Of a stretch of 64,000 nucleotides of DNA, positions 1-64,000 are shown one piece after another. How positions within the stretch are numbered: the first letter of the stretch is position 1; every line of letters begins with the position of its first letter. Made by a program: the position numbers and the translations under genes. The notes under the pieces are model-generated. The model made no database searches, was not told where the DNA came from, and worked only from the letters and a program-made list of their open reading frames with translations. The stretch is taken from assembly GCF_003018235.1 (NCBI RefSeq), contig NZ_CP027439.1. One strand, given 5' to 3'. This DNA is from Escherichia coli. Lineage in GTDB: Bacteria; Pseudomonadota; Gammaproteobacteria; Enterobacterales; Enterobacteriaceae.

Positions 1-1269
1 CGCCTGTATGCCGCGTCACGTCTTGACCCGGAGACGTATAAGAAAGTCCATGATGCCGGTTTCCGCTGGGCACCAAAACAGGCGCTGTTTGTCGCGCCAG
101 CTTGGACACCGGGCCGGGAAGATGTGCTCCTCTCACTTGCCGGAGAGATTGAGGATGAAGACAGCACACTCGCTGAACGTCAGGAAGCACGGGCGGAGCG
201 GTTTACTGGATACAGCGGAAAGCGGGCCAGTGAATCCGCACAGGCACTTGATGAAGTGGAAAGACTGGCCGCGATGATCCCGCCCGGTCAGCCCATTCTT
301 GTGGGGCATCACAGCGAACGCCGCGCCCGTCGTGATGCGCAGCGTATTGAAAACGGCATGAAACGTGCTGTGATGCTCTTTGAACGTGCAGAATACTGGG
401 AAGAGCGGGCGCGCTCGGCACTGCTTCACGCGAAGTATAAAGAACGTCCGGACGTTCGCTGGCGTCGTATCAAAAAAATCGAAGCTGATTTGCGCAAGTC
501 TGAAAAGACCATCGCGCAGTCGCAGAAATATCTGACGATGTGGCGGGCTGAATCGCTGGATCTGAATATGGCAAAACTCATCAGCAGTCATGACCATATC
601 AGCGCCTGTTTCCCGCTGGATACGTATCCGCGCCCGGCAGAAAAAAGCCAGTATGAAGGAAGTCGCTCGTTATGGTCGGCCCTGGATGATGACATCATCA
701 CCACGGAGCAGGCCCGTGAAATTGCGATCCGCTGTCATGAACGGCAGATTCAGCGTCAGCAACGCTGGGTTAACCACTATCAGAACCGCCTGATCTATGA
801 GCGTGCCATGCTGGACGAAAGCGGCGGCGTGGTTACCCGGACACAGGATTTTGAGCCGGGCGGACAGGTTTTCAGCCGGGGTGAGTGGCTGACCATCATC
901 CGCGTGAACAAAAGCAACGGGGCGGTGAGTTCAGTCACAACGCCAAATTACAGTTTTCTCGGGTACAGCGGCACGATGAAAGTGACGCCCGATCGCATCA
1001 CGGACTACAAAGCACCATCGGCAGAAGAGGCTGCCGTCGCCAGCCAGGCCGCGAAGCGTCCGCCGGTAGTCAACTATCCGGGGGAAGGTTTCCGGGAAAT
1101 GACAAAGGCACAGTGGGCCGCCCTGCCCCGGGACTGTAAGGCCGTGCGCAGTGTGGCAGAAGCAGAAGACCACGGGGCATACCGCTACCGCCGCACAATG
1201 GACAATAATTTCCGTCTGGTGAATGTGTATATCACCGACATGAAAATTACGGAAATCCCACAGAAATAA
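1..1269 (+). CDS. Leading-region protein of unknown function, 5' end lies outside the window
   Basis: Reading frame is open from window position 1 with no upstream stop; the listed 381-aa ORF 124..1269 is its C-terminal part. Sits upstream of the methyltransferase and ssb, as in F-like leading regions. Confidence 0.55.
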   Translation, partial: RLYAASRLDPETYKKVHDAGFRWAPKQALFVAPAWTPGREDVLLSLAGEIEDEDSTLAERQEARAERFTGYSGKRASESAQALDEVERLAAMIPPGQPILVGHHSERRARRDAQRIENGMKRAVMLFERAEYWEERARSALLHAKYKERPDVRWRRIKKIEADLRKSEKTIAQSQKYLTMWRAESLDLNMAKLISSHDHISACFPLDTYPRPAEKSQYEGSRSLWSALDDDIITTEQAREIAIRCHERQIQRQQRWVNHYQNRLIYERAMLDESGGVVTRTQDFEPGGQVFSRGEWLTIIRVNKSNGAVSSVTTPNYSFLGYSGTMKVTPDRITDYKAPSAEEAAVASQAAKRPPVVNYPGEGFREMTKAQWAALPRDCKAVRSVAEAEDHGAYRYRRTMDNNFRLVNVYITDMKITEIPQK

Positions 1270-1315
1270 GGTATATCCCCCCGGGAAATCCCCGGGGGAT
1301 GACGGAGATAATGAC

Positions 1316-1879
1316 ATGCACAGTCAGTTAAAAGAACGTATCCGGCTGATGCGCGCAAGGCTGGATAACGCCGCGCCGGTTGCTGAAATCCGGGCTGAAT
1401 CTCAGCTTTTTGTGACTCCTGCCCCGGTCTGTGATCGCCTGGTGACGCTGGCGGAGATCAGCAACCGTGATCACATTCTGGAACCCTCTGCCGGCACCGG
1501 GGCCATACTGCGGGCGATTCGGGATACCGCGCCGGGGGCCATGTGTGATGCGGTGGAAATCAACAGCGGGCTGGTCCGGTATCTGCGGGAAAATTTTAAC
1601 GGTGTCAGGGTTCAGTGTGGCGACTTCATGGAATGGCAGCCGGTGCAGTATTACAGCCGGGTTATCATGAATCCGCCGTTCAGCCACGGGCAGGATATCC
1701 GGCATATCCTGCGGGCCTTTTCCCTGTTGCGTCCGGGTGGCGTGCTGGTTGCCGTCTGTCTGAACGGGCCGCGCCAGCAGGAGAAGCTGTTACCGTTTTC
1801 TGACGTCCGCGAGGAGCTGCCACGCGGCACGTTTGCTTATACCGATGTTCCGACGATGATTATTCGTCTGCGTGCCTGA
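1316..1879 (+). CDS. Orphan DNA methyltransferase (N6-adenine type)
   Basis: 187-aa ORF with AdoMet-binding motif EPSAGTGA and catalytic NPPF motif; no adjacent restriction endonuclease gene. Confidence 0.75.
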   Translation: MHSQLKERIRLMRARLDNAAPVAEIRAESQLFVTPAPVCDRLVTLAEISNRDHILEPSAGTGAILRAIRDTAPGAMCDAVEINSGLVRYLRENFNGVRVQCGDFMEWQPVQYYSRVIMNPPFSHGQDIRHILRAFSLLRPGGVLVAVCLNGPRQQEKLLPFSDVREELPRGTFAYTDVPTMIIRLRA

Positions 1880-2060
1880 TGACTCCGGGCAGGCGGGAGG
1901 ACAAATGCCCGTCTGCCCGCGCCGGGAAAAGACCGCGCGCCGGTGGCGCTGAAAGGGGCCGCGCTCACGCGCCGCCCCTTACATTACGCGGACATTCTGC
2001 TGTGGGCTTCTGTCTTTTCAGACCTGTCATTTGTCTGTTACTGATGATGTTGTTGTTCCT

Positions 2061-2108
2061 GCTACTGCTACTGCTACTGCTACTGCTACTGCTACTGCTA
2101 CTGCTACT
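2061..2108. repeat. Hexanucleotide microsatellite (GCTACT)x8
   Basis: Eight perfect tandem copies read directly from the sequence; preceded by TGATGA/TGTTGT triplet repeats. Confidence 0.9.
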
Positions 2109-2109
2109 G

Positions 2110-2700
2110 TTCTTCTTTTTTCTGCTGTTCTGATTACTGCCTGTTTTGTTGTTCTCCTGCTTATGCCTTTTCCGGGCGTCCCCCTGGCGGGGCGGGCTGT
2201 CGTGAACGGAGCCAGCGAAGCTGTCTCCGCCCTGGCGGGCTTCCATCCCTGACGCGAAACCCCGGGCTTGCAGCGACCGTTCCGGTCGCGCCGCCTCTGT
2301 CGCGCCGTGGCCTGCGCTCCCGGCATCCCGGCAAAAGGCCGCCGGGATGTAAGGGGCAACGCCGTTTCGCAAACCGCGCTTCACGTCGTTGCGGCGGGTC
2401 CCTGTCCGTTGTTGTGTCCGGTGCCATTCACCTGTTTAAGCCCCTGTCGCCGGGGGCTGATACAGCCACAACCGTCTCCGCCAGTCCAGGGGTGAAATGT
2501 ACATCCCGCAAAACTTTTTGCCCAAAAGCAGGCAAAAACTTTTGCGGTCTGCCCCCGGACAGTCGTTTCCGGCCGTGGCAGTGATGCCCCTTGCGGCGAA
2601 GGTTCTCAAAAAGGTGATGGTGAATACCGGAGGGAACAAAAGGCAGGTCCCCGCAAAACGTCAAAACCGCGGCTCCCGAAACTCAAAAGATGATGGGGGC
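2110..2700 (+). promoter_or_regulatory. Frpo/ssi-like structured repeat, copy A (candidate single-strand promoter) upstream of ssb
   Basis: About 600 bp of GC-rich, hairpin-dense non-coding DNA ending just before the ssb RBS; paralogous to 7480..8125. Contains hairpin 2506..2547 (ccgcaaaactttttgcc/ggcaaaaacttttgcgg). Confidence 0.5.
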
Positions 2701-2728
2701 TGAAAACATCAACAGAAGGAGGCACATC

Positions 2729-3558
<830 letters not shown>

Positions 3559-3621
3559 GAGAGGTGCCGGACGGGAACGCGTCCGGCAGACATACAACCA
3601 TCCCGGTCAAAGGAGAAATAT

Positions 3622-5580
3622 ATGTCAGTTACAGAGTCTAAGACAAAAACGGAGCGTAAATCCAGCCGTAAACCTGCAAAAACGCAGGAAACAGTCCTGT
3701 CTGCCCTGCTGGCGCAGACGGAGGAAGTGAGCGTGCCGCTGGCCTCACTGATTAAATCACCGCTGAATGTGCGCACGGTGCCGTATTCTGCGGAGTCCGT
3801 CAGCGAACTGGCGGACTCCATTAAAGGCGTCGGCCTGTTACAGAATCTGGTTGTTCATGCCCTGCCAGGTGACCGTTACGGTGTCGCCGCAGGTGGTCGC
3901 CGACTGGCTGCACTCAACATGCTGGCAGAGCGTGGCATCATTCCGGCTGACTGGCCTGTCCGTGTGAAGGTCATTCCGCAGGAGCTGGCGACGGCGGCAT
4001 CAATGACTGAAAACGGTCATCGTCGGGATATGCACCCTGCTGAACAGATTGCCGGATTCCGCGCAATGGCGCAGGAAGGCAAAACACCTGCACAAATCGG
4101 TGATTTGCTGGGCTATTCACCCCGCCATGTCCAGCGAATGCTGAAACTGGCAGATCTTGCGCCTGTCATCCTCGATGCGCTGGCAGAAGACCGCATCACC
4201 ACCGAACACTGTCAGGCGCTGGCACTGGAGAACGACACCGCGCGTCAGGTGCAGGTGTTTGAAGCCGCCTGCCAGTCAGGATGGGGTGGAAAACCGGAAG
4301 TGCAGACCATTCGTCGTCTGGTGACCGAAAGTGAAGTGGCGGTGGCGGGGAACAGTAAATTCCGCTTCGTGGGGGCTGATGCCTTCTCGCCAGATGAACT
4401 GCGCACCGATTTGTTCAGCGACGACGAGGGTGGCTATGTGGACTGTGTTGCGCTCGATGTCGCCCTGCTGGAAAAACTCCAGGCTGTCGCAGAGTTCCTT
4501 CGGGAAGCCGAAGGCTGGGAATGGTGCGCCGGACGTATGGAGCCTGTTGGTGAGTGCCGTGAGGATGCCGGAACATACCGCTGTCTGCCGGAGCCGGAAG
4601 CGGTGCTGACGGAGGCGGAAGAAGAACGCCTGAACGAACTGATGGCACGTTACGACGCGCCGGAAAACCAGAGTGAGGAATCCGACCTGCTGGAAGCCGA
4701 AATGAAGCTGATGCGCTGCATGGCGAAGGTCAGGGCGTGGACGCCGGAGATGCGTGCCGGAAGTGGCGTGGTGGTGTCCTGGCGTTATGGCAACGTGTGT
4801 GTCCAGCGTGGTGTGCAGTTGCGCAGTGAGGATGATGTGGCTGATAACGATTACCGCACGGAACAGGTGCAGGAGAAAGCCTCAGTGGAGGAAATCAGTC
4901 TGCCGCTGCTGACGAAAATGTCCTCAGAGCGCACGCTGGCAGTCCAGGCGGCACTGATGCAGCAATCAGACAAATCCCTGGCACTTCTGGCATGGACACT
5001 CTGTCTGAATGTATTTGGCAGTGGAGCGTACAGCAATCCCGCCAGAATCCGCCTGGAATGTGAGCATTATTCGCTGACCAGCGATGCGCCGTCAGGGAAG
5101 GAAGGTGCCGCATTCATGGCGATGATGGCAGAAAAAGCCCGTCTTGCCGCCCTGCTGCCGGATGGATGGGCACGGGATATGACGACGTTCCTGTCACTCA
5201 GTCAGGAGGTGCTGTTATCACTGCTCAGTTTCTGCACCGCGTGCAGTATCCACGGTGTCCAGACCCGTGAGTATGGTCACACGTCACGCAGTCCGCTGGA
5301 TTCGCTGGAAAGCGCCATCGGCTTTCACATGCGCGACTGGTGGCAGCCGACAAAAGCAAACTTCTTCGGACACCTGAAAAAGCCGCAGATTATCGCAGCC
5401 CTGAATGAGGCAGGACTGTCCGGTGCTGCACGGGACGCGGAGAAGATGAAGAAAGGCGATGCGGCTGAACATGCAGAGTTCCACATGAAAGACAACCGCT
5501 GGGTGCCTGGCTGGATGTGTGCACCACGCCCACAGACGGATGCCACTGAACGCACCGATAACCTGGCTGATGCCGCCTGA
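3622..5580 (+). CDS. ParB-like nuclease-domain protein (leading region)
   Basis: 652-aa ORF whose N-terminal region has a ParB/Srx-like fold signature (LLQNLVVHALPGDRYGVAAGGRRLAALNM); RBS AAGGAG upstream. Confidence 0.7.
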   Translation: MSVTESKTKTERKSSRKPAKTQETVLSALLAQTEEVSVPLASLIKSPLNVRTVPYSAESVSELADSIKGVGLLQNLVVHALPGDRYGVAAGGRRLAALNMLAERGIIPADWPVRVKVIPQELATAASMTENGHRRDMHPAEQIAGFRAMAQEGKTPAQIGDLLGYSPRHVQRMLKLADLAPVILDALAEDRITTEHCQALALENDTARQVQVFEAACQSGWGGKPEVQTIRRLVTESEVAVAGNSKFRFVGADAFSPDELRTDLFSDDEGGYVDCVALDVALLEKLQAVAEFLREAEGWEWCAGRMEPVGECREDAGTYRCLPEPEAVLTEAEEERLNELMARYDAPENQSEESDLLEAEMKLMRCMAKVRAWTPEMRAGSGVVVSWRYGNVCVQRGVQLRSEDDVADNDYRTEQVQEKASVEEISLPLLTKMSSERTLAVQAALMQQSDKSLALLAWTLCLNVFGSGAYSNPARIRLECEHYSLTSDAPSGKEGAAFMAMMAEKARLAALLPDGWARDMTTFLSLSQEVLLSLLSFCTACSIHGVQTREYGHTSRSPLDSLESAIGFHMRDWWQPTKANFFGHLKKPQIIAALNEAGLSGAARDAEKMKKGDAAEHAEFHMKDNRWVPGWMCAPRPQTDATERTDNLADAA

Positions 5581-5634
5581 TGAACAACCACACCGCCCCG
5601 CCGGAGACGGGGCGGCAGCAAGGGAGATACCGTG

Positions 5635-6069
5635 ATGAAAACTGAACTGACCCTGAATGTATTACAGACCATGAACGCACAGGAATATGAAGATATCCGG
5701 GCTGCCGGAAGTGATGAACGCCGTGAGCTGACTCACGCCGTGATGCGGGAGCTGGATGCGCCGGATAACTGGACGATGAACGGCGAGTACGGCAGCGAGT
5801 TTGGCGGCTTTTTCCCCGTCCAGGTCCGTTTCACGCCTGCCCACGAACGTTTTCACCTGGCGTTATGTTCACCGGGCGATGTCTCTCAGGTCTGGGTGCT
5901 GGTTCTGGTGAATGCCGGTGGTGAGCCGTTTGCGGTGGTTCAGGTACAGCGGCGGTTTGCACCGGAAGCCGTCAGCCATTCACTGGCACTGGCGGCGTCA
6001 CTGGATACGCAGGGGTACAGCGTTAACGACATCATCCATATCCTGATGGCGGAAGGAGGTCAGGTATGA
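5635..6069 (+). CDS. psiB: Plasmid SOS inhibition protein B
   Basis: 144-aa product starting [25 protein letters not shown], matching PsiB in length and sequence. Confidence 0.9.
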
Positions 6070-6785
6070 GCGTACGTTCACAGGCACTGGTTCCCCTCAG
6101 CACAGAGCAACAGGCCGCATGGCGGGCGGTGGCGGAGACAGAAAAACGCCGCCATCAGGGTAACACGCTGGCGGAATATCCGTATGCGGGGGCGTTTTTC
6201 CGCTGTCTGAACGGAAGCCGCAGGATATCGCTGTCTGACCTGCGATTTTTCATGCCGTCCCTGACCGCAGAAGAACTGCACGGCAACCGTCTTCAGTGGC
6301 TGTATGCAGTCGATGTGCTGATTGAAACACAGGGCGAGGTCTGCCTCCTTCCCCTTCCCGGTGATGCAGCAGAGCGGTTGTTTCCGTCGGTGCGGTTTCG
6401 TGTCAGGGAGCGCAGTCGCCATAAATCCGCGCTGGTCATGCAGAAGTACAGCCGCCAGCAGGCACGGGAGGCAGAGCAGAAAGCCCGTGCGTACCAGGCG
6501 CTGGTCGCTCAGGCTGAAATCGAACTGGCATTCCATTCGCCGGAAACAGTCGGAAGCTGGCATGCACGCTGGAGTGACCGGGTGGCAGAGCATGACCTGG
6601 AAACCCTGTTCTGGCAGTGGGGCGAGCGTTTTCCGTCACTGGCCGGAATGGAACGCTGGCAGTGGCAGGATATGCCGTTCTGGCAGGTTATTGCGGAAGC
6701 CAGTCTTGCAGCAAGAGAGGCCGGTCACGCTGTCCGTGAGATGGAGCGGTGGATGGTGCCGAACAAACTCCGGGAGGCTGCGTGA
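6066..6785 (+). CDS. psiA: Plasmid SOS inhibition protein A
   Basis: 239 aa, start overlaps the psiB stop (ATGA); conserved psiB-psiA operon arrangement. Confidence 0.85.
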
Positions 6786-6929
6786 TGCGGCAACAATCAC
6801 ACAGATTACCCGTAAACAGCCTGAATGAGCGGGTTATTTTCAGGAAAAGTGAGTGTGGTCAGCGTGCAGGGATATGGGCTATGATGTGCCCGGCGCTTGA
6901 GGCTTTCTGCCTCATGACGTGAAGGTGGT

Positions 6930-7010
6930 TTGTTGCCGTGTTGTGTGGCAGAAAGAAGATAGCCCCGTAGTAAGTTAATTTTCATTAACCACCACGAGGC
7001 ATCCCTATGT
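6930..7010 (-). ncRNA. sok: Sok/FlmB-like antisense RNA of the hok-type killer locus (approximate position)
   Basis: Placed from the hok/sok paradigm: antisense to the leader and mok start upstream of hok. No promoter or ends were mapped. Confidence 0.3.
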
Positions 7011-7219
7011 CTAGTCCACATCAGGATAGCCTCTTACCGCGCTTTGCGCAAGGAGAAGAAGGCCATGAAACTACCACGAAGTTCCCTTGTCTGGTGTGTG
7101 TTGATCGTGTGTCTCACACTGTTGATATTCACTTATCTGACACGAAAATCGCTGTGCGAGATTCGTTACAGAGACGGACACAGGGAGGTGGCGGCTTTCA
7201 TGGCTTACGAATCCGGTAA
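7007..7219 (+). CDS. mok: Mok/FlmC-like overlapping reading frame (modulation of killing)
   Basis: 70-aa ORF overlapping hok in a different frame, as in hok/sok and flm loci. Confidence 0.6.
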
Positions 7220-7223
7220 GTAG
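7065..7223 (+). CDS. hok: Hok/FlmA-family type I toxin
   Basis: 52-aa peptide [52 protein letters not shown], typical Hok/Gef family; followed by GC-rich hairpins (fbi/terminator-like) at 7225..7330. Confidence 0.88.
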
Positions 7224-7479
7224 CAACCTGGAGGCGGGCGCAGGCCCGCCTTTTCAGGACTGATGCTGGTCTGACTACTGAAGCGCCTTTATAAAGGGGC
7301 TGCTGGTTCGCTGGTAGCCCCTTTCTCCTTGCTGATGTTGTACGGGCATGAACAACCTGACTTCAGGAAGATCGTTTCCCTTCAGGAACGGGGATGAACG
7401 CGCGCCTGCGGCGCCCGTTCTTTTCCCCCGCCTTCTCTGGTTATGGCCTGTCAGAAATCACATCACCTTCCCTGTGATT

Positions 7480-8125
7480 ATTCTCTTTTTCTTCCTGCTC
7501 TGATTCTGACTACTGCAGTGTTGTCCTGTCTGCTAGGCGCACCTTCGGCTCCCGGCTGCCTGGCGGCATCCGGTCGTCAGGCCCGACTCCGACAGGCAGC
7601 TGCTGGCGCACCTGCCAGTCTCCGCCGAACCCGCTGGCGCGGTTTCGGGCTGTCGCTACGGTCCGATGCGTGAAAACCACAGGCTTGCAGCGACCGTTCC
7701 GGTCGCGCCGCCTCTGTCGCGCCGTAGCCTGCGCTCCCGGCATCCCGGCAAAAGGCCGCCGGGATGTAAGGGGCAACGCCGTTTCGCAAACCGCGCTTCA
7801 CGTCGTTGCGGCGGGTCCCTGCCCGTTGTTGTGTCCGGTGCCATTCACCTGTTTAAGCCCCTGTCGCCGGGGGCTGATACAGCCACAACCTGCCGCACTG
7901 ACTGTCCAGGGTAAATGAACAGCCCACAAAATTTTTTACCCAAAACCCGGTAAAAAATTTTGCGTTCTGCCCAGGACAGGTGCGTCAGGCCGTGGCAGTG
8001 ATGCCCCTTGCGGCGAAGGTTCTCAAACAGGTGATGGTTAATACCGGAGGGAACAAAAGGCAGGTCCCCGCAAAACGTCAAAACCGCGGCTCCCGAAACT
8101 CAACAGATGATGGGGGCTGAAAACC
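7480..8125 (+). promoter_or_regulatory. Frpo/ssi-like structured repeat, copy B, upstream of the orf95-like gene
   Basis: Paralogue of 2110..2700 with long identical blocks (7683..7897, 7985..8125). Hairpin 7925..7964 (cacaaaattttttacc/ggtaaaaaattttgcg) carries compensatory changes relative to copy A. Confidence 0.5.
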
Positions 8126-8137
8126 AGAGAAAGCAGG

Positions 8138-8425
8138 ATGAGTACCCGAAATATCCACGTTAACACCGCGTCGTACACGCTTCTTGTTGCCGGGAAGAAA
8201 AAAAACACCGGGGAAGAGTGGGACGTCCTGGAATTCAGCAGCCTGACTGAGCTGAAAAAATATCGCAAAAGCCACCCGGAAAAGATGGCCTTCAGCTATA
8301 GCTACGCGCTCAGCCAGGGTGTGGATACGCAGTTCCGCCATATCAACATTGCGGAAGCTGATCACTTCAAACAGTTCCTGCGTCAGATTAAGCGTGCCGG
8401 CCTCGATATCCGGGCGATCTGCTGA
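8138..8425 (+). CDS. Leading-region protein, orf95-like
   Basis: 95-aa ORF directly downstream of Frpo-like copy B. Confidence 0.6.
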   Translation: MSTRNIHVNTASYTLLVAGKKKNTGEEWDVLEFSSLTELKKYRKSHPEKMAFSYSYALSQGVDTQFRHINIAEADHFKQFLRQIKRAGLDIRAIC

Positions 8426-8542
8426 CCGGATGTGATGAATATCCCTCCTGATTGTTGCAATGTTGTTAATGGAGAACGGGGGGATGATATTAAGCGGAAA
8501 AATTTTTTATTAAATTTATTCTTTCATAAAGGAGTAGCTGTT

Positions 8543-9364
8543 ATGCGATTAGCTTCCCGTTTTGGTCGGTATAATTCCATCCGCCGTGAACGTCCTTTAA
8601 CGGATGATGAATTAATGCAGTTCGTGCCTTCGGTATTTTCCGGTGATAAACATGAGTCCCGGAGTGAACGTTATACGTATATTCCAACAATCAATATCAT
8701 CAATAAGTTACGTGATGAAGGTTTCCAGCCATTCTTTGCCTGTCAGAGTCGGGTTCGTGATTTGGGGCGTCGGGAATACAGTAAATATATGTTACGTCTT
8801 CGTAGGGAAGGGCATATTAACGGGCAGGAAGTTCCTGAAATTATCCTGCTTAATTCACATGATGGTTCATCCAGTTATCAGATGATCCCGGGAATTTTTC
8901 GTTTTGTCTGCACAAATGGCCTGGTGTGCGGAAATAATTTTGGCGAAATCCGCGTTCCACATAAAGGTGATATTGTCGGGCAGGTTATCGAGGGAGCGTA
9001 TGAAGTGCTCGGTGTCTTTGATAAGGTCACTGATAATATGGAGGCAATGAAAGAAATTCATCTTAACAGTGACGAGCAACATTTATTTGGCAGAGCTGCC
9101 CTGATGGTCAGGTATGAAGATGAAAATAAAACGCCGGTGACGCCTGAACAGATAATTACTCCCCGTCGTCGGGAGGATAAACAGAACGATCTCTGGACAA
9201 CCTGGCAGCGGGTTCAGGAGAATATGATAAAAGGTGGATTATCGGGGCGAAGTGCCTCCGGGAAAAATACCAGGACAAGAGCCATTACAGGTATTGATGG
9301 TGATATAAGAATCAACAAAGCATTATGGATGATTGCCGAACAGTTCAGGGAGTGGAAGTCATGA
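8543..9364 (+). CDS. Leading-region protein, orf273-like (DUF932-type)
   Basis: 273-aa product from internal start MRLASRFGRY; size and position match the F-like orf273. Confidence 0.6.
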   Translation: MRLASRFGRYNSIRRERPLTDDELMQFVPSVFSGDKHESRSERYTYIPTINIINKLRDEGFQPFFACQSRVRDLGRREYSKYMLRLRREGHINGQEVPEIILLNSHDGSSSYQMIPGIFRFVCTNGLVCGNNFGEIRVPHKGDIVGQVIEGAYEVLGVFDKVTDNMEAMKEIHLNSDEQHLFGRAALMVRYEDENKTPVTPEQIITPRRREDKQNDLWTTWQRVQENMIKGGLSGRSASGKNTRTRAITGIDGDIRINKALWMIAEQFREWKS

Positions 9365-9660
9365 TAATATAAGTAAAGCCCCGAAAAATTTTTCGGGGCT
9401 TTACTTATATTATCATCCTGCGGCATTGCTATGTCGTCTGATATGCCTCAATTTCATCAACTGGCTTTTCGGTAGTATGTAAATATTGTGCCCGCGAAAA
9501 ATGGTCTGGCAGGAGGCTGCGCAGTTACCGGATATATATAAGATGGGTTCCCGCTTTGCGGGGCTTCGGCCAGTCAGTATTGTCACTCATATGATATTTT
9601 TGTGTGTGGCCTTCCATGCCGCTTTTGCGGCATAACCGATATCTGACAATGTCTGTAAGA

Positions 9661-10170
9661 TTAATTGTTCTGCACGCTGTTAATTTCCGGAAGTGATTTC
9701 TTCGTGGTCGGAACCTGGATGCCTTTACTGCTCTTTATCCCGGTATAAATCCGGTAAACCTCTGATGCGTAGGCAAGACGTCTCTGGTTCTGGCGTTCGG
9801 TCTTCCTGAATCCAGCATTGTATGCACCAACGGCCTCCCAGGAGACGCCCCATTTTTTAAAGGCTATTGCCAGATAATAAGCACCGGTATAAATGTTCAT
9901 GCAGGGATCTGTTGTCAGATGTTCCGGCTTAATTCCATAGCGGGCCAGTTCGTTAAAATGCTGGGAATCTACCTGCATCAGTCCGCTGCCATATCCCGTT
10001 ACCGGATTAATACCGATGGCATTAACCCGGTAACGGGATTCTTTCCATGATATTGCTCTCAGTAAATCAGGATCTATTTTGTAATCCCGGCCTGCAAGAT
10101 CAAAGCAATCAGTGGCATGGCAGATCTCATTTATAAACATCAGGCAGATGGCTAACATCCATTTTTTCAT
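9661..10170 (-). CDS. Lytic transglycosylase (orf169 / gene 19 family, VirB1-like)
   Basis: 169 aa with signal peptide [12 protein letters not shown] and transglycosylase motifs ([24 protein letters not shown]); RBS AGGTGG. Confidence 0.85.
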
Positions 10171-10239
10171 TTTTCCACCTCTGGTGACTTTATCCGTAAA
10201 TAATTTAACCCACTCCACAAAAAGGCTCAACAGGTTGGT

Positions 10240-10535
10240 GGTTCTCACCACCAAAAGCACCACACCCCACGCAAAAACAAGTTTTTGCTGATTTTTCTTT
10301 ATAAATAGAGAGTTATGAAAAATTAGTTTCTCTTACTCTCTTTATGATATTTAAAAAAGCGGTGGTACTGACTATTTTTATAAAAAACATTATTTTATAT
10401 TAGGGGCGCTGCTAGCGGCGCGGTGTGTTTTTTTATAGGATAACGCCAGGGGCGCTGCTAGCGGTGCGTCCCTGTTTGCATTATGAATTTTAGTGTTTCG
10501 AAATTAACTTTATTTTATGTTCAAAAAAGGTAATC
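10240..10535. other. oriT: nic region, inverted repeats and direct repeats consistent with TraM binding sites
   Basis: Minus strand reads GGTGGTGAGAACCACC...TTTGCGTGGGGTGTGGTGCTTTTGGTGG (F-type nic motif, nick near 10261/10262); direct repeats GGGGCGCTGCTAGCGG at ~10403 and ~10451; AT-rich tracts. Confidence 0.8.
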
Positions 10536-10539
10536 TCTA

Positions 10540-10923
10540 ATGGCTAAGGTGAACCTGTATATCAGCAATGATGCTTATGAAAAAATAAATGCGATTATTG
10601 AGAAGCGTCGACAGGAAGGGGCAAGGGAAAAAGATATCAGTTTTTCAGCAACAGCTTCAATGCTTCTTGAACTGGGGCTTCGTGTACATGAGGCTCAGAT
10701 GGAGCGTAAAGAGTCTGCATTTAATCAGACTGAGTTTAATAAATTGCTTCTTGAATGCGTTGTAAAAACACAATCATCAGTAGCGAAAATTTTGGGTATT
10801 GAGTCTCTCAGTCCTCATGTCTCCGGAAATCCAAAGTTTGAATATGCCAATATGGTTGAAGATATCAGGGAGAAGGTATCATCTGAGATGGAGCGATTTT
10901 TTCCAAAAAATGATGATGAATAA
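10540..10923 (+). CDS. traM: Relaxosome accessory protein TraM
   Basis: 127 aa, MAKVNLYISNDAYEKINAIIEKRRQEGAREKDISFSATASMLLELGLRV. Confidence 0.93.
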   Translation: MAKVNLYISNDAYEKINAIIEKRRQEGAREKDISFSATASMLLELGLRVHEAQMERKESAFNQTEFNKLLLECVVKTQSSVAKILGIESLSPHVSGNPKFEYANMVEDIREKVSSEMERFFPKNDDE

Positions 10924-11039
10924 AAGAAATTTGACTTCGTTCAAATATCAGAGTTTTTATGATTTAAAAGGGTGACAGTACGAAAGATAATTAGTATATT
11001 AATTACGTGGTTAATGCCACGTTAAAATTTGAATTTGAA

Positions 11040-11115
11040 AATCGCCGATGCAGGGAGTTCACGTCTCCCTGCATCGACTGTCCATAGAATCCTTTGTGAG
11101 GAGGTTCCTATGTAT
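11040..11115 (-). ncRNA. finP: FinP-like antisense RNA opposite the traJ leader (approximate)
   Basis: Stem-loop GATGCAGGGAG...CTCCCTGCATC (11047..11075) plus a second stem spanning the traJ RBS and start; position follows the FinOP paradigm. Ends not mapped. Confidence 0.4.
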
Positions 11116-11799
11116 CCGATGGATCGTATTCAACAAAAACATGCTCGTCAAATAGATCTGCTGGAAAATCTGACGGCAGTTATTCAGGATTATCCAAATC
11201 CAGCCTGTATCAGGGACGAAACTGGAAAATTTATTTTTTGCAATACGCTGTTTCATGAGTCATTTCTTACACAAGATCAAAGTGCTGAAAAATGGCTTCT
11301 GTCGCAGAGAGATTTTTGTGAATTGATCTCTGTCACAGAGATGGAAGCATACAGGAATGAGCATACGCATCTTAATCTTGTAGAGGATGTTTTTATTCAG
11401 AACAGATTCTGGACAATATCTATTCAGTCATTTCTTAATGGACACAGAAATATCATTCTGTGGCAATTTTATGATGCTGCTCATGTTCGTCATAAAGACA
11501 GTTATAATCAAAAAACGATTGTCAGTGATGATATCAGAAATATAATCAGAAGAATGAGTGATGATTCTTCTGTATCATCATATGTAAATGATGTCTTTTA
11601 CTTATATAGCACCGGAATCAGTCATAATGCTATAGCAAGAATATTAAACATATCCATCTCCACATCAAAGAAACACGCGTCTCTGATATGCGACTACTTC
11701 TCTGTTTCTAATAAAGATGAGTTAATCATCTTACTCTACAATAAAAAGTTTATTCATTATTTGTACGAGAAGGCTATGTGTATCATAAATACGCGTTAA
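11110..11799 (+). CDS. traJ: Transfer operon activator TraJ
   Basis: 229 aa from ATG at 11110 with RBS GAGGAGG; lies between traM and traY. Confidence 0.8.
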   Translation: MYPMDRIQQKHARQIDLLENLTAVIQDYPNPACIRDETGKFIFCNTLFHESFLTQDQSAEKWLLSQRDFCELISVTEMEAYRNEHTHLNLVEDVFIQNRFWTISIQSFLNGHRNIILWQFYDAAHVRHKDSYNQKTIVSDDIRNIIRRMSDDSSVSSYVNDVFYLYSTGISHNAIARILNISISTSKKHASLICDYFSVSNKDELIILLYNKKFIHYLYEKAMCIINTR

Positions 11800-11891
11800 T
11801 AAAGTGTTAATAAAATATAGACTTTCCGTCTATTTACCTTTTCTGATTATTCTGCAAACATAAGTAGTAACCAGAAGATAAACAGCGGGAG

Positions 11892-12293
11892 GTGTTATTG
11901 AAAAGATTTGGTACACGTTCTGCAACAGGTAAGATGGTAAAACTAAAATTACCTGTAGATGTGGAAAGTCTATTAATTGAGGCAAGTAACAGAAGCGGAA
12001 GAAGTCGATCGTTTGAGGCAGTAATAAGACTTAAAGATCATCTTCACCGCTATCCAAAGTTTAACAGGGCAGGGAATATCTATGGTAAGTCGCTGGTTAA
12101 GTATCTGACAATGCGTCTGGATGATGAAACTAACCAGCTACTTATTGCAGCCAAAAATCGTAGTGGATGGTGTAAAACAGATGAGGCTGCAGACAGAGTT
12201 ATTGATCATTTGATCAAGTTTCCTGATTTTTATAACTCGGAGATATTCAGGGAGGCAGATAAAGAGGAAGATATAACATTTAATACACTCTAG
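11892..12293 (+). CDS. traY: Relaxosome accessory protein TraY (tandem ribbon-helix-helix)
   Basis: LKRFGTRSATGKMVKLKLPVDVESLLIEASNRSGRSRSFEAVIRLKDHL and a second RHH repeat; the true start is probably the TTG at 11898 (GGAGG RBS). Confidence 0.8.
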   Translation: MLLKRFGTRSATGKMVKLKLPVDVESLLIEASNRSGRSRSFEAVIRLKDHLHRYPKFNRAGNIYGKSLVKYLTMRLDDETNQLLIAAKNRSGWCKTDEAADRVIDHLIKFPDFYNSEIFREADKEEDITFNTL

Positions 12294-12325
12294 TTTTATT
12301 CATTTATCCGAAATTGAGGTAACTT

Positions 12326-12685
12326 ATGAATGCTGTTTTAAGTGTTCAGGGTGCTTCTGCGCCCGTCAAAAAGAAGTCGTTTTTTTCTAAATTCACTCGT
12401 CTGAATATGCTTCGCCTGGCTCGCGCTGTGATCCCGGCTGCTGTTCTGATGATGTTCTTCCCGCAACTGGCAATGGCAGCACAGGGCCAGGACCTGATGG
12501 CAAGCGGTAACACCACGGTTAAGGCGACCTTCGGTAAGGACTCCAGTGTTGTTAAATGGGTCGTTCTGGCTGAAGTTCTGGTCGGTGCGGTCATGTACAT
12601 GATGACCAAAAACGTCAAGTTCCTGGCCGGTTTTGCCATCATCTCTGTATTTATTGCTGTGGGTATGGCCGTCGTTGGCCTCTGA
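12326..12685 (+). CDS. traA: Propilin TraA
   Basis: 119 aa with a long leader and hydrophobic mature pilin segment ([19 protein letters not shown]). Confidence 0.92.
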
Positions 12686-12699
12686 CAGGAAATAAAACG

Positions 12700-13011
12700 A
12701 TGTCGGGAGACGAGAATAAACTTAAGAAATATCGTTTCCCGGAAACACTGACCAACCAGAGCCGCTGGTTTGGCCTGCCACTGGATGAACTGATCCCCGC
12801 AGCAATCTGTATTGGCTGGGGTATCACAACATCGAAATATCTGTTCGGTATTGGTGCAGCGGTTCTGGTTTATTTCGGGATTAAAAAACTGAAAAAAGGG
12901 CGGGGCAGTTCCTGGTTACGTGACCTGATTTACTGGTATATGCCAACAGCCCTGCTGCGCGGTATTTTTCATAATGTTCCCGATTCGTGTTTCCGGCAGT
13001 GGATTAAATAG
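12700..13011 (+). CDS. traL: Pilus assembly protein TraL
   Basis: Conserved position and sequence ([21 protein letters not shown]). Confidence 0.88.
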
Positions 13012-13032
13012 AACTGATACCAGGATTGTTAT

Positions 13033-13599
13033 ATGGAACACGGTGCCCGTTTAAGTACCAGTCGTGTAATGGCCATCGCCTTTATATTTATGTCAGTGCT
13101 TATTGTTCTCAGCCTCTCTGTTAACGTCATTCAGGGGGTGAATAACTACCGTCTTCAGAATGAGCAACGCACTGCCGTGACGCCAATGGCATTTAATGCC
13201 CCCTTTGCCGTGTCACAGAACAGTGCCGACGCCTCTTATTTACAGCAGATGGCGCTGTCATTTATTGCCCTCCGTCTGAATGTTTCATCAGAAACCGTCG
13301 ATGCCTCACATCAGGCGCTTCTGCAATATATCCGCCCGGGTGCACAGAACCAGATGAAAGTTATTCTGGCTGAAGAAGCGAAGCGTATTAAAAACGATAA
13401 CGTGAACTCAGCCTTTTTCCAGACCAGTGTTCGTGTCTGGCCTCAGTATGGCCGTGTGGAAATTCGTGGTGTGCTTAAAACCTGGATTGGTGATTCAAAA
13501 CCTTTCACTGATATCAAACATTACATCCTTATTCTGAAGCGGGAAAACGGGGTGACCTGGCTGGATAATTTCGGGGAAACAGACGATGAGAAAAAATAA
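13033..13599 (+). CDS. traE: Pilus assembly protein TraE
   Basis: 188 aa, N-terminal transmembrane segment; conserved gene order. Confidence 0.88.
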
Positions 13600-14314
13600 T
13601 ACAGCAATAATATTCGGCGGCCTGTTTTTTTCCTGCAGCGTGATGGCCGGAGCCGGTACGCTGGCACCCACCGTGGTGCCAATGGTGAACGGTGGTCAGG
13701 CCAGTATTGCCATCAGCAATACCAGCCCGAATCTGTTTACCGTTCCCGGTGACCGGATTATCGCCGTGAACAGTCTGGATGGTGCCCTGACCAGTAATGA
13801 GCAGACCGCCTCCGGCGGTGTGGTGGTTGCCACCGTCAACAAAAAGCCCTTTACGTTCATTCTGGAAACAGAACGTGGTCTGAATCTTTCCATTCAGGCC
13901 GTTCCCCGTGAAGGCGCGGGGCGTACCATTCAGCTGGTCAGTGACCTGCGCGGAACCGGAGAAGAAGCCGGTACGTGGGAAACGTCCACGCCTTACGAAT
14001 CCCTGCTTGTGACCATCAGCCAGGCCGTCCGTGGCGGAAAATTACCCGCAGGCTGGTATCAGGTCCCGGTGACAAAGGAAACCCTGCAGGCCCCGGCGGG
14101 GCTGTCTTCAGTGGCAGATGCCGTATGGACGGGGAATCACCTGAAGATGGTCCGCTTTGCCGTGGAAAATAAAACGCTGTCTGCCCTGAATATCCGGGAA
14201 AGTGACTTCTGGCAGCCGGGAACCCGTGCCGTGATGTTCAGCCAGCCTGCCAGCCAGTTACTGGCAGGTGCGCGCATGGATGTGTATGTCATCCGTGACG
14301 GGGAGGGCAACTGA
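13586..14314 (+). CDS. traK: Secretin-like T4SS protein TraK
   Basis: 242 aa, [21 protein letters not shown] signal peptide. Confidence 0.9.
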
Positions 14315-15741
14315 TGGCCAGTATCAATACCATTGTGAAACGCAAGCAGTACCTGTGGCTGGGGATTGTGGTTGTCGGTACAGCCTCCGCGATTGGTGGG
14401 GCACTGTATCTGTCTGATGTGGACATGTCCGGTAACGGTGAAACCGTGGCTGAACAGGAGCCTGTGCCGGATATGACCGGTGTGGTGGATACGACCTTTG
14501 ATGACAAGGTGCGTCAGCATGCCACCACAGAGATGCAGGTGACGGCAGCGCAGATGCAGAAGCAGTATGAGGAAATCCGTCGTGAGCTGGATGTTCTGAA
14601 CAAACAGCGCGGTGATGACCAGCGTCGTATTGAAAAGCTGGGACAGGACAATGCCGCCCTGGCAGAGCAGGTAAAAGCCCTGGGTGCTAATCCCGTCACG
14701 GCGACCGGTGAGCCTGTACCGCAGATGCCTGCCTCACCGCCCGGCCCGGAAGGCGAACCACAGCCAGGAAACACACCCGTATCTTTCCCGCCGCAGGGCA
14801 GCGTTGCTGTTCCACCGCCGACGGCGTTTTATCCCGGGAATGGTGTCACGCCACCACCACAGGTGACGTACCAGTCTGTGCCGGTGCCTAACCGGATACA
14901 GCGTAAGGTGTTTACCCGTAATGAGGGAAAACAGGGACCCTCGCTGCCGTACATTCCGTCAGGAAGTTTTGCGAAAGCCATGCTGATTGAAGGGGCGGAT
15001 GCCAATGCCTCTGTCACTGGTAATGAATCCACGGTGCCGATGCAGCTGCGTATCACCGGCCTGGTGGAAATGCCGAACAGCAAAACGTATGACGCAAAGG
15101 GATGTTTTGTGGGTCTGGAAGCCTGGGGGGATGTCTCCAGTGAGCGTGCCATTGTACGTACCCGCAATATCAGCTGCCTGAAGGACGGCAAAACCATTGA
15201 TATGCCGATTAAGGGGCATGTCAGCTTCCGGGGTAAAAACGGTATTAAGGGCGAAGTGGTGATGCGTAACGGCAAAATCCTCGGCTGGGCATGGGGCGCG
15301 GGATTTGTTGACGGTATCGGTCAGGGAATGGAGCGTGCTTCCCAGCCGGCTGTCGGGCTGGGTGCCACTGCTGCTTACGGGGCCGGCGATGTCCTTAAAA
15401 TGGGTATCGGTGGCGGCGCATCGAAAGCCGCACAGACGCTCAGTGACTACTACATCAAACGTGCCGAACAGTATCACCCGGTGATACCGATTGGTGCGGG
15501 CAACGAAGTGACCGTGGTGTTCCAGGACGGCTTCCAGCTGAAAACCGTGGAAGAGATGGCGCTGGAGCGCACGCAGAACAGAGCGGAAGAAGATAATCCG
15601 GAAAGTCCGGTTCCTGTTCCGCCATCAGCTGAAAGTCATCTTAACGGCTTTAATACTGACCAGATGCTGAAGCAGCTGGGCAACCTGAATCCGCAGCAGT
15701 TTATGTCCGGCAGCCAGGGAGGAGGCAACGATGGCAAATAA
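14314..15741 (+). CDS. traB: T4SS core protein TraB (VirB10-like)
   Basis: 475 aa with coiled-coil and Pro-rich region; start overlaps the traK stop. Confidence 0.9.
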   Translation: MASINTIVKRKQYLWLGIVVVGTASAIGGALYLSDVDMSGNGETVAEQEPVPDMTGVVDTTFDDKVRQHATTEMQVTAAQMQKQYEEIRRELDVLNKQRGDDQRRIEKLGQDNAALAEQVKALGANPVTATGEPVPQMPASPPGPEGEPQPGNTPVSFPPQGSVAVPPPTAFYPGNGVTPPPQVTYQSVPVPNRIQRKVFTRNEGKQGPSLPYIPSGSFAKAMLIEGADANASVTGNESTVPMQLRITGLVEMPNSKTYDAKGCFVGLEAWGDVSSERAIVRTRNISCLKDGKTIDMPIKGHVSFRGKNGIKGEVVMRNGKILGWAWGAGFVDGIGQGMERASQPAVGLGATAAYGAGDVLKMGIGGGASKAAQTLSDYYIKRAEQYHPVIPIGAGNEVTVVFQDGFQLKTVEEMALERTQNRAEEDNPESPVPVPPSAESHLNGFNTDQMLKQLGNLNPQQFMSGSQGGGNDGK

Positions 15742-16318
15742 TATGTCGTCCCGTCAGGCGTGCCATGCCGCCCGGTATGTTGTCGCCCGGGTTCTGCGAG
15801 GACTGTTCTGGTGTCTGAAATACGCCGTCATTCTGCCACTGGCCACAATGGCCCTGATGGCTCTGTTTGTTTTATGGAAGGACAACACCACGCCGGGAAA
15901 ATTGCTGGTTCAGGAGATCGAGTTTGTAAGGGGCAGAACGCCAGCGGGGTTATATCCGGTCCGATACTGCTCGAACAGTTTTGGTTCCGATTTAGCGATG
16001 CCTCCGTCTGTAACGTGCGGTTTTCGCCGGGGGGATGCTGCAGAATATGCCAGGGAGACTGACCGGTCACTGATGCAACTGTTCACCGCATTATGGGCAA
16101 CGCTGGCACTGATGTATGTCTCGCTGGCGGTGATCTCCGGAAAATGTCCGATGCGACCCGGAAAAATGAAATGTGTCCGGGTGGTAACCGCAGATGAACA
16201 TCTGAAGGAAGTTCTTACGGAAGATGCTTCCCTGCCGGAAAAAATCAGGAAATGGCCTGTTTATCTTCCTGATGACAGAACAAACAGAAACAACGGAGAT
16301 AAAAATGAACATGCGTAA
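15731..16318 (+). CDS. traP: TraP
   Basis: 195-aa membrane protein in the conserved position. Confidence 0.8.
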   Translation: MANNMSSRQACHAARYVVARVLRGLFWCLKYAVILPLATMALMALFVLWKDNTTPGKLLVQEIEFVRGRTPAGLYPVRYCSNSFGSDLAMPPSVTCGFRRGDAAEYARETDRSLMQLFTALWATLALMYVSLAVISGKCPMRPGKMKCVRVVTADEHLKEVLTEDASLPEKIRKWPVYLPDDRTNRNNGDKNEHA

Positions 16319-16625
16319 TATTAATGTTATTACAGCCCTCTCTGTGCCGGGTAAAACCGTGTCAGATGATTTTATTCATGCTGTTCTCAGTAACTGCGCC
16401 ACAAGAATCGTACTTCCTGCACCGGAGAAATTCGGTTCTGAGTCATTGCCGCACAATTTTAATATGGCTGCTGTCGGTGTGATGAAGAAGGGTATGTCGA
16501 TGAGCTTATTTTCTTCTCCGGGGCATATTGTGGTTGCCGGACAATCCGGTGACGGAAAATCTGTTCCGGTGAAAGAACTAATCGACAGAATTATTCAGAA
16601 ATATAAGGAACCCTTCGATGAATAA
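16305..16625 (+). CDS. trbD: TrbD
   Basis: ORF from internal ATG 16305 (GGAG RBS) overlapping the traP 3' end; position-based call. Confidence 0.6.
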   Translation: MNMRNINVITALSVPGKTVSDDFIHAVLSNCATRIVLPAPEKFGSESLPHNFNMAAVGVMKKGMSMSLFSSPGHIVVAGQSGDGKSVPVKELIDRIIQKYKEPFDE

Positions 16626-16869
16626 GCTGGTTTCTGATGGCAGCGTCAAAAAAATAAATTATCCGGTGCTGTATGAGTCCGTAATAACACCTCCGTTATG
16701 TGAAGTCAGTGCACCAGAACCTGATGCGGGTGGGAAACGCATTGTGGCATATGTTTATAAATCATCACGGAATACGGTTTTTGAAAATCCTGACATTGTA
16801 AAAACCTGTACGGTCAGGGATTTGAAGAATGATTTTGTGAACTGCGATGAGAAAGGTGAGGGACAATGA
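16618..16869 (+). CDS. trbG: TrbG
   Basis: 83 aa, conserved position. Confidence 0.7.
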   Translation: MNKLVSDGSVKKINYPVLYESVITPPLCEVSAPEPDAGGKRIVAYVYKSSRNTVFENPDIVKTCTVRDLKNDFVNCDEKGEGQ

Positions 16870-17381
16870 AACAGATTTCTTTATTTATTCCTCTGCTGGG
16901 GACCTTATTACTTTCCGGCTGTGCCGGAACCAGTACGGAATTTGAGTGTAACGCCACCACATCCGATACCTGTATGACGATGGAGCAGGCCAATGAGAAG
17001 GCCAAAAAACTGGAGCAGTCCTCAGAAGCAAAGCCGGTTGCGGCATCACTGCCGCGCCTGGCTGAAGGGAACTTCCGGACAATGCCGGTGCAGACCGTCA
17101 CCGCGACCACTCCGTCCGGCAGCGGGCCTGTAGTGACTGCACTTCCGGAGCAGAAACTGCTGGCACCACGCCCGCTGTTTACCGCTGCCCGGGAAGTGAA
17201 AACGGTTGTTCCGGTCAGCTCAGTTGCGCCGGTAACGCCTCCCCGTCCGTTAAGAACGGGTGAGCAGACGGCAGCATTATGGATAGCACCATATATTGAT
17301 AATCAGGATGTTTATCATCAGCCATCCAGTGTGTTTTTTGTTATTAAACCATCTGCGTGGGGAAAACCACGTATTAATTAA
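16866..17381 (+). CDS. traV: Outer-membrane lipoprotein TraV
   Basis: 171 aa with lipobox LLLSGCAG. Confidence 0.9.
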   Translation: MKQISLFIPLLGTLLLSGCAGTSTEFECNATTSDTCMTMEQANEKAKKLEQSSEAKPVAASLPRLAEGNFRTMPVQTVTATTPSGSGPVVTALPEQKLLAPRPLFTAAREVKTVVPVSSVAPVTPPRPLRTGEQTAALWIAPYIDNQDVYHQPSSVFFVIKPSAWGKPRIN

Positions 17382-17515
17382 CTGGCCCTGAAGTTGTATA
17401 TCAGCCGGCAATGCCGGCGGGCTTTCTGTATTCAAAATCTGCCTGTAAAACGAGTGCCCTGTGCGTGAAAAGGGATGGGCGGTAGCGTGTCAGAACATGT
17501 CGGGAGGAATATTCC

Positions 17516-17737
17516 GTGAGTGATGAAGCCGATGAAGCATATTCAGTGACAGAACAGATGACCATGACAGGAATAAACCGGATACGCCAGAAAATAAATG
17601 CTCATGGTATTCCTGTTTATCTCTGTGAAGCATGCGGTAATCCTATTCCGGAAGCCCGGCGGAAAATATTTCCCGGTGTGACGTTATGTGTTGAATGTCA
17701 GGCGGATCAGGAAAGGCAGAGGAAACACTATGCATAA
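17516..17737 (+). CDS. traR: TraR (DksA/TraR-family C4 zinc finger)
   Basis: 73 aa with CEACGNPIP...CVECQ. Confidence 0.88.
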   Translation: MSDEADEAYSVTEQMTMTGINRIRQKINAHGIPVYLCEACGNPIPEARRKIFPGVTLCVECQADQERQRKHYA

Positions 17738-18203
17738 ATCAGAAACTGAAAAAATAGATTCTATCCTGGATGAACATCAACAGATATATCGCAGACATAA
17801 CCGAATAGATAACATCCTGGCGTTTTTTGCGTGTATTGCATGGATTCCCTGTATTATTGCTGCGTTCGGCGTTGATGGTATATATCTGAAAATCCTGTTT
17901 GCGGTCCTTGCCTGCTGTGGTGCGGTATGCTTTTTTATTTTCTTCTTCACCCTCCTGCCGGAATCACTCATGGTCCTCAGCCGTCAGAGCCTGCTTCAGC
18001 TTATGCGTCTGACTGAAGACGTACCGGATGCGAGACAGGAACTGCTTAACCGTCTGCTGTCCGGTAAAAAACTGACTGGTCGGAATGAAAAGGATATCCG
18101 GCGTCTCTGGCAGGATAAAGTGGATGCAATGCAGGAGTCTGCCACCCGTCAGCGTGAACAGGATACCATTCGGAAGTTTGCTGAAGAGAGTAAATCTGAA
18201 TGA
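17730..18203 (+). CDS. Hypothetical membrane protein between traR and traC
   Basis: ORF from MHKSETEKIDS with two predicted transmembrane segments. Confidence 0.55.
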   Translation: MHKSETEKIDSILDEHQQIYRRHNRIDNILAFFACIAWIPCIIAAFGVDGIYLKILFAVLACCGAVCFFIFFFTLLPESLMVLSRQSLLQLMRLTEDVPDARQELLNRLLSGKKLTGRNEKDIRRLWQDKVDAMQESATRQREQDTIRKFAEESKSE

Positions 18204-18282
18204 AAATCTGCTGTGTTTTATAACCTCATAAGTTAACTGAAGGAATATTCAGTGATTAATATTTAACTGGAGGTAATAAAGA

Positions 18283-18417
18283 ATGCATACCTTTATCTTT
18301 CTTGTGCTGATGAAAAATGTTGGCGGTGGTGGTATCTGGAATATTACACCCATGCCAAATACGGATGTATGTGCACAGATCCTTCGGAGAATAGAAGCGC
18401 GTGGAGGCAGGGCTTAG
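18283..18417 (+). CDS. Small ORF (44 aa) with strong RBS
   Basis: GGAGG 11 nt upstream of the ATG; hydrophobic N-terminus MHTFIFLVLM; below the ORF-track size cut-off. Confidence 0.35.
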   Translation: MHTFIFLVLMKNVGGGGIWNITPMPNTDVCAQILRRIEARGGRA

Positions 18418-18527
18418 GAAATTCAGGGGAGTGTATTGAAGTTAAAACAAATGAACCTTTGAACAACGTGATGGAAACACTGAATGGTGATGGGCAATGA
18501 GTGCTTACTGCTTCGAAGGAAAATGAA

Positions 18528-18890
18528 ATGAAGTCGATATATTTAAAATCTGTTCTGGCTTTTATATTTGTTGGCGTTATGGCTATGTTGATATGTGGTC
18601 TTTTTTACAATGATTACCTTGAGCAACAACCTGCAACACCAGAACAACTGACAGAGATTACACAGGATATCCCCTGTGCAGCAGAAGCATTTAAGGAAGC
18701 TATTAAGTCTGACACATCTGATTATCAGCCTGAACCTTTAAGTCTTGGTAAGGCAAAAGAGCTTGCATCAGCGTGTAGAGAAAGAAACGAAATGGCAGAG
18801 GTGAAACGGGTAAGAGAAAATGAGCGCAATAAGATTCGCGAAAAACAAATTCAGGCATTAAATGATGCTCATTCAGTAAAGGAACGTTAA
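18528..18890 (+). CDS. Hypothetical membrane-anchored protein upstream of traC
   Basis: MKSIYLKSVLAFIFVGVMAMLICGLF N-terminal transmembrane anchor. Confidence 0.55.
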   Translation: MKSIYLKSVLAFIFVGVMAMLICGLFYNDYLEQQPATPEQLTEITQDIPCAAEAFKEAIKSDTSDYQPEPLSLGKAKELASACRERNEMAEVKRVRENERNKIREKQIQALNDAHSVKER

Positions 18891-19015
18891 TCCTGGTTTC
18901 CTGTTAAAAGCCTCCATCTCTTATTTGTGCTGTGGTTTCAGGAATGGCACTGCGTGATATATCCACGGCCACAGACTGATATTTTCCTTTTTTAAACGCA
19001 CTAAGGAATACTCAT

Positions 19016-21646
19016 ATGAGTAATAACCCACTTGAGGCCGTCACTCAGGCGGTTAACTCCCTCGTCACAGCACTGAAACTGCCTGACGAATCAGCAAAGG
19101 CCAATGAAGTGCTGGGCGAAATGAGCTTCCCGCAGTTCAGCCGTCTGCTGCCGTACCGTGATTACAACCAGGAATCCGGTCTGTTCATGAATGACACCAC
19201 GATGGGCTTTATGCTGGAAGCCATTCCCATCAATGGGGCGAATGAGTCCATTGTGGAGGCCCTCGATCATATGCTGCGCACCAAACTGCCGCGCGGTATT
19301 CCGTTGTGTATCCATCTGATGTCCAGTCAGCTGGTTGGTGACAGGATTGAATACGGGCTGCGTGAGTTCTCCTGGTCTGGCGAACAGGCCGAACGGTTTA
19401 ACGCCATTACCCGTGCCTATTATATGAAAGCGGCAGCGACACAGTTTCCGCTGCCGGAGGGGATGAATCTGCCCCTGACCCTGCGCCATTACCGGGTGTT
19501 TATCTCGTACTGTTCTCCCTCGAAGAAAAAAAGCCGGGCTGACATTCTGGAAATGGAAAATCTGGTGAAAATCATCCGTGCCTCTTTTCACGGCGCAAAA
19601 ATCACCACACAGACAGTGGATGCACAGGCTTTCATCGAGATTGTCGGGGAGATGATTAACCATAATCCGGACTCTCTGTACCCGAAAAGACGTCAGCTGG
19701 ACCCGTATTCTGATCTGAATTATCAGTGTGTGGAGGACAGTTTTGATCTGAAGGTCCGGGCGGATTACCTGACGCTGGGGCTGCGTGAGAACGGCAGGAA
19801 CAGCACAGCCCGTATCCTGAATTTCCATCTGGCCCGTAACCCGGAAATCGCCTTCCTGTGGAACATGGCCGATAACTACAGCAATCTGCTGAACCCGGAA
19901 ATGTCCATTTCCTGCCCGTTCATCCTGACGCTGACACTGGTGGTGGAAGATCAGGTGAAAACCCACAGTGAAGCCAACCTGAAGTACATGGACCTGGAGA
20001 AAAAGTCGAAGACCTCCTATGCCAAATGGTTTCCGTCCGTGGAGAAAGAGGCGAAGGAGTGGGGGGAACTGCGCCAGCGGCTGGGCTCCGGTCAGTCTTC
20101 TGTCGTGTCCTACTTCCTTAACATCACAGCATTCTGCAAGGATAACAATGAAACGGCTCTGGAAGTGGAGCAGGACATTCTGAACAGCTTTCGTAAAAAC
20201 GGTTTTGAGCTGATTTCACCGCGCTTTAACCACATGCGCAATTTCCTGACCTGCCTGCCCTTTATGGCCGGGAAAGGGCTGTTTAAACAGCTGAAAGAGG
20301 CCGGTGTGGTTCAGCGCGCAGAGAGCTTTAATGTGGCCAACCTGATGCCGTTAGTGGCGGATAACCCCCTGACACCGGCAGGCCTGCTGGCACCCACCTA
20401 CCGTAACCAGCTGGCGTTTATCGATATCTTCTTTAAGGGGATGAATAACACCAACTACAACATGGCGGTCTGTGGCACCTCCGGGGCCGGTAAAACCGGG
20501 CTGATACAGCCACTTATCCGCAGCGTGCTGGACTCCGGGGGCTTTGCCGTGGTGTTCGACATGGGGGATGGCTACAAGTCTTTGTGTGAGAACATGGGGG
20601 GCGTATATCTGGACGGTGAAACCCTGCGCTTTAACCCGTTTGCGAACATCACTGATATTGACCAGTCAGCGGAGCGTGTCCGTGACCAGTTGTCGGTGAT
20701 GGCCAGCCCCAACGGTAACCTGGATGAAGTGCATGAAGGTCTGTTGCTGCAGGCGGTCAGAGCCTCCTGGCTGGCTAAAAAGAAGCAGGCGCGCATTGAT
20801 GATGTGGTGGATTTCCTGAAAAACGCCCGTGATAACGACCAGTATGTCGAGTCACCGACCATCCGCAGCCGTCTGGACGAAATGATTGTGCTGCTTGACC
20901 AGTACACTGCCAACGGCACTTACGGCCGGTATTTTAACTCTGATGAACCGTCCCTACGGGATGATGCCAGAATGGTGGTGCTGGAGCTGGGCGGACTGGA
21001 AGACCGTCCGTCACTGCTGGTTGCGGTGATGTTCAGCCTTATCATTTACATCGAGAACCGGATGTACCGCACGCCGCGTAACCTCAAGAAACTGAACGTC
21101 ATTGATGAAGGCTGGCGTCTGCTGGACTTCAAAAATCGTAAAGTTGGTGAGTTTATTCAAAAAGGTTACCGCACCTGTCGCCGTCATACCGGTGCCTATA
21201 TCACCATCACACAGAACATCGTCGACTTTGACTCTGACAAGGCATCCAGCGCAGCCCGTGCGGCATGGGGTAACTCCTCCTACAAAATTATCCTCAAACA
21301 GAGTGCGAAGGAGTTCGCGAAATATAACCAGTTATTCCCGGATCAGTTCCAGCCACTGCAGCGCGACATGATTGGTAAGTTTGGTGCGGCCAAAGACCAG
21401 TGGTTCAGTTCCTTCCTGCTGCAGGTGGAAAACCATTCCTCCTGGCACCGTCTGTTTGTGGACCCGTTAAGCCGTGCCATGTACAGCTCTGACGGCCCGG
21501 ATTTTGAGTTTGTGCAGCAGAAACGCAGAGAGGGTATGAGTATTCATGAGGCGGTGTGGCAGCTGGCGTGGAAGAAATCGGGGCCGGAGATGGCTTCGCT
21601 GGAGGCCTGGCTGGAAGAACATGAGAAATACAGGAGTGTTGCATGA
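19016..21646 (+). CDS. traC: T4SS ATPase TraC (VirB4 family)
   Basis: 876 aa with Walker A GTSGAGKT. Confidence 0.95.
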   Translation: MSNNPLEAVTQAVNSLVTALKLPDESAKANEVLGEMSFPQFSRLLPYRDYNQESGLFMNDTTMGFMLEAIPINGANESIVEALDHMLRTKLPRGIPLCIHLMSSQLVGDRIEYGLREFSWSGEQAERFNAITRAYYMKAAATQFPLPEGMNLPLTLRHYRVFISYCSPSKKKSRADILEMENLVKIIRASFHGAKITTQTVDAQAFIEIVGEMINHNPDSLYPKRRQLDPYSDLNYQCVEDSFDLKVRADYLTLGLRENGRNSTARILNFHLARNPEIAFLWNMADNYSNLLNPEMSISCPFILTLTLVVEDQVKTHSEANLKYMDLEKKSKTSYAKWFPSVEKEAKEWGELRQRLGSGQSSVVSYFLNITAFCKDNNETALEVEQDILNSFRKNGFELISPRFNHMRNFLTCLPFMAGKGLFKQLKEAGVVQRAESFNVANLMPLVADNPLTPAGLLAPTYRNQLAFIDIFFKGMNNTNYNMAVCGTSGAGKTGLIQPLIRSVLDSGGFAVVFDMGDGYKSLCENMGGVYLDGETLRFNPFANITDIDQSAERVRDQLSVMASPNGNLDEVHEGLLLQAVRASWLAKKKQARIDDVVDFLKNARDNDQYVESPTIRSRLDEMIVLLDQYTANGTYGRYFNSDEPSLRDDARMVVLELGGLEDRPSLLVAVMFSLIIYIENRMYRTPRNLKKLNVIDEGWRLLDFKNRKVGEFIQKGYRTCRRHTGAYITITQNIVDFDSDKASSAARAAWGNSSYKIILKQSAKEFAKYNQLFPDQFQPLQRDMIGKFGAAKDQWFSSFLLQVENHSSWHRLFVDPLSRAMYSSDGPDFEFVQQKRREGMSIHEAVWQLAWKKSGPEMASLEAWLEEHEKYRSVA

Positions 21647-22029
21647 CCACAACGCAAAAAACGACTGACGTTACAGCCCGTCGACGCAGCCACTGGTGGT
21701 GGACGGTGCCGGGATGCCTGGCAATGGTGTTACTGAACGCAGCCGTCAGTTACGGCATTGTCAGACTGAACGCACCAGTGACTGTCGCCTTCAACATGAA
21801 ACAGACCGTGGATGCGTTTTTTGACAGCGCCAGTCAGAAACAACTGTCAGAAGCACAGTCAAAAGCCCTTTCAGCGCGTTTTAATACGGCACTGGAAGCC
21901 AGCCTGCTGACGTGGCAGCAGAAACACCACGCGGTCATTCTGGTTTCGCCTGCCGTGGTACAGGGGGCACCGGATATCACCCGGGAAATCCAGCAGGATA
22001 TTGCCCGGCGGATGAGGGCGGAGCCATGA
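21643..22029 (+). CDS. trbI: TrbI
   Basis: 128 aa, conserved position. Confidence 0.8.
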   Translation: MTTTQKTTDVTARRRSHWWWTVPGCLAMVLLNAAVSYGIVRLNAPVTVAFNMKQTVDAFFDSASQKQLSEAQSKALSARFNTALEASLLTWQQKHHAVILVSPAVVQGAPDITREIQQDIARRMRAEP

Positions 22030-22658
22030 GATGCCGGGGGCTGATTGCCCTGCTGATATGGGGGCAGAGTGTGGCCGCAGCCGATCTTGGCACCTGGGGC
22101 GATCTGTGGCCGGTGCAGGAGCCGGACATGCTGACGGTGATCATGCAGCGCCTGACGGCACTGGAGCAGTCCGGTGAGATGGGCCGGAAAATGGATGCCT
22201 TTAAGGAGCGGGTGATCCGCAACAGCCTGCGGCCCCCTGCCGTTCCCGGAATCGGACGCACGGAAAAATACAGCAGCCGGTTGTTTGACCCGTCCGTCAG
22301 ACTGGCTGCGGATATCCGGGATAACGAAGGGCGGGTGTTTGCCCGTCAGGGAGAAGTGATGAATCCGCTGCAGTATGTCCCTTTTAACCAGACGCTGTAT
22401 TTCATCAATGGCGATGATCCGGCGCAGGTGACCTGGATGAAACGCCAGACGCCGCCCACACTGGAGAGCAAAATTATCCTCGTGCAGGGCAGTATCCCGG
22501 AGATGCAGAAGTCTCTGGACAGCCGTGTTTACTTTGACCAGAACGGTGTGCTCTGCCAGCGCCTCGGCATTGATCAGGTCCCGGCACGGGTGAGCGCCGT
22601 TCCCGGCGATCGCTTCCTGAAGGTGGAATTTATTCCGGCAGAGGAGGGCAGAAAATGA
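22026..22658 (+). CDS. traW: TraW
   Basis: 210 aa from ATG 22026 overlapping the trbI stop (ATGA). Confidence 0.85.
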   Translation: MRCRGLIALLIWGQSVAAADLGTWGDLWPVQEPDMLTVIMQRLTALEQSGEMGRKMDAFKERVIRNSLRPPAVPGIGRTEKYSSRLFDPSVRLAADIRDNEGRVFARQGEVMNPLQYVPFNQTLYFINGDDPAQVTWMKRQTPPTLESKIILVQGSIPEMQKSLDSRVYFDQNGVLCQRLGIDQVPARVSAVPGDRFLKVEFIPAEEGRK

Positions 22659-23647
22659 AGCGAAGCCTGTGGCTGCTGATGTTATTCCTTCTCGCCGGTC
22701 ATGTCCCTGCAGCGTCTGCGGATTCTGCCTGTGAGGGGCGTTTTGTAAACCCGATCACGGATATCTGCTGGAGCTGTATTTTCCCGCTCTCGCTGGGCAG
22801 TATCAAAGTCAGTCAGGGTAAGGTCCCCGACACAGCGAACCCGTCGATGCCCATTCAGATTTGTCCGGCACCGCCGCCGCTGTTCAGGCGTATCGGGCTG
22901 GCCATTGGTTACTGGGAGCCGATGGCGCTGACGGACGTCACCCGATCACCGGGATGCATGGTTAACCTGGGCTTCAGCCTGCCGGCTTTTGGTAAAACGG
23001 CACAGGGAACGGCGAAAAAGGATGAGAAGCAGGTGAACGGGGCGTTCTATCACGTTCACTGGTACAAATACCCGCTGACGTACTGGCTTAACATCATCAC
23101 ATCGCTGGGCTGTCTGGAAGGTGGTGACCTGGATATCGCTTATCTTTCTGAAATCGACCCCACCTGGACGGACAGCAGCCTGACCACCATTCTCAATCCG
23201 GAAGCTGTCATCTTTGCCAATCCGATAGCACAGGGGGCCTGTGCAGCAGATGCCATTGCCAGCGCCTTTAATATGCCTCTCGATGTTCTGTTCTGGTGTG
23301 CCGGTTCGCAGGGCAGTATGTACCCGTTCAATGGCTGGGTGAGTAATGAGTCCAGTCCGTTGCAGTCCTCCCTGCTGGTCAGTGAACGCATGGCGTTCAA
23401 GCTGCACCGTCAGGGCATGATTATGGAAACCATCGGGAAAAATAACGCCGTCTGTAATGAATATCCGTCCCCAATCCTGCCCAAAGAACGCTGGCGTTAC
23501 CAGATGGTGAATATGTACCCGGACAGCGGACAGTGCCACCCGTTCGGGCGCAGTGTGACCCGCTGGGAAACCGGGAAAAATCCGCCCAATACAAAGAAAA
23601 ACTTCGGCTACCTGATGTGGCGTAAACGTAACTGTGTCTTCCTGTGA
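22655..23647 (+). CDS. traU: TraU
   Basis: 330 aa with signal peptide. Confidence 0.9.
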   Translation: MKRSLWLLMLFLLAGHVPAASADSACEGRFVNPITDICWSCIFPLSLGSIKVSQGKVPDTANPSMPIQICPAPPPLFRRIGLAIGYWEPMALTDVTRSPGCMVNLGFSLPAFGKTAQGTAKKDEKQVNGAFYHVHWYKYPLTYWLNIITSLGCLEGGDLDIAYLSEIDPTWTDSSLTTILNPEAVIFANPIAQGACAADAIASAFNMPLDVLFWCAGSQGSMYPFNGWVSNESSPLQSSLLVSERMAFKLHRQGMIMETIGKNNAVCNEYPSPILPKERWRYQMVNMYPDSGQCHPFGRSVTRWETGKNPPNTKKNFGYLMWRKRNCVFL

Positions 23648-23652
23648 GGTGA

Positions 23653-24294
23653 ATGATGAAGCTGAGTATGAAATCTCTGGCAGCACTGCTGATGATGCTG
23701 AACGGGGCGGTTATGGCGTCAGAAAACGTGAACACTCCTGAAAACCGCCAGTTCCTGAAGCAGCAGGAAAATTTAAGCAGACAACTGCGTGAAAAACCTG
23801 ACCATCAGCTGAAAGCCTGGGCGGAGAAGCAGGTGCTGGAAAACCCCCTTCAGCGTTCAGATAACCATTTCCTGGATGAGCTGGTTCGTAAACAGCAGGC
23901 TTCGCAGGACGGGAAACCCCGGCAGGGTGCTCTGTATTTTGTGTCGTTTTCCATTCCCGAAGAGGGGCTGAAACGAATGCTGGGCGAAACCCGGCACTAC
24001 GGTATACCCGCCACACTGCGGGGCATGGTGAACAATGACCTGAAGACCACCGCTGAAGCCGTGCTGTCCCTGGTGAAAGACGGCGCGACTGATGGTGTTC
24101 AGATCGACCCGACGCTGTTTTCACAGTATGGCATTCGCAGTGTACCGGCACTGGTGGTGTTCTGCAGTCAGGGATACGACATCATCCGGGGAAACCTGCG
24201 GGTCGGCCAGGCGCTGGAGAAAGTGGCCGCCACGGGTGACTGCTGGCAGGTGGCTCATGATTTACTGGCAGGGAAAGGAGATTCCGGGAAATGA
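23653..24294 (+). CDS. trbC: TrbC
   Basis: Signal peptide, conserved position. Confidence 0.85.
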   Translation: MMKLSMKSLAALLMMLNGAVMASENVNTPENRQFLKQQENLSRQLREKPDHQLKAWAEKQVLENPLQRSDNHFLDELVRKQQASQDGKPRQGALYFVSFSIPEEGLKRMLGETRHYGIPATLRGMVNNDLKTTAEAVLSLVKDGATDGVQIDPTLFSQYGIRSVPALVVFCSQGYDIIRGNLRVGQALEKVAATGDCWQVAHDLLAGKGDSGK

Positions 24295-26099
24295 AACGTA
24301 TTTTACCTCTGATACTGGCTCTGGTTGCCGGCATGGCACAGGCTGACAGCAACAGTGATTACCGGGCCGGCTCTGATTTTGCTCACCAGATCAAAGGACA
24401 GGGAAGCAGCAGTATTCAGGGCTTTAAGCCACAGGAGAGTATCCCCGGCTATAACGCGAATCCGGACGAGACAAAATACTACGGTGGCGTGACTGCCGGC
24501 GGGGATGGCGGCCTGAAAAATGACGGCACCACGGAATGGGCGACCGGTGAAACCGGAAAAACCATCACAGAGTCATTCATGAACAAGCCGAAAGACATTC
24601 TTTCACCGGATGCACCGTTTATCCAGACCGGCAGGGATGTGGTGAACCGGGCTGACAGCATTGTGGGAAACACCGGGCAGCAGTGCAGTGCGCAGGAGAT
24701 TAGCCGGAGTGAATACACGAATTACACCTGTGAGCGGGATTTACAGGTGGAGCAGTACTGCACACGAACTGCCCGTATGGAGCTGCAGGGGAGTACCACA
24801 TGGGAAACCCGGACGCTGGAGTATGAAATGAGTCAGCTACCTGCACGTGAAGTGAATGGTCAGTATGTTGTCTCCATTACCTCTCCCGTTACCGGTGAAA
24901 TTGTCGATGCGCATTACAGCTGGAGTCGTACTTACCTGCAGAAGAGTGTACCTATGACAATTACAGTACTGGGAACCCCACTGAGCTGGAATGCCAAATA
25001 CTCAGCAGATGCCTCATTTACACCAGTACAGAAAACACTGACTGCCGGTGTTGCTTTTACGTCATCTCACCCCGTCCGGGTCGGGAATACAAAATTCAAA
25101 CGTCATACGGCAATGAAGCTGCGTCTGGTTGTCAGGGTAAAAAAAGCCTCGTACACCCCGTATGTTGTCTGGTCTGAAAGCTGCCCGTTCAGCAAGGAGC
25201 TGGGGAAACTGACAAAAACAGAATGTACGGAGGCTGGCGGGAACAGGACGCTGGTGAAAGACGGTCAGTCATACAGCATGTACCAGAGCTGCTGGGCATA
25301 CCGGGACACGTATGTCACGCAGTCAGCAGACAAGGGAACCTGTCAGACCTACACCGACAATCCTGCCTGTACCCTGGTGTCGCACCAGTGCGCCTTTTAC
25401 TCCGAAGAAGATGCCTGTCTGCATGAATATGCCACGTACTCCTGCGAGTCAAAAACATCCGGGAAAGTGATGGTCTGTGGGGGAGACGTCTTCTGTCTCG
25501 ATGGCGAATGCGATAAGGCTCAGAGCGGGCAGAGTAATGATTTTGCCGAAGCCGTTTCTCAGCTGGCGGCACTGGCCGCTGCAGGTAAGGATGTCGCGGC
25601 GCTGAACGGGGTGGATGTCCGTGCTTTCACCGGACAGGCGAAATTTTGTAAGAAGGCTGCAGCCGGATACAGCAACTGCTGTAAGGACAGCGGCTGGGGA
25701 CAGGATATTGGGCTGGCCAAATGCAGCAGTGATGAAAAAGCCCTGTCTAAAGCAAAATCAAACAAACTGACCGTCAGCGTCGGGGAATTCTGTTCGAAGA
25801 AAGTGCTGGGTGTCTGTCTGGAGAAAAAACGCAGCTACTGTCAGTTTGATTCGAAACTGGCGCAGATAGTCCAGCAGCAGGGGCGCAACGGGCAGCTACG
25901 TATCAGTTTTGGTAGTGCGAAGCATCCTGACTGTCGGGGAATTACGGTTGATGAACTGCAGAAAATTCAGTTCGACAGACTGGATTTCACTAACTTCTAC
26001 GAAGACCTGATGAATAACCAGAAAATCCCTGACAGTGGCGTTCTGACGCAGAAAGTGAAAGAGCAGATTGCTGAACAGCTGAAACAGGCAGGACAGTAA
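24291..26099 (+). CDS. traN: Mating-pair stabilisation protein TraN
   Basis: 602 aa, Cys-rich outer-membrane protein. Confidence 0.92.
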   Translation: MKRILPLILALVAGMAQADSNSDYRAGSDFAHQIKGQGSSSIQGFKPQESIPGYNANPDETKYYGGVTAGGDGGLKNDGTTEWATGETGKTITESFMNKPKDILSPDAPFIQTGRDVVNRADSIVGNTGQQCSAQEISRSEYTNYTCERDLQVEQYCTRTARMELQGSTTWETRTLEYEMSQLPAREVNGQYVVSITSPVTGEIVDAHYSWSRTYLQKSVPMTITVLGTPLSWNAKYSADASFTPVQKTLTAGVAFTSSHPVRVGNTKFKRHTAMKLRLVVRVKKASYTPYVVWSESCPFSKELGKLTKTECTEAGGNRTLVKDGQSYSMYQSCWAYRDTYVTQSADKGTCQTYTDNPACTLVSHQCAFYSEEDACLHEYATYSCESKTSGKVMVCGGDVFCLDGECDKAQSGQSNDFAEAVSQLAALAAAGKDVAALNGVDVRAFTGQAKFCKKAAAGYSNCCKDSGWGQDIGLAKCSSDEKALSKAKSNKLTVSVGEFCSKKVLGVCLEKKRSYCQFDSKLAQIVQQQGRNGQLRISFGSAKHPDCRGITVDELQKIQFDRLDFTNFYEDLMNNQKIPDSGVLTQKVKEQIAEQLKQAGQ

Positions 26100-26122
26100 G
26101 GTAGGGAAAATAACCGGGGGAA

Positions 26123-26383
26123 ATGATGAAAGTCATATTCACGTCGAACCGTTTTATTGATTTTCTTATCCGGCTTTTGATTACAGCGATTGTCATTTCC
26201 CCGGTAATTATCTGGTCGTGGGATACGGTAAAAGAAACCACTGCAGGTGAGATACTTGCTGCTGCTTTCGTTATTTTTTACTCCGGTGTGCTCCTGTTTA
26301 TTCTGTATTTTTGTTTTTCTGCCCTGACTGACCTGCAGAAACCTGATGAAAGAAAAAGTGATGAAAGGAATGAAGATGAATAA
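26123..26383 (+). CDS. trbE: TrbE
   Basis: 86-aa membrane protein. Confidence 0.75.
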   Translation: MMKVIFTSNRFIDFLIRLLITAIVISPVIIWSWDTVKETTAGEILAAAFVIFYSGVLLFILYFCFSALTDLQKPDERKSDERNEDE

Positions 26384-27119
26384 AGCATTACTGCCACTGT
26401 TACTCTGCTGCTTTATTTTTCCGGCGTCAGGAAAAGATGCAGGCTGGCAGTGGTATAACGAGAAAATAAATCCGAAGGAAAAAGAAAATAAACCAGTACC
26501 TGCAGCCCCCCGTCAGGAGCCGGACATTATGCAGAAACTGGCCGCACTGCAGACGGCAACAAAGCGGGCGCTGTACGAAGCCATTCTGTATCCCGGTGTG
26601 GATAATTTTGTGAAATATTTCCGTCTGCAGAATTACTGGACTCAGCAGGCCGGGCTTTTCACCATGAGCGCCAGAAAGGCCATGCTGGCACATCCTGAAC
26701 TGGACTATAACCTGCAGTACAGCCATTACAACGGTACGGTACGGAACCAGCTGGCAGCAGACCAGGCGCAGCAGCGACAGGCCATTGCGAAACTGGCTGA
26801 ACACTACGGCATCATGTTTTTTTACCGGGGGCTGGACCCTATTGACGGGCAGCTGGCGCAGGTCATTAATGGCTTCAGGGATACCTATGGTCTGAGTGTT
26901 ATTCCCGTATCCGTGGATGGCGTGATTAATCCGCTGTTGCCGGATTCCCGGACTGACCAGGGGCAGGCGCAGCGCCTCGGCGTGAAATATTTCCCGGCCA
27001 TGATGCTGGTTGACCCGAAACAGGGCAGTGTTCGCCCGTTATCATACGGCTTTATTTCGCAGGATGATCTGGCAAAACAGTTCCTGAACGTTTCTGAAGA
27101 TTTTAAACCAAATTTTTAA
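26376..27119 (+). CDS. traF: TraF (thioredoxin-fold pilus assembly protein)
   Basis: 247 aa, MNKALLPLLLCCFIFPASG. Confidence 0.9.
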   Translation: MNKALLPLLLCCFIFPASGKDAGWQWYNEKINPKEKENKPVPAAPRQEPDIMQKLAALQTATKRALYEAILYPGVDNFVKYFRLQNYWTQQAGLFTMSARKAMLAHPELDYNLQYSHYNGTVRNQLAADQAQQRQAIAKLAEHYGIMFFYRGLDPIDGQLAQVINGFRDTYGLSVIPVSVDGVINPLLPDSRTDQGQAQRLGVKYFPAMMLVDPKQGSVRPLSYGFISQDDLAKQFLNVSEDFKPNF

Positions 27120-27134
27120 TCGCGGATTTGATTT

Positions 27135-27482
27135 ATGAGTGAAGATTATTTGAAAATGTTTACAGGTGTTTTTCTGTTAATATTTGTCATTATTGCCGGT
27201 TATTTCTTTTCTGAGCGTAATGACAGGAAAATGTTTCTCCTGAGCTCACTGGTTTTCCTTGTTATTAATATCGCGTGTTTATATGTGCTTACCGCCAGTC
27301 TCTGGTTTCTGTGTGGTGCAATTATGAATCAGGGCGCAGCAATGGTTGTTCCAATGGTTATTGGCTCATTACCGGACGTTACGAGCTTCGACAGGTTCAG
27401 AAGAATATTTGTCTGTATTATGTTGTCATCAGTATGGTCCGGAATGATGTGGTTTTTTATAAGGGGGCTTATGACAGGCTAA
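27135..27482 (+). CDS. trbA: TrbA
   Basis: 115-aa membrane protein. Confidence 0.75.
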   Translation: MSEDYLKMFTGVFLLIFVIIAGYFFSERNDRKMFLLSSLVFLVINIACLYVLTASLWFLCGAIMNQGAAMVVPMVIGSLPDVTSFDRFRRIFVCIMLSSVWSGMMWFFIRGLMTG

Positions 27483-27600
27483 GTCATATAAAACGGTAAT
27501 AAAAACCATACAAAATAATGAGGTTGAACTGATTAATATCACACAAACGCGAATATTACAGACATAAATACTCTCATGTAAATAATAACCGGAGTTTAAC

Positions 27601-27885
27601 ATGATAAGTAAACGCAGATTCTCTTTACCCCGGCTTGATATTACGGGAATGTGGGTATTTTCCCTGGGTGTCTGGTTTCATATCGTCGCCCGTCTTGTTT
27701 ACAGCAAACCCTGGATGGCTTTTTTTCTGGCGGAGCTGATTGCGGCCATCCTTGTGCTGTTCGGCGCATACCAGGTGCTGGATGCATGGATTGCCCGTGT
27801 CAGCCGGGAAGAGCGTGAGGCACTGGAAGCCAGGCAACAGGCCATGATGGAAGGGCAGCAGGAGGGCAGACATGTCTCTCATTAA
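27601..27885 (+). CDS. traQ: Pilin chaperone TraQ
   Basis: 94 aa, matches TraQ in size and position. Confidence 0.8.
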   Translation: MISKRRFSLPRLDITGMWVFSLGVWFHIVARLVYSKPWMAFFLAELIAAILVLFGAYQVLDAWIARVSREEREALEARQQAMMEGQQEGRHVSH

Positions 27886-28417
27886 ATCACTGTTGTTCAC
27901 CCTGTTGCTGGCATCCGCTGCCGTGCAGGCCTCCACCCGGGATGAAATTGAACGACTCTGGAATCTGCAGGGCATGGCCGCGCAGCCTGCACAACCGGCA
28001 GCAGGCACGTCAGCCAGGACAGAAAAGCCAGCCCCCCGCTGGTTCCGCCTCAGCAACGGCAGGCAGGTTAACCTGGCCGACTGGAAGGTGGTGCTGTTTA
28101 TGCAGGGGCATTGCCCTTACTGTCACCAGTTTGACCCGGTACTGAAACAGCTGGCACAGCAGTACGGCTTTTCCGTTTTTCCCTACACCCTGGATGGTCA
28201 GGGGGATACCGCCTTTCCGGAGGCATTGCCGGTGCCACCGGACGTGATGCAGACCTTCTTCCCGAATATCCCGGTGGCCACACCGACTACCTTCCTGGTC
28301 AACGTCAACACGCTTGAGGCATTACCGCTTTTACAGGGGGCAACGGATGTTGCCGGTTTTATGGCGCGGATGGATACCGTTCTGCAGATGTACGGAGGGA
28401 AAAAAGGTGCGAAATAA
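27872..28417 (+). CDS. trbB: TrbB (periplasmic thiol-disulfide isomerase)
   Basis: 181 aa with CPYC motif. Confidence 0.88.
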   Translation: MSLIKSLLFTLLLASAAVQASTRDEIERLWNLQGMAAQPAQPAAGTSARTEKPAPRWFRLSNGRQVNLADWKVVLFMQGHCPYCHQFDPVLKQLAQQYGFSVFPYTLDGQGDTAFPEALPVPPDVMQTFFPNIPVATPTTFLVNVNTLEALPLLQGATDVAGFMARMDTVLQMYGGKKGAK

Positions 28418-28709
28418 GCAGGTGGTGTTACTCATTGCCGGAATATCCGGCATCGCGACGGGAATAATCGTCAGCCTGAATATCCCCTTTATCCATCAGG
28501 GGCTTTTTTATCCCGCCAGCCCTGTAGAAATTGTCGTTTCGCTGTGCCTTACCTTTTCTGTTTCTGTTGTGTTTTTTGTGGGGGCAATTGTGGGATGGAT
28601 TTCGGTGTCTGAAATATATTACAGCCGCAGGACTGGACGGAAATATCGGGATATTCCTGCTGAAATGTCGTATGCGCCGGGAGAACACATTAAGGGAGGG
28701 CAAGAATGA
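28407..28709 (+). CDS. trbJ: TrbJ
   Basis: GTG start at 28407 with RBS GGAGGG; membrane protein VRNKQVVLLIAGISG. Confidence 0.6.
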   Translation: MRNKQVVLLIAGISGIATGIIVSLNIPFIHQGLFYPASPVEIVVSLCLTFSVSVVFFVGAIVGWISVSEIYYSRRTGRKYRDIPAEMSYAPGEHIKGGQE

Positions 28710-30082
28710 TGCCACGCATTAAACCTCTTCTGGTTCTTTGTGCTGCTTTACTGACGGTCACACCCGCAGCGTCAGCGGATGTGAACAGCGACATGAATCA
28801 GTTCTTTAACAAGCTGGGCTTCGCCTCCAATACCACACAGCCGGGCGTCTGGCAGGGGCAGGCCGCCGGTTATGCTTACGGTGGCTCCCTGTATGCCCGT
28901 ACTCAGGTCAAAAATGTTCAGCTGATTTCCATGACGCTGCCGGATATCAATGCCGGATGTGGCGGCATCGACGCCTATCTCGGCTCGTTCAGTTTTATTA
29001 ATGGCGAGCAGCTGCAGCGTTTTGTTAAGCAGATTATGAGCAATGCTGCCGGTTACTTTTTTGACCTTGCCCTGCAGACAACGGTGCCGGAAATCAAAAC
29101 CGCAAAAGACTTCCTGCAGAAAATGGCAAGCGACATTAACAGTATGAACCTCAGTTCCTGCCAGGCGGCACAGGGGATTATCGGCGGGCTCTTCCCCCGG
29201 ACGCAGGTGTCCCAGCAGAAAGTCTGTCAGGACATTGCCGGTGAGAGCAATATTTTTGCTGACTGGGCGGCTTCCCGGCAGGGATGTACCGTTGGCGGTA
29301 AATCTGACAGCGTCAGGGATAAAGCCAGCGACAAGGATAAGGAGCGGGTGACCAAAAACATTAACATCATGTGGAATGCGCTTTCCAAAAACAGAATGTT
29401 TGACGGCAACAAAGAGCTGAAAGAGTTTGTGATGACGCTGACCGGCTCACTGGTGTTTGGTCCCAACGGCGAAATCACACCGCTGTCAGCCAGAACCACT
29501 GACCGCTCAATTATCCGGGCCATGATGGAAGGCGGCACAGCAAAAATTTATCACTGCAACGATTCTGATAAATGCCTGAAAGTGGTGGCAGACACACCGG
29601 TGACCATCAGCCGGGATAATGCACTGAAGTCTCAGATTACTAAACTTCTGGCCAGCATTCAGAACAAGGCGGTCAGTGACACGCCTCTGGATGACAAGGA
29701 AAAAGGCTTTATTTCCAGTACCACCATCCCCGTCTTCAAATACCTGGTTGACCCGCAGATGCTCGGTGTTTCCAACAGTATGATTTACCAGCTGACGGAC
29801 TATATCGGTTACGACATCCTGCTGCAGTACATTCAGGAGCTGATACAGCAGGCCCGGGCGATGGTGGCCACAGGAAATTATGACGAAGCAGTTATCGAAC
29901 ATATTAACGACAACATGAATGATGCCACCCGGCAGATTGCGGCGTTTCAGTCACAGGTGCAGGTACAGCAGGATGCGCTGCTGGTTGTCGATCGTCAGAT
30001 GAGCTACATGCGTCAGCAGCTTTCCGCCCGCATGCTCAGTCGTTACCAGAACAACTATCACTTCGGAGGGAGCACGCTGTGA
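28706..30082 (+). CDS. traH: TraH
   Basis: 458 aa with signal peptide. Confidence 0.92.
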   Translation: MMPRIKPLLVLCAALLTVTPAASADVNSDMNQFFNKLGFASNTTQPGVWQGQAAGYAYGGSLYARTQVKNVQLISMTLPDINAGCGGIDAYLGSFSFINGEQLQRFVKQIMSNAAGYFFDLALQTTVPEIKTAKDFLQKMASDINSMNLSSCQAAQGIIGGLFPRTQVSQQKVCQDIAGESNIFADWAASRQGCTVGGKSDSVRDKASDKDKERVTKNINIMWNALSKNRMFDGNKELKEFVMTLTGSLVFGPNGEITPLSARTTDRSIIRAMMEGGTAKIYHCNDSDKCLKVVADTPVTISRDNALKSQITKLLASIQNKAVSDTPLDDKEKGFISSTTIPVFKYLVDPQMLGVSNSMIYQLTDYIGYDILLQYIQELIQQARAMVATGNYDEAVIEHINDNMNDATRQIAAFQSQVQVQQDALLVVDRQMSYMRQQLSARMLSRYQNNYHFGGSTL

Positions 30083-32904
30083 ATGAAGTTTATGTGATTG
30101 CCGGTGGTGAGTGGTTGCGGAATAACCTGAACGCCATTGCCGCTTTTATGGGAACCAGGACGTGGGATTCCATTGAAAAAATTGCGCTCACATTGTCTGT
30201 TCTCGCGGTGGCCGTGATGTGGGTACAGCGGCACAACGTGATGGATTTGCTGGGCTGGGTGGCCGTGTTTGTGCTTATCAGCCTGCTGGTTAATGTCCGC
30301 ACATCGGTGCAGATTATTGATAACAGTGACCTGGTCAAAGTTCACCGGGTGGATAATGTGCCGGTCGGACTGGCGATGCCACTTTCACTGACGACCCGTA
30401 TCGGGCATGCAATGGTGGCCAGTTACGAGATGATCTTCACGCAACCGGACAGTGTCACCTACAGCAAAACGGGGATGCTGTTTGGCGCAGAACTGGTATC
30501 AAAAAGCACCGACTTTTTGTCCCGGAATCCGGAAATCGCCAATCTTTTCCAGGATTATGTGCAGAACTGCGTGATGGGGGATATTTACCTGAACCACAAA
30601 TATACGCTGGAGGAGCTGATGGCCTCCGCTGATCCCTACACGCTGATTTTTTCCCGCCCCAGCCCGCTGCGGGGCGTTTATGACAGCAATAATAATTTCG
30701 TAACCTGTAAGGACGCTTCGGTTTCGCTGAAAGACAAGCTGAATCTGGACACACAGAGTGGCGGAAAAACCTGGCATTATTATGCCCAGCAGCTATTTGG
30801 CGGACGCCCTGATCCTAACCTGCTGTTCAGTACGCTGATTGGCGACAGTTACAGTTACTTCTATGGCTCAAGTAAATCAGCCAGCCAGATCATCCGCCAG
30901 AATGTCACCATCAATGCGCTGAAGGAGGGGATCACCAGTTATGCCGCACGTAATGGTGATTCGGCCAGCCTGGTGAATCTGGCCACCACATCATCGATGG
31001 AGAAGCAACGTCTGGCACATGTCTCCATCGGTCATGTGGCGATGCGGACACTGCCCATGACGCAGACCATCCTGACGGGGATCGCCATCGGTATTTTCCC
31101 GCTCCTGGTACTGGCGGCTGTCTTCAACAAACTGACGCTGTCCGTCCTGAAAGGCTATGTGTTTGCCCTGATGTGGTTGCAGTCATGGCCAATGTTGTAC
31201 GCCATTCTGAACAGCGCCATGACATTTTATGCAAAGCAGAATGGTGCACCGGTGGTGCTCTCGGAAATTTCACAGATACAGCTGAAATACTCCGATCTGG
31301 CTTCCACTGCCGGGTATCTTTCCATGATGATCCCGCCATTATCCTGGATGATGGTCAGGGGGCTCGGGGCAGGATTTTCCAGTGTGTACAGCCATTTCGC
31401 TTCCTCTGCTATCAGCCCGACCGCCAGTGCAGCAGGCAGTGTGGTTGACGGTAATTACTCCTACGGCAACATGCAGACGGAGAACGTTAACGGCTTCAGC
31501 TGGAGCACCAACAGCACCACGTCGTTTGGTCAGATGATGTACCAGACCGGCAGTGGCGCAACCGCCACACAGACCCGTGACGGTAATATGGTGATGGATG
31601 CAAGCGGAGCGATGTCCCGGTTACCGGTCGGCATCAATGCAACGCGTCAGATTGCGGCGGCACAACAGGAAATGGCCCGGGAAGCATCGAACAGAGCAGA
31701 AAGTGCCCTGCATGGGTTCAGCAGCAGTATTGCCAGTGCCTGGAACACGCTCAGTCAGTTTGGTTCTAACCGGGGGAGCAGTGATTCTGTCACCGGTGGT
31801 GCTGACAGCACGATGAGTGCTCAGGACTCCATGATGGCCAGCCGTATGCGCAGTGCAGTGGAAAGCTATGCGAAGGCGCATAATATCAGTAATGAGCAGG
31901 CGACTCAGGAACTGGCATCAACAAGTACCAGGCTATCTGGTGGAATGTATGCTGATGCTCATGCTGAATGGGGGGTTAAACCTAAAATTCTTGGTGTTGG
32001 TGGTGGGGTAGGCATCAGAGGTGGATTTAAGGGGAGCCTGGATGCAACGGATGATGACTCACATTCAGCAAGTAGTGGCAGCAGGGCTACCCATGATGCT
32101 CGCCATGATATCGATGCTAAAGCCAGTAAGGACTTTAAAGAGGCCAGCGATTACTTTACCAGTCGCAAGGTCAGTGAATCCGGCAGCCATACGGACAATA
32201 ATGCCGATTCCCGTGTGGACCAGCTGTCTGCAGCCCTGAACTCAGCAAAACAGAGTTACGACCAGTACACGACGAATATGACCCGCAGCCATGAATATGC
32301 TGAAATGGCATCCCGTACTGAAAGCATGAGTGGGCAGATGAGTGAAGACCTGTCGCAACAGTTTGCACAGTATGTGATGAAACACGCGCCGCAGGATGCC
32401 GAAGCTATTCTGACAAACACCAGTTCACCGGAGATTGCAGAACGCCGTCGGGCGATGGCATGGTCTTTTGTTCAGGAACAGGTGCAGCCTGGTGTTGATA
32501 ATGCCTGGCGTGAATCCCGTGGGGATATTGGTAAAGGAATGGAGAGCGTACCTTCGGGTGGTGGCAGCCAGGATATTATTGCTGACCATCAGGGGCATCA
32601 GGCCATTATTGATCAAAGAACGCAGGACAGTAATATCCGTAATGATGTAAAACATCAGGTTGATAATATGGTCACAGAATATAAAGGGAATATCGGAGAT
32701 ACTCAGAATAGTATTCATGGCGAAGAAAATATTGTAGACAGACAATATTCAGAGTTAAAAAATAATCACAAACAGGAAGAAATTCAACAAAACAACAGAT
32801 ATAATGAAGAAAATAAACGACAGAAATTAATGCCAACACCGTCTGAAGATGCGTTAAAACAGATGGTGGATGATAAGAAAGAACGATTGAAGGGGCCATT
32901 ATGA
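30079..32904 (+). CDS. traG: TraG (mating-pair stabilisation / entry exclusion)
   Basis: 941 aa, polytopic N-terminal domain. Confidence 0.92.
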   Translation: MNEVYVIAGGEWLRNNLNAIAAFMGTRTWDSIEKIALTLSVLAVAVMWVQRHNVMDLLGWVAVFVLISLLVNVRTSVQIIDNSDLVKVHRVDNVPVGLAMPLSLTTRIGHAMVASYEMIFTQPDSVTYSKTGMLFGAELVSKSTDFLSRNPEIANLFQDYVQNCVMGDIYLNHKYTLEELMASADPYTLIFSRPSPLRGVYDSNNNFVTCKDASVSLKDKLNLDTQSGGKTWHYYAQQLFGGRPDPNLLFSTLIGDSYSYFYGSSKSASQIIRQNVTINALKEGITSYAARNGDSASLVNLATTSSMEKQRLAHVSIGHVAMRTLPMTQTILTGIAIGIFPLLVLAAVFNKLTLSVLKGYVFALMWLQSWPMLYAILNSAMTFYAKQNGAPVVLSEISQIQLKYSDLASTAGYLSMMIPPLSWMMVRGLGAGFSSVYSHFASSAISPTASAAGSVVDGNYSYGNMQTENVNGFSWSTNSTTSFGQMMYQTGSGATATQTRDGNMVMDASGAMSRLPVGINATRQIAAAQQEMAREASNRAESALHGFSSSIASAWNTLSQFGSNRGSSDSVTGGADSTMSAQDSMMASRMRSAVESYAKAHNISNEQATQELASTSTRLSGGMYADAHAEWGVKPKILGVGGGVGIRGGFKGSLDATDDDSHSASSGSRATHDARHDIDAKASKDFKEASDYFTSRKVSESGSHTDNNADSRVDQLSAALNSAKQSYDQYTTNMTRSHEYAEMASRTESMSGQMSEDLSQQFAQYVMKHAPQDAEAILTNTSSPEIAERRRAMAWSFVQEQVQPGVDNAWRESRGDIGKGMESVPSGGGSQDIIADHQGHQAIIDQRTQDSNIRNDVKHQVDNMVTEYKGNIGDTQNSIHGEENIVDRQYSELKNNHKQEEIQQNNRYNEENKRQKLMPTPSEDALKQMVDDKKERLKGPL

Positions 32905-33410
32905 TCACTCACTATGATATAAAAATGGAGATGCAAAAACTAAAGGAGGTACTCTCTGTAGAGGGTGTTAATATCCCATCATTATTACAAGTCATAAAAC
33001 CGGGAACTTATGTGTTTTTATGGGCTTTATTATGGCCAACTTTTCTGCGTTTAGTATCGGTTAAAAGTGATGTCAGGGATGTTGGCTTTGATATATGTGC
33101 TAGTGGAATGATGGGGTTCCTGCTTTTTGTGGCTATTACAAATGGAATGATGTTATACCTTGCGATTCCTGATAGTTTCAGAAAGGATTCAAAAATAATA
33201 AATTTTATGTATTCTAAGAGTAAGACATATATTTTGTTGTTTTTGATTGTTTTTTCTATGGTTTCATTTATGCATTCTATCTTATATGTTTTTGCACTAA
33301 TGATTACATTCATATTATTTTTCTTGGTGTATACCATAGATATAAATCGTTATAATCTCTCAGCTATAGCCTCAGTAATAGGACTGTTCAAAAAAGAGTC
33401 TGTTAGTTAA
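32901..33410 (+). CDS. traS: Entry exclusion protein TraS
   Basis: AT-rich, hydrophobic 169-aa ORF between traG and traT. Confidence 0.75.
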
Positions 33411-33423
33411 AAGGATATTTTGG

Positions 33424-34155
33424 ATGAAAACAAAAAAATTGATGATGGTTGCACTGGTCAGTTCCACTCTGGCCCTTTCAGGGTGTGGTGCGATGAGCAC
33501 AGCAATCAAGAAGCGTAACCTTGAGGTGAAGACTCAGATGAGTGAGACCATCTGGCTTGAACCCGCCAGCGAACGCACGGTATTTCTGCAGATCAAAAAC
33601 ACGTCTGATAAAGACATGAGTGGGCTGCAGGGCAAAATTGCTGATGCTGTGAAAGCAAAAGGATATCAGGTGGTGACTTCTCCGGATAAAGCCTACTACT
33701 GGATTCAGGCGAATGTGCTGAAGGCCGATAAGATGGATCTGCGGGAGTCTCAGGGATGGCTGAACCGTGGTTATGAAGGCGCAGCAGTTGGTGCAGCGTT
33801 AGGTGCCGGTATCACCGGATATAATTCCAGTTCTGCCGGTGCCACACTCGGTGTGGGCCTTGCTGCCGGTCTGGTGGGTATGGCTGCAGATGCGATGGTG
33901 GAAGATGTGAACTATACCATGATCACGGATGTGCAGATTGCAGAGCGTACTAAGGCAACGGTGACAACGGATAATGTTGCCGCCCTGCGTCAGGGCACAT
34001 CAGGTGCGAAAATTCAGACCAGTACTGAAACAGGTAACCAGCATAAATACCAGACCCGTGTGGTCTCAAATGCGAACAAGGTTAACCTGAAATTTGAAGA
34101 GGCGAAGCCTGTTCTCGAAGACCAGCTGGCCAAATCAATCGCAAATATTCTCTGA
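33424..34155 (+). CDS. traT: Surface exclusion lipoprotein TraT
   Basis: 243 aa, lipobox LSGCGA. Confidence 0.93.
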
Positions 34156-34407
34156 TTATCTTCCGGAGGCTGGTCTGACCGGCCTCCTGACTGACGCCTC
34201 GCTTTGCTCGTTGTCCAACCCCGGAAAGAAATAAAATAAATTTTATTTCTCCCCGGCGTTTCCGAAATAAATATGAAAACACTGAGCGGTTGTGCAAATT
34301 CTTTGTGCGACCGTGAAGTGTTGCCGGCGAAGCCGGAATTTAACGGTTATTAATCTTTTCATCATTAATAATCAGTCCGACTGACTTTTTTTCTTCGGAA
34401 TATCATC

Positions 34408-36570
34408 ATGAGTTTTAACGCAAAGGATATGACCCAGGGCGGTCAGATTGCGTCCATGCGTATCCGCATGTTCAGCCAGATCGCCAATATCATGCTTTAC
34501 TGCCTGTTTATTTTTTTCTGGATACTCGTTGGTCTGGTTTTATGGGTAAAAATAAGCTGGCAGACGTTTGTGAACGGCTGTATTTACTGGTGGTGTACCA
34601 CGCTGGAAGGCATGCGGGATTTAATCAAGTCCCAGCCGGTCTATGAGATCCAGTATTACGGCAAAACCTTCCGGATGAATGCTGCTCAGGTACTGCATGA
34701 TAAATATATGATCTGGTGCGGAGAGCAGCTATGGTCCGCATTCGTTCTGGCCACAGTTGTGGCACTGGTTATTTGCCTGATTACCTTCTTTGTTGTCTCC
34801 TGGATTCTGGGGCGTCAGGGTAAACAACAGAGCGAAAATGAAGTCACAGGTGGTCGTCAGCTGACAGACAATCCGAAAGACGTTGCCCGGATGCTGAAAA
34901 AAGACGGCAAGGACTCCGATATCCGGATTGGCGACCTGCCGATTATCCGGGATTCTGAAATCCAGAACTTCTGTCTGCACGGCACGGTCGGGGCCGGTAA
35001 GTCGGAAGTTATCCGTCGTCTGGCCAACTACGCCCGTCAGCGCGGTGATATGGTGGTGATTTATGACCGTTCAGGGGAATTTGTTAAAAGTTACTATGAT
35101 CCCTCCATCGATAAGATCCTGAATCCGCTGGATGCCCGCTGTGCCGCCTGGGATTTATGGAAGGAGTGTCTGACACAGCCGGATTTTGATAATACGGCAA
35201 ATACCCTGATCCCGATGGGCACAAAAGAGGACCCGTTCTGGCAGGGTTCAGGACGTACCATTTTTGCGGAAGCGGCGTACCTGATGCGTAATGACCCCAA
35301 CCGCAGCTACAGCAAACTGGTGGACACACTGCTTTCCATCAAAATCGAAAAACTGCGTACCTTCCTGCGTAATTCACCGGCGGCCAACCTGGTGGAAGAG
35401 AAAATTGAGAAAACGGCGATTTCCATCCGTGCTGTGCTGACCAACTACGTGAAAGCCATCCGTTACCTGCAGGGGATTGAGCATAACGGTGAGTCTTTTA
35501 CCATCCGTGACTGGATGCGTGGTGTCCGGGAAGATCAGAAAAACGGCTGGCTGTTTATCTCGTCGAATGCCGACACCCATGCCTCCCTGAAGCCGGTGAT
35601 CTCCATGTGGCTGTCCATTGCCATTCGTGGTCTGCTGGCAATGGGAGAAAACCGTAACCGTCGTGTGTGGTTTTTCTGTGATGAGCTACCCACGTTACAC
35701 AAACTGCCGGACCTGGTGGAGATCCTGCCGGAAGCCCGTAAGTTCGGTGGCTGTTATGTGTTTGGTATCCAGTCCTATGCCCAGCTGGAAGATATCTACG
35801 GTGAGAAAGCGGCTGCCACGCTGTTTGACGTCATGAACACCCGTGCCTTTTTCCGTTCTCCCAGCCATAAGATTGCAGAGTTTGCTGCCGGTGAGATTGG
35901 TGAGAAAGAGCACCTGAAAGCCAGCGAGCAGTACTCCTACGGTGCTGATCCGGTACGTGACGGGGTATCGACCGGTAAGGATATGGAGCGCCAGACGCTG
36001 GTCAGTTATTCCGACATTCAGTCTCTGCCGGATTTGACCTGTTATGTCACCCTGCCCGGACCGTATCCGGCAGTAAAACTCTCACTGAAATATCAGGCAC
36101 GTCCGAAGGTTGCCCCTGAGTTTATTCCGCGTGACATCAACCCGGAAATGGAGAACCGCCTGAGTGCCGTACTTGCCGCAAGGGAAGCAGAAGGTCGTCA
36201 GATGGCCAGCCTCTTCGAACCGGATGTGCCGGAGGTTGTTTCCGGAGAAGACGTGACTCAGGCTGAACAGCCGCAACAGCCGCAACAGCCGGTGTCTCCT
36301 GCCATCAACGATAAGAAGTCAGATTCAGGTGTGAATGTTCCGGCAGGGGGGATCGAGCAGGAGCTGAAAATGAAACCGGAAGAAGAGATGGAACAGCAAC
36401 TGCCACCCGGGATCAGTGAATCCGGTGAAGTGGTGGATATGGCCGCTTATGAGGCATGGCAACAGGAAAATCATCCGGACATCCAGCAGCAGATGCAGCG
36501 TCGTGAAGAGGTGAACATTAATGTGCACCGGGAGCGCGGGGAGGATGTTGAGCCGGGAGATGATTTCTGA
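34408..36570 (+). CDS. traD: Type IV coupling protein TraD
   Basis: 720 aa with Walker A GTVGAGKS and C-terminal QPQQPQQP repeats. Confidence 0.95.
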
Positions 36571-39500
36571 TGATGAGTATCGCGCAGGTCAGATCGGCCG
36601 GAAGTGCCGGTAACTATTATACCGACAAGGATAATTACTATGTGCTGGGCAGCATGGGAGAACGCTGGGCCGGCAGGGGGGCTGAACAGCTGGGACTGCA
36701 GGGCAGTGTCGATAAGGATGTTTTTACCCGTCTTCTGGAGGGAAGGCTGCCGGACGGAGCGGATCTAAGCCGCATGCAGGATGGCAGTAACAGGCATCGT
36801 CCCGGCTACGACCTGACCTTCTCCGCCCCCAAAAGTGTCTCCATGATGGCCATGTTAGGTGGCGATAAGCGCCTGATTGATGCACATAACCAGGCCGTGG
36901 ACTTTGCTGTTCGTCAGGTGGAGGCGCTGGCCTCCACACGGGTGATGACGGACGGACAGTCAGAAACGGTGCTGACCGGTAATCTGGTGATGGCACTGTT
37001 TAACCACGACACCAGTCGCGATCAGGAACCACAGTTACACACGCATGCGGTGGTGGCTAATGTCACGCAGCATAACGGCGAATGGAAGACACTGAGCAGT
37101 GACAAAGTGGGGAAAACGGGGTTCATTGAGAATGTGTACGCTAATCAGATTGCCTTTGGCAGGCTCTACCGGGAAAAACTGAAAGAGCAGGTTGAGGCGC
37201 TGGGCTATGAAACCGAAGTGGTGGGTAAGCACGGTATGTGGGAGATGCCGGGCGTACCGGTGGAGGCCTTTTCCGGACGCTCACAGGCAATCCGGGAGGC
37301 CGTCGGGGAAGATGCCTCGCTGAAATCCCGGGATGTGGCGGCACTGGATACGCGAAAATCCAAACAGCACGTCGATCCTGAAGTCAGAATGGCTGAATGG
37401 ATGCAGACGCTGAAGGAAACCGGGTTCGACATCCGGGCATATCGTGACGCGGCGGATCAGCGTGCGGAGACCCGCACGCAGGCGCCCGGGCCAGCTTCAC
37501 AGGACGGGCCGGATGTGCAGCAGGCGGTGACACAGGCGATTGCCGGATTAAGTGAACGAAAAGTGCAGTTCACGTATACGGATGTGCTGGCCAGGACAGT
37601 CGGCATACTGCCGCCGGAAAATGGTGTGATTGAACGGGCACGCGCCGGTATCGATGAGGCCATCAGCCGTGAGCAGCTTATCCCCCTCGATCGTGAGAAG
37701 GGGCTGTTCACGTCCGGGATTCATGTGCTCGATGAGCTGTCAGTCCGGGCGCTCAGTCGTGACATCATGAAACAGAACCGGGTGACCGTACATCCGGAGA
37801 AAAGTGTCCCCCGGACGGCCGGTTACAGCGATGCCGTCAGTGTTCTGGCACAGGATCGCCCGTCGCTGGCCATTGTGTCCGGGCAGGGCGGTGCTGCCGG
37901 GCAGCGTGAGCGGGTGGCTGAACTGGTCATGATGGCCCGGGAGCAGGGGCGGGAGGTGCAGATTATCGCTGCTGACCGTCGTTCGCAGATGAACCTGAAG
38001 CAGGATGAACGGCTGTCCGGTGAGCTGATAACCGGACGTCGTCAGCTGCAGGAGGGCATGACCTTCACACCGGGCAGTACCGTTATCGTTGACCAGGGCG
38101 AAAAACTCTCCCTGAAAGAGACGTTAACCCTGCTGGACGGTGCCGCACGTCATAACGTACAGGTCCTGATAACCGACAGCGGGCAGCGAACCGGTACAGG
38201 CAGTGCGCTGATGGCCATGAAGGATGCCGGGGTGAACACATATCGCTGGCAGGGGGGAGAACAGCGACCGGCCACCATCATCAGTGAACCGGACCGTAAT
38301 GTCCGCTATGCCCGGCTGGCAGGAGATTTTGCGGCCAGCGTGAAAGCCGGAGAAGAGAGCGTGGCACAGGTCAGCGGGGTACGGGAACAGGCCATACTGA
38401 CACAGGCCATTCGCAGTGAGCTGAAAACACAGGGCGTGCTCGGACACCCGGAGGTAACCATGACCGCCCTCTCACCGGTCTGGCTGGACAGCCGGAGCCG
38501 TTATCTGCGGGATATGTACCGTCCGGGGATGGTGATGGATCAGTGGAACCCGGAGACACGCAGTCATGACCGCTATGTTATCGACCGGGTGACGGCGCAG
38601 AGTCACAGCCTGACCCTGCGGGATGCGCAGGGTGAAACGCAGGTGGTGCGTATTTCCTCCCTGGACAGCAGCTGGTCGCTGTTCCGGCCGGAAAAAATGC
38701 CGGTGGCAGACGGCGAGCGTCTGAGGGTGACAGGGAAAATTCCCGGACTCCGCGTCTCCGGCGGTGACCGCCTGCAGGTGGCATCCGTCAGTGAAGATGC
38801 GATGACGGTTGTTGTGCCGGGGCGGGCTGAACCGGCCACCCTGCCTGTGGCTGATTCACCGTTCACGGCACTGAAGCTGGAGAATGGCTGGGTGGAAACG
38901 CCCGGGTATTCCGTCAGCGACAGTGCGACGGTTTTTGCCTCCGTCACACAGATGGCAATGGACAACGCCACCCTGAACGGTCTGGCCCGCAGCGGTCGTG
39001 ATGTCCGGCTGTATTCCTCTCTGGATGAAACCCGTACTGCGGAAAAACTTGCCCGCCATCCCTCCTTTACGGTGGTTTCTGAGCAGATAAAGACGCGGGC
39101 CGGTGAGACACCGCTGGAAACTGCTATCAGTCTGCAGAAAGCCGGGCTTCACACGCCGGCACAGCAGGCCATTCATCTGGCCCTTCCTGTGCTGGAAAGT
39201 AAAAACCTGGCCTTCAGCATGGTGGACCTGCTGACAGAGGCGAAGTCGTTTGCTGCAGAAGGAACCAGTTTTATCGACCTGGGAGGGGAAATCAATGCGC
39301 AGATAAAACGCGGTGATTTACTGTATGTGGATGTGGCAAAAGGCTATGGCACAGGCCTGCTGGTTTCCCGTGCGTCGTATGAGGCAGAAAAGAGCATTCT
39401 TCGCCATATTCTCGAAGGTAAGGAGGCGGTCACGCCGCTGATGGAGAGAGTACCTGGCGAACTCATGGAGAAACTGACATCAGGACAGCGCGCCGCCACC

Positions 39501-41840
39501 CGCATGATACTGGAAACGTCCGACCGTTTCACGGTGGTGCAGGGCTATGCCGGTGTGGGTAAGACCACACAGTTCCGGGCGGTGATGTCAGCCGTGAACA
39601 TGCTGCCGGAGAGTGAGCGTCCCCGTGTCGTTGGGCTGGGGCCCACACACCGTGCGGTCGGGGAGATGCGCAGCGCCGGCGTGGATGCACAGACACTGGC
39701 GTCCTTTCTGCATGACACGCAGCTGCAGCAGCGCAGCGGAGAAACGCCGGATTTCAGCAACACGCTGTTCCTGCTCGATGAGAGCTCAATGGTGGGCAAT
39801 ACCGACATGGCACGGGCATACGCCCTGATTGCGGCCGGTGGTGGTCGTGCAGTGGCCAGCGGTGACACGGACCAGCTGCAGGCCATCGCGCCCGGTCAGC
39901 CTTTCCGTCTCCAGCAGACGCGCAGTGCTGCCAATGTGGCTATCATGAAAGAGATTGTTCGTCAGACGCCGGAACTGCGGGAGGCGGTATACAGCCTGAT
40001 TAACCGGGATGTGGAAAGGGCATTGTCCGGGCTTGAGCGTGTGAAACCGTCTCAGGTGCCACGTCAGGAGGGCGCATGGGCACCGGAGCACTCTGTGACG
40101 GAGTTCAGTCACAGCCAGGAAGCGAAACTGGCAGAAGCGCAGCAGAAGGCGATGCTGAAAGGCGAGGATTTCCCGGATGTCCCCATGACACTGTATGAAG
40201 CCATTGTTCGCGACTATACCGGCAGGACACCGGAAGCACGGGAGCAGACGCTGATTGTCACGCACCTGAATGAAGACAGGCGCGTGCTGAACAGTATGAT
40301 TCATGATGCACGGGAAAAGGCCGGTGAGCTGGGAAAAGAGCAGGTCATGGTGCCTGTCCTGAACACAGCGAATATACGTGACGGGGAGCTGCGTCGTCTC
40401 TCCACCTGGAAGAATAACCCGGATGCCCTTGCCCTGGTGGATAATGTGTATCACCGGATTGCCGGTATCAGTAAGGATGACGGGCTGATAACCCTGGAGG
40501 ATGCGGAAGGTAACACGCGGCTGATTTCGCCCCGGGAGGCGGTGGCTGAAGGCGTCACACTGTACACCCAGGACATCATCCGGGTGGGGACCGGTGACCG
40601 GATGCGCTTCACGAAGAGTGACCGGGAGCGCGGTTATGTGGCCAACAGTGTCTGGACGGTGACAGCAGTTTCCGGTGACAGTGTCACGCTGTCGGACGGA
40701 CAGCAGACCCGGGTGATTCGCCCCGGCCAGGAGCGGGCAGAGCAACATATTGACCTGGCCTATGCCATCACCGCCCACGGTGCGCAGGGGGCAAGTGAAA
40801 CCTTTGCCATCGCGCTTGAAGGCACGGAAGGTAACCGGAAACTGATGGCCGGCTTTGAGTCAGCCTACGTGGCCCTGTCGCGTATGAAGCAGCATGTGCA
40901 GGTGTACACCGATAACCGTCAGGGCTGGACGGATGCCATTAACAATGCCGTACAGAAAGGAACTGCCCACGATGTGTTTGAGCCGAAACCGGACCGGGAG
41001 GTCATGAATGCAGAGCGGCTGTTCAGTACGGCGCGGGAGCTGCGGGACGTGGCGGCAGGCCGTGCCATTCTTCGTCAGGCGGGGCTTGCCGGGGGAGACA
41101 GTCCTGCACGGTTTATTGCTCCGGGACGTAAATATCCACAGCCGTATGTGGCACTGCCGGCGTTTGACCGTAACGGCAAGTCTGCCGGTATCTGGCTGAA
41201 CCCGCTGACCACGGATGACGGAAACGGGCTGCGGGGATTCAGTGGTGAAGGCCGTGTGAAAGGCAGCGGGGATGCGCAGTTCGTGGCCCTGCAGGGCAGC
41301 CGTAACGGCGAGAGCCTGCTGGCTGATAATATGCAGGATGGTGTCCGGATTGCCCGTGATAACCCCGACAGCGGTGTGGTGGTGAGAATCGCCGGTGAAG
41401 GTCGTCCGTGGAATCCCGGTGCCATCACCGGTGGCCGCGTGTGGGGGGATATCCCGGACAACAACGTCCAGCCGGGAGCCGGAAATGGCGAGCCGGTCAC
41501 GGCAGAGGTACTGGCACAGCGGCAGGCTGAAGAGGCCATCCGCCGTGAAACGGAACGCCGTGCGGATGAGATTGTCAGAAAAATGGCGGAGAACAAACCT
41601 GACCTGCCGGACGGCAGAACAGAGCAGGCTGCCAGGGAGATTGCCGGGCAGGAGCGTGACCGGTCTGCCATATCTGAACGGGAAGCCGCGCTGCCGGAGA
41701 GTGTGCTGCGTGAATCACAACGGGAGCGGGAAGCGGTCCGGGAGGTTGCCCGGGAAAATCTGCTGCAGGAACGACTTCAGCAGATGGAGCGGGATATGGT
41801 TCGTGACCTGCAGAAAGAGAAAACCCTGGGCGGAGACTGA
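36570..41840 (+). CDS. traI: Relaxase/helicase TraI
   Basis: 1756 aa; relaxase N-terminus with catalytic tyrosines (NYYTDKDNYYV) and histidine motif HDTSRDQEPQLHTHAVV; helicase motif GYAGVGKT. Confidence 0.96.
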   Translation: MMSIAQVRSAGSAGNYYTDKDNYYVLGSMGERWAGRGAEQLGLQGSVDKDVFTRLLEGRLPDGADLSRMQDGSNRHRPGYDLTFSAPKSVSMMAMLGGDKRLIDAHNQAVDFAVRQVEALASTRVMTDGQSETVLTGNLVMALFNHDTSRDQEPQLHTHAVVANVTQHNGEWKTLSSDKVGKTGFIENVYANQIAFGRLYREKLKEQVEALGYETEVVGKHGMWEMPGVPVEAFSGRSQAIREAVGEDASLKSRDVAALDTRKSKQHVDPEVRMAEWMQTLKETGFDIRAYRDAADQRAETRTQAPGPASQDGPDVQQAVTQAIAGLSERKVQFTYTDVLARTVGILPPENGVIERARAGIDEAISREQLIPLDREKGLFTSGIHVLDELSVRALSRDIMKQNRVTVHPEKSVPRTAGYSDAVSVLAQDRPSLAIVSGQGGAAGQRERVAELVMMAREQGREVQIIAADRRSQMNLKQDERLSGELITGRRQLQEGMTFTPGSTVIVDQGEKLSLKETLTLLDGAARHNVQVLITDSGQRTGTGSALMAMKDAGVNTYRWQGGEQRPATIISEPDRNVRYARLAGDFAASVKAGEESVAQVSGVREQAILTQAIRSELKTQGVLGHPEVTMTALSPVWLDSRSRYLRDMYRPGMVMDQWNPETRSHDRYVIDRVTAQSHSLTLRDAQGETQVVRISSLDSSWSLFRPEKMPVADGERLRVTGKIPGLRVSGGDRLQVASVSEDAMTVVVPGRAEPATLPVADSPFTALKLENGWVETPGYSVSDSATVFASVTQMAMDNATLNGLARSGRDVRLYSSLDETRTAEKLARHPSFTVVSEQIKTRAGETPLETAISLQKAGLHTPAQQAIHLALPVLESKNLAFSMVDLLTEAKSFAAEGTSFIDLGGEINAQIKRGDLLYVDVAKGYGTGLLVSRASYEAEKSILRHILEGKEAVTPLMERVPGELMEKLTSGQRAATRMILETSDRFTVVQGYAGVGKTTQFRAVMSAVNMLPESERPRVVGLGPTHRAVGEMRSAGVDAQTLASFLHDTQLQQRSGETPDFSNTLFLLDESSMVGNTDMARAYALIAAGGGRAVASGDTDQLQAIAPGQPFRLQQTRSAANVAIMKEIVRQTPELREAVYSLINRDVERALSGLERVKPSQVPRQEGAWAPEHSVTEFSHSQEAKLAEAQQKAMLKGEDFPDVPMTLYEAIVRDYTGRTPEAREQTLIVTHLNEDRRVLNSMIHDAREKAGELGKEQVMVPVLNTANIRDGELRRLSTWKNNPDALALVDNVYHRIAGISKDDGLITLEDAEGNTRLISPREAVAEGVTLYTQDIIRVGTGDRMRFTKSDRERGYVANSVWTVTAVSGDSVTLSDGQQTRVIRPGQERAEQHIDLAYAITAHGAQGASETFAIALEGTEGNRKLMAGFESAYVALSRMKQHVQVYTDNRQGWTDAINNAVQKGTAHDVFEPKPDREVMNAERLFSTARELRDVAAGRAILRQAGLAGGDSPARFIAPGRKYPQPYVALPAFDRNGKSAGIWLNPLTTDDGNGLRGFSGEGRVKGSGDAQFVALQGSRNGESLLADNMQDGVRIARDNPDSGVVVRIAGEGRPWNPGAITGGRVWGDIPDNNVQPGAGNGEPVTAEVLAQRQAEEAIRRETERRADEIVRKMAENKPDLPDGRTEQAAREIAGQERDRSAISEREAALPESVLRESQREREAVREVARENLLQERLQQMERDMVRDLQKEKTLGGD

Positions 41841-41859
41841 TACAGGAAGACAAACACTG

Positions 41860-42606
41860 ATGACAACGGATAACACGAACACGACACGTAACGATTCACT
41901 GGCTGCCCGGACCGATACCTGGTTGCAGTCGTTGCTGGTCTGGTCACCCGGACAGCGGGATATCATCAAAACGGTGGCACTGGTGCTGATGGTACTGGAC
42001 CACGCAAACCGCATTCTGCATCTGGACCAGACGTGGATGTTTCTGGCCGGGCGTGGAGCCTTTCCGTTGTTTGCCCTGGTGTGGGGGCTGAATCTGTCCC
42101 GCCATGCGCATATCAGGCAGTCGGCCATTAACCGGCTGTGGGGATGGGGAATTATTGCCCAGTTCGCGTATTATCTGGCAGGCTTTCCGTGGTATGAGGG
42201 GAATATCCTGTTTGCCTTTGCAGTGGCGGCACAGGTGCTGACGTGGTGTGAAACGCGCAGTGGGTGGCGTACAGCAGCGGCCATTCTCCTGATGGCACTG
42301 TGGGGGCCTTTGTCCGGCACCAGTTACGGCATTGCCGGGCTGCTGATGCTGGCAGTCAGCCACCGGCTGTACCGGGCGGAAGACAGAACGGAACGTCTGG
42401 CGCTGGTTGCATGCCTGATGGCTGTTATTCCGGCGCTTAACCTTGCCACCAGTGATGCCGCGGCGGTGGCCGGCCTTGTGATGACGGTGCTGACCGTTGG
42501 TCTGGTGTCCTGTGCAGGGAAATCATTACCCCGTTTCTGGCCCGGAGATTTTTTCCCGACGTTCTATGCCTGTCATCTGGCTGTGCTGGGCGTTCTGGCG
42601 CTGTAA
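41860..42606 (+). CDS. traX: Pilin acetylase TraX
   Basis: 248-aa polytopic protein from ATG 41860; the listed ORF 41395.. is an upstream read-through overlapping traI. Confidence 0.88.
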   Translation: MTTDNTNTTRNDSLAARTDTWLQSLLVWSPGQRDIIKTVALVLMVLDHANRILHLDQTWMFLAGRGAFPLFALVWGLNLSRHAHIRQSAINRLWGWGIIAQFAYYLAGFPWYEGNILFAFAVAAQVLTWCETRSGWRTAAAILLMALWGPLSGTSYGIAGLLMLAVSHRLYRAEDRTERLALVACLMAVIPALNLATSDAAAVAGLVMTVLTVGLVSCAGKSLPRFWPGDFFPTFYACHLAVLGVLAL

Positions 42607-42660
42607 CGGGTGTGGTATCTTTGGCCGCAAGAGGATGATTCGTCAGAGGCAGAACACAGC

Positions 42661-43221
42661 ATGACAGAGCAGAAGCGACCGGTACTGACACTGAAGCGGA
42701 AAACAGAAGGGGGGACGCCTGTCCGCAGCCGGAAAACCATCATCAATGTCACCACGCCACCAAAATGGAAGGTGAAAAAGCAGAAGCTGGCCGAGAAAGC
42801 AGCCCGGGAAGCAGAGCTGGCGGCCAAAAAAGCGCAGGCCAGACAAGCGCTGTCCATTTATCTGAACCTGCCCACGCTGGATGAGGCTGTGAACACCCTG
42901 AAGCCCTGGTGGCCGGGATTATTTGACGGTGACACGCCCCGGCTTCTGGCCTGCGGTATCCGGGACGTGTTACTGGAAGACGTGGCGCAGCGGAATATCC
43001 CGCTCTCGCATAAAAAACTGCGCAGGGCGCTGAAGGCCATCACCCGTTCAGAAAGCTATCTTGGTGCCATGAAAGCCGGTGCCTGCCGGTATGACACGGA
43101 AGGGTATGTGACGGAGCATATTTCTCAGGAGGAGGAAGCGTATGCGGCAGCGCGTCTGGATAAAATCCGCCGCCAGAACCGGATAAAGGCAGAACTTCAG
43201 GCCGTGCTTGATGAGAAATAA
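42661..43221 (+). CDS. finO: RNA chaperone FinO
   Basis: 186 aa from [17 protein letters not shown], matching FinO. Confidence 0.9.
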
Positions 43222-43224
43222 AAA

Positions 43225-43249
43225 GGCCTCCCCGAAAGAGTGAGGAGGC
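43225..43249. terminator. GC hairpin after finO (gcctcc-N12-ggaggc), possible terminator
   Basis: Perfect 6-bp stem read from the sequence, A-run upstream and weak T-run downstream; may act bidirectionally. Confidence 0.35.
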
Positions 43250-43356
43250 TGAAACAATAAGGCTTAAAAGGAAATAACTTCCGTACCCGAAAGGAAGCCA
43301 GTCCACTGAATTATTTACCACAATAATACTGACGACTAAAAGGGAGGAGCAGAAAA

Positions 43357-43569
43357 ATGAATGGATTCAGAAACAGTTCACGGAACGGTCAGGTCTGGCG
43401 TTACCAGCGTGCCGGCGGGCGGGCCGTTATTCTGGAGGTCAGTGGACGCTGGATGGAAGCGGCAGAAGCATGGCGACGGGCTGCCTGCATAGCTCCCCGG
43501 ACAGACTGGCAACAGTTTGCCCGGAAAAGGGCTGAACACTGCCACCGGCGCTGCCGGGGAAGGGTGTAA
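43357..43569 (+). CDS. Hypothetical small protein
   Basis: 70-aa ORF preceded by GGGAGGAG RBS; no recognisable motifs. Confidence 0.35.
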   Translation: MNGFRNSSRNGQVWRYQRAGGRAVILEVSGRWMEAAEAWRRAACIAPRTDWQQFARKRAEHCHRRCRGRV

Positions 43570-43814
43570 CGAAAAAAGCAGCCTTCATTACACCAGAAGT
43601 CAGAAGGCTGAAAGGAGTTTATGAGATTTGCTTTTTTTAATATCCGGTCGGGCAGTATGACCGGACAGTTCTGAGTAGCACAGAGTTTTTTCCGTATTAA
43701 GTCGTGATTTTATATTTTGTGATTTATTTCACAAAATAAGGTGTTATTCATTGTGTGCTGCAATATTCAGGATGCCTGAAATACAGGTGCCATTTATCTG
43801 ATATGGAGAATAAC

Positions 43815-44276
43815 ATGATGAAATATATTCCACTGGTATTATTTATCTTTTCATGGCCGGTATTGTCTGCAGATATTCATGGACGGGTTGTTCGTGTACT
43901 GGACGGTGATACCATCGAGGTCATGGACTCACGGAAGGCGGTGCGGATCAGGCTGGTAAATATTGATGCACCGGAAAAGAAACAGGATTATGGCCGGTGG
44001 TCAACAGACATGATGAAATCACTGGTCGCAGGAAAAACGGTTACCGTCACATATTTTCAGCGAGATCGTTATGGTCGTATTCTCGGGCAGGTTTATGCGC
44101 CAGACGGAATGAATATTAATCAGTTTATGGTCCGGGCCGGGGCTGCCTGGGTATATGAGCAGTACAACACAGATCCCGTGCTGCCTGTCCTTCAGAACGA
44201 AGCCAGACAACAAAAACGTGGGCTCTGGTCAGATGCTGATCCGGTTCCCCCCTGGATATTGAGGCACCGTAAATAA
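43815..44276 (+). CDS. Secreted thermonuclease (SNase-like)
   Basis: Signal peptide MMKYIPLVLFIFSWPVLSA followed by SNase-type motifs (VRVLDGDTIEV, RLVNIDAPE). Confidence 0.8.
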   Translation: MMKYIPLVLFIFSWPVLSADIHGRVVRVLDGDTIEVMDSRKAVRIRLVNIDAPEKKQDYGRWSTDMMKSLVAGKTVTVTYFQRDRYGRILGQVYAPDGMNINQFMVRAGAAWVYEQYNTDPVLPVLQNEARQQKRGLWSDADPVPPWILRHRK

Positions 44277-44321
44277 AGCGATGGCAATCCTATCATTCAT
44301 TTGTTCTTAGCGGGAATAAAA

Positions 44322-44531
44322 ATGGCAAAAACAAAACAGGAATGGCTGTATCAGTTACGGCGATGTTCATCAGTCAATACGCTGGAAAAAATTATTCATA
44401 AAAACAGAGACAGTTTATCGACCAGTGAACGTGAATCATTTAATTCAGCAGCAGACCACCGGTTAGCAGAATTAATCACCGGAAAGTTATATGACAGGAT
44501 ACCAAAAGAAATATGGAAATATGTAAGGTAA
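44322..44531 (+). CDS. Hypothetical protein
   Basis: ORF in the finO-repA intergenic backbone; start assumed at MAKTKQEW. Confidence 0.4.
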   Translation: MAKTKQEWLYQLRRCSSVNTLEKIIHKNRDSLSTSERESFNSAADHRLAELITGKLYDRIPKEIWKYVR

Positions 44532-44569
44532 TAATTCAGCAATAATTAATTACCAGGAGCAGATAAACA

Positions 44570-45160
44570 ATGAAGCTGATTATTTTTATTCTTATTGTTC
44601 TGATTATTGCAGCGTTACTTATCCGGATTATCCTCAGAAGTGTAAATCAGCATTCTCCTTTGCTGATGCAATTGCATGCGGCAGGTATACGGACCGGTGA
44701 TGCAGAGCGAATACTGTCCAGCGGTGAATACTGGCAACGTCAGAAGACGCTGCTGACAGAAAGGGAAGTCAGTTTTATGAAAGGACTGTTCAGAATTGTG
44801 GATATGAAGCGGTGGTATCTGTGTCCGCAGGTACGGGTCGCGGATATCGTCCAGCTGAACGGGAATATCCGGCCACGATCACGCCAGTGGTGGCAGTTAT
44901 TCAGGATGGTGTCTCAGTGGCATGTTGATGTGGTTATCGTTGAGCGGCGTTCGTTCAGTATTGTTGCAGCAGTAGAGCTGGATGATGCCAGCCATTTACG
45001 ACCGGAACGCAGACGCCGGGATATTCTTCTGGAAGAGGTTCTGAGGCAGGCTGGTATTCCGTTGCTCAGAAGCCACGATGCCAGAAAACTGCTGCAGATG
45101 ACCGGAGAATGGCTGAATACAACAGGGGCTGATCAGCAGTCACCGGAACATCGTAGCTGA
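44570..45160 (+). CDS. Hypothetical protein with N-terminal membrane anchor (possible nuclease-fold domain)
   Basis: 196 aa; MKLIIFILIVLIIAALLIRIIL anchor; no firm family assignment. Confidence 0.5.
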   Translation: MKLIIFILIVLIIAALLIRIILRSVNQHSPLLMQLHAAGIRTGDAERILSSGEYWQRQKTLLTEREVSFMKGLFRIVDMKRWYLCPQVRVADIVQLNGNIRPRSRQWWQLFRMVSQWHVDVVIVERRSFSIVAAVELDDASHLRPERRRRDILLEEVLRQAGIPLLRSHDARKLLQMTGEWLNTTGADQQSPEHRS

Positions 45161-45399
45161 CGCCTTCGCGTTGCTCAGTTGTCCAACCCCGGAAACGGGA
45201 AAAAGCAAGTTTTCCCCGCTCCCGGCGTTTCTATAACTGAAAACCATACTATTTCACAGTTTAAATCACATTAAACGACAGTAATCCCCGTTGATTTGTG
45301 CGCCAACACAGATCTTCGTCACAATTCTCAAGTCGCTGATTTCAAAAAACTGTAGTATCCTCTGCGAAACGATCCCTGTTTGAGTATTGAGGAGGCGAG

Positions 45400-45660
45400 A
45401 TGTCGCAGACAGAAAATGCAGTGACTTCCTCATTGAGTCAAAAGCGGTTTGTGCGCAGAGGTAAGCCTATGACTGACTCTGAGAAACAAATGGCCGCTGT
45501 TGCAAGAAAACGTCTTACACACAAAGAGATAAAAGTTTTTGTCAAAAATCCTCTGAAAGATCTCATGGTTGAGTACTGCGAGAGAGAGGGGATAACACAG
45601 GCTCAGTTCGTTGAGAAAATCATCAAAGATGAACTGCAGAGACTGGATATACTAAAGTAA
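45400..45660 (+). CDS. copB: Replication copy-number repressor CopB (RepA2)
   Basis: 86-aa protein [47 protein letters not shown], IncFII RepA2 family. Confidence 0.88.
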
Positions 45661-45764
45661 AGACTTTACTTTGTGGCGTAGCATGCTAGATTACTGATCG
45701 TTTAAGGAATTTTATGGCTGGCCACGCCATAAGGTGGCAGGGAACTGGTTCTGATGTGGATTTA

Positions 45765-45855
45765 CAGGAGCCAGAAAAGTGAAAACCCCGATAATCTTCT
45801 TTAACTTTGGCGAGTGAGAAAGATTATCGGGGCTAACAAGAAACTGCATAGAAGC
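45765..45855 (-). ncRNA. copA: CopA (inc) antisense RNA of the repA1 leader (approximate ends)
   Basis: Long imperfect hairpin 45786..45832 (ccccgataatctt...aagattatcgggg) with a loop containing GCGCCAAAG on the minus strand, matching the CopA/CopT stem-loop II arrangement between copB and tap. Confidence 0.5.
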
Positions 45856-45883
45856 TGTTGCTCTATGCGGGGAGTATAGTTAT

Positions 45884-45958
45884 ATGCCCGGAAAAGTTCA
45901 AGACTTCTTTCTGTGCTCACTCCTTCTGTGCAACATAAGTGCAGGATGGTGTGACTGA
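45884..45958 (+). CDS. tap: Leader peptide Tap (RepA6) translationally coupled to repA1
   Basis: 24-aa [27 protein letters not shown] ending at TGA 45956..45958, overlapping the repA1 GTG start at 45951. Confidence 0.7.
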
Positions 45959-46808
45959 TCTTCAACAAACGTATTACCGCCAGGTAAAGAACCCGAATCC
46001 GGTGTTCACTCCCCGTGAAGGTGCCGGAACGCTGAAGTTCTGCGAAAAACTGATGGAAAAGGCGGTGGGCTTCACCTCCCGTTTTGATTTCGCCATTCAT
46101 GTGGCGCATGCCCGTTCCCGTGGTCTGCGTCGGCGCATGCCACCGGTGCTGCGTCGACGGGCTATTGATGCGCTGCTGCAGGGGCTGTGTTTCCACTATG
46201 ACCCGCTGGCCAACCGCGTCCAGTGTTCCATCACCACACTGGCCATTGAGTGCGGACTGGCGACAGAGTCCGGTGCAGGAAAACTCTCCATCACCCGTGC
46301 CACCCGGGCCCTGACGTTCCTGTCAGAGCTGGGACTGATTACCTACCAGACGGAATATGACCCGCTTATCGGGTGCTACATTCCGACCGACATCACGTTC
46401 ACACCGGCTCTGTTTGCTGCCCTTGATGTGTCTGAGGATGCAGTGGCAGCTGCGCGCCGCAGTCGTGTTGAATGGGAAAACAAACAGCGCAAAAAGCAGG
46501 GGCTGGATACCCTGGGTATGGATGAGCTGATAGCGAAAGCCTGGCGTTTTGTGCGTGAGCGTTTCCGCAGTTACCAGACAGAGCTTAAGTCCCGTGGAAT
46601 AAAACGTGCCCGTGCGCGTCGTGATGCGAACAGGGAACGTCAGGATATCGTCACCCTGGTGAAACGGCAGCTGACGCGTGAAATCTCGGAAGGGCGCTTT
46701 ACTGCTAATGGTGAGACGGTAAAACGCGAAGTGGAGCGTCGTGTGAAGGAGCGCATGATTCTGTCACGTAACCGCAATTACAGCCGGCTGGCCACAGCTT
46801 CCCCCTGA
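45951..46808 (+). CDS. repA1: Replication initiator RepA1 (IncFII/RepFIIA)
   Basis: 285 aa from the GTG start: [89 protein letters not shown]. Confidence 0.93.
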
Positions 46809-46849
46809 ACCTGACCTCCTCTGAATAATCCGGCCTGCGCCGGAGGCTT

Positions 46850-47100
46850 CCGCACGTCTGAAGCCCGACAGCGCACAAAAAATCAGCACCACATACAAAA
46901 AACAACCTCATCATCCAGCTTCTGGTGCATCCGGCCCCCCCCCTGTTTTCGATACAAAACACGCCTCACAGACGGGGAATTTTGCTTATCCACATTAAAC
47001 TGCAAGGGACTTCCCCATAAGGTTACAACCGTTCATGTCATAAAGCGCCAGCCGCCAGTCTTACAGGGTGCAATGTATCTTTTAAACACCTGTTTATATC
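46850..47100. other. oriR region (vegetative origin) with DnaA box
   Basis: DnaA box TTATCCACA at 46986..46994 about 180 bp downstream of repA1; AT-rich stretch follows. Confidence 0.55.
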
Positions 47101-47216
47101 TCCTTTAAACTACTTAATTACATTCATTTAAAAAGAAAACCTGTTCACTGCCTGTCCTGTGGACAGACAGATATGCACCTCCCACCGCAAGCGGCGGGCC
47201 CCGACCGGAGCCATTT

Positions 47217-47235
47217 TAGTTACAACACTCAAATA
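47217..47235 (-). other. Ter (Tus-binding) site, minus orientation
   Basis: Reverse complement reads GAGTGTTGTAACTAAAATG, matching the Ter core GTTGTAACTA. Confidence 0.6.
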
Positions 47236-47346
47236 CAACCACCGGAAAAACCCCGGTCCCGCGCAGAACTGAAACCACAATGCCCCTCCTCATAACTGAA
47301 AAGCGCCGCCGCCCCCGCCCAAAGGGCGGGAACAACATCGCTTTTA

Positions 47347-47369
47347 ATTATGAATGTTGTAACTATACA
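47347..47369 (+). other. Ter (Tus-binding) site, plus orientation
   Basis: AATTATGAATGTTGTAACTATAC matches the Ter consensus; inverted relative to the site at 47217. Confidence 0.65.
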
Positions 47370-47407
47370 ACATCATTGCTGTCAGTATTCTGGCTGGAAG
47401 TCCTCAG

Positions 47408-47663
47408 TACACGCTCGTAAGCGGCCCTGACGGCCCGCTAACGCGGAGATACGCCCCAACTTCGGGTAAACCCTCGTCGGGACCACTCCGACAGCGCACA
47501 GAAGCTCTTTCATGGCTGAAAGCGGGTATAGTCTGGCAGGGCTGGGGATGGGTAAGGTGAAATCTATCAATCAGTACCGGCTTACGCCGGGCTTCGGCGG
47601 TTTTACTCCGGTATCACATGTAACCACAGCGTGCCGCCTTCCATGCCGCTGGCGCGGCATATC
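47408..47663 (+). repeat. Paralogous structured non-coding element, copy A (candidate sRNA or cis-regulatory RNA)
   Basis: About 80% identical to 48657..48907 (my estimate); conserved hairpins (gcggccctgacggcccgc; ccggc-ttac-gccgg; ggcttcggcgg followed by TTTT); no conserved reading frame. Confidence 0.6.
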
Positions 47664-47724
47664 CTGGTGACGATATCTGAATCGTTATATACTGCGTATA
47701 TATGTGGTAATGACGGGGTGATAA

Positions 47725-47994
47725 ATGGCACAGGTTAATATGAGTTTAAGAATTGACGCTGAACTGAAGGATGCTTTTATGGCCGCTGCAAAAAGCATGG
47801 ACCGTAATGGCTCTCAGTTAATCCGGGATTTTATGCGCCAGACCGTGGAACGGCAGCATAATACCTGGTTCCGTGACCAGGTTGCGGAAGGACGTCAGCA
47901 ACTCGAGCGCGGCGATGTGCTTCCCCATGACATGGTCGAATCTTCTGCTGCTGCATGGCGGGATGAAATGAGCAGGAAGGTTGCCGGTAAATGA
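47725..47994 (+). CDS. Ribbon-helix-helix antitoxin-like protein (RelB/DinJ/ParD-type)
   Basis: MAQVNMSLRIDAELKDAFMAAAKSMDRNGSQLIRDFMRQ matches the RHH pattern; putative -35/-10 and RBS at the 3' end of element A; stop overlaps the next ATG (ATGA). Confidence 0.7.
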   Translation: MAQVNMSLRIDAELKDAFMAAAKSMDRNGSQLIRDFMRQTVERQHNTWFRDQVAEGRQQLERGDVLPHDMVESSAAAWRDEMSRKVAGK

Positions 47995-48568
47995 TGGAGA
48001 TATTCTGGACCATGCTGGCCAGCCAGGCCGGACTGACTTGGGAAGGGCAGGCACACTCAGCGATCGCCGACGCACGGATGACGGCAGGTGTGGTAAACGC
48101 TATTGCTGCATATCATCTGGAACTACTGCAGGAACAGGCTCGGCTGAAAAACTTGAAAAGGATTATCTGGCTGAAGTGGCTAATTACAGTAACGACCGCT
48201 GGGAAGCACCGCAACGTGCCTCACGCCTGGCTGCCAGCGTAAAGCGTTACAAGACATCAGAAATGCTGCGCTTTATTCTTGCTACCATTGCCTACGATCC
48301 CGATCCAGATTTAACCCCGCTGACTGTGAGACGTTTGTGCAAGGCATTGTTCGGCAGAACCGGAAGCCAGTGGCTGGTTGTTGAAGTTTTTGGGGAGAAG
48401 GGGCGTCAGCACAGCAGCGCGGACAGTAATCCGGAGATGGTGGAAAAAATGGCTGCCAGATATCGTCACGCCGCCGAACTACACTGGTCCGCAACGCTGG
48501 CAGAAATTGAACGGGTAAAGCGGCTTTATCAGACGAAAATTAAGAAATCCAAAAAAGAAGTGGGTTGA
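47991..48568 (+). pseudogene. Decayed ORF coupled to the RHH gene; possible remnant of a DEDDh-type exonuclease or toxin
   Basis: ATG 47991 overlaps the RHH stop. Frame 0 (47991..48242) contains an Exo III-like motif HSAIADARMTAGVVNAIA; the coding-like signal continues in another frame (47981..48568), implying a frameshift near 48130. Confidence 0.3.
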
Positions 48569-48656
48569 CTGCCATTGTTATTCTTTTCCTTCATCATTAA
48601 TGCTAATGTATGGTGCGTTAAGCGTACAATAATTTCGAATATCCAAACTGATCTCA

Positions 48657-64000: not shown

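What the first reader, a model, noticed from the sequence alone, without database searches (positions are those of the whole stretch)
1..1269. Large leading-region gene of unknown function running off the window edge
The ORF is open from position 1, so the gene is longer than the listed 381-aa ORF. The product is charged and helical with no motif I can assign, and it lies in the anti-defence-rich leading region next to the methyltransferase.
Basis: seen in the sequence. Interest (0 to 1): 0.35.

Follow-up and report, generated by a model that had tools for sequence, protein, structure and literature searches.

The report
Non-catalytic half of split plasmid methyltransferase
This is ydbA, a DUF3560-family plasmid gene cut by the window edge and carried by about half of all complete E. 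coli genomes; its relatives show it is most likely the non-enzymatic half of a two-gene DNA methyltransferase switched on as the plasmid enters a new cell, which nobody has tested.

Summary
Window 1..1269 (+) is an ORF open from base 1. Near-identical plasmids show that it is the last 422 codons of a 453-codon gene whose ATG lies 93 nt upstream of the window. The gene is not an orphan: it is ydbA, Pfam DUF3560, found in 4,147 PLSDB plasmids and 2,846 of 5,426 complete E. coli genomes. It was already listed as an uncharacterised family enriched in leading regions (Samuel et al. 2024, family 28).

The new point is its link to the next gene. In 100 of 150 diverged family representatives, and in 73 of 77 evaluable viral-contig loci, the whole ~450-aa module is fused in one polypeptide to a homologue of the adjacent 187-aa methyltransferase (window 1316..1879). 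That enzyme resembles the M.TaqI catalytic domain and has no target-recognition domain.

So ydbA is most likely the non-catalytic, probably nucleic-acid-binding, part of a split orphan N6-adenine methyltransferase. It is probably expressed early from an Frpo-type single-strand promoter. AlphaFold models are confident (pLDDT 94), but the module has no solved structural relative. Classic F lacks the cassette. Activity, substrate and anti-restriction role are inferred, not shown.

The parts
1..1269 (+). ydbA (DUF3560-family gene), codons 32-453 plus the stop. The first 31 codons and the start lie upstream of the window.
   Evidence: ORF open from base 1. The gene is 453 aa in relatives that are 98% identical. 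17-19 synonymous versus 3-4 non-synonymous codon differences.
1..165 (+). C-terminal part (residues 32-86) of the small alpha/beta N-terminal domain. It is acidic and is the most conserved folded domain of the family, with the motif AGFxWAPKQxLFVAPxWTP.
   Evidence: AF2 secondary structure. Mean conservation 0.71 and family net charge -4.4. 66% mean column identity in A3. No Pfam or PDB sequence match.
172..525 (+). Pfam DUF3560 match (full-protein residues 89-206): three long helices, the second and third strongly basic.
   Evidence: PF12083 E=3.3e-37, 127.8 bits against a cut-off of 27.2. Helices 88-122, 136-178 and 181-212. Family net charge +6.1 and +4.4 on helices 2 and 3.
286..318 (+). 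Most conserved segment of the family, GQPILVGHHSE (residues 127-137), in the loop between helices 1 and 2.
   Evidence: Residues 127-136 are near-invariant, apart from V132. Loop mean conservation 0.85. pLDDT falls to 72-79 here.
820..1266 (+). Beta-rich C-terminal third (residues 305-453): a small beta-barrel-like unit followed by an alpha+beta domain, basic, with the motif PPLCNYPGEGF.
   Evidence: AF2 strands 320-368 and 396-442. Family net charge +2.2 and +3.6. No Pfam hit and no PDB profile hit.
1270..1315 (+). 46-nt spacer between ydbA and the methyltransferase gene. It holds a G+C hairpin (1277-1298) with no T run, and GGAG (1304-1307) 8 nt before the ATG. It sits where fused homologues carry a proline-rich linker.
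   Evidence: Read from the sequence. No terminator-like or sigma-70-like site here. Linker seen in the consensus of fusion alignment A2.
1316..1879 (+). ydcA, a 187-aa class I SAM methyltransferase and the presumed catalytic partner. Motif X (FVTPAP), motif I (EPSAGTG) and motif IV (NPPF) are present; there is no target-recognition domain.
2257..2707 (-). Frpo-type repeat upstream of ssb, at the right-hand boundary of the cassette. A paralogous copy that would drive ydbA lies just upstream of the window in relatives.
   Evidence: Three-copy repeat family in L001. Window copies mapped by blastn. The copy upstream of ydbA folds as T-strand ssDNA with dG -131 kcal/mol, z = -8.15. In F the matching element sits directly upstream of ssb, which the literature calls Frpo2/ssp1b.

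Best explanation
The ORF is ydbA, the non-catalytic part of a two-gene orphan N6-adenine methyltransferase. Its partner is the adjacent 187-aa ydcA.

In most relatives the ~450-aa YdbA module and the methyltransferase are one polypeptide. In enterobacterial IncF-type plasmids the gene is split at the inter-domain linker. The catalytic half resembles the M.TaqI catalytic domain but has no target-recognition domain.

Proposed mechanism (inferred): YdbA binds nucleic acid through its basic helices and basic C-terminal domains and holds or positions the catalytic subunit on the substrate. The pair is transcribed from the incoming T-strand, from an Frpo-type single-strand promoter just upstream. 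It then methylates the entering plasmid DNA and so blunts restriction in the recipient.

Shown: the gene's identity, its intactness, the fusion and adjacency statistics, the methyltransferase class and its lack of a TRD, the promoter-like repeat and its fold, and the leading-region context.

Inferred: physical association of the two proteins, DNA binding by YdbA, DNA as the substrate, early expression, and the anti-restriction effect.
For: Family identity: PF12083, E=3e-37.

Fusion: 100 of the 150 best 50%-identity representatives carry a homologue of the window's methyltransferase (E 1e-17 to 1e-40) C-terminal to the module. For most of them the alignment spans query residues ~20-451. Pfam confirms DUF3560+MTS in 9 of 10 fusions examined. 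Of 80 viral-contig loci, 73 are fused, 2 adjacent, 1 overlapping, 3 cut by a contig end and 1 without a methyltransferase.

Other split arrangements: a phage-like contig has a 456-aa gene overlapping a 198-aa methyltransferase by 4 nt, 36% identical to the window enzyme. A diverged PsiB/PsiA-type leading region has the same gene order.

Co-occurrence: 4,147 plasmids match ydbA and 4,039 match ydcA.

Polyvalent proteins: the unit sits as a block inside a 1,394-aa protein with LPD29.

Models: pLDDT 94.1 / pTM 0.83 for YdbA; pLDDT 93.2 / pTM 0.78 for a 669-aa fusion.

Charge and conserved residues: basic helices and C-terminus, many invariant Arg and Trp.

Expression: no promoter or terminator between the genes. 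Frpo-type hairpin upstream, z = -8.15. Both genes are on the strand whose template is the T-strand (gene order; established F biology). The family is enriched in leading regions. On pO157 the transcript rises 5.1-fold with ciprofloxacin and the gene also appears in the proteome columns.
Against: No experiment addresses this protein. The recent F-plasmid studies cannot, because F lacks the cassette.

Fusion alone does not prove cooperation, since polyvalent proteins join unrelated anti-defence domains.

I could not inspect inter-domain contacts or PAE, and could not run a two-chain prediction.

At least one homologue stands alone with no methyltransferase nearby.

Fold matches for the catalytic domain include rRNA and tRNA methyltransferases at similar Z, so DNA is favoured but not established.

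The acidic, most conserved N-terminal domain is not explained by simple DNA binding.
Confidence: 0.55

Rival explanations
1. YdbA is an independent anti-defence effector, for example a binder or inhibitor of a host restriction or other defence protein. On this reading its fusion to a methyltransferase elsewhere reflects the 'polyvalent protein' habit of stringing separate early-acting functions together, not a shared mechanism.
For: The family is enriched in leading regions, among anti-restriction genes. The unit occurs inside large polyvalent proteins with LPD29. An ArdC-N protein lies 2 kb upstream of one fused copy. The most conserved domain is acidic, as in some DNA-mimic inhibitors. One standalone homologue has no methyltransferase nearby.
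Against: The same partner, in the same order, appears in 73 of 77 evaluable loci and in two thirds of diverged representatives. That is far more constant than polyvalent shuffling would give. The partner enzyme lacks any substrate-recognition domain of its own. There are no hits to Ard, Klc or other anti-defence families in Pfam or PADLOC.
Confidence: 0.2
2. YdbA is itself an enzyme, a hydrolase or nuclease as some automatic annotations say. It would use the near-invariant GHHSE loop together with the invariant H290 and E298 as a metal or catalytic site, making the pair bifunctional.
For: The most conserved segment is a loop with His-His-Ser-Glu. R91, W164, R187, R196, H290, R294 and E298 are invariant. 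Database names include 'hydrolase' and 'HD superfamily hydrolase'.
Against: There is no Pfam HD or other hydrolase match even at E <= 1, no NCBIfam match, and no PDB sequence or fold relative that is an enzyme. The core is a helical bundle of a kind more typical of scaffolds. The 'hydrolase' name has no traceable evidence behind it.
Confidence: 0.1
3. The YdbA-YdcA pair methylates RNA or a protein of the recipient, such as rRNA, tRNA or a defence or translation factor, rather than plasmid DNA. YdbA would serve as the substrate adaptor.
Against: The only significant PDB sequence matches (all four with E < 1e-4) are M.TaqI entries, and M.TaqI also has the highest identity among the fold matches, 30%. 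Every PADLOC match is a DNA methyltransferase. The 'TP' motif X precedes motif I, as in gamma-class DNA enzymes. The context is phage, ICE and plasmid entry regions.
Confidence: 0.1
4. The ORF is a decaying remnant: the N-terminal piece of a once-fused gene broken by a stop codon and now non-functional.
For: The family's usual state is fused. One Pantoea-like contig shows the gene in three collinear pieces.
Against: The split form, a 450-460-aa gene plus a 187-aa gene, is kept across Enterobacterales down to about 50-55% identity of the methyltransferase and about 70% of YdbA. Synonymous changes dominate, 17-19 against 3-4. The downstream gene has its own ribosome-binding site. On pO157 the gene appears in both the transcriptome and the proteome columns.
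Confidence: 0.03

Closest known systems
Pfam PF12083 (DUF3560) / plasmid protein YdbA; gene family 28 of Samuel et al. 2024
   Same: It is a member: 127 bits against a 27-bit cut-off, and 98-99% identical to thousands of annotated copies. The family was already listed as uncharacterised and leading-region enriched, with a structural link to a UniProt 'methyltransferase domain protein'.
   Different: Nothing differs; this is the family. The Pfam domain covers only residues 89-206 of 453. The N-terminal, middle and C-terminal parts have no family assignment.
Fused DUF3560-methyltransferase proteins (620-720 aa) of phage-like, integrative and plasmid elements, uncharacterised
   Same: The window protein aligns with them across the whole ~450-aa module at 42-55% identity. 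Their C-terminal domain is homologous to the window's next gene.
   Different: Here the protein is split into two genes 46 nt apart, at the position of the proline-rich linker.
M.EcoGIX / M.BceJIII, single-strand-specific leading-region methyltransferases (Fomenkov et al. 2020, PMC7736820)
   Same: An orphan adenine methyltransferase in the early-transferred region, oriented for expression from the entering strand and proposed to block restriction.
   Different: It is a different enzyme class: beta class, DPPY motif, PF01555, and a single polypeptide. Its IncF homologue is a separate 227-aa gene about 5 kb further from oriT. It has no DUF3560 partner.
M.TaqI (gamma-class N6-adenine DNA methyltransferase)
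   Same: It is the best sequence and fold relative of the partner enzyme. Motifs X, I and IV occur in the same order.
   Different: M.TaqI carries its own C-terminal target-recognition domain. Here the enzyme stops after the catalytic domain. The only candidate recognition module is N-terminal in the fusions, or a separate protein as in this window, and it has an unrelated fold.
Type I R-M methylase, HsdM plus a separate HsdS specificity subunit
   Different: There is no sequence or fold similarity between YdbA and HsdS or the HsdM N-terminal domain, and no restriction subunit nearby.
DarB-type LPD36-methylase-helicase module of polyvalent proteins (Iyer et al. 2017, PMC5512222)
   Same: An adenine methylase of invading elements with an uncharacterised helical domain N-terminal to it, proposed to act on entering DNA. 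The DUF3560-methyltransferase unit is also found inside polyvalent proteins.
   Different: The N-terminal module is different and there is no helicase. DUF3560 is not mentioned in that survey.

Membership tests
Pfam DUF3560 (PF12083) | Score above the curated gathering threshold for the family HMM | tested here: met
   127.1-127.8 bits against a cut-off of 27.2; profile positions 3-121 of 124 are covered.
YdbA-type full-length module (N-domain + DUF3560 + C-terminal domains) | Collinear alignment over about 430 residues with diverged family members, with the conserved motifs retained | tested here: met
   Query residues about 20-451 align in most representatives. All 7 invariant and 66 near-invariant positions are present in the query by construction of A1.
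Split/fused DUF3560-methyltransferase unit | A homologous MTS-type methyltransferase fused C-terminally or encoded immediately downstream on the same strand | tested here: met
   The window methyltransferase at 1316-1879 lies 46 nt downstream. It is homologous to the C-terminal domain of 100 of 150 representatives, and 76 of 77 evaluable viral loci have it fused or adjacent.
Split/fused DUF3560-methyltransferase unit | Physical association of the two halves, and dependence of methylation on the DUF3560 module | not testable with these tools
   Only single-chain AF2 was available, and no PAE or coordinates were returned. This needs co-purification and methylome experiments.
Gamma-class N6-adenine DNA methyltransferase (M.TaqI-like); applies to the partner gene | Motifs X (TP), I (GxG) and IV ((D/N)PP(Y/F)) in that order | tested here: met
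   FVTPAP, EPSAGTG and NPPF align with the M.TaqI motifs. G541, G543 and N598-P599-P600 are invariant in 82 fusions.
Gamma-class N6-adenine DNA methyltransferase (M.TaqI-like); applies to the partner gene | A target-recognition domain in the same polypeptide | tested here: not met
M.EcoGIX family (beta-class single-strand methyltransferases) | PF01555 N6_N4_Mtase domain with a DPPY motif | tested here: not met
   Neither ydbA nor ydcA matches PF01555. The PF01555 gene is a different one, upstream in relatives (L001 2928-3611, E=2e-40).
HD-superfamily or other hydrolase (as named in some records) | A match to an HD or hydrolase family model, or an H..HD..D motif | tested here: not met
   No such Pfam or NCBIfam hit at E <= 1. 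No enzyme appears among the sequence or fold matches.
Known anti-restriction proteins (ArdA, ArdB/KlcA, ArdC) | A match to the Antirestrict, ArdA or ArdC-N family models | tested here: not met
   Only DUF3560 is reported for the protein. The KlcA-type gene is a separate gene upstream in relatives.
Frpo/ssp1-driven early leading-region operon | An Frpo-homologous element upstream on the T-strand that folds as a long hairpin | tested here: met
   This was tested in relatives only; the element lies outside the window. L001 6772-7398 is one of three repeat copies. It is 93% identical to F's element upstream of ssb. Fold dG is -131 kcal/mol, z = -8.15.
Frpo/ssp1-driven early leading-region operon | Transcription in the recipient before complementary-strand synthesis | not testable with these tools
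   Published early-expression data come from F and pESBL, and F lacks this cassette.

The most novel reading that the evidence does not exclude
The ~450-aa YdbA module is a new kind of nucleic-acid-handling domain set with no solved relative. It would convert a bare, TRD-less adenine methyltransferase into an enzyme that acts on the entering single strand, or on the newly converted duplex, with low or unusual specificity. That would give IncF-type plasmids, and many phage-like elements, a second, mechanistically distinct entry-phase methylation system beside M.EcoGIX. A bolder form of the same reading is that the invariant GHHSE/H290/E298 residues form a second active site, so that the pair performs a two-step DNA modification.
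Probability: 0.2. Interest if true: 0.7.

Novelty: new variant of a known kind. Interest (0 to 1): 0.42.

Why it matters
The gene is present in 2,846 of 5,426 complete E. coli genomes (52%) and in over 4,000 sequenced plasmids of E. coli, Klebsiella, Salmonella and Shigella. Most of these plasmids are typed as conjugative. It still has no known function.

The model plasmid F lacks it, so recent work on early leading-region expression could not see it. If YdbA and YdcA together are an entry-phase methyltransferase, they form a second protective methylation system on the plasmids that spread resistance and virulence genes. They are also a candidate explanation for why restriction is a weak barrier to these plasmids.

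The proposal can be tested directly with a methylome and a few deletions. The confidently predicted fold, which has no solved relative, is a reasonable target for structural work.

Tried and rejected
Searches that led nowhere:
- Sequence searches of the full protein against the PDB gave only a chance Cas3 match, E = 1.7.
- NCBIfam gave nothing.
- PADLOC gave nothing for YdbA.
- PHROGs gave only families of unknown function.
- Foldseek against the PDB gave nothing better than E = 0.26. A faint Sm-like match (Gemin6/7) to a 65-residue beta unit is not significant.
- The N-terminal, middle and C-terminal pieces gave nothing in Pfam at E <= 10.
- Profile searches of the N- and C-terminal domain alignments against the PDB gave nothing.
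- tblastn against 50,697 deposited phage genomes gave one weak partial hit in an archaeal virus, although IMG/VR contigs hold at least 536 relatives.
- Literature searches for DUF3560, and for ydbA together with 'leading region', found no functional study.

Ideas considered and dropped:
- That ydbA-ydcA is the F homologue of M.EcoGIX. It is not, because that enzyme is beta-class PF01555.
- That the three-piece arrangement in a Pantoea-like contig shows modular subunits. The pieces are collinear with one gene, so frameshifts or decay are more likely.
- That the gene upstream of standalone homologue P0162 is a displaced methyltransferase. It shows no similarity.

Full report
OBSERVATION. Frame 1 of window 1..1269 is open from the first base: 422 sense codons, then TAA at 1267-1269. 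The 381-aa ORF from GTG 124 is only the mechanical call. Megablast of window 1-1400 finds the same DNA in 4,147 PLSDB plasmids, nearly all at 95-99% identity. These are mostly conjugative plasmids of Escherichia, Klebsiella, Salmonella and Shigella; the examined hits are IncF-typed.

In CP099082.1 (locus L001) and pSFO157 (L002) the annotated gene is 1,362 nt (453 aa). Window base 1 corresponds to codon 32. The ATG lies 93 nt upstream, behind GGAGA. The window copy differs from these two references at 17-19 synonymous and only 3-4 non-synonymous codons. The gene is therefore real, intact and truncated only by the window edge.

The gene is also in 2,846 of 5,426 complete E. coli genomes, and 3,272 of its 3,300 copies there are on plasmids.

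CONTEXT. Downstream on the same strand lie, in order: a 187-aa class I SAM methyltransferase (1316-1879), SSB, DUF905, a ParB-like protein, PsiB, PsiA and DUF932. Then come an SLT transglycosylase on the opposite strand, TraM and the tra operon through TraI. This is an IncF leading region, with oriT between about 10.26 and 10.54 kb.

By the established polarity of F transfer, the T-strand is the window's minus strand. That makes it the template for these plus-strand genes. This step rests on gene order plus textbook knowledge, not on a test made here.

WHAT THE GENE IS. Pfam assigns residues 89-206 to DUF3560 (PF12083, E=5.5e-37). Some records name the gene ydbA or 'hydrolase'. NCBIfam, PADLOC and PDB sequence searches give nothing, and PHROGs gives only families of unknown function.

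The literature holds no functional study. What it does hold:
- Samuel et al. 2024 list it as gene family 28 (n = 1,913), enriched in leading regions and annotated 'Uncharacterized; DUF3560; Methyltransferase domain protein' by structural comparison.
- K. pneumoniae CRISPR spacers target the gene.
- On pO157 its transcript rises 5.1-fold with ciprofloxacin, and it appears in the proteome columns.

THE KEY RESULT. An exhaustive HMMER search of 1.84 billion cluster representatives finds 3,897 relatives, 693 of them at E <= 1e-30. Most of the best diverged ones (42-55% identity) are 620-720 aa long rather than 450. A local phmmer search shows that 100 of the 150 best representatives carry a region homologous to the window's next gene, the 187-aa methyltransferase (E 1e-17 to 1e-40). 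That region lies C-terminal to a module that, for most of them, aligns with query residues ~20-451. Pfam confirms DUF3560 plus MTS/N6_Mtase in 9 of the 10 fusions examined.

In IMG/VR, at least 536 stretches encode relatives. Of the 80 loci fetched, 73 have both parts in one ORF, 2 have them adjacent, 1 has them overlapping, 3 are cut by the contig end and 1 lacks a methyltransferase.

Independent split arrangements also exist. A phage-like contig has a 456-aa gene overlapping a 198-aa methyltransferase by 4 nt, 36% identical to the window enzyme. A diverged PsiB/PsiA-type leading region keeps the same order as the window. Among Enterobacterales the 187-aa stand-alone form of the enzyme persists down to about 51% identity, so the split is old and maintained.

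The unit also occurs as a block inside polyvalent proteins of about 1,400 aa, one with LPD29. In the window the split falls where the fusions have a proline-rich linker. The 46-nt spacer holds a G+C hairpin without a T run and a GGAG before the ATG. No promoter-like or terminator-like site separates the genes. ydbA and ydcA occur in almost the same number of plasmids, 4,147 and 4,039.

THE PARTNER ENZYME. It has motif X (FVTPAP), motif I (EPSAGTG) and motif IV (NPPF). Its best PDB sequence match is M.TaqI (E=1.8e-6), which aligns across these motifs. In 82 fusions the GxG and NPP residues are invariant.

It is therefore an N6-adenine-type catalytic domain with no target-recognition domain of its own. 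It is not the M.EcoGIX homologue. That enzyme is beta-class with DPPY and PF01555, and it corresponds to a separate 227-aa gene further from oriT.

STRUCTURE OF YdbA. AlphaFold2, run on a 115-sequence alignment, gives pLDDT 94.1 and pTM 0.83. The model has these parts:
- An alpha/beta N-terminal domain (20-85).
- Three long helices (88-122, 136-178, 181-212), which make up the DUF3560 domain.
- A variable middle region.
- Another long helix (266-304).
- A beta-rich unit (320-368).
- An alpha+beta C-terminal domain (372-442).

The fused homologue gives pLDDT 93.2 and pTM 0.78, and its linker is modelled at about 87. That suggests a compact arrangement, but I could not inspect contacts.

The N-terminal domain is acidic and is the most conserved folded part. 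Helices 2 and 3 and the C-terminal domains are basic. The invariant residues are R91, W164, R187, R196, H290, R294 and E298. The loop GQPILVGHHSE is the most conserved segment.

EXPRESSION SIGNAL AND CASSETTE STRUCTURE (outside the window, from relatives). L001 carries three copies of a repeat of about 630 nt:
- 6772-7398, upstream of a 76-aa ORF, ydbA and ydcA.
- 10135-10763, upstream of ssb.
- 15558-16186, upstream of the DUF932 operon.

In the window the last two copies are at 2257-2707 and 7478-8124. In F the element directly upstream of ssb is the one the literature calls Frpo2/ssp1b. The copy upstream of ydbA is 93% identical to it. As T-strand ssDNA it folds into a long hairpin, dG -131 kcal/mol, z = -8.15.

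Classic F lacks the whole cassette and has a single repeat copy at the junction. This is consistent with gain or loss by recombination between repeat copies. It also explains why the recent F-based studies of early expression say nothing about this gene.

MECHANISM. I conclude, at about 0.8 confidence, that YdbA and YdcA are one functional unit: a split version of a widespread fused protein.

At lower confidence (about 0.5 for each step) I infer three further things. YdbA supplies nucleic-acid binding or positioning for the TRD-less catalytic subunit. The substrate is the entering plasmid DNA. The benefit is protection from restriction in the recipient, by analogy with M.EcoGIX and phage orphan methyltransferases.

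Rivals are listed separately: an independent anti-defence effector joined by polyvalent logic, a second enzymatic activity at the GHHSE site, an RNA or protein substrate, and gene decay. The last is poorly supported, given the purifying selection and the long-term retention of both genes.

NOVELTY AND SCORE. As a sequence the gene is already known and extremely common. As a family it is recognised but uncharacterised. The link to a methyltransferase was hinted at in a supplementary table.

This analysis adds five points:
- The fusion and adjacency statistics.
- The recognition that the IncF gene pair is a split enzyme whose catalytic half lacks a TRD.
- Confident models with no solved relative.
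- The Frpo-bounded cassette.
- The cassette's absence from F.

I class it as a new variant of a known kind: an entry-phase orphan methyltransferase with an unfamiliar non-catalytic module. Interest is moderate, 0.42. It is not surprising in principle, but the gene is unusually prevalent and the hypothesis can be tested directly.

Noticed in passing
window 2059-2109 (and up to about 2256): A perfect (CTGCTA)x8.5 hexanucleotide array lies between the methyltransferase gene and the Frpo-type repeat. The related plasmid L001 has a longer array (10027-10152), and window 2110-2256 does not align to it, so the simple repeat varies in copy number between plasmids.
   Followed up: partly
window 2257-2707 and 7478-8124; L001 6772-7398: There are three paralogous copies of an Frpo-type element of about 450-630 nt. 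Two are in the window, upstream of ssb and of the DUF932 operon. The third is just upstream of the window, before the ydbA operon. That third copy folds as T-strand ssDNA with z = -8.15.
   Followed up: partly
L007 (plasmid F, NC_002483.1 49000-67000) versus L001 about 7390-10325: Classic F lacks the whole orf76-ydbA-ydcA cassette and has one repeat copy where relatives have two. This looks like gain or loss by recombination between Frpo copies, and it means F-based experiments do not cover this gene.
   Followed up: partly
L001 7626-7856 (upstream of the window): A conserved 76-aa ORF lies directly upstream of ydbA, in the same presumed operon. It has a weak, sub-threshold Pfam hit to an HU-like domain (HU-CCDC81, E=7e-4).
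   Followed up: no
L091 5560-7594: In a Pantoea-like plasmid contig the ydbA homologue is called as three collinear pieces (89, 191 and 152 aa) ahead of the methyltransferase. The likely causes are frameshifts, decay or assembly errors.
   Followed up: partly
window 1316-1879: The best PADLOC match of the adjacent methyltransferase is mad2 of the MADS defence system (E=1.9e-20). A plasmid entry-phase enzyme and a defence-system methylase therefore share a catalytic domain lineage.
   Followed up: no
L001 2928-3611 and 5511-5936 (upstream of the window): Relatives carry a second leading-region methyltransferase (PF01555, the M.EcoGIX-type) and a KlcA/ArdB-type antirestriction gene 2-5 kb further from oriT. 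These plasmids therefore encode two unrelated entry-phase methyltransferases.
   Followed up: partly
L010 7172-7699; L026 977-1606; L004 6674-7126: Fused or split homologues in phage-like and integrative elements sit near other establishment or anti-restriction genes: Lar restriction alleviation, an ArdC-N protein and RadC.
   Followed up: no

Follow-up and report, generated by a model that had tools for sequence, protein, structure and literature searches.

The short methyltransferase gene ydcA of an Escherichia coli IncFII-type plasmid is one part of a split gene. Its product is the catalytic, C-terminal module of a family of DUF3560–methyltransferase fusion proteins, and the remainder of the fusion is encoded directly upstream by ydbA. 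[quoted passage not shown] Taking both genes together, we tentatively propose that YdbA and YdcA form a two-part DNA N6-adenine (m6A) methyltransferase of low sequence specificity, which would be made early and would shield the incoming DNA. As a complete chain of steps this is a real possibility, if somewhat short of probable. Anti-restriction by orphan leading-region methyltransferases is already a published hypothesis; the new point is the split-gene relationship. It may be unexpected to specialists and it changes how ydcA should be tested: as the likely functional unit comprises two genes, ydcA assayed alone may show nothing. The window referred to throughout is the whole 64,000-nucleotide stretch of DNA analysed (contig NZ_CP027439.1), an IncFII-type plasmid with Rfam matches to sok, the traJ 5' UTR, FinP and CopA.

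YdcA is an intact methyltransferase core

The gene and its motifs are located as follows.

1316–1879, plus strand: ydcA, a 187-residue methyltransferase core with gamma-type motif order and without a target-recognition domain
1403–1420, plus strand: motif-X-like QLFVTP (residues 30–35); Q30, L31, F32 and P35 invariant
1478–1501, plus strand: motif I, LEPSAGTG (residues 55–62), SAM binding; E56, P57, A59, G60, T61 and G62 invariant
1670–1681, plus strand: motif IV, the catalytic NPPF (residues 119–122); N119, P121 and F122 invariant, P120 at least 90% conserved

The ydcA reading frame has an ATG start codon, with a GGAG at 1304–1307, 8 nt before the ATG. The SAM-binding and NPPF motifs that the initial annotation had pointed out are indeed present. 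They belong to an intact class I SAM-dependent methyltransferase of 187 residues and are invariant in 26 orthologues (at least 51% identity, lengths of 187–197 residues) aligned from Escherichia, Salmonella, Citrobacter, Serratia, Pantoea and Erwinia, among others. E81 and D103–F104 are also invariant and lie at the sites expected for motifs II and III. The QLFVTP sequence aligns with the ETP of M.TaqI and, in the fusion proteins described below, with PQLFPTP. Matches to Pfam MTS (E = 2e-6, 27.8 bits), to the catalytic domain of M.TaqI (E = 1.8e-6) and to PHROG families (E about 1e-32) demonstrate that ydcA is not a chance open reading frame.

An AlphaFold model built on the orthologue alignment (pLDDT 87) adopts a Rossmann methyltransferase fold. 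Ahead of the core are a low-confidence N-terminal helix (residues 3–17) and a disordered segment (19–29). According to the model and Foldseek, the chain stops at residue 187, directly after the core fold and without an extra C-terminal domain. The gamma-class motif order X-I-II-III-IV is present, in alignment with M.TaqI 22–122, and M.TaqI, HsdM and type IIG enzymes share with YdcA an FxTP-like motif X, motif I, an acidic motif II, motif III and NPP(Y/F) in the same order. The identity with M.TaqI is only about 25% over the core, however, and M.TaqI carries a C-terminal DNA-recognition domain of ~180 residues, while HsdM uses HsdS. YdcA has neither a target-recognition domain in its chain nor an HsdS subunit: no HsdS-like gene was found among its neighbours in the window or in a 97%-identical plasmid (L001).

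Relatives of the core point to a DNA substrate

Judging from its relatives, YdcA probably methylates DNA at N6-adenine. M.TaqI is both its best single-sequence match in the PDB and the top Foldseek hit (E = 7.5e-11, TM 0.69), its motif X is of the gamma type, and the best PADLOC match is mad2 of the MADS system (E = 1.9e-20, residues 28–185 against 269–443 of 492); together these observations favour DNA N6-adenine. Deletion of mad2 abolishes DNA m6A at TCAGNNNNTCC. PADLOC and PHROGs contain few RNA enzymes, so the evidence from these two collections is biased towards DNA. The adenine specificity given in the initial annotation is sustained in part: the nearest relatives of known activity, M.TaqI and mad2, are DNA N6-adenine enzymes, but the combination of NPPF and a SAM motif is not diagnostic by itself, and the Pfam and NCBIfam matches to RNA and protein methyltransferases are equally weak.

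Alternatively, YdcA could be an RNA or protein methyltransferase (rRNA or tRNA adenine-N6, guanine-N2 or glutamine-N5) that reprograms translation or host function in the recipient after entry. The top NCBIfam matches are Erm, KsgA and PrmC. Among 34 family members scanned, Pfam MTS is found in 22 and RrnaAD in 14, with N6_Mtase in some relatives only, and a family profile run against the PDB places Dim1 best (E = 1.3e-8), about equal with M.TaqI (E = 5.7e-8). NPPF-type motifs occur also in m2G RNA and glutamine methyltransferases. However, all of the NCBIfam scores are far below the family cut-offs (34.9 bits versus 212 for Erm and 30.1 versus 171 for KsgA, residues 29–128 only), the Pfam RrnaAD score of YdcA is 22.3 bits with a cut-off of 24, and the chain lacks the C-terminal helical RNA-binding domain of Erm and KsgA. 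Moreover, the closest relative with a known activity, mad2, is a DNA m6A enzyme, and related domains are part of giant phage proteins that carry a DNA methylase annotation, with one fused to a beta-clamp domain. Given these points, an RNA or protein substrate appears improbable. Pfam and NCBIfam do not distinguish between a DNA and an RNA substrate.

ydbA and ydcA correspond to one polypeptide in most relatives

The gene upstream of ydcA enters the window from the left.

1–1269, plus strand: ydbA, its 3' 1266 nt and stop codon, encoding a DUF3560 protein and proposed non-catalytic partner; frame 1 is open from base 1

The first 31 codons of ydbA lie left of the window, and 422 of its 453 codons are inside it, without a stop. 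The encoded residues are identical at 417 of 422 positions to the 453-residue YdbA of NZ_CP031548, and the protein matches Pfam DUF3560 with E = 2.7e-37.

Relatives of YdcA were collected with HMMER by exhaustively searching 1.8 billion cluster representatives. Of the 10,053 related representatives returned, 5,008 reached E ≤ 1e-10. The 136 best include 92 with a length of at least 250 residues, and at 40–50% identity most are not small. YdbA matches N-terminal to the methyltransferase domain in 70 of these 92 longer relatives, often end to end, with the methyltransferase domain forming the C-terminal end of a protein of roughly 600–700 residues. In P0266, for example, YdbA 5–451 aligns with residues 4–460, and methyltransferase residues 25–185 align with 506–666. 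YdbA is thereby collinear with the N-terminal 400–460 residues of the fusion proteins. Ten relatives were sampled with Pfam: 8 contain DUF3560, and 7 of these also have a methyltransferase match. The order is the same in the plasmid, where the DUF3560 gene lies directly upstream of the methyltransferase.

The correspondence extends to the junction. In an alignment of 34 sequences, the C-terminus of YdbA (…ITDMKITEIPQK) is the exact start of a Pro/Ala-rich linker in the fusions, which continue past the linker with a conserved helix and then PQLFPTP, equivalent to YdcA residues 5–35. The lengths add up accordingly, with 453 + 187 = 640 residues being the usual fusion length. When a fusion protein was used as tblastn query, at least 5000 plasmids matched with both halves, side by side and collinear. 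A further split pair exists at 42% identity. The tblastn search also identified a fused gene, Ajs_4206 (52% identical), in the MOBF/MPF_F plasmid pAOVO01 of Acidovorax, where it lies in a leading-region-like block with ssb, DUF932, a C5-methylase and radC; traD and trwC follow downstream. The architecture of the longer relatives thus identifies the IncF ydbA–ydcA pair as a split version of the fusion. As YdcA lacks a target-recognition domain and is the separated part of such a fusion, the functional unit probably begins upstream of 1316 and includes ydbA. The description of ydcA as an orphan holds insofar as no nuclease accompanies it, but the gene is not self-contained, being the split-off catalytic module of a DUF3560–methyltransferase fusion.

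It is conceivable that YdcA acts as a stand-alone orphan DNA adenine methyltransferase, methylating non-specifically and protecting by itself, with YdbA having a separate job or acting as a modulator. Its catalytic motifs are complete, the linker of the fusions is long and of low complexity, and stand-alone copies of ~185 residues without a DUF3560 neighbour occur in phage-like arrays of small genes. Nevertheless, fusion to YdbA-like sequence prevails in the 70 of 92 longer relatives mentioned above, at least 5000 plasmids have ydbA next to ydcA, the F plasmid has neither gene, and YdcA has no domain to hold DNA. In addition, the N-terminal helix (L5, R8, I9, M12) is kept ahead of the core in split and fused forms alike, and its sequence conservation suggests a docking element. 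We therefore view independent action of YdcA as unlikely.

In the two-part enzyme that we propose instead, YdcA would be the bare catalytic core, binding SAM and offering the NPPF pocket to a flipped adenine without a recognition domain of its own. YdbA, with its basic helical stalk and globular ends, would provide substrate or partner binding in a targeting or scaffold role. The two parts form a single polypeptide in most relatives, joined by the Pro/Ala-rich linker, and are encoded by separate, presumably co-transcribed genes in enterobacterial IncF-like plasmids.

An AlphaFold model of YdbA (pLDDT 87, pTM 0.60) contains a small alpha/beta domain (residues 20–85), a long antiparallel helical stalk (88–304) and beta-rich C-terminal domains (320–442). 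The DUF3560 part (88–212) is strongly basic, with a pI of 10.2. No TRD-like fold was seen in the model, and a comparison of YdbA with the PADLOC models gave no match. For DUF3560, a domain without an assigned function, the link to a methyltransferase provides a first functional lead and a concrete, testable role. A near-invariant GQPILVGHHSERRA loop is located between the first two long DUF3560 helices (residues 127–140, about nt 286–327). This loop is the origin of some "HD hydrolase" annotations and could be a metal or phosphate site.

The two cistrons are maintained separately

The ydbA and ydcA reading frames are separated by a short gap that contains a hairpin.

1271–1303, plus strand: conserved GC-rich hairpin CCCCCCGGG-AAAT-CCCCGGGGG, between the ydbA stop codon (1267–1269) and the ydcA ribosome-binding site; RNAfold −21 kcal/mol

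The CCCCGG/CCGGGG core of the hairpin is invariant, and its flanks covary in Klebsiella and Serratia plasmids. It may set the YdbA:YdcA ratio. Here the gap measures 46 nt (+1). Serratia and a second E. coli plasmid have 45 nt, which keeps the frame, and Klebsiella has 47 nt (+2); in each lineage ydcA retains its own GGAG Shine–Dalgarno (SD) sequence and ATG. Programmed frameshifting or readthrough from ydbA into ydcA was considered, given that the +1 frame is open over the gap and that a hairpin follows the stop codon. It is ruled out by the 45, 46 and 47 nt gaps: with all three frame relationships represented, each with its own SD and ATG, the genes are separate cistrons and not a frameshift product.

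The same data bear on whether the pair is a decaying remnant, in which a stop codon broke the fusion gene and left the downstream half non-functional. The two open reading frames are collinear with a single ancestral gene, and database entries for YdcA include many truncated variants. Against decay, both open reading frames are intact and constant in length, the catalytic residues do not vary across orthologues that range from E. coli to Serratia, Pantoea and Erwinia (51–96% identity), and the SD and ATG are kept in all three frame relationships. The ydcA stretch is moreover present in at least 5000 PLSDB plasmids at 90–99% identity, mostly conjugative plasmids of Escherichia and Klebsiella. 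A non-functional remnant is highly improbable.

The pair enters the recipient early

The direction of transfer was assigned from the nic site.

10253–10272, minus strand: F-type oriT nic-site sequence GCGTGGGGTGTGGTGCTTTT; one exact match in the window, 0 expected by chance

We take GCGTGGGGTGTGGTGCTTTT to be the F nic site identified in biochemical work on F TraI. With F TraI, the transferred strand enters 5' to 3' from the nick. The location of GCGTGGGGTGTGGTGCTTTT on the minus strand implies that the minus strand is transferred, with entry proceeding from about 10258 towards position 1. The genes traM and traJ and FinP lie on the opposite side of the nic site from ydcA, which is on the leading side at a distance of 8.4–8.9 kb; the transferred strand is its template, as it is for ssb and psiB. 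The placement of ydcA in the first-transferred DNA, as the initial annotation had it, agrees with this single match of the F nic sequence.

Rightward of ydcA the order is (CTGCTA)x8.5, ssiD/Frpo, ssb, DUF905, a 652-residue ParB-like gene, psiB, psiA, hok/sok, a second Frpo, DUF932 and a lytic transglycosylase. The upstream neighbour is the DUF3560 gene ydbA, preceded in the 97%-identical plasmid L001 by a klcA-type antirestriction gene, DUF1380 and hypothetical proteins. No restriction endonuclease gene was found near ydcA among the window neighbours (DUF3560, ssb, DUF905, ParB-like, psiB, psiA and hok) or in L001, in agreement with the missing partner endonuclease that the annotation had remarked on.

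Two copies of a single-strand promoter element lie in the window.

2350–2699, minus strand: ssiD/Frpo element of F, matching the ssiD sequence of PMC11541004 supplement 4 with 96.3% identity over 351 nt
7767–8116, minus strand: second ssiD/Frpo copy, upstream of the genes after hok, 89% identical to D90178

The first element, which is also 96% identical to D90178, lies upstream of ssb. It starts the ssb transcription unit and so bounds the ydbA–ydcA unit. A third copy, at 80% identity, is found in L001 (12343–12675) upstream of orf76–ydbA–ydcA, about 240 nt ahead of a 76-codon open reading frame; the equivalent position for the window would be about 620–950 nt left of position 1. In position and strand ydcA resembles the gene of the methyltransferase M.EcoGIX; the candidate Frpo-type promoter ahead of ydbA was seen in the 97%-identical plasmid only. 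The 76-codon hypothetical open reading frame (L001 12918–13148), situated between the Frpo-like copy and ydbA, is conserved in E. coli and Klebsiella plasmids and is probably the first gene of the ydbA–ydcA transcription unit.

No sigma-70-like promoter was found in 1–2800 on either strand, and no convincing plus-strand terminator was found around ydcA. In pS88, the transcript ratios of ydbA and ydcA shift in parallel. Taken together, the strand, the lack of a sigma-70-like promoter in this interval, the upstream Frpo copy and the parallel change in pS88 make it likely that ydbA and ydcA are transcribed early and transiently from the entering single strand. Under the proposed mechanism, transcription of the pair in the new recipient would probably start at the Frpo-type promoter just left of the window.

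Further variation was observed between ydcA and the Frpo element. A perfect (CTGCTA)x8.5 hexamer tandem repeat occupies 2059–2109, and related plasmids align in two pieces over this intergenic region, suggesting an indel, perhaps through a varying number of repeat copies. One plasmid (L012 2675–3646; NZ_CP091666) and about ten other E. coli and Klebsiella plasmids carry an IS110-family transposase between ydcA and ssb, near Frpo, which may reflect a recurrent or an inherited insertion site. A separation of ydbA from ydcA by IS110 was ruled out, the insertion sitting between ydcA and ssb.

Earlier naming and a possible role in entry protection

The gene name ydcA is in use for IncF plasmids, and a putative adenine-specific DNA methylase annotation existed by 2012. 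RefSeq names the product a class I SAM-dependent methyltransferase, and other automatic names conflict (KsgA/Dim1 family, trans-aconitate methyltransferase, phospholipid N-methyltransferase). Among the leading-region families of Samuel & Burstein 2024 (PMC11541004; statements on this source refer to its supplementary material and the searched main text), family 26 has 1957 members at a median position of 11 from oriT, labelled adenine-specific DNA-methyltransferase K07317 or Erm K00561. From the KEGG labels, size and position, ydcA is almost certainly this family. Likewise, ydbA is almost certainly family 28 (DUF3560/YdbA, 1913 members, median position 12), and both families are on the same strand, as are ydcA and ydbA. 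Family 14, a putative methyltransferase in a figure of that study, was rejected as the counterpart of ydcA: it is the DUF1380/YcjA family, and family 26 fits. The supplementary table annotates family 28 as "Methyltransferase domain protein", with 240 Foldseek hits to "Methyltransferase domain". The table and the searched main text list families 26 and 28 separately, state no link between them and contain no experiment on either. [quoted passage not shown]

The searchable literature contains no characterisation of ydcA or DUF3560, and no report of methylation activity or an anti-restriction effect for the YdcA family; an ST131 methylome study lists an M.EcoGIX-like enzyme as the only plasmid enzyme. 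Entry protection has been demonstrated only for M.EcoGIX, a beta-class enzyme unrelated to YdcA (PMC7736820). M.EcoGIX and M.BceJIII are plasmid-encoded m6A methyltransferases specific for single strands (Fomenkov et al. 2020, PMC7736820). M.EcoGIX protects the entering plasmid from restriction with the degenerate specificity SAY, associates with DNA polymerase I and alters plasmid copy number (PMC7736820). Like ydcA it is an orphan encoded in a conjugative plasmid's leading region, and it lies behind a Frpo-type promoter; it serves as the functional model for ydcA. In contrast to YdcA it has DPPY, motif IV ahead of motif I, and Pfam PF01555, for which YdcA gave no match; YdcA has the gamma-type order, with motif I before NPPF, and a DUF3560 partner. 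The IncF counterpart of M.EcoGIX is a separate gene for a 227-residue "DNA methylase" about 5 kb left of the window, a PF01555-type protein that is family 8 in PMC11541004. BLASTP between YdcA and this F leading-region protein aligned the motif I tripeptide only (residue 167 of the latter). YdcA was accordingly rejected as an M.EcoGIX homologue, being of a different class.

Since the nearest relatives of known activity are DNA N6-adenine enzymes, protective methylation of the incoming plasmid is a reasonable reading by analogy. The YdbA–YdcA enzyme would methylate the plasmid with low sequence specificity, during or before complementary-strand synthesis, and restriction would be blunted. DNA methylation might instead mark the entering or new strand for another purpose, such as replication timing, escape from mismatch repair or shut-off of the single-strand promoters. 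The position of ydcA between two Frpo elements and near ssb, psiB and the ParB-like gene, all with DNA-processing functions, is in keeping with such a purpose, as are the occurrence of a fusion with a beta-clamp domain (P0355, below) and the effects of M.EcoGIX through DNA polymerase I and on plasmid copy number. There is, however, no specific evidence in its favour, and the surroundings include the klcA-type antirestriction gene, in a region enriched in anti-defence genes according to the parts of PMC11541004 cited above. We consider a purpose other than entry protection quite unlikely.

If the pair is a working anti-restriction enzyme, it would protect entering plasmids as a second layer, different in mechanism, alongside the M.EcoGIX-type enzyme, KlcA and PsiB. 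In E. coli and Klebsiella, IncF plasmids are the chief vehicles of resistance genes. The pair is present in thousands of them, and its activity would help to explain the weak restriction barrier to these plasmids.

The core as a portable module

The methyltransferase core occurs in a variety of settings. The defence enzyme mad2, which is required for DNA m6A, resembles the fused form in having its catalytic core C-terminal to an accessory region. Unlike YdcA, it is part of an eight-gene chromosomal MADS defence system with a specific bipartite site, and no other mad genes are present beside ydcA. Giant phage proteins (PHROG 15406, 9133 and 11358; Shewanella phage X14 gp1) also contain this methyltransferase domain (E about 1e-31 to 1e-32). 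In contrast to YdcA, it is embedded there in proteins of 1259–3431 profile positions; no DUF3560 was detected in these matches. Considering the stand-alone copies, the phage giants and a beta-clamp fusion together, the core behaves as a portable module. From sequence comparison it would be combined with varied delivery or targeting parts, which fits a low intrinsic sequence specificity and also means that the core may be active without YdbA.

A broader reading is that DUF3560 and the core, which lacks a recognition domain, make up an entry-protection methyltransferase widespread among mobile elements, in which the coiled-coil YdbA directs the enzyme to single-stranded DNA or the replication machinery and not to a sequence. 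This is speculative, and we give it only modest chances. Such an enzyme would exist as two proteins in IncF plasmids, as one fusion protein in other conjugative plasmids and as a beta-clamp fusion in some elements, with its core also in giant phage proteins encoded near tail genes. If YdbA did target single-stranded DNA or the replication machinery, m6A would be placed on the entering DNA in step with replication and almost irrespective of sequence; no such recognition principle has been described for DNA methyltransferases.

Several individual architectures were recorded. The contigs of the metagenomic fusion proteins were too short for informative genomic context. The 1018-residue P0355 joins the methyltransferase core to a DNA polymerase III beta-clamp C-terminal domain and DUF3560, and Erythrobacter phage ZS04_73 (L006 4800–5588) encodes a core-bearing protein of 262 residues annotated as a DNA polymerase processivity factor; both hint at a link of the core to replication. 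The gene for Shewanella phage X14 gp1 (L007 1–7840) has 8223 nt, encodes about 2740 residues and is located directly upstream of the tailspike gene. Vibrio phage 1.211.A gp14 (L008) was noted beside it as a further carrier of the methyltransferase domain. Proteins of the X14 gp1 type may be virion-delivered.

Follow-up and report, generated by a model that had tools for sequence, protein, structure and literature searches.

The question raised by this locus is whether a perfect hexanucleotide array, lying between a methyltransferase gene and a structured promoter element, serves the plasmid that carries it or mainly changes in length. Tandem Repeats Finder identified the array as (CTGCTA)8.5 at positions 2059-2109 of the window (the whole stretch of Escherichia coli DNA that was analyzed, 64 kb in length), with 100% matches, a period of 6, and a score of 102. 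It is the top tandem repeat of the window, and the runner-up scored 52. The longest exact period-6 self-match in the array is 45 bases, and the period-6 run in 200 first-order Markov simulations of 64 kb had a mean of 7.8 and a maximum of 12; the length of the array is far above chance expectation. Two-unit copies of the hexamer were not found outside the array on either strand of the whole 64-kb window. The second-ranked tandem repeat of the window, AACAGCCGC x2.9, is also 100% perfect and is located at 36266-36291. An earlier note on this DNA described (GCTACT)x8 at 2061-2108, which is the same array in the GCTACT register with eight whole units. The note placed it between the methyltransferase stop and the structured promoter region, and this placement is correct: the methyltransferase ORF ends at 1879, and the Frpo-like duplicated element starts at 2257.

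The array is an already known MLVA locus, VNTR-37 (O157-37), a marker used for E. coli O157 fingerprinting in public-health laboratories. It is identified as VNTR-37 because the published primers flank it and because unit size and amplicon size agree. The array and the primer sites are as follows.

2059-2109, no strand assigned: hexanucleotide array (CTGCTA)8.5, which reads (TAGCAG)n on the transferred (minus) strand; VNTR-37/O157-37 (Tandem Repeats Finder, period-6 run test, and primer sites)
1971-1997, plus strand: VNTR-37 forward primer site, exact match (primer from the table in PMC8461963)
2124-2160, minus strand: VNTR-37 reverse primer site, with two mismatches in the window and exact in pO157 loci (primer from PMC8461963)

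The in-silico VNTR-37 amplicon in the window is 190 bp. In four pO157 loci both primers match exactly and the in-silico amplicons are 172-226 bp, and all of these sizes fall inside the published range of 157-274 bp (primers from PMC8461963). VNTR-37 has been described as a 6-bp unit on plasmid pO157, “inside ORF L7083” (PMC3321953, Table 1), and 202 German O157 isolates carried 3-17 repeats in 11 alleles, with a diversity index of 0.82 (PMC3321953). CDC PulseNet includes VNTR-37/O157-37 in its MLVA scheme for E. coli O157 (Keys et al., 2005; Hyytia-Trees et al., 2006, both cited through PMC3321953 and PMC3777172). The array itself therefore adds little new biology, as VNTR-37 has been in use for about 20 years among the eight MLVA markers that PulseNet applies to E. 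coli O157. The earlier note was right about the repeat and its instability and left the well-known typing locus unrecognized.

The locus is polymorphic among related plasmids. Array copy number, read directly, ranged from 1 to 19 units across 22 related sequences. The unit counts given for these similarity-ranked sequences were 1, 2, 2, 2, 3, 3, 4, 5, 5, 6, 6, 8, 8, 8, 9, 10, 10, 13, 14, 17, and 19; the array alleles (23) were taken from similarity-ranked tables, among the matches listed, and are not a random sample. A Klebsiella plasmid (L004; L numbers denote individual related sequences) has eight units, and a Salmonella plasmid (L015) has ten. Four pO157 plasmids, which share a diagnostic ATGCTA as the first unit, have 5, 6, 8, and 14 units, although over 1,880 flanking bases they differ by only 0-1 substitutions. 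The array therefore changes far faster than point substitution accumulates. At BLAST-matched places across the array, lengths vary in 6-base steps. Plasmid pAA of strain 042 has a compound array, (CTGCTC)7(CTGCTA)6, which fits the pattern that would be expected if a variant unit arose and was then expanded as a block by slippage. On serial passage, O157-37 gained a single unit once and lost several units once, which corresponds to about 4.3e-5 per generation for the strains involved (PMC3777172). These passage indels support the length instability proposed in the earlier note, which had described a tract prone to slippage, and the range in the relatives and the pO157 alleles with near-identical flanks point the same way. 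The comparison of repeat number among relatives that the note had suggested was carried out, and the counts differ instead of being identical in all relatives. Thus, the array has the properties of a VNTR: short head-to-tail units, whole-unit differences among close relatives, and published primer flanks and amplicon size.

The locus is widely distributed. The region is matched by at least 5,000 PLSDB plasmids, and a 191-nt query over the array matched 2,253 of 5,426 complete E. coli genomes (1,376 with at least 80% coverage); the locus is also present on Klebsiella, Salmonella, and Shigella plasmids. The marker belongs to the leading region, not to O157, and it could sub-type many F-like resistance and virulence plasmids. 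The largest allele seen among the similarity-ranked relatives has 19 units, and the published fragment sizes correspond to a maximum of about 22; this 19-22-unit ceiling could reflect selection instead of mutational equilibrium. Five matching contigs (L016, L017, L024, L026, and L028) are filed as Oscillibacter, Oscillospiraceae, Acinetobacter idrijaensis, Collinsella, and Chryseobacterium genomes or MAGs. These odd hosts are most likely binning errors or contamination, not true host range.

The window comes from an F-like (IncF) conjugative plasmid, of which it represents the leading and transfer regions. On the plus strand the order is DUF3560 gene, methyltransferase, array-bearing spacer, ssb, DUF905 gene, ParB-like gene, psiB, psiA, and hok/sok, followed by a second structured element, traM, and traJ. 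The ParB-family gene is 1.5 kb downstream of the array. The features that bear on the array are the following.

1316-1879, plus strand: class I SAM-dependent methyltransferase gene, 187 aa, with an NPPF motif; upstream neighbor of the array
1885-1980, no strand assigned: three conserved G+C-rich hairpins directly past the methyltransferase stop (alignment and consensus fold with some compensatory pairs)
2007-2173, plus strand: pyrimidine-rich tract that holds the array, 73% C+T and 10% A
2136-2256, no strand assigned: “arm A,” structured, lying between the tract and the duplicated Frpo core (replaced by “arm B” in other plasmids)
2257-2707, plus strand: Frpo2-type single-stranded-DNA promoter element upstream of ssb, 92% identical to 7674-8124
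2729-3262, plus strand: plasmid ssb, first gene of the operon under the Frpo2-type element
7484-8124, plus strand: second (Frpo1-position) module, 97.5% identical to the element right after the array in pMccB17 (L009)
10253-10270, minus strand: F-type oriT nick-site sequence GTGGGGTGTGGTGCTTTT (sequence match; traJ 5′ UTR and FinP at about 11,000)

The sequence GTGGGGTGTGGTGCTTTT at 10253-10270 (minus strand) is the F-type oriT nick sequence. Its orientation makes the minus strand the transferred strand, and the array enters the recipient about 8.2 kb behind the nick. The segment 2257-2707 is repeated at 7674-8124, 5,417 bp apart. In plasmid F, Frpo1 lies about 5 kb from Frpo2, which is upstream of ssb, and the two share 92% identity (Couturier 2023, PMC9849209); by identity and spacing, the putative pair in the window matches this description. 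A second array beside the other Frpo element was not found, as the homology begins only at 2257/7674. In a search of Rfam with window positions 1-14,000, only sok, the traJ 5′ UTR, and FinP were matched, and no match was found at the array.

The array is located 64-148 nt upstream of the structured Frpo domain, in the tract at 2007-2173 (about 165 nt). Among the pyrimidine-rich segments of the entire window, this tract scores highest. When the transferred strand was folded with DNA parameters, the Frpo hairpin, the arm, and the G+C hairpins were paired, and the tract was essentially open in the minimum-energy structure. Mean pairing probability was 0.32-0.41 in the tract vs. 0.67-0.71 in the flanks. 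The hairpins at 1885-1980 have no clear T-run after any of them on the plus strand, and there is one terminator-like match on the minus strand (1949-1937). Possibilities for these hairpins include a terminator cluster, a single-stranded DNA structure, or a priming site. A 68-aa ORF at 2497-2703 (plus strand) lies wholly within the Frpo hairpin region; RefSeq lists it as “hypothetical protein” in many plasmids and once as a frameshifted “ssb.” It is probably an artefact of the structured non-coding element.

Comparison with distant relatives is useful for separating the spacer from the array. These relatives were located via the methyltransferase protein (61-68% identical) and come from Klebsiella, Raoultella, Citrobacter, Enterobacter, Hafnia, and Entomohabitans. 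Most of them keep the order of stop codon, three G+C hairpins, pyrimidine-rich tract, and Frpo-like element. The hairpins are conserved in nucleotide sequence down to these relatives, with a few compensatory pairs. The distant tracts have no sequence similarity to the tract in the window, and they have no expanded array, with at most two-unit proto-repeats such as CTCTCC x2. Base composition in these tracts is 36% C and 13% G. In the window, a terminator-like hairpin and a C-rich, G-poor tract also lie ahead of the second Frpo module, and this tract has the top C/G ratio of the first 10 kb. The segment (7401-7530) is flanked by the terminator-like hairpin that follows hok and by the second Frpo module. 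With a C/G ratio of 2.7 and 22 YC dimers per 80 nt, it resembles a Rho-loading site. The array-bearing tract has a C/G ratio of 1.5-1.8 and 4-6 YC dimers per 80 nt across the array. A strand-biased unstructured spacer thus seems to accompany Frpo promoters, and on this comparison the hexamer array is a lineage-specific expansion inside the spacer. The spacer could be an unpaired linker that allows independent hairpin folding on the incoming strand, or it could be a Rho-loading tract acting against read-through from the upstream operon. Because YC dimers are so few in it, the array is a poor candidate for the functional part of the spacer.

Three ORFs span the array: an 84-aa ORF on the plus strand (poly-Leu), a 139-aa ORF on the minus strand (poly-Ser), and a 73-aa ORF on the plus strand (Ala-Thr). 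Two of them have counterparts in public records.

1879-2133, plus strand: spurious 84-aa ORF ending in poly-Leu; some records list it as “hypothetical protein”
1965-2384, minus strand: spurious 139-aa poly-Ser ORF; counterpart of pO157 “L7083” and of PGAP “hypothetical protein”/“pilus protein”

The earlier note had dismissed the poly-Leu and poly-Ser ORFs as translation artefacts, and several results agree with this: the ORFs are broken in relatives, have no excess of variable third positions, and match no family. The start codon of the plus-strand ORF is gone in two of 18 close relatives (L007 and L016), and two more have a frameshift (L010 and L015). Variable sites at codon positions 1, 2, and 3 number 10, 9, and 5 in the frame of this ORF vs. 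11, 9, and 24 in the methyltransferase in the same alignment. Pfam and NCBIfam gave no meaningful match for the poly-Leu or poly-Ser ORF, none of the three ORF products was present in a protein collection by exact-sequence look-up, and distant relatives have no overlapping ORF at the methyltransferase stop. The array is non-coding, with neither a conserved ORF nor a purifying codon pattern of the kind expected for a low-complexity protein segment. Annotation of the locus is inconsistent: PGAP calls the minus-strand ORF in pO157, as a “hypothetical protein” and on one occasion as a “pilus protein,” whereas it calls the plus-strand ORF in pMccB17 and pAA and “frameshifted” pseudogenes elsewhere. 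For the minus-strand ORF in L002 (1616-2020) and in L029-L031, some records give the name “pilus protein”; others mark a pseudogene, frameshifted or partial. L7083 is probably this minus-strand ORF, based on the published table and the primer match; the literature places VNTR-37 inside L7083, whereas we read L7083 as spurious. The artefact ORFs (“L7083,” “hypothetical protein,” “pilus protein,” and “frameshifted” pseudogenes) recur throughout RefSeq records.

Frpo modules appear in more than one arrangement beside the array, which adjoins the left edge of the 641-nt Frpo module. In many plasmids homology to the window stops at 2135, 25 nt right of the array, and beyond this point they carry arm B, which is 97.5% identical to the second module of the window (7484-8124). 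The reverse arrangement, with arm A at the Frpo1 position, was also found (L013). Arms A and B are unrelated to each other and lie upstream of Frpo elements (2136-2256 vs. 7511-7673 in the window; 1447-2087 in L009; 1200-1400 in L013). Different plasmids carry arm A or arm B at the ssb (Frpo2) or ygeA-side (Frpo1) position. Since either arm occurs at either position, a module of about 640 nt is exchanged between the two sites. Arm-B plasmids (L009-L012, L015, and L016) have the repeat but lack the reverse-primer site of VNTR-37. Null alleles are therefore expected when standard VNTR-37 primers are applied to arm-B plasmids, and this may explain some nulls outside O157.

Other readings of the array were considered. 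It could encode protein, either as the variable membrane segment of a poly-Leu tail-anchored protein coupled to the methyltransferase via the ATGA at 1879, or as part of the Ser-rich L7083 on the minus strand. Most close relatives retain both the start/stop overlap ATGA and the TGA at 2131-2133, homology in arm-B plasmids stops just past the stop codon of the plus-strand ORF, an NTN codon run extends throughout the tract, and both PGAP and the original pO157 annotation draw ORFs across the array. However, the N-terminal half of the plus-strand ORF consists of the conserved DNA hairpins, the minus-strand ORF continues into the Frpo hairpin, several records mark it as frameshifted, and the period-3 look is explained by short triplet or hexamer repeats (ATGATG, TTGTTGTT, TTCTTC, and CTGCTG). 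With the lost starts, the frameshifts, the codon-position pattern, and the lack of family matches or distant overlapping ORFs, a coding role is highly improbable. The earlier note had also raised the possibility of a recombination hotspot. In this reading, the repeat would drive exchange of Frpo modules between plasmids or between the two Frpo positions. Loss of homology 25 nt from the array, the start of arm B at this breakpoint, and the presence of arm A at the Frpo1 position could be read in this way. However, the breakpoint is outside the array, at the end of a short segment (TTCTTTTT.CTGC..TCTGATT) common to both modules, and the second module has the same boundary without a microsatellite. 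The breakpoint is therefore the edge of a duplicated module and not a sign of repeat-driven exchange. Homologous recombination between the 92%-identical Frpo copies, as discussed by Couturier et al. (PMC9849209), suffices for exchange, and a hotspot caused by the repeat is very unlikely.

Regulatory and binding functions were weighed in the same way. Sigma-70-like promoters were found neither in 1700-2900 nor across the array, and terminator-like matches near the array are short G+C hairpins only. Phase-variable contingency loci would be expected to have a conserved ORF, a unit that shifts the reading frame, or a promoter; here no ORF is conserved, the unit is a multiple of 3, and no sigma-70-like site was found in 1700-2900. 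An expression switch would have no visible mechanism, because there is no promoter over the array and a 6-nt unit is unable to shift the frame. Supporting evidence for a regulatory role of the array was not found: alleles of 1-19 units all persist, and relatives do without the array. The array might instead be a tunable spacer, with unit number determining how far the Frpo2 hairpin is from the upstream hairpins (or from a Rho-loading tract), or how well it is insulated from them. Consistent with this, the array is close to the structured Frpo domain, both Frpo modules come after the 80-nt stretches with the strongest C>G skew in the first 10 kb, and tract composition is kept in several distant relatives. 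Against it, the promoter boxes are inside the hairpin and not in the spacer (PMC9849209), no sigma-70-like site accompanies the array, alleles of 1-19 units all persist in natural plasmids, the few YC dimers across the array (vs. 22 upstream of the other module) make a poor Rho-binding sequence, and distant relatives lack the array. A tunable spacer, under which alleles would differ in early ssb-psiB-psiA expression or in read-through from the methyltransferase operon, is unlikely. A related idea comes from conjugation. Complementary-strand synthesis stalls at the base of another single-stranded-DNA-promoter hairpin in F (bioRxiv 10.64898/2026.01.09.698686), and the array is on the template just ahead of the Frpo2 hairpin base in the direction of complementary-strand synthesis in the recipient. 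Stalling might raise slippage in the tract, or spacer length might tune how long ssb-psiB stays single-stranded and expressed; either effect is quite unlikely. If true, VNTR-37 would be a conjugation-linked heritable dial on plasmid establishment, and the Frpo2-adjacent array is a defined spot for experimental variation of spacer length. Finally, the array could be a protein-binding iteron or a centromere-like array, for example for the ParB-like protein of the leading region or for the adjacent methyltransferase. Arrayed short direct repeats are typical of plasmid partition and replication sites, and a ParB-family gene is nearby. Iterons are conserved in unit sequence and number, but here copy number varies from 1 to 19, no other multi-unit hexamer occurs in the window, distant relatives have the same gene order without the array, and the block-expanded variant unit in pAA of strain 042 fits slippage and not a conserved binding site. 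This function is extremely improbable.

We therefore favor, with a probability of about 85%, the reading that the array is the non-coding hexanucleotide VNTR-37 in an IncF inter-operon spacer, driven by slippage and drifting nearly neutrally as part of an unstructured linker. Whole 6-bp units would be gained and lost by slipped-strand mispairing in replication. To the left of the array are the methyltransferase gene and three predicted G+C hairpins, and to the right is the putative Frpo2-type hairpin promoter, which would drive ssb, psiB, and psiA from the incoming single strand. Because the spacer is pyrimidine-rich on the coding strand, it is purine-rich on the transferred strand and would not pair with itself there. 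An unstructured linker between structured domains would tolerate changes in length, and for this reason the array would drift nearly neutrally. The identity of the locus, its polymorphism, its lack of coding content, and its position are shown by the data; slippage as the mechanism, near-neutral drift, and the linker role are inferences. As a counterpoint, a pyrimidine-rich tract is kept in several distant relatives and a similar tract precedes the second Frpo module. Because composition is retained in this way, the spacer may be functional, and drift of the array may be less than strictly neutral.

Contingency loci of Haemophilus, Neisseria, and Campylobacter are like the array in consisting of short tandem units with high-rate slippage. 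Unlike the array, they are located in reading frames or between -35 and -10 boxes, where they switch genes on and off.

Single-stranded-DNA promoters of the Frpo/ssi class 1 type in F and ColIb-P9 were reportedly described by Masai and Arai in 1997. They are also treated in more recent work (Couturier 2023, PMC9849209; NAR 2025, PMC12672017). Compared with Frpo of F, the array is directly upstream of the Frpo2 homologue, and the two copies have the same identity (92%) as in F and a like spacing (5.4 kb). Unlike Frpo elements, the array lies outside the hairpin and to the left of the 641-nt module, and the predicted fold leaves it unpaired. Neither the second copy nor the distant relatives have it, and other Frpo-type elements do without an array.

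Among typing and comparative studies, the MLVA papers (PMC3321953, PMC8461963, PMC3777172) make no mention of the Frpo2 promoter or of a link to the leading region. Two near-identical pAA plasmids, from E. coli 55989 and ON2010, differ by an intergenic (GTAGCA)4 vs. (GTAGCA)3 (PMC3320906, Table 2); this difference was mapped onto the array locus, and 55989p has the locus at those coordinates. This is the same locus and the same hexamer read from the opposite strand, listed as one of eight differences and left uncommented in PMC3320906; in 55989p the array is followed by arm B. The window is distinct from pO157: its array begins with a CTGCTA unit (ATGCTA in pO157) and its reverse-primer site differs as listed above, and its closest record is the IncFIA/FIC plasmid of a pig isolate, vs. 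pO157 for the published VNTR-37. The array in the window and VNTR-37 are nevertheless alike in their 6-bp unit, primer sites, whole-unit mutation, and overlapping ranges (3-17 units published and 1-19 here).

Follow-up and report, generated by a model that had tools for sequence, protein, structure and literature searches.

A probable ortholog of the F-plasmid single-stranded DNA promoter Frpo upstream of ssb in the leading region of an IncF plasmid

We analyzed a stretch of DNA of 64,000 nucleotides (the window), which was found to comprise the leading and transfer region of an IncF plasmid. The region directly upstream of the plasmid ssb gene (2257-2728) is, with a probability of about 0.93, an ortholog of the F ssDNA promoter Frpo (ssiD/ssi, class 1, ssp1). 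The hairpin of this copy (copy A, ~332 nt) showed 97.3% identity to F Frpo1 and 88.1% identity to F Frpo2 (NC_002483), as well as 96.4% identity to the ssiD entry D90178, the sequence of which was taken from Samuel et al. 2024, Supplementary Table 2. These values agree with the first-pass annotation of the region, which had called it a Frpo/ssi-like element and had named alignment to F-plasmid Frpo as a check. The element is already known and was correctly recognised; it is not new. By its position upstream of ssb, copy A matches Frpo2/ssp1b, while its sequence is nearer to Frpo1.

In later summaries of Masai and Arai (1997), Frpo is described as a ~328-nt sequence of the F leading region that, as a single strand, forms a stem-loop presenting -35 and -10 boxes, and in vitro this stem-loop binds sigma-70 RNA polymerase and yields RNA that can act as a primer. 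The two F copies, Frpo1 and Frpo2, are 92% identical and located ~5 kb apart (PMC9849209). In transconjugants, SsbF-sfGFP was no longer produced early when Frpo2 was deleted (Couturier et al. 2023, PMC9849209), and early expression of Ssb, YfjA, and YgeA reporters was lost upon deletion of Frpo1 or Frpo2 (PMC9849209). The frequency of transfer between K-12 strains was not measurably changed when Frpo2 or ssb was deleted from F (PMC9849209), which suggests that the fitness role of the copy at the ssb locus is modest under laboratory conditions. In 6,006 conjugative elements, Samuel et al. 2024 identified 13,089 homologues of Frpo. Using RNA-seq, Wen et al. observed that the operons of Frpo1 and Frpo2 are induced in transconjugants, and start sites of the IncI1 homologues were mapped by 5' RACE (PMC12672017). 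A 2026 preprint, in which the copies were renamed ssp1a and ssp1b, reported that early strand conversion at ssp1/Frpo loci is rifampicin-sensitive in vivo and that the transcripts prime conversion (bioRxiv 10.64898/2026.01.09.698686). Rifampicin-sensitive, SSB-stimulated transcription and priming, as well as early transient expression, are thus properties reported in the literature for the F and ColIb homologues.

Promoters of the Frpo type switch on genes for SOS inhibition, anti-restriction, and ssDNA binding within minutes after entry, before the plasmid is double-stranded, and are central to the spread of resistance plasmids. Copy A is one further instance among at least 5000 plasmid records. 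Our analysis adds clean coordinates, support from covariation and strand asymmetry across five genera, and a testable proposal for the promoter boxes and transcription start.

Plasmid setting and extent of the repeat

Over 2110-2728, the closest records, among them pVir68, were E. coli IncF plasmids with 98.9-99% identity. Elsewhere in the window, Rfam matches to the traJ 5' UTR, FinP, and sok were found, and the ORFs of traM (10540) and traJ (11029) follow an AT-rich oriT. We found an exact match to the F nic motif on the minus strand, with the nick located between 10262 and 10261 and traM, traJ, and FinP to the right of it. Because the exact motif lies on the minus strand, it is this strand that is transferred and that serves as template for ssb and ygeA. 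It is transferred 5' to 3' toward lower coordinates, where the leading region is located. The first-pass annotation had placed nic on the minus strand at about 10261 and had proposed this geometry for ssb; both statements held. It had also described structured DNA adjoining the ssb RBS, and the hairpin was indeed found to end 46 nt before the ssb ATG, with the RBS in between (Table 1). At copy B, the corresponding distance to the ygeA ATG is 38 nt. The ygeA homologue shares 94 of its 95 residues with the protein whose gene follows Frpo1 in F. We use the gene names of Couturier et al. 2023 (PMC9849209).

Table 1 Features of the two repeat copies and their surroundings.
Feature	Position	Strand	Remarks
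Copy A upstream flank	2150-2256	.	Homologous to both F Frpo flanks; diverges from copy B
Accessory small hairpins of the repeat	2257-2363	-	98% identical between copies A and B
Main imperfect hairpin, copy A (Frpo / ssp1-class core)	2364-2682	-	319 nt; outermost pair 2682:2364
3x4 internal loop	2585-2583 / 2458-2461	-	Predicted fold
Two template T residues, putative transcription start	2470-2471	-	G.T wobbles with G2574, G2573
One-sided 9-nt bulge TACATTTCA	2493-2501	-	3' arm, just under the apical stem
Apical 8-nt loop	2523-2530	-	Caps A/T-rich stem, CCGCAAAAgTTTTTGCC paired with GGCAAAAAgTTTTGCGG
CATCAC, candidate pre-melted -10 region	2581-2586	-	17 nt after TTGAGA; ATC unpaired
TTGAGA, candidate -35 box	2604-2609	-	5' arm, mostly paired with 2436-2440
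5-nt bulge ATTCA	2625-2621	-	Predicted fold
TTGACG, -35-like	2659-2664	-	Near hairpin base, conserved; no conserved -10 after it
Linker, hairpin base to ssb	2683-2728	+	RBS GAAGGAGG at 2715-2722
Plasmid ssb	2729-3262	+	First gene downstream of copy A; 93% identical to F SSB
Copy B of the repeat	7674-8124	-	Main hairpin 7781-8099; apical loop 7941-7948
ygeA homologue	8138-8425	+	First gene downstream of copy B; 95 aa
oriT nic motif GTGGGGTGT / GGTGCTTT	10254-10270	-	Exact F match

The repeat to which copy A belongs was found twice in the window. Positions 2257-2473 match 7674-7890 at 98%, and positions 2511-2707 match 7928-8124 at 86%. Both blocks are part of a single BLAST alignment of 454 nt with 92% identity (2257-2707 against 7674-8124), and BLAST found no third copy in the 64-kb window. 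The outer segments, 2110-2256 and 7480-7673, are both pyrimidine-rich and weakly similar, with a mean column identity of 66% in a four-way alignment. The near-identical blocks that had been noticed at first pass were therefore recovered within 2257-2707 and 7674-8124 and not in these outer segments. The repeat length of ~600 bp given at that stage has to be shortened, as the well-conserved part spans ~450 bp here. Likewise, of the extent of 2110-2700 assigned to the element, the functional core is the hairpin at 2364-2682, and 2110-2256 is upstream flank.

Several further features were observed around the two copies. A perfect hexanucleotide microsatellite, (CTGCTA) x 8.5, is located at 2059-2109 within a pyrimidine-rich tract upstream of copy A, and F and copy B carry other CT-rich tracts at the equivalent position. 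On the transferred strand, the (CTGCTA) tract contains no self-complementary trimers, and one might speculate that it insulates the hairpin from neighbouring sequence. Within the upstream flank, GGAGCCAGCGAAGCTGTCTCC (2208-2228, plus strand) forms a small hairpin with GCGAAGC at its center, a motif known for DNA mini-hairpins of unusual stability. GGAGGAGCGAAGCTCCTTC is found in the ColIb-P9 ssi elements, although there it is located on the transferred strand and at the other end of the element. The minus strand upstream of the main hairpin of copy B (7500-7840) reached -89.8 kcal/mol per 300 nt at a GC content of 0.70, and its sequence is unlike the upstream flank of copy A. Just after the DUF932 gene, weak Rfam hits to microRNA and His-leader models were found on both strands at 9355-9419. 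Hits on both strands indicate a near-perfect palindrome, which is probably a bidirectional terminator.

In related IncF plasmids, a third class-1 copy was found upstream of an operon comprising a small ORF, DUF3560, and a SAM-methyltransferase (pVir68, L001, 5984-6310; L123, 16704-17033). The start of the window falls inside the DUF3560 gene (ORF 124-1269), so that a third copy, if present, would be located just outside the window.

Fold, conservation, and alternative readings

Folded with DNA parameters, the minus strand at 2353-2684 (332 nt) reached -94.4 kcal/mol. For the longer segment 2250-2728 (479 nt), the predicted energy was -127.9 kcal/mol, compared with -91.8 +/- 5.0 kcal/mol for 100 dinucleotide shuffles, none of which folded as well (z = -7.3); the fold of copy B gave z = -10.1. 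When 300-nt windows of the minus strand were folded across positions 1-12000 (mean -46.5, sd 13.3 kcal/mol), the two copies were the deepest minima, at -86 and -94. Most variants of the hairpin have bulges comparable to TACATTTCA, namely TTCATTTA, GTATATCTT, and GCCATTTAC, while the long-tip type from Klebsiella and Serratia has no counterpart of the 9-nt bulge. The internal loop is kept at the same position in F-, Klebsiella-, and ColIb-type hairpins, with a variable loop sequence. On the transferred strand, the accessory hairpins follow the main hairpin on its 3' side; with respect to the genes, this is upstream. A search with the Rfam 15 covariance models gave no match in 2100-2730 or 7480-8130 at E <= 1.

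The hairpin matched at least 5000 plasmid records from Escherichia, Klebsiella, Salmonella, Shigella, Citrobacter, and Enterobacter, and a query of the Serratia/Klebsiella type extended the matches to Raoultella, Yersinia, Serratia, and Edwardsiella. Homologues were drawn from a plasmid collection. A contig scan with the pattern TGTCCNGGGN{45,75}CCCTGGAC proved unspecific, with 120 chance matches in GC-rich genomes. We aligned 17 distinct hairpins from 10 plasmid records and the window (Escherichia, Salmonella, Klebsiella, Serratia, and Citrobacter plasmids) on the transferred strand with MAFFT and projected the minimum-free-energy structure of copy A onto the alignment. The fold was found to be kept through compensatory changes in the 17 homologues. 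Standard pairs occupied 82.7% of cells, compared with 42-50% when the 3' partners were slid by 1-3 columns, and 78 cells were compensatory, compared with 34 +/- 4 after shuffling (0 of 500 shuffles reached 78), with 21 pairs changed on both sides; these figures lean in favor of the fold, since the structure came from one of the aligned sequences and the rows are related. Helix 5 was 97% paired, with three fully covarying pairs. The value for helix 6 (61.7% paired) is an underestimate, as the MAFFT alignment is poor in the apical region.

A long hairpin next to a gene could also act as RNA or as duplex DNA: as a structured 5' leader, an attenuator or an insulator of the ssb operon, or as a terminator of the upstream methyltransferase operon. 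The plus strand does form a long hairpin as well (-81 vs -94 kcal/mol as DNA), and its sliding-window energies are low too. The two strands are nevertheless not equivalent. The transferred strand outfolded its complement in all 17 homologues, by 14 kcal/mol on average (range 8 to 20), and G.T wobbles, which turn into A.C mismatches on the opposite strand, were more common in the transferred-strand fold in 16 of them, with a tie in F Frpo2 (6 vs 6). Selection on the transferred strand would be expected to produce this asymmetry in stability and G.T pairs, which was obtained independently of the alignment and agrees with the covariation. Moreover, a consensus scan, which is a weak test of duplex inactivity, found no sigma-70-like site on either strand of 2000-2760, the Rfam search gave no family, and published expression precedes duplex conversion and is shut off after it (PMC9849209, PMC12672017). 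We regard a function as RNA or duplex as extremely improbable. It is also highly unlikely that the element is mainly an ssi site for complementary-strand DNA synthesis, with the primer as its main role and ssb expression incidental. The element was originally isolated as a priming signal (ssiD); according to the literature, its transcripts remain in RNA-DNA hybrids, which DNA polymerase III extends in vitro; and early conversion near psiA and ygeB is rifampicin-sensitive in vivo (bioRxiv 10.64898/2026.01.09.698686). Priming, however, is a second output of the same transcription event and no true alternative to it, and early downstream reporter expression is abolished by deletion of Frpo1 or Frpo2 (PMC9849209). 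Every copy examined abuts the RBS of a gene on the correct strand, a placement that a pure priming site would not need.

The placement of the copies also bears on whether the element is a small mobile or selfish repeat (MITE- or REP-like), as its occurrence at 2 to 8 places per plasmid might suggest. In the fetched loci, all 21 copies had the same orientation relative to the tra genes and oriT and abutted the first gene of an operon: ssb, DUF905, DUF932, ygeA, or the small gene heading the DUF3560-methyltransferase operon. Every copy in pVir68, F, pKPC2_095649, a Salmonella plasmid, and a Klebsiella IncFIB plasmid was located immediately upstream of a gene. The same region could instead be coding, as a 68-aa ORF on the plus strand (2497-2703), within the 5' arm and tip of the hairpin, is a 'hypothetical protein' in RefSeq. 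Many records have an ORF annotated at the match, and the frame is open in both copies of the window, but a frameshift removes its start in copy B, and it is interrupted by in-frame stops in the third copy of pVir68 and in copy c of the Klebsiella plasmid L131. No NCBIfam family was matched, and the variation follows base-pairing and not codons. We rejected the ORF as a gene; it is probably spurious. A mobile or coding origin of the hairpin has, in our judgement, a vanishingly small probability.

Candidate promoter boxes and transcription start

If the element acts as an ssDNA promoter, as we favor, the published steps of conjugation would bring the minus strand into the recipient with its 5' end, at nic (10261), in front. 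After ~7.6 kb, 2682-2364 would arrive and fold into the 319-nt imperfect hairpin, and host sigma-70 RNA polymerase, stimulated by SSB, would treat the stem as a promoter. The transferred strand would then be transcribed into ssb and the downstream leading genes before a complementary strand exists, and the transcript may stay annealed and serve as a primer for the complementary strand. Conversion of the region to duplex would remove the hairpin and switch the promoter off, resulting in a transient burst of expression. We infer that the 5' arm would serve as the non-template strand, with the RNA starting at ~A2470, passing the apical loop, and following the 5' arm into ssb, which would give a leader of ~259 nt.

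We scanned the transferred strand of all 17 sequences for pairs of -35 and -10 boxes with position-weight matrices. In copy A, the candidate pairs were TTGAGA-17-CATCAC at the internal loop, TGGGCA-17-TACATT at the bulge, and TTGACG-17-TTTTGT. TTGAGA is invariant in all 17 family members, and TTGAGA-17 was the only candidate whose alignment column, spacer, and position at the internal loop were constant throughout. The hexamer at the -10 position, located in the conserved internal loop, reads CATCAC, CGTAAA, or CAAAGA across the family. The wobbles 2573-2574/2470-2471 (7990-7991/7887-7888 in copy B; alignment columns 112/239 and 113/238) are G.U in 17 and 15 of the 17 sequences, respectively. 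They are located 29-30 nt after TTGAGA in the three types counted (F, Klebsiella L131, and K. variicola L126), which is the canonical distance from -35 to +1, and the template T residues would specify an A start. We tentatively propose, with slightly less than even confidence, that the promoter consists of TTGAGA as the -35 box and the internal loop as the -10 region, with the start at the G.T wobbles at ~A2470. TTGAGA-17-CATCAC is not picked up by the duplex consensus scan, which would fit a promoter that is active only with its -10 region pre-melted in the hairpin. Two points count against this candidate. The active ColIb-P9 ssi elements do not have the same spacing between -35 and loop, and the functional Frpo2 fragment of Samuel et al. 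starts at a position equivalent to ~2442 and so lacks the 3'-arm partner of TTGAGA.

Among the 17 homologues, the two adjacent wobbles were never converted to Watson-Crick pairs. This suggests separate sequence constraints on the two arms.

A second candidate for the -10 box is TACATT in the 9-nt bulge, with TGGGCA 17 nt upstream at the loop. This pair scored 8.1 in copy A, was weak in type 2 tips (described below), and was absent from the Klebsiella long-tip type. TTGAC[G/T] was seen in all 17 sequences but with a variable spacer and without a conserved -10 box, and TTGACG-17-TTTTGT was rejected because its -10 partner is not conserved in the other types. We also rejected TTGCGG/TTGTGG-15..17-TGGACn, because the 9-nt one-sided bulge falls in its spacer and its -10 box is fully paired and lacks A-11; the whole module is, moreover, absent from short-tip variants. 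The position-weight scan, in which several weak candidates appeared, found no pair of -35 and -10 boxes cleanly common to the 17 hairpins and ColIb-P9.

Apical modules and related elements

We compared the arms and tips of the hairpins. Between the two copies of the window and the two F copies, the 5' arm (112 nt) shows 98-100% identity. The apical ~110 nt were found in two forms, type 1 and type 2, which are ~78% identical to each other. In F, the type 1 tip is located at ygeA and the type 2 tip at ssb (L002, 6270-6599 and 11659-11989). In the window, a type 1 tip is located at ssb (2474-2583, 97.3% identical to F Frpo1) and a type 2 tip at ygeA (7891-8000, 99.1% identical to F Frpo2). Compared with F, the tips of the ssb and ygeA loci are thus swapped, a small observation that is new. 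The swap of tips between near-identical arms suggests recombination or gene conversion between the copies and a modular architecture. Both loci of pKPC2_095649 carry type 2 tips, and other plasmids have either a long branched tip (Klebsiella/Serratia) or a short GC-only tip without the A/T-rich stem. It is conceivable, though on balance unlikely, that the hairpin is modular in the strict sense, with an exchangeable ~110-nt apical module that exists in at least four forms and recombines independently of an invariant lower stem. If so, the tip might determine how the hairpin nucleates, how strong the promoter is, how priming and mRNA synthesis are balanced, or how well helicases are resisted. 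If the proposed lower-stem unit is the real promoter, the tip would be a tuning element and not the promoter itself.

The short-tip variant (290 nt) was observed in Citrobacter and Klebsiella plasmids (L129, 704-993; L131, 22871-23160). In this variant, CGCGG-TTTA-CCGCG replaces the whole A/T-rich apical stem, while the bulge (TGCCATTTA), the GTCC.GGG/CCCTGGAC clamp, and the entire lower stem are retained. This argues that the A/T-rich tip is dispensable.

Copy A resembles each of the F copies in part. With Frpo1 (Frpo/ssiD, ssp1a) it shares the strand, the overall fold, and the type 1 tip (97.3%), but Frpo1 is located upstream of ygeA/ygeB, whereas the hairpin with the type 1 tip is located upstream of ssb here. 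Frpo2 (ssp1b) occupies the same site as copy A, directly upstream of ssb-yfjA-yfjB-psiB-psiA, and is identical to it in the 5' arm (112 nt) and in the linker and RBS, while the apical 110 nt are 78% identical and the base of the 3' arm is 86% identical.

The ssi1-3 elements of ColIb-P9/pESBL (IncI1 class 1; Bates 1999, Nasim 2004, Wen 2025) were found to contain a homologous apical module, GTCCGGGGG...CAAAAnTTTTTG...loop...CAAAAAnTTTTG..bulge..CCCCTGGAC. The internal loop below this module and the accessory hairpins are also homologous to those of copy A, and, as here, the elements are located on the transferred strand, ahead of their genes (ssb, psiB, and ardA). Their lower stem, in contrast, is shorter and unrelated in sequence, and they have GTGGACC in place of TTGAGA, at another distance from the internal loop. 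One accessory block, GGGAGCGCAGGCCACGGCGCGACAG (transferred strand; 2298-2322), has near-identical counterparts in ColIb-P9 ssi1-3, although the lower stems of the main hairpins are unrelated.

Class 2 (ssp2/'Frpo3', upstream of ardB/klcA) and class 3 (ssp3, upstream of an M.EcoGIX-like methylase) ssDNA promoters share the principle of Frpo, a long transferred-strand hairpin driving zygotic induction of leading genes, without sequence homology to the element of copy A. ssp2 is additionally a replication roadblock. In the minus-strand origin of M13/f1, an ssDNA hairpin is likewise recognised by sigma-70 RNA polymerase, which makes primer RNA; unlike Frpo, this filamentous phage origin yields a short primer only, drives no genes, and is unrelated in sequence. 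In related plasmids, ssp2 and ssp3 are located further from oriT, beyond the left end of the window.

Follow-up and report, generated by a model that had tools for sequence, protein, structure and literature searches.

Does the ParB-like gene in the leading region of an F-like plasmid serve plasmid partition, as its annotation states, or does its product act in the recipient shortly after plasmid entry? The question arises for the gene at 3622-5580 of the 64,000-nucleotide stretch of DNA analyzed here (hereafter, the window), a gene that is annotated in at least 5000 plasmids as a "ParB/RepB/Spo0J family partition protein." A sequence-only reading of the same DNA had instead described a nuclease-domain protein with an early function in the recipient. 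We find that the gene is the orthologue of yfjB (herB) of F, parB2 of pED208, and yfhA of IncI plasmids, and we assign a probability of about 0.78 to the reading that, by analogy with the F protein, its product would be a transient, chromosome-binding CTP clamp of the HerB type, which reprograms the host and does not take part in partition.

Identity and genetic context of the gene

The gene lies on the + strand, with an ATG start preceded at 7 nt by a strong Shine-Dalgarno sequence (AAAGGAG) and with the stop codon counted in its coordinates (Table 1). Its product aligns with F YfjB over 652/652 residues with no gaps and is 94% identical to it. The open reading frame (ORF) and its GGRRLAALNM motif, now placed at residues 91-100, proved to be as first described, and so did the size of the protein, about twice that of a partition ParB (652 aa versus 323 aa for F SopB). 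It was likewise correct that no parA is adjacent, the neighbors being a DUF905 gene and psiB. The gene does lie between ssb and psiB but is not immediately beside ssb, the DUF905 gene yfjA (3274-3558) sitting in between.

Table 1. Features of the window around the ParB-like gene, with the evidence for each.
Feature	Position	Strand	Evidence or remarks
Frpo2-like single-strand promoter region, 5' of ssb (putative promoter)	2265..2700	-	Alignment to F Frpo2/Frpo1; ssDNA folding
Plasmid ssb, first operon gene	2729..3262	+	Pfam SSB E 1e-37; NCBIfam PRK13732
yfjA homologue (DUF905), longest ORF	3274..3558	+	Pfam DUF905 E 7.6e-34
herB/yfjB/parB2/yfhA orthologue	3622..5580	+	ORF, 652 aa; 610/652 identical to F YfjB
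D1, basic flexible N-terminal extension and ParB_N CTP-binding domain	3622..4029	+	Residues 1-136; Pfam ParB_N, Foldseek
D2, ParB-type helix-turn-helix (HTH) DNA-binding domain	4030..4326	+	Residues 137-235; Pfam HTH_ParB E 2e-8
D3, mixed alpha/beta domain	4333..4872	+	Residues 238-417; AF2 pLDDT about 90
D4, helical dimerization/nucleoid-association domain	4873..5577	+	Residues 418-652
GC-rich hairpin, 12-bp stem	5591..5617	.	Terminator scan; in the 51-nt gap between herB stop and psiB
psiB, SOS inhibitor	5635..6069	+	Pfam PsiB E 8e-64; NCBIfam PRK13701
psiA, last gene of the block	6066..6785	+	Pfam PsiA E 1e-38; NCBIfam PRK13704 421 bits
oriT nick-site sequence GTGGGGTGT/GGTGCTTT	10254..10270	-	Exact match to the sequence taken as F nic

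Five genes of the same orientation (ssb, yfjA, herB, psiB, and psiA) follow one another, with herB in third place, and the psiA start overlaps the psiB stop codon. The products of ssb and psiB score well above the cut-offs of their NCBIfam models (366.9 bits against 265 for PRK13732, aligned from residue 14 of the longest ORF, and 278 bits against 100 for PRK13701, aligned from residue 2 of a GTG-started ORF). The yfjA homologue probably starts in fact near 3325, as does its F counterpart, a 234-nt DUF905 coding sequence annotated at the same position; a DUF905 gene also directly precedes herB's counterpart in a distant family member (P0029). The hairpin downstream of herB is identical in sequence in F.

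Aligned with the DNA 5' of F ssb, which contains Frpo2 and for which promoter function has been described (PMC9849209), and with that 5' of F ygeA (Frpo1), the region upstream of ssb is nearly identical. When folded as single-stranded DNA, the - strand at 2265-2640 reaches -108.1 kcal/mol (z = -7.9), a stability attained by 0/100 shuffled sequences, and the + strand of the region gives z = -5.1. The transferred (-) strand is the one that adopts the hairpin, from which + sense transcripts are expected; a scan of the coding strand upstream found no duplex sigma-70-like site. The nick site was placed by means of the sequence that we take to be nic of F. Its position on the - strand makes the transferred strand the template for the genes from ssb to psiA and makes 3622-5580 early-entering DNA, about 4.7 kb from the nick site, with traM (10540) and traJ (11029) beyond it. 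The leading region also contains an orphan methyltransferase gene and DUF932/ArdC-type genes.

Published properties of the F protein

The operon position, the Frpo2-like element without an upstream duplex promoter, the orientation of nic, the lack of parA and parS in the window, and the published data on F YfjB all support a role early in the recipient over one in partition. That role is not new, having already been shown in published work. In F, a YfjB-sfGFP fusion appears transiently, in transconjugants only, and in an Frpo2-dependent manner (PMC9849209). YfjB was characterized and renamed HerB in a preprint of July 2026 (bioRxiv 10.64898/2026.07.07.736705; hereafter, the HerB preprint), according to which it dimerizes via a new C-terminal domain, D4, binds CTP, and forms nucleoid foci, which are lost upon mutation of R168, R172, and K175; a crystal structure with bound CTPgammaS is available. 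The F protein binds many chromosomal sites without parS, including four chromatin immunoprecipitation (ChIP) peaks in prophages, alters host transcription with defined metabolic phenotypes, and reduces the cost of plasmid acquisition, its fitness effect being modest (about 10%), and F itself is not enriched in ChIP during conjugation (HerB preprint). Neither the positioning of F nor its transfer frequency changes when yfjB is deleted (HerB preprint). Regulated operons are found at only 45% of the ChIP peaks, which makes DNA binding a possible rather than a demonstrated cause of the transcriptional changes, and the RNA-seq and most ChIP data were obtained with ectopic expression (HerB preprint). 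The functional evidence on HerB comes from this one unreviewed preprint and concerns the F copy.

Domain architecture and conserved residues

Two Pfam domains score above their cut-offs in the N-terminal part of the window protein, namely, ParB_N (residues 41-131, E 2e-7) and HTH_ParB (residues 136-222, E 2e-8). In the last ~430 aa, which include the C-terminal 400 aa that the earlier reading had proposed for domain analysis, no Pfam family matched. The same reading had spoken of a nuclease domain; this is an old name of PF02195, and GGRRLAALNM is not a nuclease motif but Box II of ParB CTPases, where CTP is bound. The three boxes are SPLNVR (Box I, residues 46-51), GGRRLAA (Box II, residues 91-97, nt 3892-3912), and E130/N131 (Box III). 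Across 79 family members, G91, R94, and N131 are invariant, E130 is conserved in 98%, and N49 and R51 in at least 96%, Asn49 standing in Box I where canonical ParBs carry the hydrolysis-linked Gln. In structure searches with Foldseek, D1 matched CTP- or CDP-bound ParB, Noc, and KorB structures (E 3e-10 to 1e-6), and its similarity to the sulfiredoxin fold was weak (E 0.018).

The AF2 model places the domain boundaries as in D1-D4 of F YfjB. The HTH residues R168, R172, and K175 occupy the same positions as in the F protein, and all residues mutated or found to contact ligands in the preprint study are conserved. The preprint defines the HerB family by coverage of at least 80% of each of the domains D1-D4, and the window protein belongs to it by its four-domain architecture, its CTP-pocket and HTH residues, and the leading-region Frpo2-type context. 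D3 is strongly acidic (net charge -21), is the domain least conserved with respect to F (89.4%), and has no match in Pfam or PDB; D4 contains an invariant W627-x-P629 close to its end. The C-terminal D3-D4 module, which defines ~2000 sequence clusters, appears as a novel fold, no solved structural relative having been found.

The character of the conserved residues, which form the CTP-switch set and not a nuclease site, bears on a second explanation, an anti-defense or DNA-protecting factor that would clamp DNA against restriction, CRISPR, nucleases, or immune sensors, or would act as an Osa-like nuclease/NTPase, with secondary effects on transcription. Such a role is suggested by the neighborhood (ssb, psiB, the orphan methyltransferase, and the DUF932/ArdC-type genes), by distant relatives that adjoin ArdC-type genes (ArdcN/MPTase-PolyVal), by the enrichment of leading regions in anti-defense genes (PMC11541004), and by phage members in early operons, where anti-host genes reside; published conjugation assays used laboratory recipients, and the effect of a yfhA deletion is strain-specific (PMC10104558). 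We consider it unlikely, however, given not only the conserved residues but also the absence of plasmid enrichment in ChIP and the defined metabolic phenotypes (HerB preprint), as well as the lack of an SOS phenotype upon deletion in pED208 (PMC8406263). An assignment to defense or anti-defense through PADLOC was rejected, no match to these families being significant (best E 0.008).

The structural matches raise a further alternative, since KorB/Noc-type repurposed ParB-CTPases are the closest after chromosomal ParBs: a KorB-like, CTP-dependent regulator of transfer or establishment genes of the plasmid or of co-resident elements, with host-dependent effects, whose binding to the chromosome would be opportunistic. 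The D1-D2 model aligns with the KorB structures 8qa8 and 8qa9 (E about 1e-7, TM about 0.6), the prophage peaks of the F protein would fit, and loss of yfhA alters the IncI transfer rate in a strain with other plasmids and interacts with the neighbor ykfF (PMC10104558). By sequence, however, 8qa8 is matched at E 0.044 through the shared ParB core alone, the KorB Pfam domain was not found in the window protein, and the KorA partner is absent here. F is not enriched in the conjugation ChIP, and deletion in F or pED208 leaves the transfer frequency unchanged (HerB preprint; PMC8406263). We regard this explanation as very unlikely.

Search for partition partners

The annotation itself implies a conventional partition ParB with ParA and parS elsewhere on the plasmid. 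ParB_N and HTH_ParB are indeed present, the NCBIfam model parB_part (TIGR00180) is matched just over its cut-off (62.9 against 58.45 bits), thousands of records carry the annotation, and the window is part of the plasmid only, so that a partner could lie beyond it. Throughout the 64 kb, tblastn with SopA and SopB gave nothing better than E 0.6, the deviant Walker A motif KGGxGK[ST] was absent, sopC had no match, and canonical parS was matched 3 times at 3 mismatches, which is not above chance (29/100 shuffles were equal); the only inverted repeat of at least 12 nt found at 3200-6200 lies within psiA. A partition role was rejected on the strength of these missing SopA, SopB, sopC, ParA-type Walker A, and canonical parS sequences. 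The cognate parA/parS pair whose discovery the sequence-only reading had said would overturn its view is thus absent from the window, which covers the plasmid partly.

The protein lacks the ParB C-terminal dimerization domain and carries an unrelated 417-aa module instead. A separate canonical ParB coexists with the gene in F and in two distant relatives (L003 and L010), accompanied by ParA in F and L003; in F, sopABC lies ~8 kb upstream of yfjB. F without yfjB is positioned normally, and expression is confined to new transconjugants (PMC9849209). A centromere too divergent for the sequence search is conceivable, but ChIP detected no binding to F (HerB preprint). The partition reading, already largely refuted, is in our judgment extremely improbable.

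Proposed mode of action

In the preferred reading, that of a HerB-type clamp, ssb, yfjA, herB, psiB, and psiA would be co-transcribed from the Frpo2-type promoter, which would exist only for as long as the transferred strand has not been converted to duplex DNA after entry; a promoter limited to this stage would yield a burst of protein in new transconjugants but none in established donors. Two ParB-like arms of a dimer held together by D4, each with its D1 CTP pocket and D2 HTH, would bind CTP and DNA, presumably loading and sliding as ParB or KorB do, and foci would assemble at many sites of the recipient chromosome with no parS-type sequence. HerB would thereby change host transcription and metabolism, perhaps with DNA binding as the direct cause of the transcriptional changes, and the altered transcription and metabolism would lower the growth cost for the new transconjugant. 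HerB would have no role in plasmid segregation.

Phage-borne relatives

Some members of the D3-D4 family are located in phages or prophages, as indicated by 3/9 informative contexts (P0042, P0087, and P0092 were left out, their contigs being too short to inform), one BFVD match, and 7 weak INPHARED matches. The phage members lie in an early operon, between repressor and integrase. The window protein also matches phrog_7783 (E 9e-251), which was not counted as evidence of phage carriage: the best INPHARED match reaches 31.7% identity, too low for a close relative, and phrog_7783 therefore probably derives from sequences that are plasmid-like or were predicted as prophage.

It is possible, if doubtful, that D3-D4 ParBs are not specific to plasmids and represent a general "entry-phase" factor of mobile elements, found also in early operons of temperate phages, with features that permit loading on host DNA without parS and retention there. 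The features in question could be the Box I Asn for Gln, the very acidic D3, and the invariant W-x-P of D4. If this were so, the strain-specific costs of IncI yfhA would reflect conflict with factors of the host or of co-resident elements that recognize the clamp.

Significance

Many resistance and virulence plasmids are among the at least 5000 enterobacterial carriers, in which the gene is routinely misannotated as a partition protein. Identity with HerB changes how these annotations are to be read, pointing to an establishment factor whose site of action would be the host chromosome in the first generations that follow transfer. This stage is limiting for the spread of plasmids and might in principle serve as a target. 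The window itself contributes one more well-conserved allele and nothing new beyond that; the additions made here are at the family level, namely, the novelty of the C-terminal module, its ~2000 clusters, the phage members, and the Box I Asn.

Comparison with known systems

The best NCBIfam similarity, over residues 42-205, is to PRTRC ParB (TIGR03734) and PRK13832, which are likewise ParB-like, belong to mobile elements, and are long (555-578 aa). Membership in either was rejected, as only the N-terminal 160 residues are similar and the scores are far under the cut-offs (71.1 bits against 278.6 for TIGR03734, at model positions 6-163 of 555, and 42 bits against 640 for PRK13832), which 0/66 family members reach. 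With KorB of RK2, Noc, PadC, and BisD, the protein shares a ParB CTP-switch and HTH module used outside segregation (in transcriptional repression, nucleoid occlusion, and other roles), whereas KorB and Noc have defined sites (OB, NBS) and C-terminal domains or partners of their own (KorA, a membrane helix), to which D3-D4 of HerB is unrelated.

Canonical ParB, Spo0J, and SopB have in common with the window protein the ParB_N fold, Box II GxxRxxA, and Box III EN, followed by the HTH, and with F HerB the dimeric state and foci that need CTP and DNA binding (HerB preprint). The window protein differs in having no ParA, parS, or ParB C-terminal domain, in being twice as long, and in carrying Asn49 for Gln, and the DNA bound by HerB is the host chromosome rather than the replicon that encodes it (HerB preprint).

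In pED208 (ParB2) and in IncI1 and IncI-gamma plasmids (YfhA), the gene belongs to the same conserved ssb-parB2-psiB-psiA cluster, and in IncI-type plasmids the block is ~86-87% identical at the nucleotide level and the protein ~95% over residues 19-652. ParB2 of pED208 is translocated through the type IV secretion system (T4SS), a route that the HerB model does not use, and neither the SOS response nor transfer was affected when its gene was deleted (PMC8406263). In IncI plasmids, loss-of-function mutations arose repeatedly in yfhA, and one host strain showed a higher transfer rate once the gene was deleted (PMC10104558), observations not easily reconciled with a benefit in every case. Neither ParB2 translocation nor YfhA loss is explained by the HerB model.

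The closest counterpart is YfjB/HerB of F, which has the same 652-aa length, the same four-domain layout, and the same position between yfjA and psiB, downstream of an Frpo2-type element. The window plasmid differs from F in its backbone, with an IncFII-type repA, and in its cargo, and the window protein differs by 42 substitutions, mostly in D3 (19) and D4 (14); with 19/180 residues of D3 changed, its host-specific behavior could differ from that of the F protein.

Identity of the ParB-like gene

The 652-codon ORF and the motif GGRRLAALNM (residues 91–100) described in the sequence-only reading are confirmed; the ORF starts with ATG, 7 nt downstream of a ribosome-binding site (AAAGGAG). ParB_N (residues 41–131) and HTH_ParB (136–222) exceed the Pfam gathering scores, and the Pfam search found no family in the remaining ~430 residues. 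Among NCBIfam models, the generic parB_part is scored slightly above its cut-off; PRTRC_parB and PRK13832 were rejected, their similarity being restricted to the N-terminal ~160 residues with scores far below the cut-offs. At the same position, the F plasmid has a CDS of 652 aa; its product and the window protein are identical at 610 of 652 residues without gaps, the substitutions clustering in residues 238–417 (19) and 418–636 (14). This F gene is yfjB, with orthologues named parB2 (pED208) and yfhA (IncI plasmids).

The pED208 type IV secretion system translocates ParB2, deletion of which leaves transfer and the mating-induced SOS response unaffected (Al Mamun et al. 2021, PMC8406263). YfjB-sfGFP is made in transconjugants before and just after single- to double-strand conversion, with the timing of Ssb, YfjA, PsiB, and YgeA, is undetectable in donors, and requires the single-strand promoter Frpo2 (Couturier et al. 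2023, PMC9849209); transconjugant-specific transcripts were confirmed by RNA-seq (PMC12672017). IncI yfhA acquired parallel loss-of-function mutations, and plasmids deleted for it transferred at a higher rate in one host strain but not in another (Benz and Hall 2023, PMC10104558). A preprint dated 7 July 2026 (bioRxiv 10.64898/2026.07.07.736705) characterizes F YfjB, renamed HerB, as a homodimer of 71.5-kDa subunits with 4 domains: the CTP-binding D1 (residues 1–136), D2 with a helix-turn-helix (137–235), D3 (238–417), and D4 (418–652). It reports a D1–D2 crystal structure with CTPγS and Mg2+ (2.6 Å) and a domain-swapped D4 dimer by cryo-EM (3.6 Å); R94, E130, R168/R172/K175, and D4 are needed for nucleoid-associated foci. 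ChIP gave 156 chromosomal peaks, 20 during mating, without a parS-like motif and with no signal on F, and ectopic expression repressed 505 genes and induced 361. Deletion of herB left F positioning and transfer frequency as before, raised the acquisition cost by ~10%, and put the deletion plasmid on the losing side of a four-day conjugation competition.

All residues mutated or called ligand-contacting in the preprint are present in the window protein, which belongs to the HerB/YfjB family on every criterion testable from sequence. The preprint gives Box III as M128–L132, yet residue 132 is Gly in F and the window alike.

Plasmid context and putative single-strand promoters

The window comes from an F-like conjugative plasmid, and its features are listed in order below. 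At least 5000 plasmid records (Escherichia, Salmonella, Klebsiella, and Shigella) contain the ssb-to-psiA block, with the ParB-like gene annotated as “ParB/RepB/Spo0J family partition protein.” An exact match to the F nick (nic) sequence, GTGGGGTGTGGTGCTTT, lies on the − strand, and the transferred strand is therefore the − strand. It is the template of ssb, yfjA, the ParB-like gene, psiB, and psiA, and the ParB-like gene is part of the first ~6.6 kb to reach the recipient.

Features of the window, in order, and HerB-family genes on contigs with prophage or phage contexts
Feature	Coordinates	Remarks
DUF3560 gene	124–1269	381 aa
Small methyltransferase gene	1316–1879	187 aa
(CTGCTA) × 8.5	2059–2109	perfect hexamer tandem repeat
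Frpo-type element	2265–2700	upstream of ssb
ssb, then DUF905 gene (yfjA)		
ParB-like gene	3622–5580	+ strand
Box I	3757–3774	residues 46–51, SPLNVR
D3	4333–4872	
W627-x-P629	5500–5508	
GC-rich hairpin	5591–5617	12-bp stem
psiB, psiA, hok-type locus		
Frpo-type element, second copy	7660–8100	upstream of 95-aa ORF and DUF932 gene
95-aa ORF, DUF932 and SLT transglycosylase genes on opposite strand	SLT: 9661–10270	
nic sequence	10254–10270	− strand
traM, traJ, remainder of tra region		
traX, finO, IncFII repA		downstream of tra region
Cargo genes	49000–61100	
HerB-family gene, contig L004	8001–9995	
HerB-family gene, contig L006	8001–10094	
HerB-family gene, contig L009	1913–3823	

The 430 bp 5′ of ssb match, in nearly every alignment column, the segments that precede ssb (Frpo2) and ygeA (Frpo1) in F, and the 2 near-identical elements of the window correspond to these. 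Folded as single-stranded DNA, 2265–2640 of the transferred strand reaches −108.1 kcal/mol versus −74 ± 4.3 for shuffles (z = −7.9), the complementary strand being less extreme (z = −5.1). No sigma-70-like duplex site was found on the coding strand from 1800 to the ParB-like gene, and no terminator-like + strand site separates ssb, yfjA, the ParB-like gene, psiB, and psiA. Across alignment columns 600–700, the ssb-proximal copy is nearer to F Frpo1 and the second copy resembles F Frpo2, a crossed likeness that suggests exchange between the 2 copies.

Several further features were observed nearby. The (CTGCTA) repeat, in a CT-rich tract just upstream of the Frpo2-like element, has no counterpart in the F regions as far as they are aligned and is therefore possibly length-variable. 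The hairpin, located in the 51 nt that separate the herB stop from the psiB start, is 100% identical to F and could influence how psiB is translated, how stable the transcript is, or how the second strand is synthesized on single-stranded DNA. Upstream of the Frpo2-like element, the DUF3560 and methyltransferase genes are probably of the leading-region anti-restriction type; the methyltransferase matches the PADLOC model “mad2” (E = 2e-20) and Type II/orphan methyltransferase models. The longest SLT transglycosylase ORF, with a GTG start at 10263, overlaps nic, so the true start must lie farther downstream; the public F annotation (603 nt) is likewise overextended. The cargo past repA, where GC content falls to 38%–45%, includes a tannase fragment along with NUDIX, DUF554, and UbiD/UbiX-type decarboxylase genes. 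Also encoded there are a LysR regulator, an IS3-family transposase, an OmpA/BamE-like lipoprotein, and a trimeric autotransporter adhesin of the YadA type (642 aa).

Family conservation and the C-terminal half

A phmmer search with residues 236–652 against 1.84 billion representative proteins retrieved 2038 clusters at E ≤ 1e-3 (966 at ≤ 1e-10 and 89 at ≤ 1e-30), more than the preprint's 429 homologues from plasmid and phage databases. Full-length members have ~600–720 aa, with the match to the D3–D4 query starting at residue ~200–270. The parB_part model was matched by 64 of 66 members, none of which reached the PRTRC or PRK13832 cut-offs. Among 79 aligned members (27%–56% identical to the query), G91, R94, N131, Q209, W627, and P629 are invariant, and conservation is at least 96% at E130, S127, N49, and R51. 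The family Box I reads S-P-x-N-V-R, with Asn49 in 77 of 79 members, and HMMER alignments to Thermus and Helicobacter Spo0J place this Asn opposite the Gln of N-P-x-Q-P-R. In ParB CTPases, the Box I Gln is required for hydrolysis and dispensable for binding; the Foldseek matches include the M. xanthus Q52A mutant (PDB 7bnr). We infer that HerB-type clamps would hydrolyse CTP slowly.

AlphaFold2 models built with the 79-sequence alignment were confident (pLDDT 90.0 over the whole protein and 90.9 over residues 236–652), with domain boundaries agreeing with those of the preprint. The low-confidence segments 401–420 and 465–480 represent the D3–D4 linker and the strand pairing across the cryo-EM dimer, a weakness that would be expected of a monomer model. 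Foldseek searches of the PDB with the full-length model returned only ParB, Noc, Spo0J, KorB, PadC, and sulfiredoxin, each over ~200 columns, and the PDB sequence match ended at residue ~219. The one match in the viral structure library was a “ParB/Sulfiredoxin” protein of 622 aa, from an uncultured phage, whose architecture is the same. These searches independently confirm that D3–D4 has no characterized relative. D3, the domain most diverged from F, is strongly acidic (40 Asp/Glu versus 19 Lys/Arg in 180 residues; net charge −21). The Box I Asn, the acidic D3, and the family-wide invariant W627-x-P629 are 3 features beyond the preprint's account.

Genomic contexts of relatives

In a small sample (12 members looked up, 9 contigs informative), 6 contexts were conjugative elements and 3 were phage. 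One member lies between umuDC and psiB–psiA, with an SLT gene and TraM farther on and, close by, a ParA/KorB-type ParB pair of its own standing apart from it (P0017); another is downstream of SSB and DUF932 and upstream of a canonical ParB, a Rep gene, and a relaxase (P0075); a third directly follows DUF905 (P0029); and 3 are beside ArdC-type genes (P0136, P0083, and P0103). P0081 and P0100 lie within an operon from a CI-like repressor to DUF4224 and an integrase, and P0085 is flanked by a tail-fibre chaperone and a holin. The prophage- or phage-context proteins are 29%–32% identical to the window protein; the phage homologues mentioned in the preprint are 3 cyanophage ones only. INPHARED contains just 7 weak matches (cyanophages and 2 gut phage contigs) and no close relative, the best being 31.7% identical. 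The unnamed phrog_7783 (PHROGs v4) matches the full-length protein (E = 9e-251) and probably derives from plasmid-like sequences predicted as prophages.

Partition or early function in the recipient

Searches of the window by tblastn with F SopA and SopB returned nothing below E = 0.6; it contains no KGGxGK[ST] motif in any frame, no match to sopC, and no canonical parS above chance. F carries sopABC as a separate, complete system ~8 kb from yfjB. Membership in the partition ParB class was examined through a ParA partner, a centromere, and a ParB C-terminal domain; none was found, and the class was therefore rejected. The earlier proposal of an early function in the recipient rather than partitioning is supported by the upstream Frpo-like element, the absence of partition partners, and the published work on F YfjB.

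Early expression had already been reported in 2023 (PMC9849209) and a function other than partition in the 2026 preprint, and the gene is ordinary for an F-like plasmid. The protein probably operates as a ParB CTP switch put to another use, comparable to KorB, Noc, PadC, and BisD. The remaining uncertainty concerns the mechanism, not the identity: the functional evidence comes from one unreviewed preprint in which ectopic expression supplies much of the data, HerB has a modest fitness effect, and the IncI yfhA data show that gene loss can be favoured (PMC10104558).

Follow-up and report, generated by a model that had tools for sequence, protein, structure and literature searches.

The Hok-like reading frame found directly after psiA raises the question of whether this plasmid carries a complete hok/mok/sok type I toxin-antitoxin module in its leading region and, if it does, how far the module extends and on which strand its antisense RNA is encoded. 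An earlier note on the same DNA had recognised a module of this type. We examined the whole stretch of DNA, 64,000 nucleotides, referred to as the window herein. Judged from its sequence elements, we put the probability at roughly 95% that the locus is an intact R1/R100-allele hok/mok/sok cassette for post-segregational killing, situated in the leading region of an IncF plasmid. The positions of its elements and of the surrounding landmarks are collected in Table 1.

Table 1. Elements of the hok/mok/sok cassette and plasmid landmarks, by position in the window
Feature	Position	Strand	Basis or description
psiA	6066-6785		ORF directly upstream of the cassette; protein family match (PsiA)
hok/mok promoter, TGGTCA-18-TATGAT	6856-6885	+	promoter scan, 9/12 matches
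Full-length hok mRNA	6892-7289 (+1 to +398)	+	R1 numbering
tac (translational activator), GGCGCUUGAG	6892-6901	+	MFE pairing partner 7278-7287
ucb / anti-SD box	6958-6968 (+67 to +77)	+	predicted to sequester the mok SD in the full-length mRNA
mok Shine-Dalgarno (SD), GAGG	6996-6999 (+105 to +108)	+	matches R1 G105/A106; invariant in the alignment
Sok-target hairpin around the mok start codon	7001-7027	+	Rfam RF01794 consensus structure
mok ORF	7007-7219	+	70 aa, other frame, overlaps hok
Predicted Sok antisense RNA	7017-6954, about 64 nt	-	single-stranded 5' tail GGACUAGACAU, long hairpin, U-rich tail
Sok promoter	7023-7051	-	-35 TTGCGC (7051-7046), 17-nt spacer, -10 TATCCT (7028-7023)
hok ORF	7065-7223	+	ATG start, 52 aa membrane toxin
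3' stem-loop ending the truncated hok mRNA	7227-7258 (core 7231-7252)	+	-24.6 kcal/mol, extended hairpin
fbi (fold-back inhibitory), CUGAAGCGCC	7278-7287	+	pairs with tac
Terminator-like hairpin and tail UUUCUCCUU	7293-7330 (stem 7293-7306 with 7311-7324)	+	-22.2 kcal/mol
F-type oriT nick motif, GCGTGGGGTGTGGTGCTTT	10254-10272	-	exact, single occurrence
traJ 5' UTR/FinP	11005-11116		Rfam
CopA (IncFII replication control)	45777-45866	-	Rfam gathering-level match

Both reading frames named in the earlier note, the Hok-family peptide and the mok frame overlapping it, proved to be real. Hok matched Pfam HOK_GEF (PF01848) with an E value of 1.2e-21 and NCBIfam NF007279 at 126.4 bits (cut-off 73), and an SD sequence, AAGGAG, lies ahead of its ATG at 7050-7055. 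Mok matched Pfam DUF5431 (PF17496; E 2.6e-41) and NCBIfam NF010277, "modulator of post-segregation killing protein," at 151.6 bits (cut-off 110). Translation of hok depends on translation of mok. A tblastn search of the 64-kb window found no second Hok-family ORF of the srnB or pnd type.

The predicted hok promoter combines a weak -35 with a good -10 element, the latter ending 6 nt ahead of the mRNA +1 at 6892 and being kept as TATGAT/TATAAT in 10 of 10 homologues. We take the full-length mRNA to be 398 nt long, the length given in Gerdes-lab work, and the primary transcript may extend to the terminator-like hairpin, ending near 7330. Mutagenesis of R1 hok/Sok names the positions G4, C5, T6, G64, A70, G71, C72, C74, G105, A106, G345, and C358 (PMC9841398). 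With +1 at 6892, each of the 12 meets the expected base, so that from +1 to at least +358 the window copy is colinear with R1. Its likeness to R1 is read from these 12 named positions, together with R100. The start given in the earlier note, 6930, has to be moved upstream, since it leaves out the promoter, the mRNA start, tac, and the 5' hairpins; the functional unit spans ∼6856-7330, about 475 bp.

Fold prediction for the 398-nt hok RNA gave -175.9 kcal/mol with a z score of -8.25. In this structure, tac and fbi form nine pairs, between mRNA nucleotides 1-7 and 9-10 and the 7278-7287 segment, with predicted probabilities of at least 0.996. We compared ten aligned homologues with identities of 80-100%, drawn from F and from E. 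coli, Salmonella, Klebsiella, and Enterobacter plasmids and including this window. The tac/fbi helix was invariant and 100% paired in all ten; since it never varies, it is supported by conservation and not by covariation. The fbi element is likewise invariant within a 3' UTR that is otherwise variable. The predicted pairs between the mok SD and ucb are G105-C75, G107-C73, G108-C72, and C109-G71, leaving A106 unpaired opposite C74, and in the full-length mRNA the predicted paired probability is 1.00 for G105, G107, and G108. The same arrangement, with its unpaired A106, explained the effects of A106G and C74T in R1 (PMC9841398). For the nascent RNA, the first 35 nt were predicted to form a local hairpin occupying tac (-13.7 kcal/mol), which is the published metastable structure of R1 hok mRNA (PMC9841398).

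Upon forcing the open tac/ucb stem (U6-A70, C5-G71, and G4-C72), we found a cost of +12.2 kcal/mol in the 398-nt RNA compared with only +0.2 kcal/mol in a 361-nt RNA ending at 7252, and the tac/ucb probability rose from 0.000 to about 0.17. The unconstrained MFE structure of the 361-nt RNA does not contain the "open" tac/ucb fold of the literature; the open fold is isoenergetic with it, being 0.2 kcal/mol worse. The calculation reproduces the logic that 3' trimming licenses refolding, and the open form is not thereby the predicted minimum. The loop of the predicted Sok-target hairpin, UCUAGUCCA, holds a YUNR-type CUAG. For target loops of this type, a U-turn recognition model is established in the literature.

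The earlier note had placed a Sok-type antisense RNA here by analogy, and a predicted Sok gene can now be given explicit coordinates opposite the mok translation initiation region. The literature length of Sok, 64 nt in Gerdes-lab work, was used together with the promoter position to set the predicted ends. Within the mok ORF, the -35 TTGC, the 17-nt spacing, and the A at position 2 and T at position 6 of the -10 element are kept in 10 of 10 homologues; a generic sigma-70 scan left this promoter below threshold, with 7/12 consensus matches. The predicted 64-nt RNA folds at -26.5 kcal/mol, and a 71-nt version folds at -27.8 kcal/mol (z -5.17). Its 5' tail is predicted to be unpaired and is complementary to the loop of the mok-AUG hairpin. 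This placement agrees with the definition of Sok as an RNA antisense to the mok translation initiation region (PMC9841398).

Of the GC hairpins that the earlier note had seen downstream of hok, both are present (7227-7258 and 7293-7324), although their roles would differ, one being the stem-loop of the truncated mRNA and the other terminator-like, with fbi sitting between them. The truncated, activatable hok mRNA would end near +361, that is, at 7252, where the 7231-7252 stem-loop would, by analogy with R1, block 3' exonucleases. R1 positions G345 and C358 map into its stem, and their mutation makes the truncated R1 RNA unstable (PMC9841398). The second hairpin with its UUUCUCCUU tail looks like a transcription terminator. 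It is preserved despite sequence changes in nine of the ten aligned homologues, the exception being RHB06, as judged by eye, and adding it to the folded RNA (439 nt) left the predicted tac/fbi pairing as before. A terminator scan flagged neither hairpin, since their T runs are short or interrupted. The two sites that the scan did call terminator-like, one within hok (7107-7119) and one at 7402-7414, were set aside as having no bearing on the module. We also observed that, in the stretch separating the 3' stem-loop from fbi, the window copy is short of a GC dinucleotide (7275/7276). The dinucleotide is present in six of the nine other aligned homologues, including F and R100, with other bases in the remaining three, and its absence does not affect the predicted tac/fbi pairing.

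When the full-length structure derived from the window was laid over the ten homologues, 89.2% of the cells were paired, compared with 35-43% when the partners were slid by 1-3 columns, a comparison in which the structure is favoured over the slid controls by having been derived from one of the aligned sequences. Thirteen pairs were changed on both sides, a number reached in none of 500 shuffles; of these compensatory pairs, the 3' stem-loop contributes five and a hairpin within the hok coding sequence four. With the Hok and Mok ORFs, tac/fbi, the sequestered mok SD, and the 3' stem-loop all intact, the reading as a hok/mok/sok-type module is supported because every sequence-testable defining feature is present and intact.

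The earlier note had proposed alignment to F flmA/flmB/flmC and to R1 hok/sok as a check. Aligned with the F module, the window module is 93.9% identical. The F cassette has the same architecture and the same position, psiB-psiA-flm followed by an Frpo1-like repeat and ORFs upstream of oriT. Its tac, fbi, SD sequences, and Sok-type promoter are identical to those of the window, and FlmA differs from the window Hok solely in having Y39 in place of H39. However, the antisense 5' tail and the target loop differ between the window and F flm (GGACUAGACAUAGGG against UGUCUAAGCAUGCAG), so we assign the window to the R1/R100 allele and not to the F allele. For R1 the comparison consists of the agreement at the 12 named positions, with R100 standing in for a direct alignment. 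R100 is identical at 470 of 477 positions (98.5%) over the 475-nt module, every base agreeing from +45 to the end of the 3' stem-loop, a span that includes the hok ORF, the mok ORF, and the Sok region. Besides being without the GC dinucleotide before fbi, the window departs from R100 at five bases: one substitution falls in the promoter spacer, one is G for A at +44, and the other three are in the 3' UTR/terminator. The R100 Hok is the same 52-aa peptide, the PGAP accession WP_001372321.1 is common to R100 and NZ_KY416992, and the R100 cassette is likewise placed after psiA. The systems srnB/srnC of F, pndA/pndB of R483, and chromosomal hok/gef share the Hok/Gef family and the mRNA folding logic but are much more divergent from the window cassette. 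A 601-nt query was 100% identical to NZ_KY416992, and the locus was matched in at least 5000 plasmid records. About 80% of the matches listed were conjugative, and most of those listed came from Escherichia, Klebsiella, Salmonella, and Shigella. The hok/mok/sok cassette of the window is already known and ordinary, and its sequence is not new.

What supports the window copy is its set of sequence elements, their capacity to pair, the conservation and covariation they show, and a near-identity to experimentally studied systems. On these grounds we propose that the weak promoter would yield a stable mok-hok mRNA whose 5' tac is held in a local hairpin while the RNA is nascent. In the complete RNA, tac would pair with fbi and the upstream anti-SD box would hold the mok SD, and because of these two interactions the full-length RNA should be neither translated nor bound by Sok. 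Slow 3' exonucleolytic trimming to the G+C stem-loop would remove fbi, whereupon the 5' end could refold, tac pairing with ucb, and expose the mok start region. In plasmid-carrying cells, short-lived Sok, made from the minus-strand promoter and spanning about 7017-6954, would pair with the mok start region via its 5' tail and block mok, which would block hok translation, and the duplex would be cut by RNase III. In plasmid-free cells, Sok would decay first, so that the reservoir of processed hok mRNA could be translated and the 52-aa Hok would damage the inner membrane, leading to cell death. For R1 hok/sok, this mechanism and post-segregational killing are experimentally documented (PMC9841398, PMC10899753), and imaging of single cells revealed that growth stops about 30 min after the plasmid is lost and that ghost cells then appear (PMC10899753). 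Sok transcription, 3' processing, RNase III cleavage, and killing at the window locus are attributed by analogy with the R1 and F literature. Hok toxicity and post-segregational killing are expected, the Hok peptide being identical to the R100 form and R1 hok/sok having been studied experimentally; we infer the same killing function because the window copy is near-identical to the tested R1 and F systems.

The window derives from an IncF-type conjugative plasmid, and the placement of the cassette in the leading region, likewise claimed in the earlier note, stood up well. The F-type nick-region motif used for the search gave one match with 0 mismatches, where shuffled sequences averaged 0.01 matches. 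Located upstream of traM, the match overlaps the 5' end of a minus-strand ORF for an SLT transglycosylase (9661-10263). Since the motif is on the minus strand, we take this to be the transferred strand. The cassette, beginning after the psiA end at 6785, lies ∼3 kb from the nick, with oriT on one flank and the ssb/psi genes on the other, and belongs to the DNA transferred first; the label "leading region" is therefore correct. The gene order psiB-psiA-hok-...-SLT-traM-traJ is that of F and R100. Further Rfam gathering-level matches, all on the minus strand, were to the plasmid antisense RNAs AS-pc02 (43466-43651), AS-traI (39419-39495), and AS-traG (30798-30883). Downstream of the cassette, a G+C-rich spacer at 7330-7673 separates the hok terminator from an Frpo-like repeat. 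It contains the terminator-like hairpin at 7402-7414 and a 76-aa ORF (7443-7673) that drew no NCBIfam match and goes by "hypothetical protein" in NZ_KY416992.

This setting bears on the role for which the module is selected. The same module might act locally, guarding the leading region from deletion between Frpo-like repeats or aiding early establishment after entry. The cassette is flanked by direct repeats at 2257-2707 and 7674-8124, 5417 bp apart and sharing 217 nt at 98% identity followed by 197 nt at 86%, with ssb, a ParB-like gene, psiB, psiA, and hok enclosed between them. Their locations match those of Frpo2 and Frpo1, the single-strand promoters of F, and one of the repeats is predicted to fold strongly as ssDNA (minus strand 7660-8010, -100.5 kcal/mol, z -7.19). 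For F, Couturier et al. 2023 proposed that flmAB, located between Frpo1 and Frpo2, prevents loss of the segment by recombination (PMC9849209). Samuel et al. found toxin-antitoxin genes to be over-represented in leading regions (PMC11541004), and the occurrence of hok/Sok sequences in plasmid leading regions is credited to Samuel et al. 2024 in a bioRxiv survey of Hok from 2026 (doi 10.1101/2025.08.07.668861). However, R1 hok/sok stabilises heterologous replicons whatever the context (PMC10899753), and the killing of deletion segregants is itself post-segregational killing, so a local role would be compatible with the general one. We consider a selected local role possible but rather unlikely, and we retain post-segregational killing as the reading of the cassette.

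A second and still more doubtful idea, speculation built on geometry only, concerns strand asymmetry at entry. The transferred minus strand can template hok mRNA and not Sok, and the terminator scan found no terminator-like site between psiA and the hok promoter. With these two features, it is conceivable that read-through from the repeat at 2257-2707 could deliver mok-hok RNA to the recipient before the antitoxin, with fold-back and slow trimming serving as a timer. If this were true, recipients completing second-strand synthesis would survive the timer, and those whose establishment aborts would be killed. A paper on expression early in conjugation (PMC12672017) makes no mention of hok or flm. 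We regard this scenario as improbable.

It is very improbable that the window copy is a decayed or silenced relic without killing activity. Chromosomal hok loci of E. coli K-12 have been reported as decayed or silenced, the 3' UTR of the window copy differs slightly from those of R100 and F (three substitutions and the 2-nt deletion at 7275/7276), and the Hok given by PGAP is only 41 aa long, with GTG 7098 as its start. The short Hok is, however, an annotation choice, since NF007279 aligns residues 1-52 of 52. We observed no IS element or frameshift in the cassette; both ORFs are full length, the regulatory elements are intact and at their R1 positions, and the high predicted probability of tac/fbi pairing is retained. 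In addition, other plasmids carry exact (100%) copies of the sequence over 451-601 nt, and in at least 1444 plasmid records the identity is at least 99%. These observations argue for an intact cassette and against a relic.

Lastly, database labels at this locus need care. The Rfam family RF01794, "sok antitoxin (CssrC)," matched the plus strand at 6891-7067 with 88.9 bits (gathering score 59; E 1.6e-18). Taking this label at face value, as a 177-nt plus-strand antitoxin RNA, is almost certainly wrong, since the match runs along the sense leader from the hok mRNA 5' end through the hok AUG with no minus-strand match reported, whereas Sok is defined by being antisense to the mok initiation region and the conserved promoter and the hairpin with its U-rich tail sit on the minus strand. 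RF01794 models the sense hok/mok leader, not Sok, and its match supports conservation of the leader fold. The E value of this match and the number of matching plasmid records put the resemblance well outside chance. A minus-strand Rfam match to IRES_FGF1 (16.1 bits, E 0.82) was dismissed as chance. The 41-aa PGAP/RefSeq Hok (126-bp CDS, 7098-7223) recurs in NZ_KY416992, F, and R100; the literature Hok is the 52-aa peptide from ATG 7065, all of whose residues align to the NCBIfam model. A 71-aa minus-strand ORF (6806-7021) overlaps the Sok region and is called "protein sok" in some plasmid records. It had no match in NCBIfam, the only library scanned, and most likely represents an obsolete annotation of the RNA gene.

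Taken together, automatic annotation misleads at this locus through the 41-aa Hok of PGAP, the sense-strand "sok" of Rfam, which would assign sok to the opposite strand and give it about 3 times its proper length, and the obsolete "protein sok" ORF. The complete module needs ∼475 bp (6856-7330), not the Hok ORF alone. While the cassette of the window matters little beyond its correct annotation, hok/mok/sok is the founding example of a type I toxin-antitoxin system and persists nearly unchanged in thousands of sequenced enterobacterial plasmids, and its site between recombinogenic Frpo-like repeats fits the published idea of leading-region protection.

Follow-up and report, generated by a model that had tools for sequence, protein, structure and literature searches.

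The AT-rich palindrome of copy B in the window (the whole 64,000-nt stretch of Escherichia coli DNA that was analysed) is very probably the tip of a long hairpin formed on the transferred strand of a class 1 single-stranded DNA (ssDNA) promoter, with cassette alleles that have been moved by recombination; taken as a whole, this was the best explanation of the data. Copies A and B constitute a direct repeat of ~450 nt, at 2257-2707 and 7674-8124 and 5.4 kb apart, with copy A upstream of ssb and copy B upstream of orf95/ygeA and orf273/ygeB (Table 1). BLAST tied both to published Frpo/ssi sequences. Copy B shared 95.3% identity with the ssb-proximal copy of plasmid F and 90.3% with the ygeA-proximal copy, and copy A shared 97.6% with the ygeA-proximal copy and 90.6% with the other F copy. 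Judged by sequence, copies A and B are recognizable as the two Frpo/ssi class 1 ssDNA promoters of the IncF leading region. Frpo/ssi matches were found in at least 5000 PLSDB plasmid records, at ~15,000-19,000 matching places including self-complementary hits.

The segment surrounding both copies is the leading region of an IncF plasmid, arranged as in F. The list of open reading frames combined with Pfam gave the + strand gene order ssb (2720), a ParB-like gene, psiB, psiA, hok/sok, orf95 and orf273, followed by a lytic transglycosylase gene on the minus strand and then by traM and traJ (10540-11116). The genes ssb, psiB, psiA, orf95 and orf273 are all located on the + strand and head to traM/traJ, in the order known from F. 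Rfam matches in the window comprised the traJ 5'UTR/FinP (11005-11116), sok (6891-7067) and CopA (45777-45866). No Pfam family matched orf95. The mechanical open reading frame of orf273 begins with GTG at 8432, and the ATG at 8543, which has an AAGGAG ribosome-binding site, yields 273 aa. Since the leading-region genes face oriT and the transferred strand is their template, the transferred strand corresponds to the window minus strand. Both copies are therefore placed as Frpo and other class 1 ssDNA promoters are, within a leading region in which the transferred strand templates the downstream genes.

Table 1. Window coordinates of the two putative ssDNA promoter copies, their predicted structural parts and the adjoining genes.
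Feature	Position	Strand	Remarks
Copy A, putative Frpo/ssi class 1 ssDNA promoter	2257-2707	-	position of F Frpo2, upstream of ssb
Tip hairpin, copy A	2506-2547	-	arms 2506-2522 (CCGCAAAACTTTTTGCC) and 2531-2547 (GGCAAAAACTTTTGCGG), loop 2523-2530; central G.G mismatch on transferred strand
Plasmid ssb	2720-3262	+	first gene 3' of copy A; SSB family, E 9.9e-38
Copy B, putative Frpo/ssi class 1 ssDNA promoter	7668-8124	-	position of F Frpo1; direct repeat with copy A
Conserved flanking block	7682-7728	-	small hairpin 7690-7706, GCGACCG TTC CGGTCGC
Main imperfect hairpin	7781-8099	-	319 nt, 123 pairs; transferred strand, DNA fold -139.2 kcal/mol
Polymorphic tetranucleotide, 3' arm	7875-7878	-	faces invariant CATCACT; ATCA here
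Apical cassette (tip, 3'-side bulge, TGTCC/GGACA stem)	7891-7988	-	segment where copies A and B differ
Conserved apical stem, 3'-arm half	7902-7911	-	transferred strand CCCTGGACAG; pairs with 7970-7979
Unpaired 8-nt bulge, 3' side of tip	7912-7919	-	transferred strand TTCATTTA; unpaired in folds
AT-rich tip hairpin, copy B	7924-7965	-	arms 7924-7940 (CCACAAAATTTTTTACC) and 7949-7965 (GGTAAAAAATTTTGCGT), loop 7941-7948
Conserved apical stem, 5'-arm half	7970-7979	-	transferred strand CTGTCCTGGG
Invariant 41-nt block, 5' arm	7988-8028	-	no variation in 28 F-like sequences
orf95 (ygeA homologue)	8138-8425	+	first gene 3' of copy B; same place as F's 95-aa gene
orf273 (ygeB homologue, DUF932)	8543-9364	+	DUF932, E 3.6e-51

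In F, the ygeA/ygeB-proximal copy has been named Frpo1 and the ssb-proximal copy Frpo2, and both are required for early expression in transconjugants, Frpo1 for that of ygeA (Couturier et al. 2023, PMC9849209). As Frpo1 occupies the place of copy B, this supports the proposal of an earlier note on this DNA, made from the letters alone, that a Frpo/ssi-like element drives orf95 and orf273. The same note spoke of a second copy. Its position is that of the original Frpo/ssiD (Masai and Arai 1997, Cell 89:897), the other copy being the Frpo2 of 2023; Frpo (= ssiD) was described in 1997 as a 328-nt ssDNA promoter, a stem-loop with -35 and -10 boxes, and the second F copy was on record from that year. 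Experiments had thus established the element, the existence of two copies and the need for folding beforehand, and this is no new kind of system.

The palindromes quoted in the earlier note were exact in letters and places in both copies, each with an 8-nt loop. Both tips folded far more stably than shuffled sequences did (z -4.4 to -6.2; none of 200 shuffles was their equal), with -13.0 kcal/mol on the transferred strand versus -11.5 kcal/mol on the + strand in copy B, and -18.2 versus -14.7 kcal/mol in copy A. In each copy the tip palindrome lies at the apex of a long hairpin with a z-score of -10.95 in copy B and -6.4 in copy A, and the ~320-nt transferred-strand hairpin characteristic of Frpo and class 1 ssDNA promoters was thus recovered. 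In 28 F-like sequences this hairpin comprised 95 consensus pairs, which were 99.2% paired and of which 7 change on both sides, the consensus structure having been derived from the same alignment that was later used for the pair counts. One-sided changes were mostly G-C to G.T or T-A to T.G, and ~10% of cells in the F-like family were G.T, which corresponds to A.C on the opposite strand.

This asymmetry extended to all types of the element. Representatives of the F-like, IncI, Serratia, insect-gut and Salmonella types were compared, and in 17 of 17 the transferred strand exceeded its complement in stability by 8-21 kcal/mol. On the transferred strand, the main stems contained 105 G.T pairs versus 3 A.C single mismatches, an excess that may stem in part from C-to-T deamination of a strand that spends time single-stranded, as well as G.G 29 times versus C.C once and A.G 45 times versus C.T 13 times. 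All mismatch types found in the tip take the milder form on the transferred strand. Natural variation indicates that the tip is maintained as a hairpin specifically on this strand. The paired fraction of the tip (95.2%, see below) and of the whole hairpin, together with the bias to the transferred strand, uphold the view of the earlier note that the folded single-stranded form is the functional entity; taken together, the comparisons speak strongly for the folded transferred strand as the functional form.

The contrast between copies A and B was less simple than the paired substitutions in the central hairpin that the earlier note had described. From A to B, pair 15 changes from G-C to A-T, the sole strictly compensatory change between the copies. 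At pair 9 both sides change and a mismatch becomes a pair, T-A in place of C.C when read on the + strand and in place of G.G when read on the transferred strand. Pair 3 changes on one side only, G-C being replaced by A.C on the + strand and by a G.T wobble on the transferred one. The outermost tip pair is broken between the copies. Nor is the difference confined to the central hairpin: an apical segment of ~100 nt diverges as a whole (2474-2572 versus 7891-7988; 74% identity) between flanks that are 98.2% and 97.1% identical, and within it the tip is 81% identical and the adjoining stem on either side only 69-70%.

In plasmid F, the two apical alleles occupy swapped positions, the ssb-proximal copy carrying the tip of window copy B and the ygeA-proximal copy, the original Frpo, that of window copy A. 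The alignment of 28 F-like sequences further showed that these elements are a mosaic of alternative segments. The swap of alleles in F implies that the A/B contrast was produced by recombination moving an allelic apical cassette of ~100 nt. As the tip arms lie within ~40 nt, a single recombination event can alter both, and two copies alone cannot show compensation. The compensatory evolution that had been read from the two copies is thus better replaced by cassette exchange: to judge from these alignments, the A/B difference represents two cassette alleles shifted between the copies by recombination, not co-evolution in place.

For a wider structure-aware comparison, the small conserved flanking hairpin ~230 nt from the tip was used as search anchor, which avoids biasing the sampling of tips. 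Anchor scans yielded 13 loci in species-representative genomes and at least 120 loci in metagenomes. The contigs that carried some of the 13 genome loci bore Streptomyces or gut-anaerobe MAG labels. The collection was extended by ColIb-P9, a pSLT-like plasmid, a Klebsiella plasmid, F and the published Frpo/ssi set, and the resulting tip sample contained 156 copies (~40 distinct) from 137 sequence records including the window, plus published sequences. Two old GenBank records of F (D90178 and NC_002483) have odd tip arms, CAAAACATTTTG and CAAAATCTTTG, which were absent from all modern contigs compared. D90178 (ssiD), whose hairpin probably contains a sequencing error, was not used in the tip alignment, the NC_002483 copy entered only the whole-hairpin alignment of F-like sequences, and one contig of 1.3x coverage (L087) was excluded for the same kind of reason.

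In the 17-bp frame of the tip, read on the transferred strand, haplotype H1 (ACGCAAAATTTTTTACC/GGTAAAAAATTTTGTGG; n=61) is that of window copy B, and haplotype H3 (CCGCAAAAGTTTTTGCC/GGCAAAAAGTTTTGCGG; n=23) is that of window copy A with its central G.G. IncI tips had either T.T at pair 14 (n=21) or G.G together with A.G (n=16); "repaired" variants showed A-T at pair 14 in 7 copies and G-C at pair 9 in 5. Among 31 distinct sequences, 10 of 16 tip pairs were invariant, pairs 9, 14 and 15 changed on both sides, and pair 3 alternated only between G-C and G.T. Pairing was kept in 95.2% of cells, compared with 92.9% in shuffles, none of 500 of which reached as high, in a control that ignores the relatedness of the sequences; sliding the partners gave 39-66% (maximum 65.7%). 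As the earlier note had supposed, the tip differences were therefore not random in a wider alignment. The loops varied more than the arms (14 loop variants versus 10 arm haplotypes). Changes in the tip stem appear to be mostly pair-preserving or pair-restoring while the loops drift freely, with only three covarying pairs in few lineages and hence few independent events.

Only two islands of sequence were common to the IncF Frpo and the IncI1 ssi elements, a flanking block at 7660-7730 (87-100% identity) and the tip region at 7911-7985 (73-80%). The arms of IncF and IncI elements are 20-50% identical, yet long hairpins are formed in both. Conservation of "pairing rather than sequence", as the earlier note had put it for the tip, does not describe a stem with 10 of 16 invariant pairs in one of the only two sequence islands; the phrase would suit the long arms better than the tip. 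All types share an apical plan composed of a TGTCCGGGG stem, the tip hairpin, an 8-10-nt bulge on the 3' side with the pattern T..AT.T, and a CCCCTGGACA stem. The bulge pattern is invariant across IncF and IncI types (columns T60, A63, T64 and T66), and the apical stem at 7902-7911 is conserved in IncF, IncI, Serratia and insect-gut types. In one related lineage, the insect-gut type, the AT tip is replaced by a 5-bp GC mini-hairpin (GCGCGG-TTTA-CCGCGT; natural tip allele GCGCGGTTTACCGCG). A capped helix is universal among the types compared, and the A/T tracts are common but can be dispensed with.

A scan of both strands for consensus -35 and -10 hexamers gave no match at the copy B hairpin, and a looser scan returned four weaker competing candidates. 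On the 5' arm, a putative -35 element TTGAGA (+ strand 8021-8026) and a putative -10 element CATCAC (+ strand 7998-8003) are separated by a 17-nt spacing. TTGAGA-17-CATCAC or TTGAGA-18/19-TAAACC recurred in F-like, insect-gut and Serratia types, with the -10 element in an internal loop, and conservation favours this candidate on the 5' arm, in the one form or, in relatives, in the other. ATCACT of the 5' arm was kept in 97 of 98 copies. The tetranucleotide at 7875-7878 on the facing arm was the most polymorphic site of the element (ATCA 51, CTAT 29, CTTT 17, CTCA 2 and CTGT 1). Masai and Arai reportedly found mispairing around the -10 element to be needed, and an invariant 5' arm facing a polymorphic, largely unpaired tetranucleotide fits such a requirement.

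Other candidates were rejected. A promoter on the 3' arm (TGGACA...TATCAG) with the tip as UP element was dropped for its -10 element, which overlaps the most polymorphic site, opposite the invariant 5' arm. TAC-type -10 candidates in IncI were not conserved. TGGGCA-17-TACATT, with its -35 element over the tip loop, scored well in some families. It is implausible, given that loop sequences are hypervariable and that the tip is absent from the insect-gut type. Start sites have been mapped for the ColIb-P9 ssi1-3 homologues and the pESBL class 1 promoters. Coordinates of hexamers or start sites were absent from the legends and supplementary material of Couturier et al. 2023, Samuel et al. 2024 and Wen et al. 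2025.

A promoter proximal to the tip, with the tip arm serving as UP-like A/T tract, would be an alternative. The right arm of the tip, on the transferred strand (AAAAAATTTTG), matches the UP-like motif AAAWWTWTTTT by eye at 9 of 11 positions, and the 8-nt bulge breaks the helix. TTG directly follows the T-tract in most families with an AT tip. The tip-proximal alternative fits the mention of an UP element, which Samuel et al. 2024 (PMC11541004) annotate in Frpo with no coordinates in the accessible text, and the limits of the working Frpo cassette used by these authors. If the promoter of the 5' arm were used instead, RNA polymerase would run toward and around the tip, and the tip would be transcribed.

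By homology to F and ColIb-P9, for which this is described in the literature, the transferred strand (window minus) would fold in the recipient into an imperfect hairpin of ~320 nt, which the host sigma-70 RNA polymerase would take as promoter. Copy B would then give rise to transcription of orf95/ygeA and orf273/ygeB, and copy A to transcription from ssb onward. Frpo transcripts prime complementary-strand synthesis in vivo, and the transcripts predicted here could do the same; second-strand synthesis would remove the hairpin and switch the promoter off. Transcription by sigma-70 RNA polymerase from the single-stranded form only, with early (zygotic) expression that is lost on deletion, has been demonstrated for F Frpo1 and Frpo2 and for the pESBL class 1 promoters, and is expected here by homology. 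Most likely, the tip would serve as a cap that folds fast, nucleating the long hairpin and fixing its register while the strand comes in against SSB. A role in nucleation and register is the most plausible one whether the promoter lies on the 5' arm or proximal to the tip. The conserved A-tract/T-tract duplex probably provides a sequence-specific UP-like contact or an easily melted turning point for RNA polymerase. Against a pure cap role, the A/T tracts of the tip are conserved in sequence, which a cap does not need; against an indispensable AT tip, a related lineage carries the GC mini-hairpin instead.

Folded ssDNA hairpins that act as promoter mimics for sigma-70 RNA polymerase, leading to a primer RNA, are found in the ssoA origins of rolling-circle plasmids and in the minus-strand origin of filamentous phages. 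The sole task of these origins is to prime DNA synthesis; Frpo in addition drives mRNAs that are translated, and we know of no sequence relationship between them and Frpo. In ssoA, a conserved element of the apical loop, CS-6, marks the end of the primer; to our knowledge, no role in primer termination is known for the Frpo apex. The apical cassette is the sole part of the big hairpin common to IncF and IncI elements. It is conceivable, though on balance rather unlikely, that the cassette (AT-tract tip, T..AT.T bulge and TGTCC/GGACA stem) is the recognition or hand-off core of the element and not a passive cap, serving as a fork-junction-like polymerase site or as a primer-RNA end point in the manner of CS-6, and exchanged as a module whose alleles (G.G, G-C or T-A at the centre) would tune promoter strength.

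Known relatives of the window copies agree with them in architecture to varying extents. F Frpo1 and Frpo2 share the leading-region positions, the long transferred-strand hairpin and 90-98% identity, and differ from the window plasmid in the opposite positions of the two apical alleles. The ssi1-ssi3 elements of the IncI1 plasmid ColIb-P9 (Bates et al. 1999; Nasim et al. 2004), assigned to class 1 of Wen et al. 2025 (PMC12672017), have a similar long hairpin, an AT-rich 17-bp tip, a 3'-side bulge and a TGTCC/GGACA stem. The tip region and the flanking 45-nt block are common to both, whereas the long arms are essentially unrelated (20-50% identity) and the ssi tips show, in place of the F states, a mismatch (T.T or A.G) or else A-T at pair 14. 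The Frpo-like candidates of Samuel et al. 2024 (PMC11541004) from Serratia, insect-gut and Salmonella types have homologous arms and apical stem and are located upstream of leading-region genes, with Serratia-type tips that, unlike those of the window, are longer and have a ~20-nt loop. Within the searchable literature, as far as its content was accessible, no sequence-based structural analysis of ssDNA promoters was found, the accessible surveys being BLAST-based.

The paired differences could be a mere by-product of mutation and recombination, arising without any selection for folding by intrastrand template switching in a quasi-palindrome, by which one arm is copied from the other, or by gene conversion between the copies, by which both arms are exchanged together. 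The apical cassette indeed differs as a block, its alleles are swapped in F, and the F-like elements are mosaic. Variants of the "repair" kind recur on different backgrounds, G.G having become G-C on 3 backgrounds (5 copies) and T.T having become A-T in 7 copies, and the loop of the small flanking hairpin exists in both orientations (TTC in 132 copies, GAA in 28), a signature of hairpin flipping. However, templated correction hits both strands equally and offers no account of the 105:3 and 29:1 biases or of the stability advantage in 17 of 17 representatives. It would also erase mismatches, yet G.G persists in at least 6 divergent lineages, and it does not predict that loops vary and stems do not. 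Moreover, mutagenesis ties activity to structure in the accessible parts of the literature. Template switching and gene conversion clearly operate here and explain the origin of the paired differences, but not the strand asymmetry, the persistence of G.G or the contrast between loop and stem; we regard an origin without folding selection as improbable.

It is still less probable, and in our judgement very unlikely, that the palindrome acts in duplex DNA, as a symmetric protein site or cruciform-prone centre, with the ssDNA hairpin being incidental. The A4-5/T5 tracts are conserved in IncF and IncI, and the arms are also near-direct repeats of CAAAA(N)TTTTTG, as a duplex site might require. Yet the strand-asymmetric G.T, G.G and A.G mismatches would be meaningless in a duplex, pairs 9, 14 and 15 change in the inverted-complement and not in the direct-repeat sense, an unrelated GC mini-hairpin substitutes for the tip in one lineage, and the elements are reported in the literature to be silent once double-stranded. 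A start on the 5' arm (candidate TTGAGA-17-CATCAC) would place the tip in the transcript, able to fold there, and the hairpin might then act not in DNA but in RNA of the + sense, where it would stabilize the 5'-UTR or resemble a terminator. The + sense, however, gives A.C and C.C mismatches and a weaker tip hairpin, and the terminator scan detected none at 7924-7965, where the T-run forms part of an AT-rich stem and does not follow it, contrary to an intrinsic terminator; an action in RNA is hardly credible. Chance, meaning an inverted repeat rich in AT whose few differences merely coincide, has a negligible probability. It would be compatible with the few differences between two copies and with nothing more, and is already refuted by tip folds that beat 200 of 200 shuffles, by the recurrence of the same hairpin, with 156 copies among IncF, IncI and related elements, and by the effect of sliding the partners, which lowers pairing from 95% to 39-66%.

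When resistance plasmids enter a new cell, promoters of the Frpo type set the timing of the initial burst of genes for anti-defence, SOS inhibition and establishment. To this the present comparison adds modestly, indicating selection that acts specifically on the transferred strand, a tip that is both a conserved and an exchangeable module, and mismatches that are polymorphic among the elements. The natural tip variants represent ready material for probing the function of the apex.

The two Frpo copies (class 1 single-stranded-DNA promoters; copy A upstream of ssb, copy B upstream of orf95/orf273) differ by an apical cassette of about 100 nt, the segment around the AT-rich tip of the main hairpin. 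In plasmid F (L137; 8175-8622 and 13563-14024), the positions of the cassette alleles are swapped relative to the window, which implies recombination or gene conversion between Frpo copies 5.4 kb apart. Among the matches listed, metagenomic F-like elements are patchworks built from three or more such segments, and alleles of the 5' and 3' arms are sometimes mixed within one element. Variation also affects a tetranucleotide of the 3' arm, which differs strongly between plasmids (ATCA, CTAT, CTTT, CTCA, CTGT). It is located in an internal loop facing the invariant CATCACT and may set the degree of opening of the candidate -10 region.

Features in and beside the two Frpo copies (window positions)
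Feature	Copy B	Copy A	Remarks
(CTG/CTA)n repeat, 12-nt period		2035-2130	immediately upstream of copy A, within small ORF 1879-2133 (+)
Conserved flanking block, 45-nt	7682-7728 (hairpin 7690-7706)	2265-2311	
Second small GC-rich hairpin	7741-7766		CATCCCGGC AAAAGGCC GCCGGGATG; between conserved flanking block and main hairpin
Polymorphic tetranucleotide, 3' arm	7875-7878	near 2458-2461	
Apical cassette	7891-7988	2474-2572	

Conservation of the flanking block between IncF Frpo and the IncI1 ssi counterparts amounts to 87-100%, and the adjoining arms are unrelated. The block contains a 7-bp hairpin (GCGACCG TTC CGGTCGC), whose loop reads TTC in 132 and the reverse complement GAA in 28 of the copies listed; to judge by these two orientations, the hairpin behaves as if it flips. 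The second small hairpin was found in F-like copies and is deleted from the ssi elements of ColIb-P9. Upstream of copy B, the stretch homologous to the repeat region by copy A (about 7480-7510) lacks the (CTG/CTA)n repeat.

A third class 1 copy is present in some IncF plasmids, exemplified by the Klebsiella plasmid pKPC2_090050 (L001 16603-17053). There it is situated at a greater distance from oriT and upstream of two genes, one hypothetical and the other a DUF3560 gene. Since the equivalent position falls directly ahead of the window start, the plasmid under study may also possess a third copy there.

Near-identical F-type Frpo sequences were detected on Streptomyces morookaense contigs (L006, L007) and in metagenome-assembled genomes assigned to Oscillibacter, Erysipelotrichaceae and Collinsella (L008, L009, L011). 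These assignments are to unrelated Gram-positive genomes, and the sequences are likely enterobacterial plasmid DNA that was mis-binned or came in as a contaminant. The older F references D90178 (ssiD) and NC_002483 show the tip arms CAAAACATTTTG, CAAAATCTTTG / GGCAAAGATTTTG (L137 around 13815-13860), which were present in no modern contig among those compared. These unusual arms are probably sequencing errors inside the hairpin, and they are of consequence if the Frpo structure is modelled from those references.
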